Below are positions 1 to 64,000 of a DNA stretch of 64,000 bases, piece by piece (position 1 is the first letter of the stretch; each line of letters opens with the position of its first letter). The notes beneath the pieces were generated by a model. The model saw nothing but the letters and a program-made list of their open reading frames with translations. It was not told the origin of the DNA and ran no database searches. Origin of the DNA: Acholeplasmataceae bacterium (GTDB lineage Bacteria; Bacillota_I; Bacilli_A; Acholeplasmatales; Acholeplasmataceae); contig OY775910.1 of assembly GCA_963675245.1 (NCBI GenBank), forward strand, positions 1,408,001-1,472,000, in the 5' to 3' direction. Both the position numbers and the translations under genes were made by a program.

Positions 1-90
1 TGTTATGTCTATTTTGATGTATATATTGATTTAGTTCAAGCCAATAGATTCTCTGAAGTATGGGGAATTGATCCAACATATTTCAACTAG
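1..90 (+). CDS. 3' end of an upstream protein (partial, unknown function)
   Basis: Frame +1 is open from base 1 (CYVYFDVYIDLVQANRFSEVWGIDPTYFN*) to TAG at 88-90, 19 bp before the large ORF. Confidence 0.6.
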   Translation, partial: CYVYFDVYIDLVQANRFSEVWGIDPTYFN

Positions 91-109
91 CTAAGGAAAG
101 GTAATAAAT

Positions 110-3100
110 ATGAAACGTGTTATAAAGCGAGTTGCAAGTGTCATTTTAATCATATTAATTGCACTGTTTGCCAGTTCGTTTTTAGGACGCGATTTAATCT
201 ATGCTGATGGTTATCAAACATCATCAGCTTGGATGGGAGAAGATGTTGGTGTTGCTCCACTATCAGACATATCATTCGATAGTGAATATCGTCCTTTTTC
301 ATCTGTTATTGATAATTATTTACTAGTTGATACGAATAAGAAGTATGTGATAGAAACAGCGAAAGATCTCTATATGTTTTCAGAACTTTCGAGAGGTGAT
401 CATTCTGCTCTTTATTTAAGTCTGGATTATGTTTTAGGAAAAGATATTGACTATTTTGCTGCTTTACAAGAAAATATTACCTATTTGTTTACACCTATAG
501 GTTTTAATACACCATTCACTGGCACATTTGATGGACAAGGTTATGAAATAACAAATTTGATCTTCAGATCAGTAAATTCTACTGAAGATTATGATACATA
601 TATGCCAGGTTTAGTATTTTATTCTATGTTTTCAAAAACGTCTTCAACAGCTGTCATTGAAAATTTAGGTTTAATCAATCCTTTAATAGTACAAGCAATT
701 GAAGAAGGTGCTATGACACATGTCTCAGTTTTAGTCGGAGAAAATAGAGGATTAGTTAAAAATGTTTACTACTTAGATAATCGTGGTGACTCATCAGGAA
801 TCAATGCAGAAGGTAATTTCTTTATATCTGGGTTGGTTTCTAGAAATCTCGGTACAGTGACTAACGCATTTGTTTCATCACCACATATTCGAAGTCTCGC
901 TATTATCAACAATTTAGCAACATCGGTATTAATTTATTCAAACTCTGGCACCATTGAAAATCTTTATTATGATAGTGATGTATATGAAGATGAAGCAACA
1001 ACATCAGTCACAAATGGTACTGGATTAAGTACATTGGACTTTCAAAATCCAAACAATTTTAATAGTGATTGGTATTTCAGTGATTCATATACAGGATTAA
1101 CAACTGATCCTAATCTTATTAGTCAAACCATCATTGATGCTACATATCCAACGCTTCAAGGTATTGAAGTTGAAAATGGCACTATTCTAATAAATGATGC
1201 TGTTGATTTTGTTTACATGAATGAATTACTTCAAGTGTCTGGTTTATTTAGATCGTCTGATTATATTGTGACACATGATATTGATATGAACCAAGTCTCA
1301 CGTAAAGCTTATCAAGCAGCAAGTGTGGGTTTTTCTGGTTCATTATCAAGTCGATTGGCAGCACCTGAAACAACGCTTTATACGCATCAATCTACACAAG
1401 GTGGATCTTATTTATATCATACGATTATTGGTTTAAAAATCAGTGAAGCGACATTAATTGGTAATTATGCTAGTTATGCATTATTTAGTTCATTATTTGG
1501 TCAAATAAGTCATTTGAACTTATGGGACTTAACAATTATTCCAGAAAATATAATTGAAACAGTGAATCGCGATAAAATTTTAATTGGTGGATTAGCTGCG
1601 AAAGCAACGACAGCGACGATTAATGATGTACATCTTCAAATAACGATTGATATACCAAATGAAATGACGGCACTAGGACAATTGTTAATCGGTGGTATGA
1701 TTGCTGAAGGCTCAGCAACAATTGATTATGTATCAACAACGGGTACTATTGATGAAATGAATTTGACATATAGTTCAAGAGCTAATTATTCTGCTATTGC
1801 TGGTTTAATCGCACATCCAACAAATGCAAGCGCTACACACGCATTAAATCATATAGACATACTTGGACTAAGCTATATAAATACAACAACAGGTACGACT
1901 TATTATGGTGGATTGTTCGGTTTTGGTTCTGTGAACACCTTAGAACGTGTTGTTAATCACGGTGATATCACAACCCAATCTTCCGGATATGTTTATGAGA
2001 CATATGTGGGCGGTATTATTGGTTATCAAGAAGATCTACTTGAAGATATTCAATACGCATATAATAGTGGTAACTTATTACAACACATCAATCAAGAACA
2101 ACATTATCACTTAGCCGGATTTGGTACCGTTGAAGATCTTGAAGATGATTTGGATATTGTTTCAATAACGAATAGTGGATTAATTCAAGTCGATATGATT
2201 ACGGAAATGTCTGAAGCAAATTTACTTGCTATTGATGGTTATGTTTCAGGTGTTCTAATTAGTTATGCTGATGGTGAGATTACAGGTTTATTTCAAACAA
2301 GAAATCAAGATATTGATATTTCAGCCATTTCTTATTTTGCTGGGACACTTTTAGCACTAGATCAAACTGATTTAGTCATGAAACAATCTTATCAAACAGG
2401 TAACCTTGATTTTTATAGTTCGAATATATTGACTCATGATGAATTACATATATCATTGAATGTTTTTGGCACAAATTTGACACAGGAACATTTACGACAA
2501 GAAGGAGATGCAAGTATCTATCTAACAGAAGACTCTTCATCATCTTTAGTCAATGCTAAATTCTTTATTTATGGTGTCATACAAGAAGTTAGTCAAAATT
2601 ATTACGCGAAAGATCTATTTAATGGTGGTAATATCACGTTAGATAAAGATAGTGGTGCTGATATTGTATATGACATCTATATAGGGGGAATTGCTTTTCA
2701 AAATAGAAATACTAATTTTTACTCAGAACATAATATAGATCATGCATCCATCGATATTGAGACCATTGATGGACCTATAAATACAGTTTTAAATAGTGGA
2801 AATATCACGGTTCGCGGTGACTTTGATGGACATGTAAAAGTAGCTGGTATTTTAGTCATGAATGAATCTTTGTTAACTAATGCCATTAATTTAGGAGACA
2901 TTGATATTAGAAATGATGCACAAAGCGCAAATGACCAAATTGAAGCAGCTGGTATTGTATATTTAATGACAAGTGAGTATTCTCAAGTAAGAGATACTGC
3001 AAACAATGGCGATATCGTTGTTGTATCTACATCAAGTGTCGGCTATACACATGCTGCTGGTATTGTCCTAAGGAATGATTTAAATGAGGATTTATCGGTG

Positions 3101-6100
3101 AATTCAATTGGTAGTAATAAGCAGCTTGGTAAAGTGATGTTTAGCATTAATTATGGCAATATTTTTTCATATAATGGTACCAATGAAAGTAGTTATACGA
3201 TTACGTATGAAACACGGTCAAAAGCATCAAGTATATTTGGTATTGGTTTATTATCAGTAGTTAATAATTTCAATTATGGTAATGTCTTTAGTCGCTATTT
3301 AGGTGCTGGTATATTTGGATTTATTTATTATAATCGTTTTGGTGCAATTAATGCAGATGAAGTCTATATATCCAATAATATTAATTATGGTAAAGTTCGT
3401 CAAGTGACGGGTTATAGCAAGAATTCTGAGGTATTCACATATAGTATGTCAACCACACCAAATGAAAGTGAACCTTATGCTTTTGGTGCGATTGTTGGCA
3501 AAATACATATCGGAACTAGTACATGGACATTTCTAGGTAACACGACATACGCCATTGATCGTATCTATTTTGGTTATTTACTAAACTTTGATCCACTAAT
3601 AAATATGTTCGCAAGCGCACCAAGTCCTACTGGGTCCTGGTATGATTTGTTAGGAGGAGATTCAGAAGACGCTAACGCTATATTATTACAAATGTTAGAA
3701 TATATGGCAACTACTAATCCTGCAGATGAATCGGCAGCGCCTTTTACAAGATTTGAAACTGGTGGCTGGATTTCAGGTGAATTCAGTAAAGTCATTACTT
3801 ATCTTGGTGTTTCTGAAAATGAAGATGGTATGTTTTATGAAGGCTTTGGCTTCAGAAGCCAACGACCAGTTTTTAGTGGTACGGATCAATATATAGCTGA
3901 TTACATTGATTATATTCCTGTTGAAAAAGTGAATAATAATTTACTAACTACCATTGAAACCGATACATCATATGCGTATCCTGGTATTTATACATTAGCA
4001 TCCTCAACAGGTATTGGTAATGGGATTTTTATTCCTGATAATTTTACTTTAGAAGGTTTACATCCTTACGATATTGATAGTTCAAATCCTGACCTATCAT
4101 GGGTAGGTGTGACAACAGATCCAACATCAATTAGTTATGCATTATATGAAGAAATGAGACAAATAAATGTCTCATCTGCAACAACAATATATAATTTAGA
4201 GATTATTCAAACTGACATAAATGGCAATCCAATTCAAGACGGATTGACATTATCAAATCCTGTTATTGATGAAGAACGGGGATTGTTGACATATTATATT
4301 CCAAGTAATGCGGTAATTTTAAGTGGTAATACACCAACGTTAAAAGATGTTGACACATACACTGAAGCTGGCCCTGGTGTGACAGGTGTTAGAGTGATTC
4401 CTGAAATACCAGGTAGTGGTTCGATTGAATATGCATATGTTGGCACTCATGTTCGAAGTGGTACTTCGATGATTCCAATTGGACCATATGCAAGTACTGG
4501 TATATATAATCTAACCAACGATCCTAGTAATCCATATGGATATCCACGTGTTGATTCAGTATATAATACATTACCTGAAGCACTTTATGATTGGGTCATT
4601 GCAGGAGATGCATCAGGATCTGGTATTACAGGTAATTTATTTACACATGTACCACACACTAGAACACGTGTCTTATTTTGGTATCGATATGATGCAACTG
4701 GATATCGTGTAGATCGAGTAGGTGGTGCTCAGTCAGCTGGCTATGGTGCTTATAAATATGTCAATTACACCTATTCTTGGGGTACTACTATTCAACGCTA
4801 TGAATATGTTGGTCCAAACCCTGCTTTGGAAACATATGTTTATTCTGGGACAATCAGTGATGTTGATATTTATAATGATTCATCTGTTCGTTTTAAGGCG
4901 AATACAGAAAGTGAATCATATAGTATATCTGAAAATGCGAGTTTAACATATATGGATTCAGATATTCAAACACTTGTATCAATTCCTAGAGCATATGGTA
5001 TTTATGAAAGCATGTATGAAGGAACAACATATATTGATTCAGTAAGTGATCACTATGGTTCTGTTAGAGTTTTCTCTGCGTCATACAATCCTTTAGATTC
5101 ATCTACCTATAGAGATTATGAAATAAGAATCATTCGTACTGCAAATGAATCTATTACAGATTTATCACTACTTAATGTCAATTATCAAAATGGGTTAGAT
5201 ACACCATATAATTATCAAGACGCAACCAGTACAGTAGATCTCTATTATGAGTATGATGGCATTAATGGCACAATCGTTTGGGCATATGATACATACAACA
5301 TACCAGATTTATATAACATTAGACCACTGGTTGAACTCTTTGATAATAATACTCAAGTTAAAGTCAGTTCAAGCTATTATCGATTATCTCAAGGTATCGT
5401 AGAAACTGAAAGTACATTCAACAATCTGACGGGTAGTTGGGGTGTTGGTAGTGTACAAACGAGATTTGAAATTAAAGACGATTTTCCAAGTGGTAATTAC
5501 ACATTATCACTCACTTTAGTGAGTGGATTATCCTATGATATCACCTTCGATAAGATGGAGAGTGCAAACACTTCCGTATTAGAAATCGTTTATCAAGATG
5601 AAGTCATTACACCTACTGGAATGAGTTATACATCTGAGATTCCATATGGTATATATTATCAAATAGGAAATGAAGAAACAGACATTGTTAATTTTACAAA
5701 TTTATCATCATTAACTGATATATATTATACTGACGTTTCAACAAATTTACCTGATTATCTTGAGGGTTTAACGCTATCAACGTTTACGACGATTGATGAC
5801 ATATCTCTTTCAGTAAGCATTATTAATGGTTATCAACATCAATATGCTATTGCATATCATTTAAGTGCTGAAAATGGTTCAACTGCAACCTTTACGCACT
5901 ATTTAGTAGAAGCACCAATGTCTGTCACACCACAGAACATTTATAAAAATGGTGGTGCGTTATCATCCGTTATTGATCCTGTTAATATTGGATATGAAGA
6001 AGCCCCTACCATGCGTGTTGAGTATGCGTTTAATAAAGTATTTTTCCCAGGTGATTCAGTTTTGTCATTGGTTCAAGGATTCACACCGGATAACATTGGT

Positions 6101-7609
6101 GAAACAGCAGTCGAAAATGAAGATTTCTATATGCAAACGATTGATGATGTCGGTTATGAAATTGATTTTGATCGTGATACACCAAAGGGTGAATATACAT
6201 TTCAATTAACGTATAGCAATAGTGTTTTAATATGGGGTCAAACGATTTCTTGGAACTATGTGATGGATACGATTTATGCAGAAAAACTTCCAAATGATAA
6301 TTCACATTTAACCAATATATTATTCGCTTCTGAGTCAGTGTTTGATGAAGTATTGGATGCTTTTAATACCATTATTGAAATTGATGAAGTCACACCATTA
6401 GAATATGAGCAATATTATAATCCGGAAAATCCAACACAACGTGAAATCGTTGCACTACCAACGAGTGGTATTGACTATGATATTTATTATGACTATCCAG
6501 CTTATTGGGTTGTAGGGCAAGTACAACAAACAAACTTGTCAGCTTATTTACCTACATTTTATTTGCCGGATGGTGCATCAATTTATCGAGTAATTGATGA
6601 AGTGAATGTTGGTCCAGAATATCAATCAACATTACTCGCAGCAGATTTTGCAGACTTTGGTACAGGTGAGAGCTTAAACTTTGTTCACTATCGTATCTAT
6701 GCAGAAGATTATGTAACGTATCCTACACATTATACGGATTATTATATTGCTGTTCAAGATACGACAAATAACATTAAGTTTGATGTCACAGTCATTAACG
6801 ACACAGATCAACGTATTGATGAAGTCTTTATTCATGTAAACGTTGCTCAAGTTGGACCAGATTATGAAGATGAAATTACAAATGACATGATTGCAGTATC
6901 CATGAACCTATTTTCTTATTATGATCCAGCATCCATGAGTTACACAAATAATCAATTTATGACATCGATGTATGGTAGATATATGGTTCATGTGGATTTA
7001 CCTGAAGGATTTACTGTAAGCATCGTGTCTCAACAGTTAATTGATCCAGCATCTATGTATTTAGAATCTTCGCGTATTCCTAGAAGATATTATGTAACCA
7101 TTCATATCATTGAAGATACACCAACATCAAGTGAATGGGGATATCAAGAAATTTATGAATTTTCATTATATGAAGATGCTTTAGTCCAAGGGTATACATA
7201 TCATCAAGGAGACAGATTCTTATACAATAATCAAACCTATGAAGTTCAACCTGGATATACATATATATATGATGGCTCAACAAATGCACCAGATACATTT
7301 TCAGCAATTGGATTAAGAAATGTTGATATAAACTATGATCAATTTTCGACCTATTTAATGGGTGATATCGTGTATCATAATGGTGCTTATTATCAAGCAC
7401 TTAGCAGTGTGATAAATGATATCACACCAGATCAAATAAGTGTTGGTAGTGGTACATGGTATGAATTGTCAGAAGATTGGCTAAGTTATAATCATTATGC
7501 TATAGGTGCTAGAGTTTATTACAATGGTGATTATTATATTGCAATAACCAGTAATTACAATGCAAATCCAGAGACTAGTCCATTAGATTGGGAACTTCAA
7601 ATTGTTTAA
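110..7609 (+). CDS. Giant (2499 aa) secreted or membrane-anchored surface protein with GLUG-like repeats and C-terminal CBM5/12-like carbohydrate-binding repeats
   Basis: RBS AAGGAAAGG; basic-then-hydrophobic N-terminus; FTPIG..FTGTFDGQGYEITNL block; recurring NxGxI motifs; three C-terminal YxxGxxVxYNGxxY-type repeats. Confidence 0.85.
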   Translation: MKRVIKRVASVILIILIALFASSFLGRDLIYADGYQTSSAWMGEDVGVAPLSDISFDSEYRPFSSVIDNYLLVDTNKKYVIETAKDLYMFSELSRGDHSALYLSLDYVLGKDIDYFAALQENITYLFTPIGFNTPFTGTFDGQGYEITNLIFRSVNSTEDYDTYMPGLVFYSMFSKTSSTAVIENLGLINPLIVQAIEEGAMTHVSVLVGENRGLVKNVYYLDNRGDSSGINAEGNFFISGLVSRNLGTVTNAFVSSPHIRSLAIINNLATSVLIYSNSGTIENLYYDSDVYEDEATTSVTNGTGLSTLDFQNPNNFNSDWYFSDSYTGLTTDPNLISQTIIDATYPTLQGIEVENGTILINDAVDFVYMNELLQVSGLFRSSDYIVTHDIDMNQVSRKAYQAASVGFSGSLSSRLAAPETTLYTHQSTQGGSYLYHTIIGLKISEATLIGNYASYALFSSLFGQISHLNLWDLTIIPENIIETVNRDKILIGGLAAKATTATINDVHLQITIDIPNEMTALGQLLIGGMIAEGSATIDYVSTTGTIDEMNLTYSSRANYSAIAGLIAHPTNASATHALNHIDILGLSYINTTTGTTYYGGLFGFGSVNTLERVVNHGDITTQSSGYVYETYVGGIIGYQEDLLEDIQYAYNSGNLLQHINQEQHYHLAGFGTVEDLEDDLDIVSITNSGLIQVDMITEMSEANLLAIDGYVSGVLISYADGEITGLFQTRNQDIDISAISYFAGTLLALDQTDLVMKQSYQTGNLDFYSSNILTHDELHISLNVFGTNLTQEHLRQEGDASIYLTEDSSSSLVNAKFFIYGVIQEVSQNYYAKDLFNGGNITLDKDSGADIVYDIYIGGIAFQNRNTNFYSEHNIDHASIDIETIDGPINTVLNSGNITVRGDFDGHVKVAGILVMNESLLTNAINLGDIDIRNDAQSANDQIEAAGIVYLMTSEYSQVRDTANNGDIVVVSTSSVGYTHAAGIVLRNDLNEDLSVNSIGSNKQLGKVMFSINYGNIFSYNGTNESSYTITYETRSKASSIFGIGLLSVVNNFNYGNVFSRYLGAGIFGFIYYNRFGAINADEVYISNNINYGKVRQVTGYSKNSEVFTYSMSTTPNESEPYAFGAIVGKIHIGTSTWTFLGNTTYAIDRIYFGYLLNFDPLINMFASAPSPTGSWYDLLGGDSEDANAILLQMLEYMATTNPADESAAPFTRFETGGWISGEFSKVITYLGVSENEDGMFYEGFGFRSQRPVFSGTDQYIADYIDYIPVEKVNNNLLTTIETDTSYAYPGIYTLASSTGIGNGIFIPDNFTLEGLHPYDIDSSNPDLSWVGVTTDPTSISYALYEEMRQINVSSATTIYNLEIIQTDINGNPIQDGLTLSNPVIDEERGLLTYYIPSNAVILSGNTPTLKDVDTYTEAGPGVTGVRVIPEIPGSGSIEYAYVGTHVRSGTSMIPIGPYASTGIYNLTNDPSNPYGYPRVDSVYNTLPEALYDWVIAGDASGSGITGNLFTHVPHTRTRVLFWYRYDATGYRVDRVGGAQSAGYGAYKYVNYTYSWGTTIQRYEYVGPNPALETYVYSGTISDVDIYNDSSVRFKANTESESYSISENASLTYMDSDIQTLVSIPRAYGIYESMYEGTTYIDSVSDHYGSVRVFSASYNPLDSSTYRDYEIRIIRTANESITDLSLLNVNYQNGLDTPYNYQDATSTVDLYYEYDGINGTIVWAYDTYNIPDLYNIRPLVELFDNNTQVKVSSSYYRLSQGIVETESTFNNLTGSWGVGSVQTRFEIKDDFPSGNYTLSLTLVSGLSYDITFDKMESANTSVLEIVYQDEVITPTGMSYTSEIPYGIYYQIGNEETDIVNFTNLSSLTDIYYTDVSTNLPDYLEGLTLSTFTTIDDISLSVSIINGYQHQYAIAYHLSAENGSTATFTHYLVEAPMSVTPQNIYKNGGALSSVIDPVNIGYEEAPTMRVEYAFNKVFFPGDSVLSLVQGFTPDNIGETAVENEDFYMQTIDDVGYEIDFDRDTPKGEYTFQLTYSNSVLIWGQTISWNYVMDTIYAEKLPNDNSHLTNILFASESVFDEVLDAFNTIIEIDEVTPLEYEQYYNPENPTQREIVALPTSGIDYDIYYDYPAYWVVGQVQQTNLSAYLPTFYLPDGASIYRVIDEVNVGPEYQSTLLAADFADFGTGESLNFVHYRIYAEDYVTYPTHYTDYYIAVQDTTNNIKFDVTVINDTDQRIDEVFIHVNVAQVGPDYEDEITNDMIAVSMNLFSYYDPASMSYTNNQFMTSMYGRYMVHVDLPEGFTVSIVSQQLIDPASMYLESSRIPRRYYVTIHIIEDTPTSSEWGYQEIYEFSLYEDALVQGYTYHQGDRFLYNNQTYEVQPGYTYIYDGSTNAPDTFSAIGLRNVDINYDQFSTYLMGDIVYHNGAYYQALSSVINDITPDQISVGSGTWYELSEDWLSYNHYAIGARVYYNGDYYIAITSNYNANPETSPLDWELQIV

Positions 7610-7620
7610 GTTGAATGTCA

Positions 7621-7660
7621 AAAAAACACTCCTATAAAAGAACTTATAGAGGTGTTTTTT
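7621..7660. terminator. Bidirectional intrinsic terminator
   Basis: AAAAAACAC..TATAA / TTATA..GTGTTTTTT hairpin between convergent genes. Confidence 0.7.
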
Positions 7661-7674
7661 ATATATTAAATCAG

Positions 7675-8340
7675 TTACCGATCCTTTAATAATTTCGAAT
7701 AAATTACTGCAGAACATATACAAGGTGGTTCGCCACAAACGGAACAATGACATCCACTTTCTAAACTTGATTGATACCAGTAGTGTGGAATTTCAAAGTC
7801 TCTTTTAAACCCAGTTTTCATAAGTACACCATGAAGGTTTGTTCCTAATTTTGATTTCCAAGCAATCGTAAAGACGGTTTTTCTTTCTTGGGTTTTGAAA
7901 GTGTTAAGGGCATCTTGTATCAGACTTGTACCAATACCTAAACCCTTAAAATGTTTATTAATCGCGATTGTCTTTATCACACCTAAATCATCAGCGCCAG
8001 ATAAGGGATATGGAATAGCTTCTTGATCAATATTTAGCAATTCGGGGAGTTCTTCATCATCTAATATAAATGAAATACAAAAACCAAGCACTTTATAGGT
8101 TCTCATATCAACAGCAGTTCTACCGATATAACCACTGTTTGGTGTAATGCATTTTGTAAGTAAGTCATGTGTGACGTAATCTTGACCGAGTTGTTTGTCA
8201 GCAATTCTATATATCTCTGAAAAATGTCTACTCGTCATATCAATAATTGTGAATGTATCGACCGTTGGTCTCGTTGCACGTTTATTTAATATTAAGTCTG
8301 TGGCATTTTCTTTTTTATCGATAGGTTTAAAATAGTACAT
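7675..8340 (-). CDS. GNAT family N-acetyltransferase with C-terminal Cys cluster
   Basis: Acetyl-CoA motif FKGLGIGTSL; CHCSVCGEPPCIC tail; start moved to ATG 8340, 7 nt after GGAGG. Confidence 0.8.
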   Translation of the reverse strand: MYYFKPIDKKENATDLILNKRATRPTVDTFTIIDMTSRHFSEIYRIADKQLGQDYVTHDLLTKCITPNSGYIGRTAVDMRTYKVLGFCISFILDDEELPELLNIDQEAIPYPLSGADDLGVIKTIAINKHFKGLGIGTSLIQDALNTFKTQERKTVFTIAWKSKLGTNLHGVLMKTGFKRDFEIPHYWYQSSLESGCHCSVCGEPPCICSAVIYSKLLKDR

Positions 8341-8437
8341 AATCATACCTCCCTGAAATGAAAACAACCGATTGTACGGTTGTATTCTTGTTGTAATTAT
8401 AGTATATATGAAAAGTGAATGAATGTAAAATGTTGGA

Positions 8438-9406
8438 TTAAGATTCAAATGGAAACTTCAAACCAATCTGAGATCTAATTTGATCCATCAATTTCATGGT
8501 TTCTAACGTTTTTTGAAGTGGTATGATCTGATTTTCTAACTGTTTGTTCTCAATCGTATGGACGAATGATCTAATTTCATGAACAAATCCTTCACCTTCA
8601 TAAGGAAATTTCATCTTTTTACCATTAATGGTTAGCGATTGACATTCATGAAAATGATTCATGACAACAGTCGCTTTTTCAAATTTAAATGTCGCGTAAT
8701 TCCCTTTAGCACTAGTCATACTATGCTCAATCTTATATGTCGTACCGTTTTCTTCGGAAATATTTATTATACCTTTTTTATCTACACCAGTTCTAGTAAA
8801 AGAAGCCTTAGCTTGTAAGTGAGTGAGTTTTGATTTTTCTAGTAACGATATAAAGCTAACTGGATATATGCCTAAATCTAATAAACTACCACCAGCAAGA
8901 TTAGGATTTAATAAACGTCCATCGGTTGATTTGAAATGAGCAATCGGCAAACAAAATACAAATTTAGCTTTTAGTAAATTACCAAAATGATTTTCTTTTA
9001 TCTTAGAAAGCAAGTAGTTTACAGAAGGTAAAAAATGCGTCCACATCGCTTCCATGAGGAGGACTTTGTTTTTTTCAGCAACTTGTTTCATTTCCATAAA
9101 TTCATCGGCATTAACAGATGCGGGTTTCTCTACTAAAACATGTTTACGATGTTTTAAAAATAAGATAGCATGCTCTTTATGAAAACGATGAGGTGTTGCA
9201 ATATAGACTGCATCAATTTTATCACTTTTTGCCATATCTTCATAACTACCAAATGCATATTTACACTGATAATAAGCCTTATGCGCTTCAGCACTTTCTA
9301 ATGATCTTGCTGAAACTGCTGTGAGTTCAGCATGTGCTACTAATTTAAGATCTCTTGCAAATTTCTTTGCAATACCACCAGCACCGACAATACCAAATCT
9401 AATCAT
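8438..9406 (-). CDS. Gfo/Idh/MocA family oxidoreductase
   Basis: GIVGAGGIA Rossmann motif, YIATPH, HVLVEKP, GGSLLDLGIY. Confidence 0.9.
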   Translation of the reverse strand: MIRFGIVGAGGIAKKFARDLKLVAHAELTAVSARSLESAEAHKAYYQCKYAFGSYEDMAKSDKIDAVYIATPHRFHKEHAILFLKHRKHVLVEKPASVNADEFMEMKQVAEKNKVLLMEAMWTHFLPSVNYLLSKIKENHFGNLLKAKFVFCLPIAHFKSTDGRLLNPNLAGGSLLDLGIYPVSFISLLEKSKLTHLQAKASFTRTGVDKKGIINISEENGTTYKIEHSMTSAKGNYATFKFEKATVVMNHFHECQSLTINGKKMKFPYEGEGFVHEIRSFVHTIENKQLENQIIPLQKTLETMKLMDQIRSQIGLKFPFES

Positions 9407-9429
9407 TTAAAACACCACCTTTTATATGT

Positions 9430-10173
9430 CTATTCAAATAATAGTCTCGTAAGATATAAGGATATTTTTTCCTGAATAAGAGATTGTTGAGTTTGTGTTG
9501 TGATGGTTGCTTCACCATCACTAGATTGAGGACCATAAAAACCAAAACCAGCATGATTACCACCATCTATGATGACGATTTCTACTTGATCGTTATAATT
9601 AATCTGACTATTATCAAAGTTTTCTTGATCTAATACTAAATCGTTTGAAGCGGTAATCAGTAAGACGTTTTTATCAGTTAAATCAACCGTTGAATAACTA
9701 CCAAGTAAAATAACTGTACTGATGTCATCATGTTTTGCAGCCACCATACTCGCGACAACACCACCTAAAGAATGACCAACAATGACATTATCCAAATCTT
9801 CATCAATATATCTTGCTGCTTGATTTGGTGATAAAATCGCTAGATTGAATAATGGTTTAACTATGGTGACGTTATTATTTGATAAAGCAAGAATAGAAGC
9901 TAAAAATTTATAACTATCAGGTGACACTAACCCACCTGGGATAATAATTATATGCCTTAATGGTTGATTGTTTGTATAGGTAATTGAAAATGTATTTTCT
10001 TCTATAACGATTTGATCCATATCAAGCATGTCGATATAGTCATACATCTCATCTGATGGTTCATAGGAAAAGCTCGAATAAATCCATAATGAGATCACGA
10101 GTAATGTGACAATAAAAACAAGAGATAAACCAATTTTTATGAAGATGTTTAACTTTTTTTTATGTGCTATCAT
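9430..10173 (-). CDS. Membrane-anchored alpha/beta hydrolase
   Basis: N-terminal TM; GHSLGG nucleophile elbow; GGNHAGFG. Confidence 0.85.
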   Translation of the reverse strand: MIAHKKKLNIFIKIGLSLVFIVTLLVISLWIYSSFSYEPSDEMYDYIDMLDMDQIVIEENTFSITYTNNQPLRHIIIIPGGLVSPDSYKFLASILALSNNNVTIVKPLFNLAILSPNQAARYIDEDLDNVIVGHSLGGVVASMVAAKHDDISTVILLGSYSTVDLTDKNVLLITASNDLVLDQENFDNSQINYNDQVEIVIIDGGNHAGFGFYGPQSSDGEATITTQTQQSLIQEKISLYLTRLLFE

Positions 10174-10319
10174 ATATGACCTTTGAAAGAGTTGTTTTAC
10201 AGTTTAATTATACACAGTAAATCATTTAAAAGCAAAGATACCATATAATGATAAAGATGACGTTATAACGAAGTTATCTGTAAGATTTAAATAGTGGTAT
10301 ACTACAAATAGGAGGCGAT

Positions 10320-11576
10320 ATGATGAAAAATAATTTAGTTTATTACATCATGACCTATATTATGTTTTTGTATCCTCCATTTATCTATTTTATGGTCATG
10401 ATAAATTTTGATGATATTAGTGATCAAAATACTTGGATTATTGGGATTATTGTTAATGTCATCCTTGTTTTAATAACGACATTAATCCTTTATCTTTTGG
10501 CATTAAAGAAAAAAATTCCAAAGATTGAAAGTGATGAAAAAAATCATGTCATTTTTGGTTATATTGGTAATCTGATTGTCTTTTTATATGTATATCAATA
10601 TTTGATGAATATTGAAATGTATGTTTCAGTATTTAGCTTAGTTTTCATTCTTGTATTAGCATATAAATATTTAATATCAAAAAAGGTTTCTTTCAAAGAA
10701 ATTTTAATATTTAGTATTGTATTTGGTGTGATTGACTACATTGTTATTATCTTTTCTGGTAATACGTTATTTAATGAATATGTACCATTTACTGATGCAC
10801 AATCTATTACCTTTCAAATATTTTTGTTAGGTGCTTTATTATTTACCATCGGTTGGTATGGATTAAAATTATATAGAAACCATCACTGGAATGTGCTTAG
10901 ATATGTGTTGTTAGGCTTTATTGTCGCATCCATATTCACATTTTATGCTGATATGCAGGAAGAAGTTATCGCAACCATAGCTATTATTTCCGTTTTTACG
11001 TGGCTCATTGATATTATCTTAAGATTGATTCATAAAGAATTTAAAGTTACGGATCTTGTATTTTATGCAAGATTGATTATGTTAGTAGTTGTTATTTTAA
11101 TGATTAAAGTTCTAGATCTTTATGAATTCCCAAATTTTGATATTGAAATGATGTTTTTATTAATTTCTATATTCTATGTCACTGCTTTTTCTGATATCAT
11201 TATGAACATCACACCAAAGAAGCAAGAAGCTATTAATCTTAACTTAACAGTCACTGAATACATTAAACAACTTTATAATCCAGTTACATCCAGATATAAA
11301 GATGTCTTAGTCTTTACAAAATGTGACATGTTAGATCTTGATCTAAGTAAATTGGGACGTAATATTATTCTCAAACATGATATGAATGACATTGAGCAAT
11401 TTGAAAAGAATTCATTATCATTTGTCATTGTCTATGAAGATGAACTAAAAGATATTGAACGCATTAGGAATCAATTTGGTAACTTAAATATATGTGTGAT
11501 CAGTGCTAAAAATTTAACCAACCCATTATTTAAATCAAGTTATACTGATTATCAAAACTATATATATACACTTTAA
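10320..11576 (+). CDS. Hypothetical polytopic membrane protein with soluble C-terminal domain
   Basis: RBS GGAGG; about 10 hydrophobic segments then ~120 hydrophilic residues. Confidence 0.75.
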   Translation: MMKNNLVYYIMTYIMFLYPPFIYFMVMINFDDISDQNTWIIGIIVNVILVLITTLILYLLALKKKIPKIESDEKNHVIFGYIGNLIVFLYVYQYLMNIEMYVSVFSLVFILVLAYKYLISKKVSFKEILIFSIVFGVIDYIVIIFSGNTLFNEYVPFTDAQSITFQIFLLGALLFTIGWYGLKLYRNHHWNVLRYVLLGFIVASIFTFYADMQEEVIATIAIISVFTWLIDIILRLIHKEFKVTDLVFYARLIMLVVVILMIKVLDLYEFPNFDIEMMFLLISIFYVTAFSDIIMNITPKKQEAINLNLTVTEYIKQLYNPVTSRYKDVLVFTKCDMLDLDLSKLGRNIILKHDMNDIEQFEKNSLSFVIVYEDELKDIERIRNQFGNLNICVISAKNLTNPLFKSSYTDYQNYIYTL

Positions 11577-11635
11577 ACCGTATGCATTCAAGAATGATCC
11601 TTATATAGTTACAAAAATATAAAGGTGGATAAACG

Positions 11636-12613
11636 ATGAAAGTAATGTATTGTCAGAAGTATGGTGGACCTGAGGTATACCAATTAAAAGAATTGGATAA
11701 ACCCACACCGAGAGAAGATGAACTTCTAGTGAAAGTTTATCGAGCGATAGTATCTCCAACAGATGCTAATTTTAGAAGTGGAAGTCCTTTTATTGCACGT
11801 TTATTTAGCGGACTGTTTTCACCGAAAAAGAAAGTTCATGGTGAAATGTTTGCCGGTATCGTTCATGGTATTGGTGAATCGATAAAAGATTTTAAAGTGG
11901 GTGATATCGTTTATGGAACAAATGGTATGGCACTTGGTGCTTATGCAGACTATCTGACTGTTAATATTAAAGAAGCAATTAAGAAAGTTCCAAAAGATTT
12001 AAATTATAAAGAGGTTTTACCATTACTTGATGGCGGAATTACTGCTTTACCTTTCTTAAAAGAATTAGGAAAAGTAAAAGAAGGAGATCATGTATTGGTT
12101 AATGGAGCAAGTGGTGCTGTGGGGAGTATGGGCGTGATGATAGCGAAACACTTAGGCGCAACAGTGACAGGTGTATGCAGCACGAAAAATGTTGATTTAG
12201 TTAAATCATTAGGTGCAGATCATGTTATTGACTACAAACAAGAGGACTTTACAAAACAAGAAAACACTTATGATCTTATATTTGATGCCGTTGGAAAATC
12301 TAATTTCTCTATTTGCAAGAAATCATTAATAGAACATGGCATGTATATCACTACAGTTCCAACACTTGGCGTCATGTGGCAAGCTATGACAAAAAAGAAT
12401 TCGAACAAGAAAAAGACAAGCTTTATGGCTGCTGGTCTTAGAAAACCAGATGTTAAAATTAGAGATCTTGAGTATCTAGAAGAACTCGTAAGACAAAAAG
12501 AAATAAAGGCACTACATAGCCAAGTCTTTCCATTTGAGAAGCTTGGTGAAGCACAAGCTTATGTTGAGACTGGTCATAAGGTAGGCAATGTCACTTTAAG
12601 TGTTAACGAATAA
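11636..12613 (+). CDS. NAD(P)-dependent MDR-family (quinone oxidoreductase-like) dehydrogenase
   Basis: YGGPEV, NGASGAVG, LGADHVIDY, YDLIFDAVG, GHKVGNV motifs. Confidence 0.9.
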   Translation: MKVMYCQKYGGPEVYQLKELDKPTPREDELLVKVYRAIVSPTDANFRSGSPFIARLFSGLFSPKKKVHGEMFAGIVHGIGESIKDFKVGDIVYGTNGMALGAYADYLTVNIKEAIKKVPKDLNYKEVLPLLDGGITALPFLKELGKVKEGDHVLVNGASGAVGSMGVMIAKHLGATVTGVCSTKNVDLVKSLGADHVIDYKQEDFTKQENTYDLIFDAVGKSNFSICKKSLIEHGMYITTVPTLGVMWQAMTKKNSNKKKTSFMAAGLRKPDVKIRDLEYLEELVRQKEIKALHSQVFPFEKLGEAQAYVETGHKVGNVTLSVNE

Positions 12614-12616
12614 AAT

Positions 12617-12648
12617 AAAGGAATGAGCATCGTTGCTCATTCCTTTTT
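12617..12648. terminator. Intrinsic terminator
   Basis: AAAGGAATGAGCA-tcgt-TGCTCATTCCTTT plus T tail. Confidence 0.85.
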
Positions 12649-12733
12649 AATGCGATTCATGTTATTGTTAAACTTTGAGTAATAGAGTTATTTGTATATT
12701 TAGGAATGCCAAACCACTCATTTAAGCCATCAA

Positions 12734-13831
12734 TTACTCATAAACTGTTTTATTACGACCACTTGCTTTTGCTTTATACAAGTTCGTATCAGCTCGAAAG
12801 ATAATATCTTTAACATCATCATTAGGTGAAATGTTGGTCACACCAATACTAATTGTAGCAACATGCTTTTCTTTAGCGGTTATTTCTGAAACTCTTTTTC
12901 TTAATCTTTCAGCAAGATCAAATGTTGATTTTTCACTAAAAAACTTAGTTAAAACAATGAATTCTTCACCACCATACCTACCAATTACATCATTATTAGG
13001 TAATGAATTTTTAATAGTATCAGCGATTTTCTTTAAAATATCGTCACCATATTGATGTCCCCAGGTATCATTAATTGTTTTAAAGTGATCAACATCAATC
13101 ATCATTAAAGAGATTTTTTCATCGGTCTTTTTAATTAAATTTAGTTTGTCTTCCAAAACACCAAAAAAAGTTTGACGTTGATAAACACCAGTTAAATGAT
13201 CTATAGATGATAATTCTTCCAATAACGTATTCTTGACTTCTAAACTCTTAACTAAATTAATATTTTGATCTCTCTCATATATATAACGATTAAGAGTAAG
13301 ATGACTTACGATGACAAGACTGATACCAGCTGCCAATACACCGAAAATATTATCAATCAAGACTGAGCTTTCATCTGTATAAGTAATAACCAAATTAGGA
13401 TAATGAAAAGAAAGAATCATGATAGAAGTATAAATAGTAGATAGTAAGATGGTTGTAAATATAGTACTTTTCATTGATTCAGTATATAAGGCAAAATAAG
13501 CAATAATCATTACGAAATATAGAGGAGAAGCACCGTTATAACCACCGTTAATAAAATAATTGAAGGGTATATATAACAAAGCAAATAAATAAATAATAAC
13601 TAACGCAAACTTTTCAATTTTTTCAGGTAATAGTGATATGAAAATTATACACATTAGCATGATAACGAGATTTGGTATATTCATCCAAAAAGGAATGTCA
13701 AAGAAAAAATTCATGACAAATGCTAACGAAGACATCAGAAGTCCAGTCAGAATATAAATAACCGCCAGTTTTTGTCGGTAACTTAACTCGCGATAATTAA
13801 ATATTGGTAATGATTTTAATGATTTCATCAA
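12734..13831 (-). CDS. Membrane-bound diguanylate cyclase (GGDEF domain)
   Basis: About six N-terminal TMs; DHLTG, DVDHFKTINDTWGH, RYGGEEF, KASGRN. Confidence 0.92.
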   Translation of the reverse strand: MMKSLKSLPIFNYRELSYRQKLAVIYILTGLLMSSLAFVMNFFFDIPFWMNIPNLVIMLMCIIFISLLPEKIEKFALVIIYLFALLYIPFNYFINGGYNGASPLYFVMIIAYFALYTESMKSTIFTTILLSTIYTSIMILSFHYPNLVITYTDESSVLIDNIFGVLAAGISLVIVSHLTLNRYIYERDQNINLVKSLEVKNTLLEELSSIDHLTGVYQRQTFFGVLEDKLNLIKKTDEKISLMMIDVDHFKTINDTWGHQYGDDILKKIADTIKNSLPNNDVIGRYGGEEFIVLTKFFSEKSTFDLAERLRKRVSEITAKEKHVATISIGVTNISPNDDVKDIIFRADTNLYKAKASGRNKTVYE

Positions 13832-13967
13832 CTACCTCCATAAATATGCAAGATTCTCATGTATGTATTTACTTTGATATTAGAATTATATATGTAATTC
13901 AGATGAAACACAAGTAAATCTATCAACGCCTATTCAATTAAATCAAAAGATTCGTTACGAATTCCAT

Positions 13968-13994
13968 AAAAAAATACCCAGTTATTTGGGTATT
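13968..13994 (-). terminator. Terminator downstream of tmRNA
   Basis: Minus strand AATACCCA-aataac-TGGGTATT followed by a T run. Confidence 0.75.
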
Positions 13995-14038
13995 AGTTCA
14001 TAATCACTTCTAGAGTAAAAGTGAACTTTGAGTTTATT

Positions 14039-14381
14039 TGGTGGAGATGAGGGGATTTGAACCCCTGTGCAAGACACTTCCTAAAATACTTTCTACATGT
14101 TTAGTCCGTTTCTGTATTCACCTAGCAACTTAAACGAACAAAGCTTTACTAGACTAGCCTATTTAGTTCTTCATTGAGCCTAGGCTACTCAATGGGATAG
14201 CTTGCTAAGTGTTAGGCTTAAATAGCATCACAAGCAAATGCTAAATCAGCTCGCTAGTCCTTTTCTTAGGCAGCGTAAGTTAATTGAGTGTTTCCGGTTA
14301 TTAAAACCTCGGCTTTTTTACATGAGCAACCATGACATGCTTATATTTAATTTCATGCCGTGACGAATCCAGAACATCCCC
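14039..14381 (-). ncRNA. ssrA: tmRNA (transfer-messenger RNA); tag peptide (A)GNTQLTYAA*
   Basis: 5' GGGGATGTTCTGGATTCG; 3' T-arm GGGGTTCAAATCCCC and CATCTCCACCA acceptor end; tag ORF 14295-14266 after ATAACC; promoter TTTACA-17-TATGAT upstream. Confidence 0.95.
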
Positions 14382-14451
14382 AGCGAACATATCATACATC
14401 AAAAGAAATGAAATGTAAAGATATGTTCTTGATTAAGTGGTAAAATAATTG

Positions 14452-14636
14452 AATATGCTGTTAAAATGCAATGAATTAGTAATAAAATAGCAAATCGGAC
14501 ATAAACGCCCTACTAAAAATGCTTTAAATATCATATGATAATTAAGTGGGGGGATGTCCGGGGGGATATTTCGGTATCCACGCATTCTCCAATATTATGT
14601 GTGATACCAGAGGCATTGCTCGCAATGTCTCTTTTT
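14452..14636 (+). ncRNA. Candidate structured non-coding RNA, 6S-RNA-like rod with A-rich internal bubble
   Basis: Extended -10 TGgTAAAAT 14438-14446; nested pairings AATAT/ATATT, AATGC/GCATT, TCGGACAT/ATGTCCGG, CCCTACT/AGTGGGG; own terminator 14609-14636; no long ORF. Confidence 0.55.
14609..14636 (+). terminator. Intrinsic terminator of the candidate ncRNA
   Basis: AGAGGCATTGC-tc-GCAATGTCTCT followed by TTTT. Confidence 0.8.
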
Positions 14637-14701
14637 GTTTTTGATAGATTGATATACCATATAATGGTATAATAAATTAAACTAACAAGGAGTGTGTATA
14701 T

Positions 14702-15355
14702 ATGTTAAAATCGATCATCTTTGATATGGATGGCACAATACTCGATACAATTCAAGATCTTACGACAAGTGTTAATTTTGCACTTAAAAAATATGATCTA
14801 CCTTTAAAATCAATATCTGAGGTGAAATTGGCAGTAGGTAGTGGGGCAAAAGAACTCATCAGACGTGTTATAAAAAATGGTTATGATAACCCTATGTTTG
14901 AGGAGATTTATCAGACCTATCAAACGTATTATGATGCACATCGTATGGTTAAAACTGCACCTTATCCCGATATATTGGCACTTTTACGTCAATTGAAGTA
15001 TGATGGGTATAAGCTAGCAGTAGTTTCTAATAAACATGATTATTTAGTAAAAACACTAAATGACCAGCTATTTGAAGGATTATTTGAAGTTGCTGTAGGT
15101 GAAACCAAGGAAAGACCACTTAAACCAGCTCCAGATGTGATATATGATGTATTAAATATGTTGAATATCACAGTTGAAGAAGCTGTTTTTGTTGGCGATT
15201 CTAATGTCGATATTATTACAGCAAAGAACGCCGGTATGACATCAATTGGTGTCACCTGGGGTTTTAGAGGATATGAAGAACTTAAAGATGAAGGGGCTAC
15301 CTATATTATCGATAAACCACTTCAATTGCTAGATACAATAAAGGAGATTAAATAG
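14702..15355 (+). CDS. HAD family hydrolase (phosphoglycolate phosphatase-like)
   Basis: FDMDGT motif I, VSNK, KPAP, VGDS..D; own TGgTATAAT promoter and AGGAG RBS. Confidence 0.9.
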   Translation: MLKSIIFDMDGTILDTIQDLTTSVNFALKKYDLPLKSISEVKLAVGSGAKELIRRVIKNGYDNPMFEEIYQTYQTYYDAHRMVKTAPYPDILALLRQLKYDGYKLAVVSNKHDYLVKTLNDQLFEGLFEVAVGETKERPLKPAPDVIYDVLNMLNITVEEAVFVGDSNVDIITAKNAGMTSIGVTWGFRGYEELKDEGATYIIDKPLQLLDTIKEIK

Positions 15356-15356
15356 T

Positions 15357-17672
15357 ATGTCACTGATTAAATTAGAGAATATAGCAAAGTACTATAAATC
15401 AGCAGAAACTGTTTCAGTTGGTATGAAACATGTCAGTCTCAATTTTGATATTGGTGAATTTGTCGCGATCACTGGTGAATCTGGTGCAGGGAAATCTACC
15501 TTATTAAATGTTTTATCAGGACTTGATAAATATGAGGAAGGCGAATATTTTCTTAATGGCGAAGAAACGTCACATTTTACCATTCGTGATTGGGAGAAAT
15601 TTAGAGGTGCGTACATCGGCTTTGTCTTCCAGGATTACAATATCATTGATAGTTATACGGTATTACAAAACGTTTTATTAGCCTTAGAAGTACAGGGTTA
15701 TGATCCTAAAACAAGGAAACAAAGAGCGTTAGAATTAATTGATCGTGTTGGATTGACGAGCCACAAGAGTCATAAAGCTTCTAAACTTTCTGGTGGTCAG
15801 AAACAACGATGTGTGATTGCGAGAGCACTTGCAAAAGACTGTCCGATTATTGTTGCTGATGAACCAACTGGTAACCTTGATTCAAAATCGGGAGAACAAA
15901 TTATCAATTTACTTCATGAGGTATCAAAAGATAAATTAGTGATTATTGTAACGCATGATTATAATCACGTCGAACAATATGTCACAAGAAAAATTTTGAT
16001 GCATGATGGCGAAGTAGTTGAAGATAAAAAAATTAAATCAACAGAAATCTTAAAAGCCAAAGAGGTACCTCATATTAGAAATATGAATGTCCTCATGTTA
16101 TTAAAGTTCGCTTTTAGAAATTTATTCTCAACACCCAAAAAACTTATATTTATAATGTTAATGCAAATCATCGTGGTGGCTGTGTTTACAGTTGTCTATA
16201 CCAATCAGATTAGTCAAATCAGAGAAACTGGTCTTGATTCAAGTTATACCCAGATTTATCCGTCAGTACCGGAAACAAGATTAGTTGTTGAAAAACGTGA
16301 TGGTACGCCTTTTACAGACGCAGAAATAACATCTATTAATCGTAATCGATATGTGAATAATGTTTATGAATATGGATTAAATTTCTTTAATGAACGTACG
16401 ATTTATTATGGCATAACGGAATATGAATATACATATTATAGAGAATTAGGAGATACAGATACATCCAAAACGTTGATTCAAAGTGATGTTGATGGTAATC
16501 TTCCAGTTGAAATGAACGAAGTAGTTCTTACGAATTATCGATATTATGACTTCCAAATTGGTCAAACCATTGAATTATTTGCAGGTCCAAACAACTATTT
16601 TGGTCCTTTTGGTAATGACGTTGATGTCTATTATGGTAACAACTCATTTAGTTATGAATCAATTGGTGAATTTGAAATTGTTGGATTTGATAACTTAAGT
16701 AGAGATGTGATATATTTTTCAGAAGCATTTTTAACACAAAACTATTATGATGACGCATATTTAGATAACGATCCACTCATTAATCCATATATTGATCAAA
16801 GTGCCTATAGTAGATTGTTTCAAACGATCTACGATAGTATGGAGATTACAGTTGATGATGTAACATTCAGTTATTTTTCAACTGATGTGAATAATACATA
16901 TGATGTGGTTATTAATTCATATGAAGATACGACCGAAACCGTCATGGAACACAATGATTTTACATTCTCATTCATGGATCCAACATATGGAATGTATACG
17001 ACATCACTGACTAATTTATCAGTTTATCGTAGAGGACCCTTATCGTTTAATTCATATATAACGATTGATGAAGAGATTATGCATTCTGTCATGAATGAGA
17101 TGATGACTCATTTTGAAGAATTCTATACATTGGAAGTTCCAAAATCAGTTGTATCAGTTAGTGTCGATGGTTATCATAATGGTACAAGATTTATCGAAAC
17201 CATTGATCAATCCGTTTATAAAGTCTATTATCCAGCTAATTTAGCTGATCCGATGCGTGATTTTCTTGTTTTCTTGTATAGCGTATTGGCTATTTTCTTC
17301 TTGGGTATATTTGGTATGTTCTTATATTCTATCGTACATGCGGTCACCAAAAATGTTATGGCAGCTAGAAAGCGAGATTTCGCTATTTTCAGATCGGTAG
17401 GAACAAGTGAAACGACATTAGGAAGACTAGTTGTTCTAGAACAGATCATCATGAATGTTGTAGCGTTTGTGATTGTTGTAGTAGGTATTCAAATATTAAG
17501 AGCAAACGTATCACTAATCAGAGCAGAATTATCTTACATGGAATTACAAGATTATATTATATTACTTGTTGCCTTTGCATTATTCGGTGCATGGTTAGGC
17601 TTAAGATTTAATAAGAAGGTCTTTAAACAAACCGTTATCGAGTCATTAACATCAAGTAAGGGTGGTGAGTAG
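15357..17672 (+). CDS. ABC transporter, fused ATPase and FtsX/MacB-like permease
   Basis: Walker A GESGAGKST, LSGGQ, ADEPTG; one TM, large extracellular loop, three C-terminal TMs. Confidence 0.9.
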   Translation: MSLIKLENIAKYYKSAETVSVGMKHVSLNFDIGEFVAITGESGAGKSTLLNVLSGLDKYEEGEYFLNGEETSHFTIRDWEKFRGAYIGFVFQDYNIIDSYTVLQNVLLALEVQGYDPKTRKQRALELIDRVGLTSHKSHKASKLSGGQKQRCVIARALAKDCPIIVADEPTGNLDSKSGEQIINLLHEVSKDKLVIIVTHDYNHVEQYVTRKILMHDGEVVEDKKIKSTEILKAKEVPHIRNMNVLMLLKFAFRNLFSTPKKLIFIMLMQIIVVAVFTVVYTNQISQIRETGLDSSYTQIYPSVPETRLVVEKRDGTPFTDAEITSINRNRYVNNVYEYGLNFFNERTIYYGITEYEYTYYRELGDTDTSKTLIQSDVDGNLPVEMNEVVLTNYRYYDFQIGQTIELFAGPNNYFGPFGNDVDVYYGNNSFSYESIGEFEIVGFDNLSRDVIYFSEAFLTQNYYDDAYLDNDPLINPYIDQSAYSRLFQTIYDSMEITVDDVTFSYFSTDVNNTYDVVINSYEDTTETVMEHNDFTFSFMDPTYGMYTTSLTNLSVYRRGPLSFNSYITIDEEIMHSVMNEMMTHFEEFYTLEVPKSVVSVSVDGYHNGTRFIETIDQSVYKVYYPANLADPMRDFLVFLYSVLAIFFLGIFGMFLYSIVHAVTKNVMAARKRDFAIFRSVGTSETTLGRLVVLEQIIMNVVAFVIVVVGIQILRANVSLIRAELSYMELQDYIILLVAFALFGAWLGLRFNKKVFKQTVIESLTSSKGGE

Positions 17673-17673
17673 A

Positions 17674-20097
17674 ATGATTCAATTAAAAGCACTCCATAAG
17701 TATTTTAACAGAAGAAAACGTAATGAAATTCACGTCTTAAACGACATTACATTAGACTTGCCAGAAAAAGGACTTGTTGTCTTATTAGGGCCATCTGGTT
17801 CAGGTAAAACAACGCTTTTAAACGTACTTGGTGGTTTAGACAGTGTCCAAGAAGGTACGATTATCTTTGGTGATAAAACGTTAAAAGGCTATCATGCACA
17901 AGCATGGGATAAAATCAGAAACGAACATGTCGGATATATATTCCAAAACTATAATTTATTACCTGATATGAGTGTCTTTGAAAATATTGCTTTTGTCTTA
18001 AAAATGATGGGTATTAATGACCAAGAGATTATTAAAGAACGCGTAGAATATATTTTAAAAGCAGTTAATATGTTCCCGTTTAGAAAGAAAAAAGCAACAC
18101 AATTATCTGGTGGACAACAACAGCGTGTCGCAATCGCAAGAGCAATTGTTAAAAATCCTAATGTGGTCATTGCTGATGAACCAACAGGTAATTTAGATTC
18201 TAAAAATACACTAGATATCATGAATATCATTAAGCAAATTTCTGAACAAACACTTGTTGTATTAGTGACACATGAAAAGAATATTGCTGAATTATATGCG
18301 GATCGTATCATCGAAATTAAAGATGGTGAGATTATCAGCGATGTTGAAAATAGCTCTGATGGTCATCATGACTTTGGACCTGATGAGACCATCTATTTAA
18401 AAGACTTAAACAAAGTTGATGGCCAAATTGATGACTATTTAAATGTCAATTATTATTCAGATCAAAAACAATCTACACCGATCGAAGTTAGACTTATTGT
18501 TAAGAATAAAACATTGTATTTAGATGTTGACTCTAAGTTTAATAAAGTTAAACTCGTAGACAAAGGATCAGGAATTAAAATCGAAGATGCTCATTATGTT
18601 AAAAAAACAAGAGCAGAACTGATGGAAACAACGTTTAATCGTGATGAAATTGATAATACTAATGTGCCAAGACAAAGACATAGCATAGTCAGTATTAAAC
18701 AATCATTATGGTTAGCGGTTAAGAAAATATTACAAGCAACTAGACGTGGCAAGTTAATGTTATTTGCTTTTGCAGTTGCAGGAATGGTGATTGCATTATC
18801 CATTTCCATGTTTGCCACAGCCGTTATTATTGATCCTGAGCCGAGTATGGTATTAGATCGAGGTTATGTTCGTGTGAACAGTTCCGTTTATTTTGATACT
18901 GCTGATATCAATTATTTAGAAGGTTTAACAGATACAGATGACTCATACTTTATCAATCCTTATGGATCAATTTCAGCCTATTTCTTAACACCACAGGGCA
19001 CTAATGGTTCATTAACTATTTCAGGAAATATCAATTTATTTAAAGTATTGAATGATAGACAATTAGATAAAGGGTCTATACCTGAAGAAGGTAGTTTAGG
19101 TATCGTTGTTACTAGAGCATTAGCAGATAATTTAATTGCTTCATACCAAGGACAAGATTTTGGGATTTGGAATGATGATGCATTGTTAAATGAATCAGTG
19201 AACATTGCTGGTTTAACAGTACCAATCACGGGAATTGCAAAATCTGGCATTGAAATGATTTATATGAGTGATGAATTAGCAGCAACATACTTATTATCGC
19301 TTAGTAACCAATATGCGGTTATAACAAATGAATTTTTAGATGAGTATAGTTCTGCAGATTTAGCATACGGTGATTTGCCAACCTCTAGTGTTGGACAAGT
19401 CATTTCAACCACGTTGTTTACATCGTTATTACCGCTTACTAATCCTGCTACTGCATCTTTTCCAATTACGACAGATGGATATGTGATCACTGGTCTAATT
19501 GAAAGTGATGACATGATCATTTACATGTATAAAGATGCATTTATTCGCTCTTATTTAGAAAGCAGTAGAACGTTATTCATTCATTCTAATGATGCACCTG
19601 AACTCATTGAAAAATTAAAATCAGATGGTGAACTTACTGGTACATTTACGGATATCTATCAAACCGCATTTGATTCGTTGAGACAACAACAACAATTAAT
19701 TCTTGCCTCATCAATTACAACATTTGCTATTCTCATTGGTGCATCACTGATCGGATTTTATTTCGTTATAAGATCATCATTGATTTCGAGAATATATGAA
19801 GTCAGTGTCTATCGTGCATTAGGTGTACACAAACGAGATATATTCAGTAGTTTCCTTGTTGAAATATCAATCTTAACAACAGTATCAACATTATTAGGTT
19901 ATTTACTAGCAACCATGTTATTAAGCCGATTAACTCAAGGTTTACTTGGTGATTTAAACTTTATTTTGGTGACACCACTTACGATTGGTGCAGGGTTAAT
20001 ATTAGTGTATGGGTTAAATATTTTAGCGGGGATCGCACCAGTTTATTTCCTCTTAAGAAAAACACCTGCACAAATCTTATCACAATACGATATTTAA
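17674..20097 (+). CDS. ABC transporter, fused ATPase and FtsX/MacB-like permease (second paralog)
   Basis: [24 protein letters not shown]-terminal FtsX TMs; start ATG 17674 after GGTGGTG. Confidence 0.9.
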
Positions 20098-20098
20098 C

Positions 20099-20124
20099 AA
20101 AAAAAGGCTCTATGGAGCCTTTTT
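20099..20124. terminator. Bidirectional terminator
   Basis: AAAAAGGCTC-tatg-GAGCCTTTTT. Confidence 0.85.
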
Positions 20125-20128
20125 CTTT

Positions 20129-20737
20129 TTATAACCAAGTCGTTACTGTATCAGCATCAAGTCTTACTGAAGGATAACCGTCTTCAGCTTTTTTACCGAT
20201 TGATATGATCAATATCGGACGATATCTTTTAGGATCCAACCCTAAACTCTCAGCTAATAGTTCATGTTTAAAACCACCAATAGGGCATGTGTCATAACCG
20301 TATGATCTAGCTACATGCATGAGTTGCATCGCGATCAAACCACCATCTAGCAAACCTGTTTTTTCTAAAGCCGATGGGGTTAGATCATCTGCAAAATTGG
20401 CTATGTTTCTTAGTTGCCTATCTCTGACATCTTCAGGCATTAATCCATGTTCAACTGCTTTATTATAAATCGTTTCTGCATATTCAAATTTCTCTAAGTC
20501 AGTAAACAAACAAATCATCGCTGCTGAAGTTTCTAATTGTGCTTTATTACCATGTAGAACATGTCTTAATTTTTCTTTGGCTTCATGTGATACGACAATA
20601 AAGAAACGTGTTGGTTGCATATTCATAGAAGATGGTGCACGCAAAGTATCATTAATGATAGCGGTCATTTCTTCTTTTGTAATTTTGATGTTTTCATCAT
20701 AAACTCTTATTGATCTTCTTGATATTAATTGATTCAT
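20129..20737 (-). CDS. Nitroreductase family protein
   Basis: SRRSIR, APSSMNMQP, GYDTCPIGGF; start ATG 20737 after GGAGG. Confidence 0.9.
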   Translation of the reverse strand: MNQLISRRSIRVYDENIKITKEEMTAIINDTLRAPSSMNMQPTRFFIVVSHEAKEKLRHVLHGNKAQLETSAAMICLFTDLEKFEYAETIYNKAVEHGLMPEDVRDRQLRNIANFADDLTPSALEKTGLLDGGLIAMQLMHVARSYGYDTCPIGGFKHELLAESLGLDPKRYRPILIISIGKKAEDGYPSVRLDADTVTTWL

Positions 20738-20834
20738 CTTTCTTCCTCCTTTAATCCACAAGAATTATATCACTTTGTGGTAATTAAGAGGAAATAATGT
20801 ACTTATGAATATGCTATAATGTAGGCAAGGTGAA

Positions 20835-21380
20835 ATGATGAGCACAACATTTATATTAGTAAGACATGGCGAACCAAGATATGATGAACTCATGGTTGAT
20901 AATCAATATGGGATCGCTTGGGATTTTGGAAGATTAACTGATGCTGGGATTGAACAAGCTTTAGAAAGAGCTAAAGATCCTCGTTTTTCAGATGCTGATT
21001 TGATTCTTTCATCTCCTTATACGAGATCTCTTGAAACTGCAGCAATCATCGCGTCTAAAACAGGATTAAGCGTTCGCGTGGAAACGAATCTACATGAATG
21101 GTCTCCTGATTTAACATTCAATTATCGATTTGGTCGTGAAAAAGAAGATGAAATCAAAGCCGTCATGGATGAATATTTTACTCATAAAGGGGAAAGACCA
21201 GTAGATTCTAAGCTTCAATGGGAATCTATTTCTAATGTTAGAAAACGTGTGATGGACGTTTTAAATAATTATTTATCCTATCAAAAAGTGATTGTTGTTT
21301 GTCATGGAATCGTGATGAATTCAGTCACCGAATTTAATGATAAAGTACCATTTTGTGGTGTTAGGGAAATTCAGATATAA
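20835..21380 (+). CDS. Histidine phosphatase family protein
   Basis: LVRHG, SSPYTRS, VCHG motifs. Confidence 0.88.
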   Translation: MMSTTFILVRHGEPRYDELMVDNQYGIAWDFGRLTDAGIEQALERAKDPRFSDADLILSSPYTRSLETAAIIASKTGLSVRVETNLHEWSPDLTFNYRFGREKEDEIKAVMDEYFTHKGERPVDSKLQWESISNVRKRVMDVLNNYLSYQKVIVVCHGIVMNSVTEFNDKVPFCGVREIQI

Positions 21381-22390
21381 TGCAAACAAAAAAACTAGAA
21401 CAATGGTATTTAAAAAATCATACGGCTTTCCCATTTAGACTAACGAAAGATCCATATCATATATGGGTTTCTGAAATTATGCTTCAACAAACACAACTAG
21501 AAACGGTAATTCCATATTACGAACGATTCATCAAATTATATCCTGATGTTTATCAACTTGCAAATGCAACAGATGATGCATTAAAGAAAGCTGTCGAAGG
21601 GATAGGTTATTATCGTAGATTTGCTTTAATGAAAAAAGCTGCGAACATGATTGTTAAGACATTTGATGGTGTTTTTCCAAAAACGTATGAAGAAGTTATC
21701 AGTTTACCTGGTATTGGTTTATATACAGCAGGTGCGATTATGTCTATTGCTTATAATAAACCTTATGGTGCAGTAGATGGTAATGTAATTCGTATTTTAT
21801 CTAGGCAATTAAACATTCAAGCTGATATGCGTATAGAGAAGAATAAAGATCTGATTAGAAATATCAATCAAGCATTAATTGAACATACACATCCAAAAAT
21901 CTATACACAAAGTTTGATGGATTTAGGTAGAATGATATGTACACCAAAACAACCAAAATGTGAATCATGTCCAATTGCAGAAACGTGTCAAGCTTATGCG
22001 TTAAGCATTCAAAATGAACTTCCGTTTATGTCCAAAAAGAGTGCTGTAAAAGACATTCATTATGTTGTCCTAGTGATTCATACAAAAGATGGTCTCATTC
22101 TAAGGAAACGAACAGAATCGTTATTAGAAGGTATGTATGAATATCCTCAATTTGAGGGTGAGAGCATTCAATTTATTATTGATATGCTAGATGAAAAACA
22201 AATTATGATTGATGTTTTAAGTGATGAAATACTGAAAACTCATATATTTACACATCAAAAGTGGTTTATGCATATATATGAATGTCGTTTAATTGGTAAT
22301 CACATGGATGATTCATGGCAAGTTTTTGATGAATCAATCATTCAAACGTTACCGATGGCAACGGCACATAAAAAAGTAAGAGGAATATAA
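21380..22390 (+). CDS. mutY: A/G-specific adenine glycosylase
   Basis: WVSEIMLQQT, HhH LPGIGLYTA, VDGNV, 4Fe-4S CxxxxxxCxxCxxxxxC. Confidence 0.93.
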   Translation: MQTKKLEQWYLKNHTAFPFRLTKDPYHIWVSEIMLQQTQLETVIPYYERFIKLYPDVYQLANATDDALKKAVEGIGYYRRFALMKKAANMIVKTFDGVFPKTYEEVISLPGIGLYTAGAIMSIAYNKPYGAVDGNVIRILSRQLNIQADMRIEKNKDLIRNINQALIEHTHPKIYTQSLMDLGRMICTPKQPKCESCPIAETCQAYALSIQNELPFMSKKSAVKDIHYVVLVIHTKDGLILRKRTESLLEGMYEYPQFEGESIQFIIDMLDEKQIMIDVLSDEILKTHIFTHQKWFMHIYECRLIGNHMDDSWQVFDESIIQTLPMATAHKKVRGI

Positions 22391-22392
22391 CT

Positions 22393-23412
22393 ATGACAAA
22401 TATCGAAATTACAAATGTTGAAACGAGTGTTGGTAAAGTTAAATTAATAACACTTAAAACGAAAAAATTAGAAGTTGTCTTATCATCTTATGGGGCTGGT
22501 ATTTTTAAATTAATATACGATGGTAAAAGTATCGCAACCACACCAGAAAAGTTAGAAGATTATTTAACATCAAAAGCGTATTATGGCAAAACGATTGGAA
22601 GACATAGTGGTCGACTTTTTGGACCTAACTACGATATTGATGGAGATGTTTTTGATGTTCAAGCAGATGAAAATGAAATAAGTCAGCTTCATGGCGGTAA
22701 AACTAGTTTGGCTTTTCAACATTTCACATTAACTGGTTATGAGAGAATGGGGGATGCAACGAGCGTAACATTTCAATGTATCACAACCAATGATGGGTTT
22801 CCAGGTAAACTAAAATTAGATGTCACTTATGAAGTCACTAAAGATGATGCCCTTATGATCAGTTACCACGGTTCTTCAACCGCACCAACGATTTGTAATA
22901 TTACAAACCACATATATTTAAATGTTGGACATCCAGAGAGTATACTAGATCAATCATTATATTTGGATAGTGATTATTATCTTGATATAGAAACTTCCTA
23001 TCGTCTTAAAAGTATTAAACAAACAGTTAATACACCATATGATTTTAGATTACCTAAACGATTAGCATCTAGTATCTATCTTGTTAAACAACCTGATATT
23101 GCTGGTTATGATAATTGCTTCTTATTAAATAAACATGATGATCAAGAAGCCATATTTAGATTAGCAAATGAAATATCTAATTTAACAGTTGATGTATTCA
23201 CTGATTATCCTAGTGTCGTGGTGTATACGCATAATCATCCTGCACTTGTCAAACTAGAAAATGTTTCAACAAATGGTGTCCATTCAAGCGTGACAGCTGA
23301 ATGTCAATATCCACCAGATGGCATTCATAACGAACATTTAGATAGTGGCATATTAAGACCTAGAGAAGTATTTAAAAAATTCATTAAAATTAAACCTTAT
23401 TATAAAAAATAA
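22393..23412 (+). CDS. galM: Aldose 1-epimerase (mutarotase) family
   Basis: GKTIGR, LHGG, GFPG, NITNHIY, GYDNCF motifs. Confidence 0.8.
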   Translation: MTNIEITNVETSVGKVKLITLKTKKLEVVLSSYGAGIFKLIYDGKSIATTPEKLEDYLTSKAYYGKTIGRHSGRLFGPNYDIDGDVFDVQADENEISQLHGGKTSLAFQHFTLTGYERMGDATSVTFQCITTNDGFPGKLKLDVTYEVTKDDALMISYHGSSTAPTICNITNHIYLNVGHPESILDQSLYLDSDYYLDIETSYRLKSIKQTVNTPYDFRLPKRLASSIYLVKQPDIAGYDNCFLLNKHDDQEAIFRLANEISNLTVDVFTDYPSVVVYTHNHPALVKLENVSTNGVHSSVTAECQYPPDGIHNEHLDSGILRPREVFKKFIKIKPYYKK

Positions 23413-23436
23413 TGGAGACTTAAATCTCCATTATTT
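23407..23436. terminator. Bidirectional terminator overlapping both stop codons
   Basis: AAATAATGGAGA / TCTCCATTATTT inverted repeat. Confidence 0.65.
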
Positions 23437-23899
23437 CTTTAAAGTAAGTATTTTGATTTAATAATCGATAGATAGGATATCCGACGATATATAAGACTGC
23501 AGCTTCACCAAGACCGACTTGTAAAGCAGATAACCAGTATGGTAAGTCTAAGAAGTAATAGAGCATGGCTGCTATCACAAAGGCATTAATAATGACAGGG
23601 AATATAAGTGCAATCAATGGTTTCTTTCTTGTTAGTATCATTGGGATTAGCGCAATGATGGTTGCAAGTGTGCCAAATAATACATCAACAATCGATATTG
23701 TTGAAAATAGATTAGCCACCAAAGTACCAATGACTATACCTATCGCATGTCTGGGATTGAAAAAGACTAGAATAAGTAAAACTTCTGCAATTCTAAATTG
23801 CCAATTACCAAAACTCATAAACTGAAATGCATACACTAAGACGACATAAATCGTTGCAATCATCGCTTCAAAGATGATCAATTTTAAATCTTTATTCAT
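23420..23899 (-). CDS. queT: QueT family queuosine-precursor ECF transporter S component
   Basis: AMIATIYVVL, SFGNWQFRIAE, VGLGE motifs; preQ1 riboswitch upstream; tgt adjacent. Confidence 0.88.
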   Translation of the reverse strand: MNKDLKLIIFEAMIATIYVVLVYAFQFMSFGNWQFRIAEVLLILVFFNPRHAIGIVIGTLVANLFSTISIVDVLFGTLATIIALIPMILTRKKPLIALIFPVIINAFVIAAMLYYFLDLPYWLSALQVGLGEAAVLYIVGYPIYRLLNQNTYFKEIMEI

Positions 23900-23904
23900 A
23901 AAAA

Positions 23905-23946
23905 AGCTCCTTGTTTTTTTAAGCTGGTTTCCTAGGATACAGCTTT
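23905..23946 (-). promoter_or_regulatory. preQ1 class I riboswitch (probably translational)
   Basis: Minus strand AGCTG-TATCCTAGGAAAC-CAGCT stem-loop then TAAAAAAACAAGGAG A-rich tail running into the queT SD. Confidence 0.8.
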
Positions 23947-24000
23947 TTGTTTTTACCGGTCTATTCTACCAAAAACGTGCTATAATTACAATACAAAGGA

Positions 24001-25125
24001 ATGATAGAATTGAGTATTAAATTTGAAGTGTTACATACATGTAAACAAACAGGTGCAAGACTTGGTCGATTAACGACACCACATGGTGTATTTGAAACAC
24101 CTATTTTTATGCCAGTGGGGACACAAGCAACCGTTAAAACATTAGAGCCGAGTGAAATAAAAGAAGTGTCAGAAGGTCTCATTTTAGGAAACACCTATCA
24201 TCTTTGGTTACAACCAGGTGAAGAGATTGTTAAAGATCATGGTGGGATAAGAGGGTTCATGGATTGGGATGGTGCATTATTAACCGATAGTGGTGGTTTC
24301 CAAGTATTTTCTCTTACTGATATGAGAAAAATTACAGAAGAAGGTGTCTATTTCAAGCATCATAAAAATGGCTCTTCATTATTTTTATCACCAGAAATCG
24401 CGATTCGTATTCAAGAGAGTCTTGGTGCGGATATCATCATGAGTTTTGATGAATGTCCACCTCCTTATGCAGAATTTGATTATATGAAGGACAGCGTAGA
24501 GCGTACATTGCGTTGGGCTAAAAGAGGAAAAGAAGCACTTTCTACTGATCAAGCACTTTTTGGTATTGTACAAGGTGGATTAAATAAAGATTTAAGAAAA
24601 TATAGTGCTGAAGAACTCATCAAAATGGATTTTTCAGGGTACTCTATTGGTGGACTATCCGTTGGTGAAAAAAAACATGAAATGTATGAGATTACCAACT
24701 ATTTAAATAATATATTACCATCCGATAAACCACGCTACTTAATGGGTGTTGGTGCACCAGATGATTTGATAGAAAATGTCATGAATGGGATTGATATGTT
24801 TGATTGTGTTTTACCGACAAGAGTCGCTAGACATGGTACGGCTTTAACCACTGAGGGTAAAGTAGTGATTAAAAATCAAACGTATGAAAAAGATTATCGT
24901 CCACTAGATTTAAATCTAGAAACGAAGGTTTCGAGATATTCAAGAAGTTACATTCGTCATTTATTTAAAGCGAATGAAATGTTAGGTATGCGCTTAGTGA
25001 CCTATCAAAACCTAGCTTATCTCAAACATTTGATGGCTGAAATAAGACAAGCTATTAAAGAAGATCGCTTAGGTGATTACTATCAAGAAATGAAGAAAAA
25101 GACGAATTATTTTAAATCACGATAA
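24001..25125 (+). CDS. tgt: tRNA-guanine(34) transglycosylase
   Basis: [35 protein letters not shown]; true start may be TTG 24010. Confidence 0.95.
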
Positions 25126-25186
25126 ATGTCTTTATTTTAATGTATATTTCGTGTAAAATAGAGTTAGTTAACCGAGGAGGGATTAT

Positions 25187-26329
25187 ATGGTATTCGGCGA
25201 ATCTGATAACTTTAATCAAAAACCAATCATCAAAGTCATCGGTGTTGGCGGCGGTGGCGGTAATGCCATCAATAGAATGATCGAAAACGACGTAAAAGGC
25301 GTTTCTTTTGTCGCGATAAATACAGATGCTCAAGTACTTAAAGTTTCAAAGGCTGATACAAGAGTCCAAATTGGTAAATATTTAACACGTGGATTAGGTG
25401 CTGGAGCAAAAGCTGAAGTAGGTAAAGAAGCTGCTTTAGAATCTATTACCGAGATTGAAGAAGTACTATCAGATGCAGATATGGTCTTCATTACAGCTGG
25501 CATGGGTGGCGGTACGGGTACAGGTGCAGCACCAATCATTGCGCAAAAAGCAAAAGAACTTGGTTGTTTAACGATTGGAATTGTGACTAAACCATTCGCG
25601 TTTGAAGGACCTGCTAGAATGCAAGCAGCCGTTTATGGTTTAGAAGAACTTAAACCACACGTTGATACCTTAATCGTTATTCCAAATGAACGTTTATTAG
25701 CAATCTCTGGACCAACAACACAATTATTAGATGCCTTTAGAGAATCTGATAATGTCTTACGTCAAGGTGTTCAGGGTATTGCTGAAATTATTGCTATTCC
25801 TGGGTTGATCAATGTTGACTTTGCGGATGTAAAAACCGTGATGGAAAACAAGGGTACTGCATTAATGGGTATCGGTATTGCATCAGGTGAAGATAGAGAG
25901 ATTGAAGCGGCTAGAAAAGCAATTCACTCTAAATTATTGGAAGTATCAATTGATGGTGCGACAGATGCAATTGTTAATATCACATCGGGAACAAATATTA
26001 CACTTTTTGAAACAGAACGTGCATTAAATGAAATTAGAAATGCAACAGATCACAGTTTAAATATTATTTACGGTACAACCGTTAATGCAGATTTAGAAGA
26101 TGAAATGATTGTGACGGTTATCGCAACAGGATATGAACTAAAAGCAAAAGGTTCAACAGTTGAAAATCTCGCGTCTGAAATCTTTAATAAGACATCTGAT
26201 GAGCAAATGACATTAACAAAACAAGGTCTTAAACAATCTGAAGATGATGTTTTAGAAGACGGTATTGTTGATGAACAACCAAAAAAACGCAATGTACCTA
26301 CGTGGTTATTAAAGAAAAACAAATTTTAA
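25187..26329 (+). CDS. ftsZ: Cell division protein FtsZ
   Basis: [18 protein letters not shown] signature, NVDFAD, C-terminal VPTWL. Confidence 0.97.
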
Positions 26330-26365
26330 AAGGCGTAAGCCTTTTTTATTGAAAGGATGAATGCC

Positions 26366-27463
26366 ATGTTGAAAGCAGGCATTGTTGGTTTACCAAATGT
26401 TGGTAAATCCACATTATTTAATGCCATCACCAAAGCAGAAGCTTTAGCTGCAAACTATCCGTTTGCGACAATTGAACCTAATGTTGGTGTGGTGTATGTT
26501 CAAGATGAAAGACTTGATGTATTAGAAAAGATTTATAAACCAAAAAAAGTAGTACCTACCGCATATCAATTTATTGATATTGCAGGTCTTGTTAAAGGTG
26601 CTTCAAAAGGTGAAGGTTTAGGGAATCAATTTTTATCACATATTAGAGAAGTAGATGCAATTTGTCAGGTGATTCGTTGTTTTGTTGATGAAAATATTAC
26701 ACATGTGGATGGTAGTATTGATCCTATTCGTGATATCGAAACGATTCAACTTGAACTTAATTTAGCAGATATGGATTCAATTGATAAGAGACTTGCCAAA
26801 CTTCAAAAAAAAGTAAAAGCCAAAGCACCTGACTCTAAAGAAGAATATGATGTATTAAAACGTATTAAAGAAGCTTTGGATCAAGATGGGAATCCTAGAT
26901 TATTATCATTTACAAAAGATGAAGAAAAACTTGTTAAGAGTTTTAATTTGTTGTCATTAAAACCAATGATCTATATTGCAAATATAGCTGAAGATGATTT
27001 AATAGATCACACACAAAATACGTTTTATAAGCAATTAGTAGATTATGCTGAATCGACTGAAACGAAGCTTGTCTTCATTTCTGCGCAAGTTGAAATGGAA
27101 ATTGCAGCATTAAATCCTGAAGAACAAGTCTCGTTCTTAGATGCATATGGGATGACAAAATCAGGTTTGAATGAAGTCATTGAACAAAGTTATGATCTTC
27201 TTGGCTTGCAAACGTATTTCACAGCAGGAGAACCTGAAGCAAGAGCTTGGACATTTAAAAAAGGTATGAAAGCACCTGAATGTGCAGGTATCATTCATAG
27301 TGATTTTGAAAGAGGCTTTATTAAAGCAGAAACACTATCTTATGACGATTTGATTAAATACGGATCACCTCAAGCTGCTAAAGAGGCTGGTCGTGTACGT
27401 CTTGAAGGTAAAGATTATGTCGTCCAAGATGGCGATATTATGCTATTTAGGTTTAACGTATGA
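26366..27463 (+). CDS. ychF: Redox-regulated ATPase YchF
   Basis: GLPNVGKST, NYPFATIEPN, DIAGLV, FRFNV end; start 26366 (or 26357). Confidence 0.95.
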   Translation: MLKAGIVGLPNVGKSTLFNAITKAEALAANYPFATIEPNVGVVYVQDERLDVLEKIYKPKKVVPTAYQFIDIAGLVKGASKGEGLGNQFLSHIREVDAICQVIRCFVDENITHVDGSIDPIRDIETIQLELNLADMDSIDKRLAKLQKKVKAKAPDSKEEYDVLKRIKEALDQDGNPRLLSFTKDEEKLVKSFNLLSLKPMIYIANIAEDDLIDHTQNTFYKQLVDYAESTETKLVFISAQVEMEIAALNPEEQVSFLDAYGMTKSGLNEVIEQSYDLLGLQTYFTAGEPEARAWTFKKGMKAPECAGIIHSDFERGFIKAETLSYDDLIKYGSPQAAKEAGRVRLEGKDYVVQDGDIMLFRFNV

Positions 27464-28050
27464 TGTTTCCAAACTATCACGAAACAATTATTTGTGCATC
27501 TAAATATTTTAGTGCTGAAGAGATTAAGCATTTTTATAAGTTAGGTTATCGTGATTTTGGTGAGAACAGAGTGAATGATTTTCTAGCTAAAAAATCTTTA
27601 TTAAGAGATCTAGATGTCTCATGGCATTTTATAGGTCACTTACAGACAAATAAAGTGAAAAAAGTAATTAATGAAATTGATTATTTGCATACATTAGATT
27701 CACTTCATTTAGCGGAAGCAATTCAAACGTTAAGAAACACACCATTATCCTGCTTTATTCAATTGAATTTAACGGAAGAGCCGCAAAAAAGTGGTGTTTT
27801 ACTATCAAATTTAGGTCATTTCATGAATGAAATGAAAAAATATGATAAAATAAAGCCAGTCGGTTTTATGACTATGGGTAAGCTAGATGATACCGTTGAG
27901 ACAGAACGTGTATTCATACTTTTAGATGAATTAGCGAATCAATATCACTTACCTTTTAAATCAATGGGTATGTCCGACGATTATGAACTAGCCATTAAGC
28001 ATCATACAACACATCTTAGAATTGGTAGAAAATTTAAAGAATTACTCTAA
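27460..28050 (+). CDS. yggS: YggS/PLPBP pyridoxal phosphate homeostasis protein
   Basis: ASKY, FGENRV, WHFIGHLQTNK, SMGMSDDY. Confidence 0.9.
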   Translation: MMFPNYHETIICASKYFSAEEIKHFYKLGYRDFGENRVNDFLAKKSLLRDLDVSWHFIGHLQTNKVKKVINEIDYLHTLDSLHLAEAIQTLRNTPLSCFIQLNLTEEPQKSGVLLSNLGHFMNEMKKYDKIKPVGFMTMGKLDDTVETERVFILLDELANQYHLPFKSMGMSDDYELAIKHHTTHLRIGRKFKELL

Positions 28051-28061
28051 GAGGAGGCATT

Positions 28062-28394
28062 ATGGGACTTTTTAGCAAAAAGAAAAAATCTGATCAAACT
28101 ACTGAACCAGACATGACGACCTATGATCGCCTAATCTTCGAGAAATTAGAATCGGATGATGATCATTATTTGATTGGTTTAGTTGAAAAAATGATGAAAG
28201 GTTCACCACTCATTTTAAACTTTGACTTATTAAACATCGATCAAGCAAATAAAGTAATTGCCTTTTTATCTGGTGTCGTATATGCGATTAAAGGTGAGAT
28301 AGTGCATATCCAAGAAAAAGTATTTCTTTTTGCCAATCAAGACGTTTATAAAGATGGTACGATTGAGGAGTTTTTAAAAGAAATTGTCGAATAA
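28062..28394 (+). CDS. sepF: Cell division protein SepF
   Basis: ILNF..VIAFLSGVVYAIKGEI core; position after yggS. Confidence 0.85.
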   Translation: MGLFSKKKKSDQTTEPDMTTYDRLIFEKLESDDDHYLIGLVEKMMKGSPLILNFDLLNIDQANKVIAFLSGVVYAIKGEIVHIQEKVFLFANQDVYKDGTIEEFLKEIVE

Positions 28395-28402
28395 ATGAAT
28401 AT

Positions 28403-28590
28403 TGTGATGAAGAGAACACATAGATGTGTAAAAGTTTAAAGCGAGTTGGAGATGGTGTAAGTCCAGCAACATAATAAACAAGCTATATCACCTCGGAGCA
28501 AATGATATAATGAGGGCTAAGCAACGCTTAGAACTAAGGTGGTACCGCGGATACATATTCGTCCTTAGCATTGACTAAGGACTTTTTATT
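28403..28590 (+). promoter_or_regulatory. T-box riboswitch, Ile specifier (ATC 28487-28489)
   Basis: GA motif, AGCGA box, GGTGTAA loop, T-box AAGGTGGTACCGCG, terminator GTCCTTAG/CTAAGGAC plus T run; upstream of ileS. Confidence 0.93.
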
Positions 28591-28604
28591 TTTTAGGAGG
28601 AATT

Positions 28605-31307
28605 ATGAATTACAAAGACACATTACACATGCCGAAAACAGATTTTCCAATGCGTGGAAATCTTGGGCAAAAAGAACCCGAGATGCAAAAGCACTGGGAA
28701 GAATTAAAATTATACGAAGAAAATTTAAAGAAAAATGAAGGAAATCCATCGTTTATCTTACATGATGGGCCACCATATGCGAATGGTGATATTCACTTAG
28801 GGCATGCACTAAATAAAATCTTAAAGGATTTTGTTTTGCGTTATCAAACCATGCTTGGTAAATACACAAGATACATTCCAGGTTGGGATACGCATGGTCT
28901 TCCGATTGAAACCGCACTAGCTAAAAAAGGTGTAAAACGTAAAGAATTAGAACTTTATGAATACCGAGAACTATGTTATCAGTATGCGATGGAACAAGTT
29001 GAAAGACAAAAAGAACAATTCAAAAGACTTGGTGTTTTAGGCGAATGGGATAAGCCATATATCACTTTAACAGCTGATTATGAAGAAAGACAAATTAATG
29101 TATTTGCTAAAATGGTTGAAAGAGGTTTAATCTATAAAGGATTAAAACCTGTTTATTGGTCACCATCTAGTGAATCTGCATTAGCAGAAGCAGAAATTGA
29201 ATATCAAGATCATACATCAACCTCTATTTATGTTGCTTTTCCAGCTGATTCAAACAATCCATTATTAAAAGATGCACATTACATTATTTGGACGACAACA
29301 CCTTGGACGATTCCTGCAAATTTAGCGATTGCAGTTCATCCTAAAATGGCGTATGCAATCTTTACTGTCAATGGTAAAAAGTATGTTGCTGCACAAGAGT
29401 TACTCAGTAAATTAGCATCTGATTTTGGATGGGATGCTTACGATGTTGTTAAGACCCTATTTGGTAAAGATCTAGAATTGGAAAGATATGTACATCCCCT
29501 TTATGGACGTGTTTCTCCAGTTATCCTTGGTGATCATGTCACTGCTGAAGATGGTTCAGGACTTGTTCATACAGCCCCTGGTCATGGTGATGATGACTAT
29601 AAAGTAGGTCGTCAATATAATCTAGACATTCTAAGTCCTGTTGATCATCGTGGTTTTATGACTGCAGAAGCAGGTAAAAAGTTTGAAGGGCTGTTCTACG
29701 AAGAAGCTAACGATAAAATAGTTGAAGCACTAGAGGAACAAGGAGTTCTATTAAAAGCACAGAAATTTTCACATTCATACCCACATGACTGGCGAACTAA
29801 AAAACCAGTTATCTTCAGAGCGACGCCTCAATGGTTCGCATCTATATCCAAACTAAAAAAAGAGTTATTAGAAGAAGTTAAAAAGGTTAGTTGGTTACCT
29901 ACATGGGGTGAAGTTAGATTAGCAAACATGGTACAAAACCGAGAAGACTGGGTCATTTCAAGACAACGTGCATGGGGTGTTCCAATTCCTGCTTTTTATG
30001 CTGAAAATGGTGACGCAATCCTCGACCCTGTTATTATTAAGCATGTTGCTAAACTATTTGGAGAACACGGTTCAAATGTTTGGTATAAGTGGGAAGCGAA
30101 TGATTTACTTCCTAAAGGATTTAAACATCCTTCAAGTCCAAATGGTATCTTCAAAAAAGAAATGGATATTATGGATGTTTGGTTTGATTCTGGGACATCA
30201 CATCAATTGATGGAAGCACGCGGTGAAAGCTATCCAGCAGATTTATATTTAGAAGGTTCTGATCAATATCGTGGTTGGTTTAATTCATCACTCATAACTG
30301 GGGTTGCTGCTTTTGGTAAAGCACCATATAAAAAAGTTGTTTCACATGGTTTTACGTTAGACCCACAAGGTAGAAAAATGAGTAAATCTTTAGGTAATAC
30401 AGTAGATCCAATCAAAGTGATGAAACAACAAGGGGCAGATTTACTACGTTTATGGGTCGCATCTGTTGATTATCAAGCAGACGTTAAAAATTCTAATGAA
30501 CTCATGGTTCAGATTGCTGAAAGTTACAGAAAAATTAGAAATACATTTAGATTTATGCTTGCGAATATCAGCGATTTTAATCCTGAAGAAGATTTTATCG
30601 GATATTCTATGCGCGGTAATTTAAATCGTGTCATGACTATTAAGTATGAAGCACTTAAAAAAGCAATCTTAGACGCGTATGATAATTATCAATTTGATCA
30701 TGTTACACGGCTTGTGATGCCATTTATGATCAATGATTTATCCGCTTATTATCTTGACTATACAAAAGATATCCTCTATATTGAAGGTAAGAAATCTTTT
30801 GAACGTTTAAGTGTTCAATCAACAATCTATGAAATCTTATACGGTTTACTTGTTTTATTAACACCAATTATGCCTCATACGACATCAGAAGCGTATGCTT
30901 ATTTACCAGGTCCTAAAGAAAAAGATGTTTACTTAGAACGTATGCCAGAAAACTACGTTCATGAAAATAAGCCATTAATGGACGCATTTAACGAATTTGA
31001 AACAGTTAGAACTGCTATACTTAAAGTACTAGAAGATGCGAGAGCAGAAAAAGTAATTGGTAAATCACTTCAAGCAAAAGTGTCATTATCTGTGACTCAA
31101 GCTCAGATGGATGCAATCAATTATTTAGATATGAAACTTCATCAAGTGTTAATCGTTTCATCAGTTGATGTAAAGGTTAGTGATCAACTCGCTATTGAAG
31201 TGAGCGTAGCTGAAGGTGAAACTTGTGCTCGCTGTTGGAATGTCGTTGATCATGTGCATGATGATGAACTTTGTGATCGTTGCCATCACATTTTAGAAGG
31301 AGAATAA
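28605..31307 (+). CDS. ileS: Isoleucine--tRNA ligase
   Basis: GPPYANGDIHLGH, WTTTPWT, KMSKS, C-terminal CxRC..CxRC. Confidence 0.97.
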   Translation: MNYKDTLHMPKTDFPMRGNLGQKEPEMQKHWEELKLYEENLKKNEGNPSFILHDGPPYANGDIHLGHALNKILKDFVLRYQTMLGKYTRYIPGWDTHGLPIETALAKKGVKRKELELYEYRELCYQYAMEQVERQKEQFKRLGVLGEWDKPYITLTADYEERQINVFAKMVERGLIYKGLKPVYWSPSSESALAEAEIEYQDHTSTSIYVAFPADSNNPLLKDAHYIIWTTTPWTIPANLAIAVHPKMAYAIFTVNGKKYVAAQELLSKLASDFGWDAYDVVKTLFGKDLELERYVHPLYGRVSPVILGDHVTAEDGSGLVHTAPGHGDDDYKVGRQYNLDILSPVDHRGFMTAEAGKKFEGLFYEEANDKIVEALEEQGVLLKAQKFSHSYPHDWRTKKPVIFRATPQWFASISKLKKELLEEVKKVSWLPTWGEVRLANMVQNREDWVISRQRAWGVPIPAFYAENGDAILDPVIIKHVAKLFGEHGSNVWYKWEANDLLPKGFKHPSSPNGIFKKEMDIMDVWFDSGTSHQLMEARGESYPADLYLEGSDQYRGWFNSSLITGVAAFGKAPYKKVVSHGFTLDPQGRKMSKSLGNTVDPIKVMKQQGADLLRLWVASVDYQADVKNSNELMVQIAESYRKIRNTFRFMLANISDFNPEEDFIGYSMRGNLNRVMTIKYEALKKAILDAYDNYQFDHVTRLVMPFMINDLSAYYLDYTKDILYIEGKKSFERLSVQSTIYEILYGLLVLLTPIMPHTTSEAYAYLPGPKEKDVYLERMPENYVHENKPLMDAFNEFETVRTAILKVLEDARAEKVIGKSLQAKVSLSVTQAQMDAINYLDMKLHQVLIVSSVDVKVSDQLAIEVSVAEGETCARCWNVVDHVHDDELCDRCHHILEGE

Positions 31308-31308
31308 A

Positions 31309-32040
31309 ATGAATATACTAGTTGTTAATGATGACGGCTATCAAGCCGAAGGATTAGCATTACTTGTTAGAGCATTATCACCTTTTGGTAATCTTTATGT
31401 GTCTGCACCAAAAAATCACCAAAGTGGTATGAGTCAAGCGATTACGTTTAATCGTCGTATTGATACATTTATGATTGAACCAATGCATGGTACATTAGCG
31501 ACATTAGTTGTTGATGGGACACCTGTTGACTCAGTAAGACTAGGTTTAAAGTTGTTTGATGTTGATTTTGATCTTGTTGTATCAGGTATCAATTACGGAC
31601 AAAATATTGCAAAAGACATCTTATATTCTGGAACGGTTGCAGCGGCATATGAAGCGAAGATACTAGGTATAGATGCGATTGCTATATCAGCAGCTAGAAC
31701 AGATTTAAGTTATTTATATGATGAAACGATTAAACTAATGGATGAAATATTAGAAACTGGTATTTATAAAGGTTCTGGTATTCTTAATATTAATTTTCCA
31801 AGAGCAGACTATCAAAAACCTAAAGGTGTTAAAATCACAAGGCAAGGTGAACGTTATCAACATGCTGAATATGTGAAAAGTGAAACACCTGACAGTTATC
31901 ATGTCAAGAGTTCTATTATTCAGTATGAAGAGCATGTAGATTCTGATGTAGAAGCCTATGAAACAGGCTTTATATCAATAACGCCACTTATGATTAACAG
32001 AACAGATGAAGCAAGAATAATTGACATTATGGGCGAATAA
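31309..32040 (+). CDS. surE: 5'/3'-nucleotidase SurE
   Basis: NILVVNDDG, GTPVD, SGINYG, YSGTVAAA. Confidence 0.92.
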   Translation: MNILVVNDDGYQAEGLALLVRALSPFGNLYVSAPKNHQSGMSQAITFNRRIDTFMIEPMHGTLATLVVDGTPVDSVRLGLKLFDVDFDLVVSGINYGQNIAKDILYSGTVAAAYEAKILGIDAIAISAARTDLSYLYDETIKLMDEILETGIYKGSGILNINFPRADYQKPKGVKITRQGERYQHAEYVKSETPDSYHVKSSIIQYEEHVDSDVEAYETGFISITPLMINRTDEARIIDIMGE

Positions 32041-32051
32041 TCGCCCATTTT
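32029..32051 (+). terminator. Intrinsic terminator
   Basis: ATGGGCGA-ataa-TCGCCCAT followed by TTT. Confidence 0.6.
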
Positions 32052-32084
32052 GTGATAAAATAACATTATAAAGGTGGTGGGGTA

Positions 32085-32939
32085 ATGGCACAATTTAACG
32101 TGCATTTCTTTAAAGAAAAAAGCCGTCATATTGATATTGAAGTTGTCATTGATTTTTTTGAAAATATCGAAGGTGTCACAACAGATATGGATGAGTCGAG
32201 CGTTCGTTTTTTATACACACATCCACATTTACCATACCAAGCACTTTTTATCATCACACCTAAATCTCAAGTGCCTGATATATATCGTTTAAATCCACGT
32301 TTTCTTGACGTGAATTTTCATATGGAAATGCCAATATTAACACCAAATTATATCGCAAAAGACGTATTTGAAGTGATTAAAAAAGTTTGTGATAAATTTG
32401 ATTTTCACATTTATAATGAAATGTTTGAAGATGTATTGGCATTTAAAATGGAACTACTAGATAAAGTATTTCATATGTTGAAGGATGCTTATGTAGAAAA
32501 GAATCCTGTACTTTTAAATGATTATTTTGTGATGCCGACTGATAAACTTACAGCAATCTATCGCTATTTAGATGATATTGTAGAATTACAGAAATATTAT
32601 AAGGAACTTGATACTTATGTACCGAAATATCATTTTTTATCTGTAGAAAATCATCATATGACAATTGGCATTGAATGGAATGAACAAACCTTAACTGTTT
32701 TTCCACCTTATATAGACTATGTTTTTTACAGGTTGAATGGAGAAATTATAGTCTTGGTTGCTGAAGAAGTATTATCAGTGTTAGATAAATTCTTAACGGA
32801 TGTACCTGGATTTATAAGAGGTACAAAAGTACTCACCAAAAAATGGCTTCGTAAAGCTCATAAAGTGATGAAAAAGTATAAGTTTTCAAAAGTTGATCAC
32901 ACGTTTACAAAACAAAATGTAAAGAAATTACTTGATTAG
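32085..32939 (+). CDS. Hypothetical cytoplasmic protein
   Basis: 284-aa ORF with RBS AAGGTGG; no motif recognised. Confidence 0.75.
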   Translation: MAQFNVHFFKEKSRHIDIEVVIDFFENIEGVTTDMDESSVRFLYTHPHLPYQALFIITPKSQVPDIYRLNPRFLDVNFHMEMPILTPNYIAKDVFEVIKKVCDKFDFHIYNEMFEDVLAFKMELLDKVFHMLKDAYVEKNPVLLNDYFVMPTDKLTAIYRYLDDIVELQKYYKELDTYVPKYHFLSVENHHMTIGIEWNEQTLTVFPPYIDYVFYRLNGEIIVLVAEEVLSVLDKFLTDVPGFIRGTKVLTKKWLRKAHKVMKKYKFSKVDHTFTKQNVKKLLD

Positions 32940-32942
32940 AAG

Positions 32943-33587
32943 ATGAAATATTTTAAACATATATTAGGATTTACACTGATTTCTTTTGGTATCGTTGGCA
33001 TTATTAGAGCGAGATTAGGAGCATCTCCAATAGATGCATTTAACGTTTTCTTACATACAATATTAGCTAACAATGGTATTAATGTTACTTTAGGTACTGT
33101 CGTCTTTGTGATGGGTGTGTTTGCAACCATATTGACCTATGTCTTAACCAAAGATAAAAAATTAATTTATAGTTTCTTATTTTTATTATGCTTAAGTGTT
33201 TTTGTCGATGGTTGGAATTATCTTTATGGATTAATACCCAGTGAGATATTAACACATATGGCATATCGTGTCACAAGTGCAATATTGGTCTTTTTTATCA
33301 TGTGTTATGGGGTTGCTTTAACGTTACTTAGTGGTTTGCCAACACTTCCCTATGAAAGATTACTGTTACACATTGATAAAAATATCCATAATATATCAAT
33401 ATCGAAAATATTTATTGATGGTACATTCTTTATTGGTGCCATCGTCTTAGGATTAATCTTAGGTATTGAACATTTATTTGAACAAGTATTCATTATGACA
33501 TTTGTGATTGCATTTTTCACTGGTGTCGTTGTAAAATTCTTTATCAAAAAAATTAAAAAAGGAGTTGTAAATCATGAAACTCAATAA
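32943..33587 (+). CDS. YczE/YyaS/YitT family membrane protein
   Basis: LGASPIDA and two pseudo-repeated TM bundles. Confidence 0.75.
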   Translation: MKYFKHILGFTLISFGIVGIIRARLGASPIDAFNVFLHTILANNGINVTLGTVVFVMGVFATILTYVLTKDKKLIYSFLFLLCLSVFVDGWNYLYGLIPSEILTHMAYRVTSAILVFFIMCYGVALTLLSGLPTLPYERLLLHIDKNIHNISISKIFIDGTFFIGAIVLGLILGIEHLFEQVFIMTFVIAFFTGVVVKFFIKKIKKGVVNHETQ

Positions 33588-34245
33588 AATGATAGATCAT
33601 ACAAAGCTTGGCGCAAATGTAACAAAAGAACAGATTGATCAATTGGTTGAAGAAGCCATTGCATATGATTTTAAAAGTGTGTGTGTCAATCCTATTTGGG
33701 TCAAATATGTGGTTCATAAGTTAAGACATTCAAATGTTTTAACATGTACTGTCATTGGTTTTCCTCATGGGACTCACCAACCTAATGTCAAAGTCTTTGA
33801 AGCGGAACAAGCCATATTAGATGGTGCTGAAGAATTGGACATGGTCATTAATGTACATGCTTTAAAATCAAAGGATTATCACACGATTAAAGAAGAAATA
33901 AAAAGTATCGTTGACATCGCAGAAGAGAGATATGTTAAGGTGATATTAGAAACATGCTATTTAACAGATGAAGAAATCGTTAAAGCATGTGAAATAGCCG
34001 TTAAAGCTGGTGCTAACTTTGTAAAAACATCAACAGGATTTGGTTCTGCAGGTGCTACAGTTGAACATGTTAAGTTGATGAAACAAACTGTAGGTGATCA
34101 TGCAGAAGTAAAAGCAAGTGGTGGTGTTCGTACATATGCAGATGCCGTAAAAATGGTTAATGCAGGAGCGACGCGCATCGGAACATCTAACGGTGTACAA
34201 ATCGTAACAGGAGGAGATACAAATGATTCCGACAGCTCATATTGA
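33574..34245 (+). CDS. deoC: Deoxyribose-phosphate aldolase
   Basis: IDHT, VIGFPHG, FVKTSTGF, VKASGG, RIGTS. Confidence 0.96.
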   Translation: MKLNKMIDHTKLGANVTKEQIDQLVEEAIAYDFKSVCVNPIWVKYVVHKLRHSNVLTCTVIGFPHGTHQPNVKVFEAEQAILDGAEELDMVINVHALKSKDYHTIKEEIKSIVDIAEERYVKVILETCYLTDEEIVKACEIAVKAGANFVKTSTGFGSAGATVEHVKLMKQTVGDHAEVKASGGVRTYADAVKMVNAGATRIGTSNGVQIVTGGDTNDSDSSY

Positions 34246-34933
34246 ACTAAAAGACCCAACTTTAATTGCAAAAACAGTTTTAATGCCTGGTGATCCTTTA
34301 AGGGCAAAATATATTGCAGACACGTATCTTAAAAATGTCGTTCAAATTAATGGCGTGAGAAATATGTTAGGTTATACAGGTTATTTTGGACGTAAGAAAG
34401 TGACTGTGTTTGGTTCTGGCATGGGGATGCCTTCTATAGGTATTTATAGTTATGAATTATTTAATTTTTACGATGTAGATAAAATCATTCGCATTGGTTC
34501 TTGTGGTGCATACGATCCAGATCTTAAACTCTTTGATGTTTTACTCGTTGAACAAGCATATTCAGAATCAACATATGCAAAGACTTTGGGTTTAAAAGGT
34601 AGTCACACAATTAAAGCCAATCGTGCATTAAATAATCGTATTTTAAAAGCAAGTGAAGAAACAGGCATTAAAGTAAAACCTGTGACCATTCATTCATCTG
34701 ATGTCTTCTACAGACTCAATCCTAGTGTATGGAAAGATATCAGAGAAAAACATCATACAGCAGCCGTTGAAATGGAAAGCTTTGCACTATTCGCTAATGC
34801 AAAAGCATCAAAGAAGAAGGCAGCATGTATTTTAACCGTTTCTGATTCACTTGTAACACATGAAGCAACAACTGCTCAAGAAAGACAAGAAGCATTCACT
34901 AAAATGATGGAAGTGGCATTACATTCAATCTAA
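34223..34933 (+). CDS. deoD: Purine-nucleoside phosphorylase
   Basis: MPGDPLRA, GMGMPS, RIGSCG, VEMES. Confidence 0.95.
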   Translation: MIPTAHIELKDPTLIAKTVLMPGDPLRAKYIADTYLKNVVQINGVRNMLGYTGYFGRKKVTVFGSGMGMPSIGIYSYELFNFYDVDKIIRIGSCGAYDPDLKLFDVLLVEQAYSESTYAKTLGLKGSHTIKANRALNNRILKASEETGIKVKPVTIHSSDVFYRLNPSVWKDIREKHHTAAVEMESFALFANAKASKKKAACILTVSDSLVTHEATTAQERQEAFTKMMEVALHSI

Positions 34934-36132
34934 TGGATATTATTAAAAATGATTTTAAGACGATTCAATTGGTTTGCTATAATAGCGCTATTGATACGAA
35001 AGAAACACGTGTATATCGCTATTTACTATCAAAGTTAATTGTCTCTCATACAAACAAATATAAAACAAAACTAGACATGTCAATCCGTCTAGAAGCGCTC
35101 TATGGGGCGCTTCTTTCTGCAAGAACAGAACTAAATGGAAATATCAACACATTAGGTATTTCTCTAACAATTGCTGATCCGAAAATAGTCGGTGATGACC
35201 ACCTTTTAGAAGAAACCATCACATTTTTTAAAGATATCATCTATGATCATGATTTCTTTGATGAAGCTATTTTTAATGATGAAAAACGTCTTCTAATTGA
35301 ACAATGGCAATCGTTAAAAGATAATAAAGCTGCTTATGCGAACCACCGTTTTTCAGAGTTATTTAGAAAACCAGACCTATCTGGCTTTCCATTGTCAGGT
35401 ACCTTATCACAAATTAGAAAAGCTACCCCGGAAGGACTTTTTCAATATTATAAAGATGTATATTTGAATGAGGATTTTCATCTAATAGCGAACGGCAATA
35501 TCAATCAATTTGATGAAACTCAAATTCTACATAAAAATCATGTTAAAAAGGATTTACCTTTTGAAACGTCGTTTAGAAAAACACACCCACTCATAGAAAT
35601 CGAAGAAGAAACAGATATGAATCAAGCGATGATAAAATTTGGTTATATTTTTCCAATCTATCGTTTTGATCAATCTTATGCGTCTGCATTGCTTGCTAAC
35701 GTGATTATTGGTGGTTATCCTGAATCAAGATTGTTTAAAGAAATTAGAGAAAAACAAGCATTGTGTTACGATATCAGTTCCAATTATGATGTCTATAAAG
35801 GGACGTTCGTTATTTCAAGTGGAGTTGCAATTGATATGCTTGATAAGGCCAAAAAATCAATTAATGACTTGATTAATGAAACAATTCAAAATGGTATTTC
35901 AGAAGACGAATTAGTCACCGCTAAAGGTTACGTGGTTCATCAATTAAAAGCTGGATTAGATCATCAATCCTATTTCACAAAACGTGCATATTATGCGTAT
36001 TTAACAACGGTCGATGAATCGATTGAATCACGTATAGAAGCTCTTTCTTTCACGACGGTTGATGATGTGAATAACGCGATCAAACAATTAAAACTTGATA
36101 CCATTTATGTCTTAAAAGGAGTCATGTCATGA
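34933..36132 (+). CDS. M16 peptidase family, non-catalytic subunit (YmfF-like)
   Basis: SRLFKEIREKQALCY C-domain; no HxxEH. Confidence 0.8.
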   Translation: MDIIKNDFKTIQLVCYNSAIDTKETRVYRYLLSKLIVSHTNKYKTKLDMSIRLEALYGALLSARTELNGNINTLGISLTIADPKIVGDDHLLEETITFFKDIIYDHDFFDEAIFNDEKRLLIEQWQSLKDNKAAYANHRFSELFRKPDLSGFPLSGTLSQIRKATPEGLFQYYKDVYLNEDFHLIANGNINQFDETQILHKNHVKKDLPFETSFRKTHPLIEIEEETDMNQAMIKFGYIFPIYRFDQSYASALLANVIIGGYPESRLFKEIREKQALCYDISSNYDVYKGTFVISSGVAIDMLDKAKKSINDLINETIQNGISEDELVTAKGYVVHQLKAGLDHQSYFTKRAYYAYLTTVDESIESRIEALSFTTVDDVNNAIKQLKLDTIYVLKGVMS

Positions 36133-37403
36133 AACATACATACTACAAAGAAGCCAATGAACATGTCTATACTTTTAAGTTAAAAAACGGTATGCGAGTC
36201 CATTTATTGCCTAAAGATGAACCCTCTTATTTAACATATGCAGAAGTATCGATTCCGTTTGGTAATTTCGCATTAAAATTTCAAACAGATCAAGGACTCT
36301 ATGAGCTACCTGCTGGTACTGCTCATTTCTTGGAACATAAAATATTCGCAATGCCAGATGGCAATGACGGTTTTCAAATGTTCACACAACTTGGTACGGA
36401 TGCGAACGCCATGACTGGATATTCTCAAACATCTTATTTATTTTCAGCAACTGATAATGTTGATAAAGCATTAATACACATGCTTAATATGCTTGATACA
36501 ACGCACTTTACGGAAGAAAATGTCAATTCTGAAAGATTGATTATTGGCGAAGAAATAAAAATGTATTTAGATGATCCTCAAACAGAAATGATGAACCACT
36601 TGACGAATAATATGTATGAAAATCATCCGATAAAAGAAGATATTGGTGGCACATTAGAATCAATCAAAGAAATTACACCTCAAACGCTATCAGATGCGCA
36701 TCGCTATTTTTATCAACCATCTAATCGTTTGTTGGTCATGTCAGGTAAAATTGATGTCAAACATATCTATAAGGTTCTAAAAGCTTATGATCATGACGTT
36801 GTCAAAGAAAAAGTAAAAACAATCTATTCAAAAGAACCTAATCGTATTCTTATTAAACATGAAGTCATTGAAAAACCAATTCATATACCAAAAATTATGA
36901 TTGGTGTTAAACTAGTCCCTAAAAAAAGAAATCCAATTAATAGTATTAAAATTGAATTGGCATTCAGTTATTTAATGGGAATGCTATTTGGCAATTCTTC
37001 AAAATTAACGGAAACACTCATGAGAGAAGGATTAATTAACCAAAACTATTATTACGCACCTATTTTCGAAGAACACGCAGAAAGTCTACTTTTATATGCT
37101 GAAACAAAAAAACCCTTCTTATTAAAGCGCATCATCATTGATGCACTTGTTAATGGTAGTGATGACATCAATGAAGAAAACTTTGAAAGATTTAAAAAAG
37201 TGTCATTAGGTCAACATGTATTCGCACTAAATTCAATTGAATTTAAGGCACATCTTTATGGCAAGTATATTCATCAAAAAGCGAATTTGTTTGAGGCTAT
37301 TGACACCATGAGAGAGCTAACATTTGAAGATATCTTGGAAGCTAAAGCGCACATAAAGAAAAATAGAATTTCAACACTTATCTACAAAAAGGCTAAATCT
37401 TAG
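36129..37403 (+). CDS. M16 zinc peptidase (YmfH-like)
   Basis: GTAHFLEHKIF inverted zinc motif; ANAMT; IIGEEI. Confidence 0.88.
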   Translation: MKHTYYKEANEHVYTFKLKNGMRVHLLPKDEPSYLTYAEVSIPFGNFALKFQTDQGLYELPAGTAHFLEHKIFAMPDGNDGFQMFTQLGTDANAMTGYSQTSYLFSATDNVDKALIHMLNMLDTTHFTEENVNSERLIIGEEIKMYLDDPQTEMMNHLTNNMYENHPIKEDIGGTLESIKEITPQTLSDAHRYFYQPSNRLLVMSGKIDVKHIYKVLKAYDHDVVKEKVKTIYSKEPNRILIKHEVIEKPIHIPKIMIGVKLVPKKRNPINSIKIELAFSYLMGMLFGNSSKLTETLMREGLINQNYYYAPIFEEHAESLLLYAETKKPFLLKRIIIDALVNGSDDINEENFERFKKVSLGQHVFALNSIEFKAHLYGKYIHQKANLFEAIDTMRELTFEDILEAKAHIKKNRISTLIYKKAKS

Positions 37404-37412
37404 CCTTTTTTT
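37386..37412 (+). terminator. Intrinsic terminator
   Basis: AAAAAGGCTAA-atc-TTAGCCTTTTT. Confidence 0.75.
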
Positions 37413-37558
37413 TATAATGTCAGGTCAATCTTTTTTTAATGGAATCATACACTTAATTTTTTCATATCAAAAGGAAGCTTTAGTTATTGATGAGTACGAA
37501 ATTGACCATTAGATAATAGCGATCTTGCTCTGTATACTAACAGAAAAAAGGAGTTATT

Positions 37559-37894
37559 ATGTTAAATCAATTGATTATTATTGGTAGGCTAACAAGAGAT
37601 CCCGAAGTTAAGGTTTTAGATGATGGTAGAAAGGTAAGTGATATGACAATTGCAGTACAGAGAGCATTTAAGAATATGGATGGCAATTACGATACTGATT
37701 TCATTAGAGTCACTGTCTGGGAAGGCTTAGCAAGCGCGATTGAATCTTATTGCACAAAAGGAACGTTGATTGCTGTCAAAGCACGATTACAAACTTATAA
37801 ATATGAGCTTTCAGATGATAAAACGTTGAATATGCTTGAAGTGATTGCTGAACGGATTACATTCTTGTCTTCACCAAATCGAACAAATGAATAA
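37559..37894 (+). CDS. ssb: Short single-stranded DNA-binding protein (no acidic tail)
   Basis: MLNQLIIIGRLTRDPE, DTDFI, VIAERITFL OB fold; 111 aa. Confidence 0.9.
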   Translation: MLNQLIIIGRLTRDPEVKVLDDGRKVSDMTIAVQRAFKNMDGNYDTDFIRVTVWEGLASAIESYCTKGTLIAVKARLQTYKYELSDDKTLNMLEVIAERITFLSSPNRTNE

Positions 37895-37897
37895 CGG

Positions 37898-37936
37898 AAT
37901 GAAAAAAAGTCTAGAGAAATAGACTTTTTTCATTTT
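37898..37936 (+). terminator. Intrinsic terminator
   Basis: AATGAAAAAAAGTCTA / TAGACTTTTTTCATT. Confidence 0.75.
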
Positions 37937-37982
37937 CTATTGAGGCTATGGTTTGCTATAATGGGATATAGGAGATGATAAT

Positions 37983-39359
37983 ATGCCTTTCAATTTTAAA
38001 AAAGAAGTAGAACTTAGAAGAGAAGAAATCATTAGAGATCTAAAAGGGTTAATTCAAATTAATTCTGAATTAACGACATTTGATCCTAAAAGAGTGAATG
38101 CACCATTTGGTGAAGGTATTCAAGAAGCACTTATGTATATGTTAACTTTAGGCGAAAGAGATGGGTTTATTACTGAAAATGTCGATAATTATGCTGGTCA
38201 TATATTATTTGGTGAAAGCGACGATTATATCGGTTCAATTGGTCACTTAGATGTCGTTCCTGCTGGGACAGGCTGGCTTTATCCTGCCTATAGTGGGAAA
38301 GTGGTTGATGGCAAGATGTATGGTCGTGGTACTGAGGATGATAAAGGACCTACAATTGCATTTTATTATGCCATGAAAATATTAAAAGATTTAAATGTTC
38401 CACTATCTAAACAAATCAAGCTCGTTTTAGGTACAGATGAAGAAACCGCTTGGCGTGGTGTCGATTATTATTTTAAAAAATATCCTAAAATGCCAGTTGC
38501 AGGATTTATTCCAGATGCTGATTTTCCTCTTATCTATGCTGAAAAAGGGATTACAAGAATATATTTAGATGGTATCGATAAACCAACCATCATTAAAGAA
38601 TTACATGGCGGTTTAGCTGATAATATGGTACCAGAGTCTGCTTATGTCATTATCAGTGATACATCATTCGCACACGCATTTGAATCTTTTTTAAATCGTC
38701 ATCAATATCAAGGATCAGTTGAAACAGTTAAAGAAGGTATTAAATTAACTGTACATGGAAAGTCAGCACATGGTTCACTACCTCATCTAGGTGAAAATGC
38801 GATTGATCGTCTATTCGAATTTCTTATCTTATTAAAACTAGACTCTCATTTAGTTAAAATGTATGAAGCCTTATTGCTTAATGACTGGCCAGGTAAAAAA
38901 TTAGGTGTGGATTATGTGGATGAAGAAATGGGACCACTGACCAATAATGTTGGTAAAATTGATTTTGATGGTAAAACGTATCAAATCTCACTAAATTTAA
39001 GATACCCACATGGCGTTGTTTTAGATGACGTTCTCCAAAAAGGAAATGATTTATTAGCACCATATCAAGCCGTATTGAATTTAGATAAACATCATGAAGT
39101 GTTATATTTTGATCCACAATCTGAATTAGTCCAAACATTGATGTCTGTTTACAAAAAGCATACAGGAGAAGTGGAAGCGAAGCCAATTAATATTGGTGGT
39201 GGCACCTTTGCAAGAGTGATGAAAAATACGGTTGCTTTCGGACCACATTTTCTTGATAAACCAACATACATTCATCAAAAAAATGAATTTGTTGACCTAG
39301 AAGATTTCTTTAAAGCGGTAGTCATTTATACAGAAGCACTATACGAATTAGCTAAATAA
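37983..39359 (+). CDS. pepV: M20 dipeptidase PepV
   Basis: GHLDVVP, GRGTEDDKGP, GTDEE, GGGTFAR, HQKNE. Confidence 0.9.
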   Translation: MPFNFKKEVELRREEIIRDLKGLIQINSELTTFDPKRVNAPFGEGIQEALMYMLTLGERDGFITENVDNYAGHILFGESDDYIGSIGHLDVVPAGTGWLYPAYSGKVVDGKMYGRGTEDDKGPTIAFYYAMKILKDLNVPLSKQIKLVLGTDEETAWRGVDYYFKKYPKMPVAGFIPDADFPLIYAEKGITRIYLDGIDKPTIIKELHGGLADNMVPESAYVIISDTSFAHAFESFLNRHQYQGSVETVKEGIKLTVHGKSAHGSLPHLGENAIDRLFEFLILLKLDSHLVKMYEALLLNDWPGKKLGVDYVDEEMGPLTNNVGKIDFDGKTYQISLNLRYPHGVVLDDVLQKGNDLLAPYQAVLNLDKHHEVLYFDPQSELVQTLMSVYKKHTGEVEAKPINIGGGTFARVMKNTVAFGPHFLDKPTYIHQKNEFVDLEDFFKAVVIYTEALYELAK

Positions 39360-39368
39360 GGAGAAGGC

Positions 39369-40235
39369 ATGAAGACCTATTTAGATTTATGTAAACATGT
39401 CATGGAACATGGTTCAAATAAAATGGATCGTACAAAAACAGGTACCAAAAGTGTATTTGGGTATCAAATGCGATTCGATTTAAATGACGGATTTCCATTG
39501 TTAACAACTAAAAAAGTCCACTTAAAGTCAATTATCCATGAGTTATTGTGGTTTATTAAAGGTGATACAAATATCAAATACCTTGTCGACCATGGTGTTC
39601 GTATTTGGAATGACTGGCCATATCAAACCTTTAAAGAAAGTAAGGATTTCCAAGGTGAAAGTATGGTAGATTTTGTTGAACGCATTAAATCAGATGATGC
39701 GTTCGCTCATCAATATGGTGATTTAGGTCCTGTTTATGGTGCCCAATGGCGTAATTTTAATGGTGTTGATCAACTTCAATATATACTTGATACATTAAAG
39801 ACAAATCCAAATTCAAGACGTATGATTTTATCCGCGTGGAATCCTGCAGAAATTAATCATATGGCATTACCACCCTGTCATACGTTAATTCAGTTTTATG
39901 TCGCTGATGGTAAATTATCACTACAACTATATCAACGTAGTGCGGATATATTTTTAGGCGTACCTTTTAATATTGCTAGCTATGCATTATTACTGATGAT
40001 GGTTGCACAAGTAACGGGATTTGAAGTGGGTGAATTTGTCCACACTTTAGGCGATGCTCATATTTATAGTAATCACTTCGAACAAATTGAATTACAACTA
40101 TCAAGAACACCTAGAAAATTACCTATAATGACATTAAATCCCAATGTTAAATCCTTATACGACTTTACATATGACGATATAGTCTTATCTGATTATAATC
40201 CCTATCCTGGTATTAAAGGGAAGGTGGCCGTATGA
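39369..40235 (+). CDS. thyA: Thymidylate synthase
   Basis: [25 protein letters not shown]. Confidence 0.97.
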
Positions 40236-40708
40236 TAAAATTAATATGGGCAATGGATGAAAACTGGTTGATCGGTAAAGATAATCAATTACCATGGCAT
40301 TATCCTTCTGATTTAAAGTATTTTAAACAACAAACAAAAGATGCCCATGTCGTGATGGGTGACATGACCTATGAATCACTTAAAGGGTATTATAAGACAA
40401 AACCTTTACCTTTTAAGAAGATATCAGTGGCAAATCTTGTGAAAAAACACTATAATGATGCTACATGGATTTCAGATATCCATCAATTTTTTAAGACATT
40501 AGAAGAAGATGTCTTCGTGATTGGTGGGAAAACCATTTATCAATTATCACTACCTTATGCTGATCAACTATATATTACGTATGTTTTAAATCATCATGAT
40601 GGTAATGTTTATTTTCCTAAATTTAATTTAAATTTGTTCAAGCTCATCGACAAAAGACTTGAACCTGGCTTAATTTTCGCAGTTTATGAAAGAAGGAAAT
40701 CAAAATGA
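40232..40708 (+). CDS. folA: Dihydrofolate reductase
   Basis: [21 protein letters not shown]; follows thyA. Confidence 0.93.
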
Positions 40709-41499
40709 TTTCAGCATTATTTATAATTTTTTGGATTGCTTATGTTGTGTTTATGACATTGACTATTCCAATATACTATCTCATTCCAGTCTGGCTAATC
40801 TCGGGGTTTTTGGTTTCTTTAATCGGTATTGTATTGTTTGTTGCAATCAATGTCTATACGTGGTTTCCACTGACAAAAGTAAATAATCGATTGAAATATA
40901 AAATGACAAGAAGCATTGCCATATTTCTTGATATATTTGTCTTACGAATTAAATTGGAAATAACAGGTAGAGAAAACATCCCTGAAACTGGACGCTTAAC
41001 GACATATTCAAATCATAAATCCTATGCAGATCCAATTATCATTGAACATGTTATTAAAAGACCAACTACATATACACCAAAAACTGGTGTTTATCGATTA
41101 CCAATTATTAAAACATGGTTAAAATCAATTGGCGCTTTTCCAATTGATAGAAGTAACACAAGGAATACTGCTAGGGCGATGATTGACGCGATTAAAGTAG
41201 TTAAAAGTGGCATGAATATGGCGATTTTCCCAGAAGGTGGCATCAAAGACCGACATGATAACAGAATGGTAGAAATGCGTGCTGGTGCTTATAAAGTAGC
41301 GATGAAGGCACAAGCGGATTTACTTCCAATTACGTTGATTAACACGCCGGAAATAAAAAATCGTGCACCGTGGCGCAGAACAGTTGTGAACGCTATCGTT
41401 CACCCAGTCATACCTTATGAACAAATCAAAGATATGTCAACGAATGAGATTGCAGAATATCTATTTAATATTATTAATGAACCATTTACAAACATGTGA
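40705..41499 (+). CDS. plsC: 1-acyl-sn-glycerol-3-phosphate acyltransferase
   Basis: NHKSYAD, FPIDR, IFPEG. Confidence 0.88.
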   Translation: MISALFIIFWIAYVVFMTLTIPIYYLIPVWLISGFLVSLIGIVLFVAINVYTWFPLTKVNNRLKYKMTRSIAIFLDIFVLRIKLEITGRENIPETGRLTTYSNHKSYADPIIIEHVIKRPTTYTPKTGVYRLPIIKTWLKSIGAFPIDRSNTRNTARAMIDAIKVVKSGMNMAIFPEGGIKDRHDNRMVEMRAGAYKVAMKAQADLLPITLINTPEIKNRAPWRRTVVNAIVHPVIPYEQIKDMSTNEIAEYLFNIINEPFTNM

Positions 41500-41519
41500 G
41501 GCGATTGCCTCACTTTTTT
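41496..41519 (+). terminator. Terminator of the pepV-thyA-folA-plsC unit
   Basis: GTGAGGC-gatt-GCCTCAC followed by a T run. Confidence 0.8.
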
Positions 41520-41524
41520 ATTGT

Positions 41525-42616
41525 AGATAATTTGTCAATTCAAGTGCAACGCGTTATAAGATTCATTGATTACTTCTAATGGTGTTTTGAAGTTTATGCA
41601 TTTTCTAGGTCTGTTGTTTAGGCGTGTTAGTACATTTGTTACTTCATCATCATTTGTTTTCGACAGATCCATTCCTTTTGGATAATATTCTCTTAATAAT
41701 CCATTGGAATTCTCATTAGTCCCTTTTTGCCACGCACAATATGGATCAGCGAAATACATATCACAGCTTAATCGTGTTTCTATTTCTTTATATTTGGCAA
41801 ATTCTTTACCACGATCACAGGTTATTGTCTTTACTAATTCTTGCGGGAATTGTGATAATAATTCTATGATAGCTGCTGTCACATTTTCACTCGTTCTATC
41901 TGGCAATAGTTTAACTAAGTATAACCTTGATTTGCGTTCTGCTAAAGTCACGAAACAATATTTGCTTTTTCGCTGAAAATTAACTCTTCCCGATTCAACT
42001 GTATCTGCTTCCCAATGACCTATTGTTTCTCTCTTGTAAACTTCTTTAGGTCGTTTTTTTATTGTTTTACCAATATTGAATCGTCCCCTTGTTTCTGCGG
42101 GTCTCTTGAACTTTCCTTTACGTCTTAATTGCGTCATATCGCCTTTAATTAGGTGTTTTTTGTGAATCCATCGATATATTGTCGCGTAACATGGACAGTA
42201 TTCAGGTCGATCTTTTTCACGTTTAGCAATTTGTTCTGGTGACCATTGTTGAGCTAGCTTTTCTTCTATGTATATTTTTAATTCAGGATTGATTCGTATG
42301 GGTCTATGACATTTCTTTCGCCGCTTTTGATATCTCTTTTGTGCAATGTGTGGTAAGTATTTATATCGATAGCCGCAGTCATTCCTTTTTAACTCTCTTG
42401 AGATTGTGCTAACACTTCGTTTGATTGCTTTGCTTATCTGTCTCATGCTAACGCCAGACAGCCATAACTGATATATACAAGTTCTTTCTTCTATGGTAAG
42501 ATGAGTGTAGTTCATAGGTTCTCCTTTTATGTTTGTTTGGTCACTTACATTATAAAGGAATCTATGAACCTTTTTATTTTCTTTTACAGTGTTGCACTTG
42601 TTATTCTAATTTATCT
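41525..42616 (-). mobile_element. IS30-family insertion sequence (~1092 bp)
   Basis: Imperfect 26-bp terminal IRs AGATAA..CAAGTGCAAC; 2-bp flanking repeat GT (41523-24 and 42617-18); single transposase ORF. Confidence 0.9.
41535..42515 (-). CDS. IS30 family transposase
   Basis: HTH RSVSTISRELKRN, WSPEQI, GHWEADT, DRGKEF, WQKGTNENSNGLLR, LNNRPRK. Confidence 0.95.
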   Translation of the reverse strand: MNYTHLTIEERTCIYQLWLSGVSMRQISKAIKRSVSTISRELKRNDCGYRYKYLPHIAQKRYQKRRKKCHRPIRINPELKIYIEEKLAQQWSPEQIAKREKDRPEYCPCYATIYRWIHKKHLIKGDMTQLRRKGKFKRPAETRGRFNIGKTIKKRPKEVYKRETIGHWEADTVESGRVNFQRKSKYCFVTLAERKSRLYLVKLLPDRTSENVTAAIIELLSQFPQELVKTITCDRGKEFAKYKEIETRLSCDMYFADPYCAWQKGTNENSNGLLREYYPKGMDLSKTNDDEVTNVLTRLNNRPRKCINFKTPLEVINESYNALHLN

Positions 42617-42632
42617 GTAAAAAAAAAGACGC

Positions 42633-43208
42633 TTATGCGTCTGGGTGTGTTTCGTGACTAATGAATTTAATACGATTATCAGTAATCTCTAATGTAATAA
42701 TATCACCATTAAGAAGGAAGTAATCTGCAAATGAAAACTGATTAGGATCAGCTTTAACAAGTAGACCCTTTATAACGTGTGAATGTGCGACACAAAGGAT
42801 ACGAGCTTCTGGATATCTCTTTTGTAGATTAAACGCTTGCTTGGTGACACGGTTAATTAACATATCATCATGTTCAAAACCAGGATGACGATAACCTTTA
42901 GTTCTAACTAAGGGCATTGCGTCTTGTACAGATACACCATCCAGATGATAAAAATCTCTTTCGACAAAATGAGGTAAAACTTCGATTGATCCTTTATATT
43001 TAATTTTTTTAGCAATAATATAAGCTGTTTCTAAAGCTCTTGATAAAGGTGAGCTAACAATGGCATCAAAATGCTTTTCTTGTAGTAAATTAGCCACTGT
43101 TCTAGCTTGTTTTTTACCTGTTTCATTTAATGGATTGTTGATACGCCCTTGTACAAGACCTTGACTATTATAATGTGTTTGTCCATGCCGGACCATGGTT
43201 AGAATCAT
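42633..43208 (-). CDS. Histidine phosphatase family protein
   Basis: VRHGQT, SSPLSRA, VAHS. Confidence 0.88.
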   Translation of the reverse strand: MILTMVRHGQTHYNSQGLVQGRINNPLNETGKKQARTVANLLQEKHFDAIVSSPLSRALETAYIIAKKIKYKGSIEVLPHFVERDFYHLDGVSVQDAMPLVRTKGYRHPGFEHDDMLINRVTKQAFNLQKRYPEARILCVAHSHVIKGLLVKADPNQFSFADYFLLNGDIITLEITDNRIKFISHETHPDA

Positions 43209-43285
43209 AGTGTACCTCTTTTCCCTTTAGCATTATAACATAGTTGTAATAATTTATGATAAAATAATGGTAAGGAGATGATACG

Positions 43286-44581
43286 ATGCACGTCATTGAT
43301 TTAATTACAAAGAAACGAGATGGTAAAGCACTTAGTCAAGCTGAGATTGCTTTTTTAATCTCATCATATACCAAAGGTGATATGCCTGATTACCAAATGA
43401 GTGCTTTTTTAATGGCAACCTATTTTAAAGGTATGACACATGAAGAAGCGACCCATCTTGCACTCGCGATGAGAGATTCAGGTGATGTTGTAGACTTATC
43501 TGAAATAAAAGGAACTAAAGTAGATAAACATTCAACAGGTGGTGTCGGTGATAAAGTCACATTAATTTTGGCACCTTTAGTTGCGAGTTTAGGTGCGAAA
43601 GTCGCTAAAATGAGCGGACGCGGTTTAGGTCATACTGGTGGTACGATAGACAAACTTGAAAGTATTCCAGGCTTTAAAGTTGAATTACCAAGAGATCAAT
43701 TTATCAAACAAGTCAAAGAGATCGGGATATCTGTCGTAGGGCAAAGTGGTGAAGTTGCACCTGCCGATAAAAAACTATATGCGTTAAGAGATGTAACAGC
43801 TACAGTGGATGTCATTCCACTTATTGCTTCATCAATCATGAGTAAAAAATTAGCTAGTGGTGCCGATGCAATTGTACTTGATGTAAAAGTAGGTAAAGGG
43901 GCATTTATGCAGACTATAGATGAAGCGAGAGAACTTGCTCAATTAATGGTTGATATCGGTAAACTTGCTGGTAAGAAAATGACAGCTATACTAACGGCTA
44001 TGGATGAACCATTAGGTCATAAAATCGGCAACGCATTAGAAGTTGTTGAAGCGATTGAAACATTAAAAGGACATGGTCCTAAAGACCTGGTTGATGTGGT
44101 TATGACAATTGCCTCAGAATTGATTGTTTATGCAGGTGTGACAAATGATATAGAGGATGCTAAAAAACGCTTAAATGAAGCAATAAATGATGGTAGAGCT
44201 TATGATAAGTTTTTAGCGTTTGTTAAAGCGCAAGGTGGCGATGTTGAACAATTGAAACATCCTGAAGCATTACTTTCATCTAAAACTGTTGCTGTTAAAG
44301 CGAATCAAAAAGGGTATGTCAATGAAATTGATGCAATGGCGATTGGACAAGCTGCTATGAGACTTGGTGCTGGTCGAGAAACGAAAGCAGACCAAATTGA
44401 TTTATCGGTCGGAATTGATTTGCACATCAAAGTTGGTGATGCCGTTGATGAAGGTCAACCTATCGCTACACTTTATGTGAATCATAAAGGTATTGAAGAA
44501 GCATCTAAGATGATTGAGAAAGCTGTATTGATTGGTGATAAACCAAAGATAGAACCACTCATTAAGGAGATTATTAGGTGA
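43286..44581 (+). CDS. pdp: Pyrimidine-nucleoside phosphorylase
   Basis: DKHSTGGVGDK, KMSGRGLGHTGGT, ASSIMSKK, LGAGR. Confidence 0.95.
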   Translation: MHVIDLITKKRDGKALSQAEIAFLISSYTKGDMPDYQMSAFLMATYFKGMTHEEATHLALAMRDSGDVVDLSEIKGTKVDKHSTGGVGDKVTLILAPLVASLGAKVAKMSGRGLGHTGGTIDKLESIPGFKVELPRDQFIKQVKEIGISVVGQSGEVAPADKKLYALRDVTATVDVIPLIASSIMSKKLASGADAIVLDVKVGKGAFMQTIDEARELAQLMVDIGKLAGKKMTAILTAMDEPLGHKIGNALEVVEAIETLKGHGPKDLVDVVMTIASELIVYAGVTNDIEDAKKRLNEAINDGRAYDKFLAFVKAQGGDVEQLKHPEALLSSKTVAVKANQKGYVNEIDAMAIGQAAMRLGAGRETKADQIDLSVGIDLHIKVGDAVDEGQPIATLYVNHKGIEEASKMIEKAVLIGDKPKIEPLIKEIIR

Positions 44582-45696
44582 TTAATGTTATTCTTCCAGA
44601 TTATGATAATTCAATATTAAATGTCTCAGCAACACTCCTTAATCATTATGGTATTCGTACCATCTATCATCCGATACCAGAACTTAAGGAACAACTAGAA
44701 AAAGATCCCAAGCATGTCTTTTTGTTATTGCTTGATGGGATGGGAATTAACATTATTAATCGGTATTTAAAGCGGAAAGATTTTTTAAGAGAGCATGTTG
44801 TTAAAACCATAACGTCTGTCTTTCCTTCGACGACGGTTGCTGCAACCAATGCTGTTTTAACAGGTAAATCACCTTGGAGTTCAGGTTATTTAGGTTGGGT
44901 TCAATACTTAAAAGATGAAGATGTTTATGATACGGTTTTTTTAAATAAAGATTATTATGATTCGGAAAAAGTATTTGCAGAAGATTTCATTGAGAAATAT
45001 TTTAAGCAACCCCAAATTACTGACTTAATCAAACAAGCTAATGCTGAAATGATTACAAGACAATTATTTCCTAATTTTAAACCTAATGGGTTTGATACAC
45101 TAAGTGAAGAATTGGATGAAATGGTGAATATTTCAAAAACAAAAGAGAAGACTTTTACGTATATCTATTGGGGAGAACCAGATTTAACTGAACATGATTA
45201 TGGACCTTTTAGTTCAGTCACTAAGGCATTATTACTAGATATTAATCAGGCGGTTAAACATCATGCACAAGCGCTTAATGAAGATAGTTTGCTGATTGTG
45301 ATTGCCGATCACGGACATCAGAAAGTAAAACCAATTAATTTATATCAAGACGAGACTTTACTATCGATGTTAGACAAATTACCCACTCTTGAACCAAGAG
45401 CTACGAGTTTCTTTGTGAAGCCAGAAGCCATCAATTCATTCAAGTCATACTTCAATCATACTTATGGAAAATGGTATGCTCTTTATACAAAAGACGAGTT
45501 ATTTCATATGGGATTGCTGGGTAATGGTGAAAAACATATGTTAGTGGATCAATGCATAGGGGATTATATGGCGATTGCCATTAAAGATAGATATTTCCAA
45601 TTTAAAGATAAAAAACCTTTCAAAGGTCATCATGCTGGTTTGACAAAACATGAGATGATCGTCCCTTTAATCTTATATCATAAAAAAAAGCGGTGA
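44578..45696 (+). CDS. Alkaline phosphatase superfamily, nucleotide pyrophosphatase-like
   Basis: LLDGMG, SVFPSTT, D..H.YG, IADHG, GHHAG; GTG start overlaps pdp stop. Confidence 0.85.
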   Translation: MINVILPDYDNSILNVSATLLNHYGIRTIYHPIPELKEQLEKDPKHVFLLLLDGMGINIINRYLKRKDFLREHVVKTITSVFPSTTVAATNAVLTGKSPWSSGYLGWVQYLKDEDVYDTVFLNKDYYDSEKVFAEDFIEKYFKQPQITDLIKQANAEMITRQLFPNFKPNGFDTLSEELDEMVNISKTKEKTFTYIYWGEPDLTEHDYGPFSSVTKALLLDINQAVKHHAQALNEDSLLIVIADHGHQKVKPINLYQDETLLSMLDKLPTLEPRATSFFVKPEAINSFKSYFNHTYGKWYALYTKDELFHMGLLGNGEKHMLVDQCIGDYMAIAIKDRYFQFKDKKPFKGHHAGLTKHEMIVPLILYHKKKR

Positions 45697-45715
45697 GCTA
45701 AAACTCATCGCTTTT
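45686..45715. terminator. Bidirectional terminator
   Basis: AAAAGCGGTGAG / CTCATCGCTTTT. Confidence 0.75.
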
Positions 45716-45730
45716 ATGTCTAATCACAAC

Positions 45731-46636
45731 TTATTTTGATTTGCTGTCTTTCGCAGCTTCAGCAGCAACTAAAACAGTTGAAGCTAAGTCTGTAATGTTT
45801 GTTGGAACAACAATCTTTGTTGCTTGACCTTGAGCCACTTTAGCAAGTGCTTCATAGGCTTTAATGGTAAGAACTGCATTGTCAGGTTTAGAATCCTTAA
45901 TTAATTTAATACCAAGTGATTCAGCTTCCTTAAGTTTGTAAATAGCAGATGCTTCCCCTTCAGCTTCTTTGATTTTTTGCTGTTTAACAGCATCAGCTCT
46001 AAGAATAACCGCTTGTGCTTCACCTTCAGCACGAAGAATTTCAGCACGTTTTTCCCCTTCAGCAATAAGAATCGTTTGACGTCTTTCACGTTCTGCTCTC
46101 ATTTGCTTTTCCATCGAATCTCTAATGTCTTTTGGAGGTAAGATGTTCTTAACTTCGACACGATTAACTTTAATTCCCCATGGATCTGTAGCTTCATCTA
46201 AGATCTTACGCATGTGCGTATTGATTAAGTCTCTAGATGTTAATGTTTGGTCTAAGTCTAAATCACCGATGATGTTACGAAGTGTCGTTGCAGAAATCTT
46301 TTCAATAGCATGAAGTGGACTTTCTGTACCATACGTATAAGCTTTAGGATCTGTGATTGAGAAGAAAACGACTGTATCAATTTGCATGGTGACATTATCT
46401 TTTGTAATAACAGGTTGTGGATCAAAGTCCTTAACTTGTTCTTTTAAAGATACAACACTCGCGATGCGGTCAATCACTGGAATAAGAAAATGAATACCAA
46501 CCCCCCACGTTGTATAATAACCACCAAGTCTTTCAACAACAACTTTTTTAGTTTGTGTGACAAGACGGAAACTAGCAGCAATAACAATCAGTACAATTGC
46601 TAAAACTACGATTAATACGATATAACCTGCTCCCAT
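45731..46636 (-). CDS. SPFH/Band 7 (stomatin-like) protein
   Basis: N-terminal TM, VVERLG, ITKDNV, WGIKVNRVE, AEG coiled-coil repeats. Confidence 0.92.
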   Translation of the reverse strand: MGAGYIVLIVVLAIVLIVIAASFRLVTQTKKVVVERLGGYYTTWGVGIHFLIPVIDRIASVVSLKEQVKDFDPQPVITKDNVTMQIDTVVFFSITDPKAYTYGTESPLHAIEKISATTLRNIIGDLDLDQTLTSRDLINTHMRKILDEATDPWGIKVNRVEVKNILPPKDIRDSMEKQMRAERERRQTILIAEGEKRAEILRAEGEAQAVILRADAVKQQKIKEAEGEASAIYKLKEAESLGIKLIKDSKPDNAVLTIKAYEALAKVAQGQATKIVVPTNITDLASTVLVAAEAAKDSKSK

Positions 46637-46656
46637 AATATTACCTTCTTTCTAAA

Positions 46657-47085
46657 TTATATTTTTTCGACGATGAGTGTTGCACCTTCAACATCAAGTA
46701 CACGCACCTTTTCATCGACTTCGATTGTTTCATGAGCAACAGCTGCCCAATCATTTAGACGCAATCTGACACGTCCCTTACCCGTTTCTGTAATACGTTC
46801 TGTAACAAATCCTTCTTGGCCAATAATGGAGTCTACGTTGGTCTTAATTTCATTAACCTTAAAATATTTCATAACGACAGGTCTTGTGAAGAAGAAGAGT
46901 ACAACGGTTAAGGCGACAAATAGAAGTACTTGAAGCCAAATCAATTCATTACCAACAATTAATGAAATGATAAAACTTGGGATTGCTGAAATAGCAAACC
47001 AAATTGAAACCATATCTGCAGTAGCAAACTCAATAGCGAGCGCTACAACAAATACCCCGAGCCAAATGATCATCATTGTTTCCAT
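46657..47085 (-). CDS. NfeD family protein (short form)
   Basis: TM bundle then OB fold (IGQEG..GRVR..WAA..VLDVEG); adjacent to SPFH. Confidence 0.88.
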   Translation of the reverse strand: METMMIIWLGVFVVALAIEFATADMVSIWFAISAIPSFIISLIVGNELIWLQVLLFVALTVVLFFFTRPVVMKYFKVNEIKTNVDSIIGQEGFVTERITETGKGRVRLRLNDWAAVAHETIEVDEKVRVLDVEGATLIVEKI

Positions 47086-47086
47086 A

Positions 47087-47461
47087 CTATATTGCCTCCT
47101 TTAAATCGACGACTAAAAGTTTTTCTTTTGAATCCCAGTTCGCCTTAAATTTGTACGTCGCTGTTTCCAAATCTAAGTTAACGAGATCCGCGATTTCATT
47201 GACAAATGCCTTATTGGCGACCCGACTATAAGAAGTACGAACAGAAATTCGATACTTCGCATTCTCTGGAATGTCATGCTTTGTCGCTGCCTCTTTTGTT
47301 AGAGGTTTGATAAAGACAAGCTTTTCATCCTTGTTGAAACCAAGCATCACGCTATAAGCGGACTCAAAGAAAATTGTAGCTGGTTTATTTAGGGTAAGGT
47401 TACCGCTTGCGACGGTGACCACGCAATCCTTTGGTTTTTCATTAAACCAATTTATATGCAT
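47087..47461 (-). CDS. Hypothetical protein, first gene of the nfeD-SPFH operon
   Basis: RBS AAGGAGGG; 124 aa; stop 1 bp before nfeD start. Confidence 0.75.
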   Translation of the reverse strand: MHINWFNEKPKDCVVTVASGNLTLNKPATIFFESAYSVMLGFNKDEKLVFIKPLTKEAATKHDIPENAKYRISVRTSYSRVANKAFVNEIADLVNLDLETATYKFKANWDSKEKLLVVDLKEAI

Positions 47462-47480
47462 AATATCCCTCCTTACACCA

Positions 47481-47522
47481 ATAATTATACACCTAAATTA
47501 TTGTGAATGCAAGTATAATTAT
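47481..47522 (-). promoter_or_regulatory. Sigma-70 promoter bracketed by a 10-bp inverted repeat
   Basis: TTGCAT-17-TATAAT on the minus strand; ATAATTATAC / GTATAATTAT. Confidence 0.6.
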
Positions 47523-47538
47523 GCAAAATTATTTTAGA

Positions 47539-48000
47539 TTAATTAAAATGATAGTTAATGATTGTTAGTCCTAAATCCCGACCATAGGACTTGATTTGGT
47601 CATCCATCTCTTTAGCTTCAATCTGATTTTCCATTGATGTTTTGATCAAATCGATAATCGATCCTATTGCGTCTATAGAAGCATATGCATAAAGTTGTGG
47701 ATCAAAAACTTTGTATGTAATGGATATATTCATCTTAATTTGTTCATGATGATTGTCTTCATATGTGAATCGTCGACTTACATGGATTTCCTCTACTGGA
47801 ATGCGTTCTAACACACGATCAATAAAGGGAAATAAGAAGAAAATAACTGGATCCTCAATCAAACGATGAAATTTACCAAAACGCTCAACGATGGTCATTT
47901 CATCTTTTTTATTAAATTTGAGATGTAGTGCTGTAAAAACAAGAATAATCAAAAGTAAAACGATTGTAATGCGTAATGAATCGGATAATAGAATAATCAT
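47539..48000 (-). CDS. Short SPFH-domain protein (no coiled-coil tail)
   Basis: TM, IVERFGKFHR, FPFIDRV, YKVFDP; start ATG 48000 after GAGGT (48012 alternative). Confidence 0.7.
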   Translation of the reverse strand: MIILLSDSLRITIVLLLIILVFTALHLKFNKKDEMTIVERFGKFHRLIEDPVIFFLFPFIDRVLERIPVEEIHVSRRFTYEDNHHEQIKMNISITYKVFDPQLYAYASIDAIGSIIDLIKTSMENQIEAKEMDDQIKSYGRDLGLTIINYHFN

Positions 48001-48050
48001 AAGTAACCTCATTGTATTATTGAATAAAACGTGTTATTATTGATAATGAT

Positions 48051-48129
48051 CACTACGGGGAGCAAAAGCTGAGAGGACATGTGTCGACCCGTTGAACCTG
48101 ATCTGGATGAAACCAGCGGAGGGATAGTG
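48051..48129 (+). promoter_or_regulatory. TPP riboswitch
   Basis: CACTA-CGGGGAGC..GCTGAGAGG..GACCCGTTGAACCTGATCTGGATGAAACCAGCGGAGGGA-TAGTG; hairpin plus T run at ~48153-48182. Confidence 0.93.
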
Positions 48130-48201
48130 TAATAGTCTTTATTAACTATCAATTTCTTTGGGCATCCATAGAAATTTTTTTATTTCTAAGGAGGAAAAGA
48201 A

Positions 48202-48909
48202 ATGCAAGTCAGAAATGAAACAAAGAAGTTAGTTGTAACGGCAATACTTTTAGCTAGTGGTATTGCGATTGATCTCATTGTGAGTTTTGTGCCAGGGTTA
48301 AATTTAAGAATGCCATTTGGCGGGAAATTTTTTGGGATATCCATGATTCCTATTATTATGATAGGATTAATATTTGGATTAAGATATGGTTTATTAGCTG
48401 GTTTTATATTTGGTATATATAATTTCAGCTTTGATTACTTAATCTACTTATCAGCGTTAAGAGATACGCTTGAATCATGGACTGGAACATCTTGGACAGC
48501 TATGCAAATCCTTTTACTGATACTTTTGGATTATGTCATACCATTTACAGCCTTTGGCTTAGTTGGACTATTCAAAGATGGTTTAAGAAAAGTGAGTTCA
48601 ATTGTATATGCGACAATAGCGGTTAGTTTTGTCAGATTAGTGTCAAGCACACTATCAGGAGTCGTGCTGTGGAGTAGTAGTATCAATTTTGCAGTGGAAG
48701 CTGTTGAAAATGGTGATGCAAATCCTGATTTGGCAACGCGTATCTTTGCTGCAATGAATGGCAATTTATGGTTATATAGTATGTTTTACAATTTAACATA
48801 CATTTTAACGACTGGAATCGTTGTCATCGTGATTATTATAGCCATAAGAGTTCGTCTAGTCGATTTACTTGAGAAAAACAACATTATTGGAATAAGTACT
48901 CTTCAATAA
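48202..48909 (+). CDS. thiT: Energy-coupled thiamine transporter S component
   Basis: MPFGG, ISMIPI, LDYVIPF, SGVVLW, YSMFYN; downstream of TPP riboswitch. Confidence 0.85.
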   Translation: MQVRNETKKLVVTAILLASGIAIDLIVSFVPGLNLRMPFGGKFFGISMIPIIMIGLIFGLRYGLLAGFIFGIYNFSFDYLIYLSALRDTLESWTGTSWTAMQILLLILLDYVIPFTAFGLVGLFKDGLRKVSSIVYATIAVSFVRLVSSTLSGVVLWSSSINFAVEAVENGDANPDLATRIFAAMNGNLWLYSMFYNLTYILTTGIVVIVIIIAIRVRLVDLLEKNNIIGISTLQ

Positions 48910-49459
48910 CAGATAAATAATCAAGTCTAGGTTGATAAGCAAATTGAATAAGATATGCACTTTCTTTGAAAGTTTGATAAGGGATGGATTTTCGTCCCTT
49001 TTCTTTATGCTGTTCTTGCCAGTATTCAATTAATACGTTAAAGGGCAAAACATAATATTCATTGTATTGCTTAAAATGAACGATTAAGAAGGCAATACCG
49101 CCATGCTCATCAACATTTCTTAAATGTTCGATTTGATGAGAATGTATGTTTTTTAAAGGCATCGATGTTTTTGAATTCGTTTCTTTGGCATCAAAATCGA
49201 TATATTTTCCTTTATATAAACCATTGAAATCTGTTGTTGATGGTGTTTTATAATAGGCCTCTGTAATCTTTGCTTTATTACGTGCTGGATAAGATACATT
49301 AACAACTTGAACAGGTGTTGGTTTTTTATGTATAACTGCGATATGATTAATCAGATAGTATTGATTGGTAGCTTCAATATCTGATTCTAGTGTCATACCC
49401 AGGTTTGCGTAATTAGTTTGTTTGTTTTGTGCTTTTCTTTTGATAGGATATTTTATCAT
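48884..49459 (-). CDS. recU: Holliday junction resolvase RecU
   Basis: GMTLE, IHKKPTP, STTDFNG, FDAKET, HQIEHL. Confidence 0.95.
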   Translation of the reverse strand: MIKYPIKRKAQNKQTNYANLGMTLESDIEATNQYYLINHIAVIHKKPTPVQVVNVSYPARNKAKITEAYYKTPSTTDFNGLYKGKYIDFDAKETNSKTSMPLKNIHSHQIEHLRNVDEHGGIAFLIVHFKQYNEYYVLPFNVLIEYWQEQHKEKGRKSIPYQTFKESAYLIQFAYQPRLDYLSVIEEYLFQ

Positions 49460-49570
49460 TTGTCTCACCTAATACTATCTTATCATACGCGAAACAAATC
49501 TGTTGAGATAATCAAAGATTATGATATAATTACTATAGTTAATAAACGTTACAGAATTAAGGAAGTGTTA

Positions 49571-51247
49571 ATGTTGAGTCATATTAGATTTTTCGCTTTG
49601 GGCGGACTAGGCGAAAATGGTAAAAATATGTATGTAGTTGAAGTGGACAAAAGTCTTTTTATACTAGATGCTGGAATTAAATATCCAAGTTCCGAATTAT
49701 ATGGGGTTGATGAAATCATCCCTGATTATAAAGTGCTTGTGCATGCAAAAGATCGTATCAAGGGGATCTTTTTATCTCATGCACATGAAGATCATATCAG
49801 TGCTATTCCACATTTGATTGAAGAATTAAATGTACCAGTCTATGCGTCTAATTTTACAATGCAAATTGTTAAAGATATGTTAAATGATAGTAAATTTGAT
49901 TTAGAAAAATACACGTTAAATGTGGTTTCTCAAAATAGTATTATTAAATTTGGAAACGTCCGTGTATCGTTTTTTAAAACCACACATTCTATCCCAGAAT
50001 CATTAGGAATTGCGGTACATACAGTAGATGGTTCTATCATTTATACATCTGATTTTACATTTGATCAAAGTGGTGACTTTAGATATCAAACCGATTTTAA
50101 GAAAATTAATGAATTAGCAGAAAAACCAGTACTCGCTTTACTAACAGAATCTTTAGGTTCAACACTCGTCTTAAATGGTGGTGTAAATCAAGCATTAGAT
50201 CATAAATTAAATAGTATATTTGCGAATGCAACTGGACGTATTATTATTAGTCTTTTTTCTTCCGATTTAAGAAAGATTCAACATGCAATTAATATCAGTT
50301 TAAAACATCACAAAAAAATAGCAATTATTGGTCGTCGTGCTCAAAGAATTGTTGATATTGCGATTGCTGATGGTTATTTAGATATACCTAATGAAGCATT
50401 AATAAATCTTCGATATATTGATGAAAAGAATCAAAATGATGATCCGAATATCGTTGCTTTAGTGACTGGTAATCGTCATGAACCATTCTTTATGTTACAA
50501 AGAATGTGTAAGAAGCAAGATCGCTTAATCAATATTAATGAAGGTGACACGATTGTTTTAATGACTGCTCCTGTACCAGGTACAGAAAAAATGGCAGCTC
50601 GAACCTTAGACACATTATATCGAAGTGATGCTGATGTTGAAAATATCGATCGCCGATTGCTCACAGCAGCACATGCGACTGCAGAAGAAATTAAGATGAT
50701 GATCAACTTCTTGAAACCGAAATACATTATTCCAACCATTGGTGAATATCGCCATCAATATGGTGTAAAACAATTAGCGATGGAAATTGGTTATAAAGAA
50801 AGTCAAATTATGATGTTAGACAATGGGGATGTTTTCAACTATCAAAACAACGATTCATTTGTGTCACGTGGTGATATTAATGTCGGTGAAATTCTGATTG
50901 ATGGTACAGCAGTTGGTGATGTGAATGATTTTGTCATGAAAGACAGAGAACTGCTTGCTGAAGATGGTGCGTTACTTATTGTTGCACATGTCAATCCTAA
51001 AACCAAAAAGATTTTAGGTGAAGTGGAAATCGTAACGAAAGGTTTTATTTATGTCAAAGAATCAGAAGAAATTGTCGATAAAATAAAGGAAATTTTCTTC
51101 ACAGTCAGTGAAAAACATCTTACAGGACGTTACATCAACTGGAATGATTTTAAACGTGATGTTAGAAATGAGACCAATCGATATATTTATGAAGCGATAA
51201 GAAGAAGACCGATAACCATTCCAGTGATCATCTCAACAGACATTTAA
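49571..51247 (+). CDS. rnj: Ribonuclease J (J2-like)
   Basis: ALGGLGENGKN, SHAHEDH, HSIP; start ATG 49571 rather than 49418. Confidence 0.9.
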   Translation: MLSHIRFFALGGLGENGKNMYVVEVDKSLFILDAGIKYPSSELYGVDEIIPDYKVLVHAKDRIKGIFLSHAHEDHISAIPHLIEELNVPVYASNFTMQIVKDMLNDSKFDLEKYTLNVVSQNSIIKFGNVRVSFFKTTHSIPESLGIAVHTVDGSIIYTSDFTFDQSGDFRYQTDFKKINELAEKPVLALLTESLGSTLVLNGGVNQALDHKLNSIFANATGRIIISLFSSDLRKIQHAINISLKHHKKIAIIGRRAQRIVDIAIADGYLDIPNEALINLRYIDEKNQNDDPNIVALVTGNRHEPFFMLQRMCKKQDRLININEGDTIVLMTAPVPGTEKMAARTLDTLYRSDADVENIDRRLLTAAHATAEEIKMMINFLKPKYIIPTIGEYRHQYGVKQLAMEIGYKESQIMMLDNGDVFNYQNNDSFVSRGDINVGEILIDGTAVGDVNDFVMKDRELLAEDGALLIVAHVNPKTKKILGEVEIVTKGFIYVKESEEIVDKIKEIFFTVSEKHLTGRYINWNDFKRDVRNETNRYIYEAIRRRPITIPVIISTDI

Positions 51248-51257
51248 TATATAAAAT

Positions 51258-51285
51258 AAGAGCCATGCTGAACCATGGCTCTTTT
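51258..51285. terminator. Bidirectional terminator
   Basis: AAGAGCCATG / CATGGCTCTT. Confidence 0.75.
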
Positions 51286-52517
51286 TATCTTTTTTTATGC
51301 TTAATTTGATCTATTATTTTTAGTCTTTCGGCGAGTGCTTTTTCATAAGCAGATTCTAATTTAGGTACATAATATGTATGATCAATGATGTGGTCAGGCA
51401 TATAGGTTTGATCGTTAATACTATCGGGGTCATTATGCGGATAATGATATATTTCTGGATTTTGTTTAATACGTCGATTACTGGCTTGATCTGGAACAAC
51501 ACCTGTATCTTCATTTTCATATTCTGCGAGGGCTTTATCAATCGCAGTAATGCCGGTGTTTGATTTTGGCGACAATGCCATGTCAATAACGATTGTTCCC
51601 AAAATAATTCTCGCTTCTGGCCAACCTACTTTAATCGCAGCATCACATGCAGATGTAACCTTCACACCCATCATTGGATTAGCGAGGCCAATATCTTCAT
51701 ATGTAATGACTAACAAACGACGAATAATCGCTTGTAGATCACCTAACGTAATTAATCTTGCAAGAAAATGGATAGAAGCATCCACATCGGATCCTCTAAT
51801 TGATTTTTGTAAAGCACTTAGTAAATCATAGAAATGATCTTCATGATCATCTAAATCATGTCTGATTTTACCTGCTACACGATAAACGGTTTGGCTCGTA
51901 AGTTTATCACCGTCATTTAAAATGATTGAACAGCTCTCAAGGATATTTAAAGCACTTCTAATCTCGTGATTAGATAAGCGAATGATCGCTTTAAAAGCAT
52001 TTTTATCCATGCGTAAATCCATATCAAGTTCTTGCAATCCCCGTTTAATAGCTTGCTCTATGGCTACATCGTTCAGATTCTTAACTTCAAATAAGTGACA
52101 TCTTGAGCGAATAGCCATATTAATACTTTGATAGGGGTTTAACGTCGTTAATCCGATCACAATCGCATGACCATTTTCCATGTATGGTAATAAATAATCC
52201 TGAATATCTGTTTTCATGCGATGTATTTCATCGATGATGACCAACACATCATGATAATTAGTTGTATCCAATATTTGTTTTAATTTAGCTTTATTATCGG
52301 TGGAAGCATTGAAGAAATAAGTATCTAGTTCAGATGTTTCTGCAACAATGGCTGCGATAGTCGTTTTACCTGTGCCAGGAGGACCATATAGAATGAATGA
52401 CATTAATTTATGCTTTTCAAGCATCAAACGTAAAACACCATCTTTTCCTACAAGATGGTCTTGTCCAAATACATCGTCAAATTGAGTGGGTCTCATGCGG
52501 TATGCTAATGGTTTCAT
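51285..52517 (-). CDS. rarA: Replication-associated recombination protein A
   Basis: PLAYRMRP, GPPGTGKTT, IDEIHR, SALQKSIRGSD, EDIGLA. Confidence 0.93.
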   Translation of the reverse strand: MKPLAYRMRPTQFDDVFGQDHLVGKDGVLRLMLEKHKLMSFILYGPPGTGKTTIAAIVAETSELDTYFFNASTDNKAKLKQILDTTNYHDVLVIIDEIHRMKTDIQDYLLPYMENGHAIVIGLTTLNPYQSINMAIRSRCHLFEVKNLNDVAIEQAIKRGLQELDMDLRMDKNAFKAIIRLSNHEIRSALNILESCSIILNDGDKLTSQTVYRVAGKIRHDLDDHEDHFYDLLSALQKSIRGSDVDASIHFLARLITLGDLQAIIRRLLVITYEDIGLANPMMGVKVTSACDAAIKVGWPEARIILGTIVIDMALSPKSNTGITAIDKALAEYENEDTGVVPDQASNRRIKQNPEIYHYPHNDPDSINDQTYMPDHIIDHTYYVPKLESAYEKALAERLKIIDQIKHKKR

Positions 52518-52617
52518 AATGTCTCCTAATCTCATTATAGCATACTTGCTAATCTCTTATGAATGAGTTAAAATAATACCGTATTCGTTTATTAAATAAC
52601 TGTCACTGGAGGACAAA

Positions 52618-53130
52618 ATGGACTTAAAAAAATACATCGCAGAAGTACCAAATTTTCCAAAGAAAGATATCCTTTTTAGAGATATAACACCATTGATGCT
52701 TGATGGTAAAGCATATCAATATGCAGCACATGCATTTACAGCATATGCGAAAGAAAAAAAAGCAACTTTGATTGTTGGACCTGAAGCTAGAGGATTTATC
52801 TTTGGTTGTCCTGTATCTGTTGAACTTGGCATAGGCTTCGCACCTGTTAGAAAACCAGGTAAATTACCGAGAGAAACAGTGACATTCTCATATGATTTAG
52901 AGTATGGTTCTAATGAACTATGTCTGCATAAAGATGCGGTAAAACCTGGTGATCGAGTGATCGTTATTGATGACTTGTTAGCGACAGGTGGAACCATGGA
53001 AGCAACTGTCAAACTTGTTGAAAAACTAGGTGGCGAAGTTGTTGGACTAGCTTTTTTAATTGAACTTACTGAATTAGATGGACGTAAAAAATTAGATAAT
53101 TATGATATACTAACTTTAATTAGTTATTAA
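52618..53130 (+). CDS. apt: Adenine phosphoribosyltransferase
   Basis: [27 protein letters not shown]. Confidence 0.96.
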
Positions 53131-53152
53131 CTAATTAGAAACGAGTGTTTGC

Positions 53153-55330
53153 ATGGCCGATGCATTATTCCAATCTTTAGCCGATAGTTTTGCTTCTTAT
53201 ATCCATAAAAAAGAAGATATCAAACTCATTGAGAATGCATATAATATTGCTAAAGATAAACATGTTGGTCAGATGCGTAAAAGTGGAGATCCTTACATTA
53301 CACATCCGGTCGCAGTAGCAAAAATTTTAGTTGAATTACGTGTAGGGCCAGCGACTTTGATCGCTGCTCTTTTGCATGATACTGTAGAAGATACCAATTA
53401 TACACTTGAAGAAGTGAAAGAAAAATTCGGTACTGAGATTGCAAATATAGTTGATGGTGTGACAAAAATAGGTCAATTATCCTTTAACCAAGTTGCTTCA
53501 CAAGCGGATAATCATCAAAAAATGTTACTTGCAATGGCAAAAGATATTCGTGTCATTGTCATAAAAATTGCCGATAGATTACACAATGTCAGAACACTTG
53601 GTTCTATGCCTCCAGAGAAACAATACCGTATCGCTAGTGAAACATTAGAAATTTATGCACCCCTAGCCCACAGACTAGGGATTTTTAGAATTAAGGCTGA
53701 ATTAGAAGATAGATCATTACGTTATACAGATCCACCGATGTACTATCGTGTATCAAACATGATTCAAGCCAAAAAAGCAGAAAGAGAAGCATCTATAGAA
53801 AAGGTCATTAAACATATTAAAACATTGTTTGATCAATCCGAATTAAATGATTTTGAAATAAAGGGGCGTATTAAAAACATTTTCTCAATCTATAAGAAAA
53901 TGGTTAGAGATAATCGCGCTTTTGAAGATATATATGACTTATTAGCCGTTAGAATCATTGTTGATAAAGTTGAAACGTGTTATCAAGCATTAGGTGTGAT
54001 TCATGCGAATTTTACACCAATCCCAAGGCGTTTTAAAGATTATATTGCTGTTCCAAAACCAAATATGTATCAATCCCTTCATACGACTGTCTTATCTGAA
54101 GATGGCACGCTTTTTGAGGTTCAAATTAGAACTCAAGATATGGATCAAGTAGCTGAATATGGGATTGCAGCTCACTGGGCATATAAAGAAAATAAGACCT
54201 ATTCAAAAGAACGTGAACAGTTTGAAATTGCTCAGAAGTTAAAGTGGTATGGTGAACTTTTGCGTATGAGTGAAGATGAAGATGAAGTATCAGGTGCCGC
54301 TGAAGAATTTGTTGATACAGTTAAAGGTGATATTTTAGATGCCAATGTTTATGTATTCACCCCTAAGGGAGAAGTCATAGAATTACCTAAAGGTGCAACC
54401 CCTATTGATTTTGCTTATCGTATTCACTCAGATGTTGGTAATAAAATGGTAGGTGCAATCGTTAATAATAGAATCGTTACGCTAGACTATAAATTAAATA
54501 CTGGCGATATTGTTTCTGTAAAGACGAATAAAAACTCAACTGGTCCATCAGAAGACTGGCTAAAGATTGCTAAGTCATCGCATGCGAAACATAAGATTAA
54601 GAGTTTTTTAAATAAGTTAAATAGGGATAACTTACTTCAAAATGGTAAAGACCAATTAGACAGAGAACTCGTTGCCCAAAAGGTTGATGAGTCAATTGAT
54701 GATGCATTCGTAAAAAAACATTTTGAAAAACATATGATTAAAACCGTTTCTGATTTATATTTAGAAATTGGTAAAGGATTAGTATCACCAAAAACAGTTG
54801 TTCAAAAACTATTAGGTAAAGAAGTAGATAAACAACTTATTTTACAAAGACAAATGGAAAAAGCAGCAAGACAACTCACAACACACTCAGAAACAGGTGT
54901 TGTTATTGAAGGATTATCTAGCCCTCAATTAAAGCTTGCAAATTGTTGCCTACCTATACCTGGAGATCCAATTGTTGGTTATATATCAAAAACAAGCGGG
55001 ATTGTTATTCATGCGACTTTCTGTCCCAATTGCAAGCAATTTGAGGATAGTCGTTTGATTGAAGCTTTTTGGTCATCTGAGATTGAGAGAAATTATCCGA
55101 CGAGGATCAAAGTCGTTGGTACATCTAAACCGACTTTACTAACTGAAGTGGTTACTGGTGTAAATGCACAAAAGATTTCTATTGCTGAAGTTAATGCGAT
55201 AACAACATCTTCACTTGAAATGATAATCAAACTAAAAATACTTGTTAAAAATCAAAATGATTTACAAGGTCTTATGGTTAATCTAAGAAAAATCAGTGAT
55301 ATTTCATCAGTGGAAAGGGATTACCAATGA
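53153..55330 (+). CDS. rel: Bifunctional (p)ppGpp synthetase/hydrolase Rel
   Basis: HD motif LHDTVED, RFKDY, YQSLHT, EVQIRT, TGS and ACT domains. Confidence 0.95.
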   Translation: MADALFQSLADSFASYIHKKEDIKLIENAYNIAKDKHVGQMRKSGDPYITHPVAVAKILVELRVGPATLIAALLHDTVEDTNYTLEEVKEKFGTEIANIVDGVTKIGQLSFNQVASQADNHQKMLLAMAKDIRVIVIKIADRLHNVRTLGSMPPEKQYRIASETLEIYAPLAHRLGIFRIKAELEDRSLRYTDPPMYYRVSNMIQAKKAEREASIEKVIKHIKTLFDQSELNDFEIKGRIKNIFSIYKKMVRDNRAFEDIYDLLAVRIIVDKVETCYQALGVIHANFTPIPRRFKDYIAVPKPNMYQSLHTTVLSEDGTLFEVQIRTQDMDQVAEYGIAAHWAYKENKTYSKEREQFEIAQKLKWYGELLRMSEDEDEVSGAAEEFVDTVKGDILDANVYVFTPKGEVIELPKGATPIDFAYRIHSDVGNKMVGAIVNNRIVTLDYKLNTGDIVSVKTNKNSTGPSEDWLKIAKSSHAKHKIKSFLNKLNRDNLLQNGKDQLDRELVAQKVDESIDDAFVKKHFEKHMIKTVSDLYLEIGKGLVSPKTVVQKLLGKEVDKQLILQRQMEKAARQLTTHSETGVVIEGLSSPQLKLANCCLPIPGDPIVGYISKTSGIVIHATFCPNCKQFEDSRLIEAFWSSEIERNYPTRIKVVGTSKPTLLTEVVTGVNAQKISIAEVNAITTSSLEMIIKLKILVKNQNDLQGLMVNLRKISDISSVERDYQ

Positions 55331-55761
55331 GAGCAGTCGTACAACGTGTTAAGGAAGCAAAAGTAGCCGTTGATCATCAAATTGTTGGTGAGATCAAGCA
55401 TGGCTATCTGGTCTATTTAGGTGTGACCCACACTGATACAATTGAAACAGCGAAAAAAATCGCTGAAAAAATTTTGAAACTTCGTGTATTTGAAGATGAC
55501 GATGGAAAACTTAATCTCAATATTCACCAAGTAAAGGGTGCACTCTTAGTCGTTTCACAATTTACATTATATGGTGATGTCAAAGGCAACAATCGCCCAT
55601 CATTTATTGAAGCGGCTAGACCTGAAATGGCAAATGCTTTATATGACTATTTTGTGGAGGTCTTAAAAGCATCTTGTCACGTCGAAACTGGTGTTTTTCA
55701 AAGTCATATGGATGTTTCATCAGTAAATGATGGACCAGTCACGATCTTTATTGAATATTGA
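55327..55761 (+). CDS. dtd: D-aminoacyl-tRNA deacylase
   Basis: MRAVVQRV, SQFTL, NDGPVT. Confidence 0.96.
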   Translation: MRAVVQRVKEAKVAVDHQIVGEIKHGYLVYLGVTHTDTIETAKKIAEKILKLRVFEDDDGKLNLNIHQVKGALLVVSQFTLYGDVKGNNRPSFIEAARPEMANALYDYFVEVLKASCHVETGVFQSHMDVSSVNDGPVTIFIEY

Positions 55762-55791
55762 TTGACTTTCTATATCTTTAAAAGATATAAT
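55762..55791 (+). promoter_or_regulatory. Sigma-70 promoter of the T-box-GNAT-hisS-aspS unit
   Basis: TTGACT-18-TATAAT immediately after the dtd stop. Confidence 0.65.
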
Positions 55792-55808
55792 AAGAGCATA
55801 ACTAAATC

Positions 55809-55944
55809 GCCTATGAAGAAGGATTTGGGTTTAACGTGACACCTTCAGAGGCACAGTTACTATAAATGAGTGCTAGGGAAGACCCTGGAACTAAGGTGGT
55901 ACCGCGAATCTTTCGTCCTTAGATGTTTTTTAAGGACGATTTTT
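55809..55944 (+). promoter_or_regulatory. T-box riboswitch with ultrashort Stem I, Asp specifier (GAC 55838-55840)
   Basis: GCC-TATGAA-GAAGG..GAC-A-CCTTC-AGA-GGC; T-box AAGGTGGTACCGCG; terminator TCGTCCTTA/TAAGGACGA plus T run. Confidence 0.88.
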
Positions 55945-55946
55945 AT

Positions 55947-56531
55947 ATGGAGAAAATGAAAAATTATAAGAATATGCCAGACATTGATCTTGGCGATGTC
56001 ATACTACGTACAATTAAAAAGTCTGATTACAAGGACATGTTTGAATACGGTAGTGATCCAGACGTTACGAAATGGCTTAGCTGGGGTCCGATGATTAGTA
56101 TTGTCGAAGCTAAGAAAAGCATCAAAGAAGTTTTTTTCCCTAGAGTGAAACGTGGTTTGCCAATTGGGTATGCGATCATCTTTAAAGAAAATAATAAAAT
56201 GATTGGTACAATTGATTATCATGCGCGATTAGAAACGAGAAATGCTGCTGAAATTGGTTACTGTCTCAATAAAGATTATTGGGGTAAAGGTATTATGACG
56301 AAAGCACTCAAGAAAATGATAGAAATTGGTTTTGAGTATCTCTTATATGATGTAATCATTATTAAGCATTTACATGATAATATTGGTTCGATGAGAGTCA
56401 TTGTTAAAAATGGTTTTAAATTTGTTTCACAAATGCCTTATTCTTATGACAAGGCACAAGGTAAGTTAGAAGGTATGCTCATGTGTTATGAGCTTAAAAA
56501 GGAGGATTACGATGTCTATTCATCGCGTTAA
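55947..56531 (+). CDS. RimJ/RimL-like GNAT acetyltransferase
   Basis: AEIGYCL..YWGKGIM, NIGSMRV..KNGF; the 55923 ATG lies inside the terminator, so start is 55947 or 55956. Confidence 0.85.
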   Translation: MEKMKNYKNMPDIDLGDVILRTIKKSDYKDMFEYGSDPDVTKWLSWGPMISIVEAKKSIKEVFFPRVKRGLPIGYAIIFKENNKMIGTIDYHARLETRNAAEIGYCLNKDYWGKGIMTKALKKMIEIGFEYLLYDVIIIKHLHDNIGSMRVIVKNGFKFVSQMPYSYDKAQGKLEGMLMCYELKKEDYDVYSSR

Positions 56532-57777
56532 AGGTACGTATGACGTACTACCAAGTGAATCAGCAAAGTGGCATGCACTAGAATTGAAAGTGAAAGCTAT
56601 TTTCAAAAGGTATCATGTCCATCAAATGAGAACACCAATCATGGAATATAGTGCTGTTTTCCATAGACAAAATGATTTATCTGATATGGTAACGAAGGAA
56701 ACCTATGATTTTAAAGATCGTAGTGATCGGGATCTTACGCTTAGACCAGAAGGCACAGCAGGTATCATAAGAAGTTATGTGGAACATAAATTATATGCCT
56801 CTCAAGAAATTGAAAAAGTTTATTATATTGGCCCAAATTATAGATATGAAAGACCACAAAAAGGTAGATATAGGGAATTTTATCAGTTTGGCGTAGAGGC
56901 AATAGGCACAGTTAATCCTGCGCTTGATGCTGAAATGATTATGCTTGCCTATGATCTTTTCCAAGAACTAGGCTTAAAAGGTGTTAAGGTTAACGTCAAT
57001 AGTCTAGGTAATCGACAATCAAGACGCGATTATCAAGAAGCCTTAATAAAGCATTTAGCACCTCATAAAGTCACGTTATGTAAAGATTGTCAAGAACGTT
57101 TAGAAAAAAATCCACTTAGAATATTAGATTGTAAAATTGACCATGATCATCCAGGTGTTGTTAGTGCACCTACGCCAATTGATTATTTAGATGAAGAATC
57201 TATCAATTATTTTGAAGCTGTTAGATCATATTTGGATGCTGCAAACATTGATTATGAGGTCTCACCAAGAATGGTTCGCGGTCTTGATTATTATAGTCAT
57301 ACTGTGTTTGAAATAGAAGCAGATATAGAAGGTTTTGGTGCACAAAATGTACTAGGTGGCGGTGGTAGATATCAAAACTTAGTGAAAGAATTAGGTGGAC
57401 CAGATTTAGGTGGTATTGGTTTCGCATGTGGTATGGAGCGTATTTTAGATGCTTTAGATATGGAAGGTATCACAATTGTTGATGAAAAACCTTTAGATGT
57501 CTATGTCATCGCATTTGGTGAACATACGAAAAAAATTGCCTTAACGTTACTTCACGATTTACGAGTAGCTGGTTTAAGTGCAGATATGAATTATACAGGT
57601 AAAGCATTTAAAGGACAATTGAAGCAAGCACTGCGCTATGACTCATCATATCTTGTGATATTAGGTGAAGATGAAGTCGCACAAGGTGTTGCAGGTATTA
57701 AAGATACAAAAACAGAACAACAAGAAAACGTCAAATTGGATGACGTTGTTAACTTTGTGTTGAAAAGAGGTCAATAA
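56512..57777 (+). CDS. hisS: Histidine--tRNA ligase
   Basis: LRPEGTA, YRYERPQKGRYREF, RGLDYY, GGGRY; start after GGAGG. Confidence 0.96.
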   Translation: MSIHRVKGTYDVLPSESAKWHALELKVKAIFKRYHVHQMRTPIMEYSAVFHRQNDLSDMVTKETYDFKDRSDRDLTLRPEGTAGIIRSYVEHKLYASQEIEKVYYIGPNYRYERPQKGRYREFYQFGVEAIGTVNPALDAEMIMLAYDLFQELGLKGVKVNVNSLGNRQSRRDYQEALIKHLAPHKVTLCKDCQERLEKNPLRILDCKIDHDHPGVVSAPTPIDYLDEESINYFEAVRSYLDAANIDYEVSPRMVRGLDYYSHTVFEIEADIEGFGAQNVLGGGGRYQNLVKELGGPDLGGIGFACGMERILDALDMEGITIVDEKPLDVYVIAFGEHTKKIALTLLHDLRVAGLSADMNYTGKAFKGQLKQALRYDSSYLVILGEDEVAQGVAGIKDTKTEQQENVKLDDVVNFVLKRGQ

Positions 57778-57779
57778 GC

Positions 57780-59498
57780 ATGTCATACGAATATAAAAAT
57801 AATGGTGAGTTATCCATCAAGAATGTTGGTGAATATGTTCATTTAAGAGGATGGGTTCAAAAAGCTAGAAATTTAGGTGGATTAATCTTTATAGATCTTA
57901 GAGATAGATTTGGAATCACACAATTAGCGATTAGACCTGAAAATAAGTTCTATGAATTAGCACTAAATATAAAAGTCGAATACGTAATTGAATTGAATGG
58001 TATCGTTGTCGAAAGAGAGTCAAAAAATCCTCATTTAAGTACTGGTGACATTGAAATTAATGTTGAAGAGTTGACGGTATTAAATTCGAGTGAAACACCG
58101 CCAATAATCGTTTCTGATAAAACGGATGCACTCGAAGATACGAGACTAAAATATCGTTACCTTGACCTAAGAAGACCTGTGATGCAAAATTTTTTAATTA
58201 AAAGACATGAAATTATGCAGTCAATCAGGCACGTCCTAGTCGATGAAGGATTCTATGAGTTAGAAACACCAATTCTTGGTAAATCAACCCCTGAAGGAGC
58301 AAGAGATTATCTTGTGCCATCAAGATTGTATGCGGGTCATTTTTATGCATTACCACAATCACCACAACTCTATAAGCAATTGTTTATGATTGCTGGTTTT
58401 GAAAAGTATTTCCAAATCGCGAAATGCTTTAGAGATGAAGATTTACGTGCTGATAGACAACCGGAATTCACACAAGTTGATATTGAATTATCTTTTAGAT
58501 CAGAAGAGGAGATTAGAGCGCTTACTGAACGTCTTTTAAAGTATACGTTTAAACGTGTCTTAAATCTTGATATTGAAACACCTTTTATGACGATGACTTA
58601 TGAAGAAGCCAGAGAATCTTATGGTAGCGATAAACCAGATTTACGTTTTGGACTAAAAATTGAAAATTTTAAATCAAGTTTTACACATAGTGATATCCCA
58701 TTATTTCATGATAAGGAATACGTTAAAGGGATTAGAGTACCGGATTCAAGTGCACTATCAAGAAAGAAATTAGACAAATTAGCAGAACATGTGAAGAAAA
58801 ATCATGGTGAAGCACTTGCTTATGTGAAATATGCAAACGATCAATATAGTGGTAGTATTGCTAAATTGATTGATGAGAAAGATTTATCCTCTTTACAACT
58901 TCAAAATGAGGAAATGATTTTATTTGTACCAGGTAGAAAAAAAGATGTATTAGATGCTTTAGGTGCCTTAAGAATTGAACTAGCTAAAACGTTTAATCTA
59001 ATCGAATCAGATGTATATAAATTCTTATGGGTTGTTGATTTTCCATTATTCGAATACAATGAAGAAGAGGACCGTTTAGTTGCACAACATCATCCATTTA
59101 CAGCTCCTCAACATATCAACGACATGAAAGAGCATCCTGAAACTGCGTTAGCCAAAGCGTATGACGTTATTTTGAATGGTTATGAACTTGGGGGAGGTTC
59201 TATTCGTATCCACGATCAAAACGTCCAAGAATTGATGTTTAATACGCTTGGCTTATCTGAATATGATATTAAAGAACGTTTTGGATTTTTTGTCGATGCA
59301 TTAAAATATGGTACTCCACCACATGGTGGGATTGCTTTAGGGTTAGATAGACTTGTAATGCTAATGACAAACACCACAAACATTAAAGATGTTATTGCAT
59401 TCCCTAAAACACAAAGTGCTAAGGATCAAATGATGCAAGCACCAAGTGAAGTGGATATCAAGCAAATAGAAGAATTACATTTAAAGGTTGGTGAATAG
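57780..59498 (+). CDS. aspS: Aspartate--tRNA ligase
   Basis: FIDLRD, LPQSPQ, FRDEDLRADRQPEF, PPHGGIALGLDR. Confidence 0.97.
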   Translation: MSYEYKNNGELSIKNVGEYVHLRGWVQKARNLGGLIFIDLRDRFGITQLAIRPENKFYELALNIKVEYVIELNGIVVERESKNPHLSTGDIEINVEELTVLNSSETPPIIVSDKTDALEDTRLKYRYLDLRRPVMQNFLIKRHEIMQSIRHVLVDEGFYELETPILGKSTPEGARDYLVPSRLYAGHFYALPQSPQLYKQLFMIAGFEKYFQIAKCFRDEDLRADRQPEFTQVDIELSFRSEEEIRALTERLLKYTFKRVLNLDIETPFMTMTYEEARESYGSDKPDLRFGLKIENFKSSFTHSDIPLFHDKEYVKGIRVPDSSALSRKKLDKLAEHVKKNHGEALAYVKYANDQYSGSIAKLIDEKDLSSLQLQNEEMILFVPGRKKDVLDALGALRIELAKTFNLIESDVYKFLWVVDFPLFEYNEEEDRLVAQHHPFTAPQHINDMKEHPETALAKAYDVILNGYELGGGSIRIHDQNVQELMFNTLGLSEYDIKERFGFFVDALKYGTPPHGGIALGLDRLVMLMTNTTNIKDVIAFPKTQSAKDQMMQAPSEVDIKQIEELHLKVGE

Positions 59499-59499
59499 T

Positions 59500-60003
59500 A
59501 TGGCTAAAATTATATTAGCAGGTGGGTGTTTTTGGGGCGTTGAAGCTTATTTTAAACAATTAAAAGGCGTTCTTGACACATCTGTAGGTTACATTGATGG
59601 TAATAAAAGAAATCCAAGTTATCAGGAAGTTTGCAATGGACTAGCGTCTCATACTGAAGCTTGTGAGATTAATTATGATGAATCAGTAATAACACTCAAT
59701 ATGATACTGGATCATTTTTTAAGATTTGTAAATCCATTTAGCATTAATAAGCAAGGCAATGATATTGGAAGACAGTATCGTAGTGGTGTTTATGTCAGTG
59801 ATGAAGAAGAACAAAAACAAGTTGAGTCGTATCTTAAATCTTACTTTAAAGATGATTATAATCGTGTTCAAATTAAAGTTAAATTCAATAAAGATTATGA
59901 TTTAGCAGAAACATATCACCAGGATTATTTAGATAAGAATCCGAGTGGTTACTGTCATGTTAATTTAAATTTAGCAATGAAGGATGAAAAGAAAAATGCG
60001 TAA
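59500..60003 (+). CDS. msrA: Peptide-methionine (S)-S-oxide reductase
   Basis: GGCFWG, QGND.G.QYRS, AETYHQDY, GYCH. Confidence 0.95.
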   Translation: MAKIILAGGCFWGVEAYFKQLKGVLDTSVGYIDGNKRNPSYQEVCNGLASHTEACEINYDESVITLNMILDHFLRFVNPFSINKQGNDIGRQYRSGVYVSDEEEQKQVESYLKSYFKDDYNRVQIKVKFNKDYDLAETYHQDYLDKNPSGYCHVNLNLAMKDEKKNA

Positions 60004-60460
60004 AGATTATATTTCTTGGGACCAGTATTTTATGGGTGTCGCTAAACTTTCTGCATTACGAAGTAAAGATCCAGACACACAAGTAGGTGCATGTATTGTT
60101 AATCAAGATAAAAGAATTGTCGGTATTGGCTATAATGGATTTCCTATGGGCTGTGCAGATGATAGTTTTCCTTGGTCTAAAGATGGAGAACCTGTGGATA
60201 CAAAGTATCCATATGTTGTACACGCAGAGGCGAATGCTATCTTAAATGCAACACAATCACTTAAAGGTGCGACTATTTATGTGACGTTATTTCCATGTAA
60301 TGAATGTGCCAAACTCATCATCCAAAGTGGTATAAAAGAAATTGTGTTTGAATCAAATAAAGATAGAGATAAAGACACACATAAAGCAGCGCTAAAAATG
60401 CTTGATGCCTCTGGTGTGACTTATCATCAAATTGAGGTTGGAACGCTTAAATATGCTTAA
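59996..60460 (+). CDS. dCMP deaminase family protein
   Basis: RSKDP..VGA, GYNG, HAEANA, PCNEC; start 59996 or 59984. Confidence 0.92.
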   Translation: MRKDYISWDQYFMGVAKLSALRSKDPDTQVGACIVNQDKRIVGIGYNGFPMGCADDSFPWSKDGEPVDTKYPYVVHAEANAILNATQSLKGATIYVTLFPCNECAKLIIQSGIKEIVFESNKDRDKDTHKAALKMLDASGVTYHQIEVGTLKYA

Positions 60461-61445
60461 ATTCATTAAAGAACACTTAAAACTAATCATTATATTGGCT
60501 TTTGCTTATACATATGCCCTTATGGTTTTAGTGACACCAACAGGATACTCAATCATCGCACCTGGAGGTTTAACACCAATGAATGAGTCATTTATCATTG
60601 ATGGTCATCCTGCCTCAGATGATTTTTATACTGTGTATGTTTATGCATATGATCCAATCACGGTATTCCAATATTTCTTGCTTCATGATGATGAGAAAGT
60701 CAATATTTATAAAACGACTGTGAGAGAAGCGATTACAACGCCTTCTGAAAGTATTGCACAAGGCAAACTTCAAAAAACATCATCTTATGAACTCGCTTTA
60801 ATCAATGCATATGAACAAGCACATCTAACAGACCCAAATATCACCATTGATTACACATTTGATGGATTATATATCAATGATTACCCAAGACGGATCGAAG
60901 CGCTAGAAATTGGCGATATTATCATTGCAGTAAATGGTGTCTACGCATCATCTATGGACGATCAAGATTTTAGAGTGTTAGCTTATCAAAGTCAAGTCAC
61001 TTATACAATTGATAGAGATGGTGACATATTTGATTATACGTATGTAGAAGAAGATGACGATTTAATCTTTTGGTTCTATCCATCGTTTACCATTAATAGT
61101 GCAAATCCAGCATATGATATTCCAGGTTTGAATAATAGCGTTGGTGGTCCTAGTGGTGGTCTATTGCAAACACTATCGATATATGCAAGTTTATTAAATA
61201 TAAACTTTGATGATGTCAAAATTGCTGGAACTGGTACGATAAACAGTGATGGATCAATTGGTAGAATTGGTGGTATTAGACAAAAAATATTAACTGCTGA
61301 TTATCTTGGCGTTGATTTATTTTTCATTCCAGAATCACATATGGAAGAAATCGAAGATCTTAGTTATAGTTTTGATATTATACCAGTAACAACCATAGAA
61401 GAAGCCTTAATGGGGCTATTGGAGTATGCTAATGGATTGGATTAA
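60453..61445 (+). CDS. YlbL-like PDZ-containing Lon-type (S16) serine protease
   Basis: N-terminal TM, PDZ GDIIIAVNG, GGPSGGL (Ser), AGTGTI, GGIRQK (Lys). Confidence 0.85.
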   Translation: MLKFIKEHLKLIIILAFAYTYALMVLVTPTGYSIIAPGGLTPMNESFIIDGHPASDDFYTVYVYAYDPITVFQYFLLHDDEKVNIYKTTVREAITTPSESIAQGKLQKTSSYELALINAYEQAHLTDPNITIDYTFDGLYINDYPRRIEALEIGDIIIAVNGVYASSMDDQDFRVLAYQSQVTYTIDRDGDIFDYTYVEEDDDLIFWFYPSFTINSANPAYDIPGLNNSVGGPSGGLLQTLSIYASLLNINFDDVKIAGTGTINSDGSIGRIGGIRQKILTADYLGVDLFFIPESHMEEIEDLSYSFDIIPVTTIEEALMGLLEYANGLD

Positions 61446-61842
61446 AAAGCAGTTGACCAAGCTATCAAAAGGCTTTAGAAGATATGTTGTCTTAACAAAA
61501 AGAGTAGATGAAAATGTTAAGGTTTTATCTATTGTTAAATCAGTGTTAGGATCACTATTAATCACAGTGATTATTGTCTTAATTCCAATATTGGTTATTA
61601 TCAATATGTTTATATATACTAAACTTACGTTATTATTGGCTATTTTATTACTAACTGTTGTTATAGGTGCAGTTTTCCTATATTTTCAGTTTTATTATGT
61701 ACTTTTGAAAAACTATCATCCTAAATTAGAAGAGATTGCTTATCGTATTCCTCAATTTGTTGAAAGTATATTCGTGAGTTTAATATTATTGATAACAGGA
61801 ATTGTTGTAATCGTTGTTATTTTGCAAGGAGTTTTAATATGA
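61432..61842 (+). CDS. Hypothetical membrane protein
   Basis: Three TMs; GGAG RBS; overlaps both neighbours. Confidence 0.7.
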   Translation: MDWIKKQLTKLSKGFRRYVVLTKRVDENVKVLSIVKSVLGSLLITVIIVLIPILVIINMFIYTKLTLLLAILLLTVVIGAVFLYFQFYYVLLKNYHPKLEEIAYRIPQFVESIFVSLILLITGIVVIVVILQGVLI

Positions 61843-62384
61843 TTATTGGTGTCTTAATTATCATTGTGGCTTTACTCATCGATCAAATCACTAAATCATT
61901 AATTGTATACCATTTTGAACCTTATGTAGCGGTTATTAATGGGACAGAACGATTAGTATCAAATGTTCCTGGTTTTGATGTGATTCCAGGTATTTTGGAT
62001 GTCGATTTTTTTGGTAACACAGGTGCAAGTTTAGGCAGTTTTGATGGTGCAAGACTTTTCTTCTTTGTGATAACAGTACTGGCATTAATATTTTTTGGTT
62101 ATATGTTTACTAAAGTTAATTTTAAAAAAGCGAAAATCTACAGTTTATCGATTTCACTTTTTATTGCAGGAACTCTCGGTAATGCCATAGATCGTGCAAT
62201 TAGACCAATTGGTGCAGTGATTGATTTTATGCACTTTCCTTTTATCGATTGGATCGTTGTTTTTCATAATAACTGGGCGGATATGTGGCTTTCTGCCGCC
62301 ATCGTATTATTTGCAATTGACGTTATATTTTTAGAACATAAGCGGTCAAAAAAAGAAAAGGAATCAGTTAATGAATCAGTTTAA
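61839..62384 (+). CDS. lspA: Lipoprotein signal peptidase II
   Basis: DQITK, NTGAS, GTLGNAIDR, VIDF, NWAD. Confidence 0.92.
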   Translation: MIIGVLIIIVALLIDQITKSLIVYHFEPYVAVINGTERLVSNVPGFDVIPGILDVDFFGNTGASLGSFDGARLFFFVITVLALIFFGYMFTKVNFKKAKIYSLSISLFIAGTLGNAIDRAIRPIGAVIDFMHFPFIDWIVVFHNNWADMWLSAAIVLFAIDVIFLEHKRSKKEKESVNESV

Positions 62385-63294
62385 AGTAACAACTGAATTA
62401 GAAAAACTTAGACTTGATAAGTATATTCAAGAATATGTTTTAAAAGAAGCAAGTCGTAGCCATATTCAAACGTTAATTAAATCAGGATATATTCGAGTAA
62501 ATGATGACGTTGTCAAAAATGGGTATGCTTTAAAACTAAATGATATTGTAACAGTTGAAGAAGCAGCACCGAAACCACTTGATTTAGAACCAGTGAATTT
62601 GAATTTAGATATTGTTTATGAAGATGATGATTTACTGGTTATCAATAAGCCAAGCGGTTTGGTTGTTCACCCTGCATCGTCATATCATGAACCTACTCTT
62701 GTTCATGGTCTTCTCCATCAATCAGAGAACTTAAGTGGTATTAATGGTGTTATTAGGCCAGGTATTGTACATCGCATTGATAAAGATACTAGTGGATTGT
62801 TGGTGGTTGCAAAAAATGATAAGGCACACTTATTGTTAAGTGAAGCGTTGAAGACACATGATATCAAAAGAACTTATTATGCTATCGTCTATAGTAATTT
62901 TAAAGAACTCTCAGGAAAGATTGATGCACCTATTGGTAGAAACCTTGGTAATCGTCTTAAAATGGCAGTCATAGAAGGTGGAAAACCAGCTGTAACATAC
63001 TTTAAAGTACTATTGAATTTTGATCAATACGCACTTATTTCTTGTGAATTAGAAACGGGAAGAACTCATCAAATTCGTGTACATATGGCTTATATTAATC
63101 ATCCAGTTATTGGTGATCCTTTGTATGGACCTAAAAAAACGATTGGTAAAACTGGTCAATATTTACATGCAACATCACTAACATTTGAACATCCTATAAA
63201 AAAAGAGCATATGACATTTAATGCCGATATGCCTGAATCTTTTATTAAATTTATTAAGAGATTTATACCAGATTTTGTTTGGTCACATTCTTAA
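62371..63294 (+). CDS. RluA/RluD family pseudouridine synthase
   Basis: S4 domain, NKPSGLVVHP, HRIDKDTSG, TGRTHQIRVH. Confidence 0.93.
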   Translation: MNQFKVTTELEKLRLDKYIQEYVLKEASRSHIQTLIKSGYIRVNDDVVKNGYALKLNDIVTVEEAAPKPLDLEPVNLNLDIVYEDDDLLVINKPSGLVVHPASSYHEPTLVHGLLHQSENLSGINGVIRPGIVHRIDKDTSGLLVVAKNDKAHLLLSEALKTHDIKRTYYAIVYSNFKELSGKIDAPIGRNLGNRLKMAVIEGGKPAVTYFKVLLNFDQYALISCELETGRTHQIRVHMAYINHPVIGDPLYGPKKTIGKTGQYLHATSLTFEHPIKKEHMTFNADMPESFIKFIKRFIPDFVWSHS

Positions 63295-64000
63295 AATTCA
63301 TTTTTGTAACGAGTGATAATGATTTTTCACCTTTACTATTAAATATTTGATAAACAACTTCATCAACTTCTTTACTAGCACCTTTTAAAAGTTTAAAACC
63401 AACCTTTTTAGAATATTGTTGCATTTTAACTAAGAAAGCATAGCGTGCAATGATAGAAGCAGCAGCAACTGATAAGTGTACTTGTTCAGCTCTGACATGG
63501 AAATTAATATCTCTATAGACGAGTGTTTCATCTTTGATGTAATTATAGTATAGTTGAGGTGTGCAAAATTGATCAAGAATAACTGGTACCTGATGCTTTA
63601 ACTTGGATGTCGTCTTAATAATGGCTTGATTGTGCAGTAATGCTTTAATTTTATTAAGGTTATAGCCTTCTTTTGTGAGACCGTTATACTTCTGTGGGGT
63701 TAAGATTAACAATGAGTGTGTAAGTCTCTTTGCTATTTCTGGTCCCATTTGAATGATTTTTTCATCCGTCAAATTTTTTGAATCTCTCACATTCATATCC
63801 TCTAAGAAGGTAATATCTTCTTTAGATGTGTATGCACTACAGACAACAATGGGTCCAAAAACATCTCCTGTACCAACCTCATCTGAACCTACGGCTTCAT
63901 AATCTTTTCTACCAAGATGATTCTTAATTGCGATGAGTTCATGAGATACTTCTGGTCCTTGCATGAGAACTTTTCCCGATTTATATGCTAAAACAACGAT
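63263..64000 (-). CDS. rnhC: Ribonuclease HIII (5' end beyond window)
   Basis: GSDEVGTGDVFGP, VRDSK, LDQF, VAAASIIAR; AYKSGKVLMQG at the window edge. Confidence 0.9.
   Translation of the reverse strand: MVVLAYKSGKVLMQGPEVSHELIAIKNHLGRKDYEAVGSDEVGTGDVFGPIVVCSAYTSKEDITFLEDMNVRDSKNLTDEKIIQMGPEIAKRLTHSLLILTPQKYNGLTKEGYNLNKIKALLHNQAIIKTTSKLKHQVPVILDQFCTPQLYYNYIKDETLVYRDINFHVRAEQVHLSVAAASIIARYAFLVKMQQYSKKVGFKLLKGASKEVDEVVYQIFNSKGEKSLSLVTKMNFKNVTKQNLV

Follow-up and report, generated by a model that had tools for sequence, protein, structure and literature searches.

A putative peptide-signal-dependent promoter and a predicted short structured transcript beside the tmRNA gene of an Acholeplasmataceae bacterium

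The window, i.e. the whole stretch of 64,000 nt that was analysed, contains the gene encoding tmRNA (ssrA; 14039..14381, minus strand; Rfam RF00023, 152.9 bits, E 3.3e-60) and, divergent from it, a gene encoding a HAD-family hydrolase (14702..15355, plus strand; Pfam HAD_2, E 1.5e-38), which lies downstream of and outside the unit described here. The two genes are separated by a gap of 320 nt (14382-14701) that was correctly described before as ORF-poor, since it does not hold any ORF of more than 50 amino acids. One full-length relative of this spacer was found, in the genome G006, the sole close relative, with an identity of 68%. A promoter-like site for ssrA (TTTACA-17-TATGAT; 14391..14419, minus strand) was found by a promoter scan with 10 of 12 matches and is kept in G006. 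The HAD gene has, as had been proposed, a promoter of its own: its extended -10, TGGTATAAT (14665..14673, plus strand), is identical in G006, and in the relatives that were read the HAD gene is likewise preceded by a TGnTATAAT-like site. Between the two promoters the terminator scan found a strong intrinsic terminator with a 10-bp stem, a GCTC loop and a T-run (14609..14642; stem-loop at 14609-14632), on the plus strand only, as had been noted earlier. It is conserved in G006, where one pair of the stem is changed on both sides and two pairs are changed on one side (G-U to A-U, A-U to G-C and U-A to U-G). A riboswitch or attenuator of the HAD gene was ruled out because the terminator precedes the gene's own conserved promoter, and a prophage att site was ruled out since the element is located on the 5' side of ssrA. 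Further out, a gene encoding a GGDEF diguanylate cyclase (12734-13831, minus strand) is located just past the 3' end of the tmRNA, and a gene encoding a 771-aa protein with an N-terminal ABC ATPase domain (15357-17672, plus strand) directly follows the HAD gene. A search of the window against Rfam revealed only the tmRNA and a TPP riboswitch (48046-48141, plus strand; 71 bits, exceeding the Rfam cut-off), and in the region between tmRNA and HAD gene only chance-level matches were seen at E-values of up to 10.

The preliminary description of this spacer had proposed an independent RNA of ~145-185 nt which starts behind an extended -10 and folds by nested complementary blocks into a 6S-like rod. 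All strings quoted there were located in the sequence at the positions reported (TGGTAAAAT at 14438-46, AATAT/ATATT, AATGC/GCATT, TCGGACAT/ATGTCCGG, CCCTACT/AGTGGGG and the palindrome TATCATATGATA at 14529-40). The extended -10 TGGTAAAAT (14438..14446, plus strand) is indeed present as a candidate upstream promoter, in a part of the spacer that is specific to the genus, but it is absent at the aligned position in G006. The plus strand of 14452-14640 (189 nt) folded better than its shuffled versions (z -3.98, 0/200), and the minus strand of the same region was not above its shuffles (z -1.45); with this value and no terminator on the minus strand, a minus-strand RNA was ruled out. The MFE structure of the 189-nt RNA is made of hairpins in a row, without a closing stem. 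The outer helices AATAT/ATATT and AATGC/GCATT are not used in it and their sequences are changed in G006, and a conserved closing stem around a central bubble, as expected for a 6S rod, was not found. With -22.7 kcal/mol (z -4.17, 0/200 shuffles), the central hairpin (14494-14562) stands well above chance in this genome, but it is not kept in G006: there the counterpart reached -8.6 kcal/mol (z +1.03, 170/200 shuffles), no better than chance, and 4 of 15 pairs are broken without any compensation. The terminator end of the unit is conserved, the proposed 5' half is not.

A search with the 6S model RF00013 gave no match at E<=10, neither in the region nor in the whole 1.63-Mb genome, and control genomes were positive in the same search. 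That 6S RNA is hard to see in this lineage was borne out: none of 41 genomes of the order reached the RF00013 cut-off, and the 6S role is formally vacant, with no canonical 6S RNA detectable here or in these 41 genomes. Sub-threshold matches to RF00013 (E 8e-4 to 0.015) were seen in other genera of the order, in G034 (L281), G037 (L282) and G019 (L283). The element is present in only 2 of the 10 genomes of the genus, which is not the distribution of a housekeeping RNA. Six genomes have the tmRNA-HAD spacer without the element; there, tmRNA and HAD gene are divergent neighbours as well and the spacer is only about 140-230 nt long. The remaining two are draft genomes that give no call on its presence. 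Because there is no RF00013 match, the helices are not conserved and the presence is too patchy for a housekeeping RNA, the 6S label fails, and the stretch is not a 6S RNA. What it has in common with 6S RNA is that it is small and structured, looks non-coding, has a terminator of its own and occurs in a genome without an annotated or detectable 6S RNA, but it differs from 6S RNA by the missing model match, by the missing rod with bubble or closing stem, by a size of about half the length once the promoter is subtracted and by its patchy occurrence. What stands is a separate plus-strand unit between the ssrA and HAD promoters with a conserved terminator, for which the earlier boundaries were wrong; since this unit matches no Rfam family, the alternative that had been offered, a new sRNA-like unit, holds.

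Inside the former 5' half lies a pseudo-palindromic stretch of 20 nt, TCGGACATAAACGCCCTACT (14495..14514, plus strand), with the motif T-N-GGACATATACGCCCTA-N-T. It had been read as the 5' strand of the central hairpin, but what is conserved here is an operator box ahead of the likely start; the stretch is, therefore, probably a DNA signal and not RNA. The box is followed by a spacer of 19 nt (14515..14533) and the -10 hexamer TATGAT (14534..14539), which sits inside the palindrome formerly regarded as apical. There is no -35; the sequence at that position is TACTAA. Relative to the predicted start, the box spans about -51 to -32, with its centre near -42. In this position and without a -35, its geometry is that of class II activator sites. 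In G006, 17 of the 20 positions are identical to the box of the window, which is better kept than the spacer after it, whose sequence is poorly conserved.

The first lead to a wider distribution came from a covariance model of the elements of G000, the genome of the window, and G006. In 151 genomes it found only those two, two matches to the box in the sister genus g31 and two terminators; the g31 matches were weak, and two of them were the block AAATCGG(A/C)CATATACGCCCTACT, again located between tmRNA and HAD gene. When up to 2 mismatches were allowed, the box pattern turned up in 34 of the 307 genomes searched in the order; the reversed pattern matched ~18 genomes (hand count) and, therefore, some of the 2-mismatch matches are chance. 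In total 43 loci were read, 30 from the pattern search and 13 more, and three places with 2 mismatches were left out. Among these, 27 boxes have the strict core T-N-GG-N-C-N-TA-N-A-N-GCC-N-T-R-N-T, and in 24 of the 27 a -10 (at least 4/6 matches, with A2 and T6) follows exactly 19 nt downstream, the same distance as in the window. The three exceptions are one -10 at 20 nt, one TTTAAT and one chance match within a gene. In its TAGG...CCTA form the box is symmetrical at 7 of 9 pairs, in the window at 5 of 9 (hand count). Eleven of the 27 boxes are located between a divergent regulator gene and a gene encoding a small secreted protein, and this arrangement was seen in several genera. A second copy of the element was not found in its own genome. 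A scan of the genome collection with TGGGGGGATGTCNGGGGG gave 61 loci, of which only G006 was relevant and the rest were G+C-rich chance matches, and a metagenome scan for the spacing from box to G-run gave at least 118 matches, of which 80 loci were reduced to 11 by a filter (G+C <0.42 or a box-like flank), none of them genuine.

The regulator encoded beside the boxes is a protein of ~310 aa whose gene is divergent from the peptide gene. No Pfam or NCBIfam model reached its cut-off with this protein. A profile of 32 family members matched Rgg2 (4yv6, E 8.8e-5) and ComR (5fd4, E 7.5e-4), and the AlphaFold (AF2) model of the regulator (pLDDT 91.9) gave PlcR, ComR, Rgg3, PrgX and Rgg2 as best full-length matches in Foldseek (PlcR 3u3w with E 4.3e-6; Rgg3 6w1f; Rgg2 6w1a; ComR 5jub). 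From these profile and structure matches it follows that the regulator is an RRNPP-type peptide receptor. The genome G000 encodes three paralogues of this regulator (L133-L135), all outside the window, at 636641-637540 (minus strand), 810207-811106 (minus strand) and 283455-284336 (plus strand), with an HTH at the N-terminus and a TPR-like peptide-binding domain at the C-terminus. Of the three, named R1, R2 and R3, the last two have divergent neighbours encoding precursors with a signal peptide, of 53 aa ending in VDFDDPDFPPPVNIRLY and of 44 aa ending in NDFPPELPIPPQN, each with its own variant of the box, and the neighbour of R1 encodes an acidic 50-aa peptide without a signal peptide. The variant of R2, TATGACATATCCGCCGTAGT, is followed after 19 nt by TATTAT, ahead of the gene encoding the 53-aa secreted peptide, and is identical in G006; compared with the box of the window it has 14 of 20 matches. 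Another variant of the box is located ahead of an ORF of 149 aa, at genome position 1034088. The regulators that adjoin consensus-type boxes elsewhere have homologues in this genome that are only 29-32% identical. When their HTH parts were compared with those of the paralogues, R1 and R2 came out about equal, with 28-31 identities over 62-69 aligned residues.

From the promoter, a small transcript of ~95 nt (14546..14640, plus strand) is predicted, with a start 7 nt past the -10 and an end at the terminator. It folds into three parts with -37 kcal/mol (z -3.98): first a 5' part rich in G (GGGGGGAUGUCCGGGGGG), then a hairpin whose loop is CU-rich, and finally the terminator. The G-rich segment GGGGGGATGTCCGGGGGG (14548..14565, plus strand) is a twin Shine-Dalgarno-like run. 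Within the 1.63 Mb of the genome there is just one other instance of its part TCCGGGGGG, in the 5' UTR of the R3 precursor gene, where it stops 4 nt short of the ATG. The second hairpin (14573..14608, plus strand) exposes, in the MFE structure, the CU-rich apical loop UCUCCAAUAUU (14586-14596). In G006 a CU-loop hairpin was found by eye with a shifted register, comprising a 9-bp stem (GUAUCCGCU/AGUGGAUAC) and the loop CAUCCCCGAAUA. The form of the RNA in this genus is known from these two sequences only; for the two, RNAalifold prefers a pairing of the first G-run with the CU stretch, and their comparison revealed one compensatory pair outside the terminator. The mean column identity of the RNA core with G006 is 81%, against 68% for the whole 320-nt spacer. 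In the public RNA runs X1-X3, coverage came from the tmRNA of relatives only and no contig extended over 14390-14760, which is no evidence either way. A scan of 1560 start regions with RNAduplex gave long, implausible duplexes and no target. The second-ranked region was the start of R2 (G000, 637520-637545), in which GCCCCCAUGGACA at the start codon is nearly complementary to UGUCCGGGGGG of the RNA of the window; the C-run is missing from the R2 orthologue in G006, so this complementarity is probably chance.

Seven of the eight genomes of the sister genus g31 also have the box at this locus, between tmRNA and HAD gene, followed by an RNA of ~130 nt that ends in a terminator and is composed of a 5' hairpin, a long central hairpin and the terminator. 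The 5' hairpin is found in all seven, with three different stem sequences. The central hairpin is formed by UUAGUAUGG with CCAUNCUAA and by the G-run GUGGAGGGGGA with a CU-rich strand. In these helices 94.8% of the cells are paired, compared with 42-54% in slid controls, and 8 pairs are changed on both sides versus 2.5 in shuffles, a value that none of 500 shuffles reached. Pairing and covariation provide good evidence for selection at the RNA level on the region that follows the box. Rfam has no family for the RNAs of the sister genus. They have the motif AGTGG(A)GGGGGAT in common with the RNA of the window. A covariance model of the g31 RNAs scored the RNA of the window with 7.1 bits (E 1.7) and, in 151 genomes, found the seven training genomes and two weak matches (E 0.011 and 0.016) without recovering the window. 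The RNAs of the window and of g31 thus share locus, promoter and the motif AGUGG(A)GGGGGAU, without a demonstrable common structure. The same loci bear on the long RNA that had been proposed before: in g31 the distance from the -35 of ssrA to the box is only ~25 nt, which leaves no room for a promoter like TGGTAAAAT, and in two g31 genomes the box ends in CCCTAGT and mispairs with AGUGG.

Six of the eight g31 genomes have 2-3 boxes. In each of the two g31 genomes examined for it (G057 and G044) one homologue of the regulator was found, and the boxes on the regulator side and on the tmRNA side carry the same genome-specific variants in g31 (TCGGAC, TCGGCC, TGGGAC). This is consistent with one protein reading both boxes, a pattern that common descent would yield as well. 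In eight genomes of two genera (g31: L106, L108, L109, L112, L137, L140 and L142; g5: L114) the distance between the mature 5' end of the tmRNA and the start of the box is 62-63 nt (by eye), so that a single box has its centre at about -72 relative to ssrA and close to -42 relative to the small RNA or gene. The g5 genome has a protein-coding gene in place of the small RNA. A co-regulation of tmRNA by this box is possible in g31 and g5. In the window the distance between box and tmRNA is ~114 nt and, therefore, the dual placement does not hold there. Short box-driven transcripts with a terminator were also seen away from tmRNA, in G075 (L121, 1501-1635) and G008 (L122, 1501-1619); the G075 transcript, for which Rfam has no family either, carries twin G-runs (GGGGGGUAAUGGGGGA) like that of the window, the G008 transcript does not.

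The box family, the fixed distance to the -10, the link to an RRNPP-type regulator, the terminator and the structured RNA at the same locus of the sister genus are best accounted for by a peptide-signal-dependent promoter of the Rgg/ComR/PlcR-like type that is followed by a short structured transcript of ~95 nt beside tmRNA, a reading to which we assign a probability of roughly 0.55. A dimeric RRNPP-type peptide-sensing regulator would bind the box at 14495-14514, and the bound box near -42 would activate the promoter that has TATGAT (14534-39) but no -35. The RNA would then start near 14546 and stop at the terminator near 14640, and could be the output of a peptide-controlled regulon for cell-cell signalling, comparable to AimR acting on aimX or ComR on comS/comX. 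Most likely the transcript would act as RNA, via its Shine-Dalgarno-like G-runs and its anti-Shine-Dalgarno-like CU loop, on a putative target. The stability of the hairpin between box and G-run in this genome is, under the promoter model, left as a coincidence or as an inverted repeat at the DNA level.

The transcript could instead be the mRNA of a micro-peptide of 7-16 residues, i.e. of a leaderless pheromone-like peptide that is made under the same box and gives private feedback on the RRNPP regulator. We consider this unlikely. A small ORF of 16 codons encoding MSGGIFRYPRILQYYV, whose translation is doubtful, is located at 14554..14604 (plus strand), with the G-run abutting its ATG; the counterpart in G006 encodes MSGGIMYPLIPE and this upstream ATG stays in frame over a 3-nt indel. 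Through TCCGGGGGG, which it shares with the genuine precursor gene of R3, the 5' part of the RNA is similar to the Shine-Dalgarno/start module of that gene, and in G006 the sequence GGGGGG-CATT-ATG opens, with the same spacing and at the homologous place, the peptide MYPLIPE. Therefore, the 5' part looks as if it was derived from the ribosome-binding module of a precursor. Further, the peptides are proline-rich like the C-termini of the precursors, a hand reading gave 5 synonymous third-position differences to G006, and 6 of the 11 differences to G006 within the ORF are at third codon positions, as a coding sequence would give. However, this last count is not significant (own estimate, binomial p about 0.1), the ATG at the position used by the precursor is CGG in the window and the remaining ATG abuts the G-run without a spacer, and the two peptides are unequal in length and have different ends. 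Of 7 g31 genomes, only 4 have ATG as the codon that follows the G-run (one has ATC, two have ATA); the third base of this codon covaries with the helix partner, and the peptide lengths in g31 range from 7 to 26 residues.

Somewhat less probable still is that the unit is a decaying remnant of the duplicated promoter and 5' end of a pheromone precursor gene, kept beside ssrA and functionless now. The patchy presence in 2 of the 10 genomes of the genus, the resemblance to the 5' UTR of a precursor gene, the loss of any ORF of precursor length and the lack of a cognate consensus-type regulator in this genome (with homologues at 29-32% identity) would fit such a remnant. Against it, box (17/20) and RNA core (81%) are better kept in G006 than the 320-nt spacer (68%), the terminator stem has a compensatory change, and 7 of the 8 g31 genomes have this arrangement of box and small RNA, with covarying helices, at the corresponding locus. 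An RNA of ~185 nt that starts from TGGTAAAAT (14438) and uses the box as hairpin strand, be it a 6S-like mimic of an open promoter or another long sRNA, is very improbable in the face of the lost hairpin, the unconserved TGGTAAAAT and the g31 loci, in spite of the extended -10 in the sequence, the high stability of the central hairpin in this genome and the formally vacant 6S role.

Several features of the proposed peptide-controlled promoter are known from other systems. ComR/ComS (XIP) of streptococci, with ComR-boxes at comS and comX, is similar in that the regulator is an RRNPP protein with HTH and TPR-like parts, ComR 5jub being among the top structural matches, and in that several promoters belong to one regulator, one of them beside its own gene. 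According to PMC6703854, ComR-type promoters consist of a dyad stretch followed by a spacer of fixed length to the -10, and they share with the promoter described here a pseudo-palindromic box, a fixed distance to the -10 and the lack of a -35. The system here differs from ComR/ComS by the sequence of the box, by a spacer of 19 nt that is not notably T-rich in this genome, by peptide genes that encode signal-peptide precursors and are thus closer to PapR than to ComS, by a distal target that is a small terminator-ended transcript and not a sigma-factor gene, and by the lineage, Acholeplasmataceae. PlcR/PapR and Rgg/SHP provide the best structural matches of the regulator and, like the system here, combine a dyad operator with a gene for a small peptide that is divergent from or adjacent to the regulator gene, whereas the regulator here stays below every Pfam and NCBIfam cut-off. 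The operator is presumably unrelated in sequence to the PlcR box.

Small RNAs under such a box have a parallel in the CiaR-dependent csRNAs of streptococci, which are terminator-ended and have as promoter the repeat box of the regulator at a fixed distance from the -10. They carry sequences related to Shine-Dalgarno and anti-Shine-Dalgarno sequences, and their regulator is the response regulator of a two-component system. Unlike the unit described here, they do not involve an RRNPP receptor, and they have no sequence relation to the RNA of the window. AimR, the receptor of the arbitrium system of Bacillus phages, is a member of the RRNPP family. In the AimR-AimP-aimX system, as described in PMC8464984, PMC6458997 and PMC8612738, a peptide-sensing transcription factor activates the short downstream unit aimX under the control of a secreted peptide, similar to what is proposed here. 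The arbitrium genes are contiguous on a phage, whereas the unit here is chromosomal, far from the regulator genes and located between ssrA and the HAD gene.

A literature search at the level of listings and abstracts gave no work that links RRNPP with Acholeplasma, Tenericutes or Mycoplasmatota. If this holds, the box and its promoters would be the first definition of an operator and regulon for peptide quorum sensing in that lineage, and they would add an RRNPP receptor that drives a small RNA, beyond peptide, sigma-factor or virulence genes. A false 6S candidate is removed and replaced by a proposed, testable circuit of a 20-nt operator, a promoter of fixed geometry, three candidate receptors with secreted peptides and a small RNA. 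As a general lesson, a conserved operator together with a downstream inverted repeat can mimic an RNA hairpin. More tentatively, Acholeplasmataceae, the wall-less relatives of mycoplasmas, may run chromosomal RRNPP circuits with an AimX-like riboregulator back-to-back with ssrA; if so, one bound regulator could, in g31 and the one g5 genome, couple population density to a small RNA and to the capacity for trans-translation.

The secreted proteins encoded beside the regulators have 2-4 tandem copies of DF(E/H/D)NSG-x-PE(W/Y) at ten loci (L107, L110, L111, L113, L115, L119, L125, L136, L138 and L139). These DFENSG-like repeat proteins may be multi-copy pheromone precursors.
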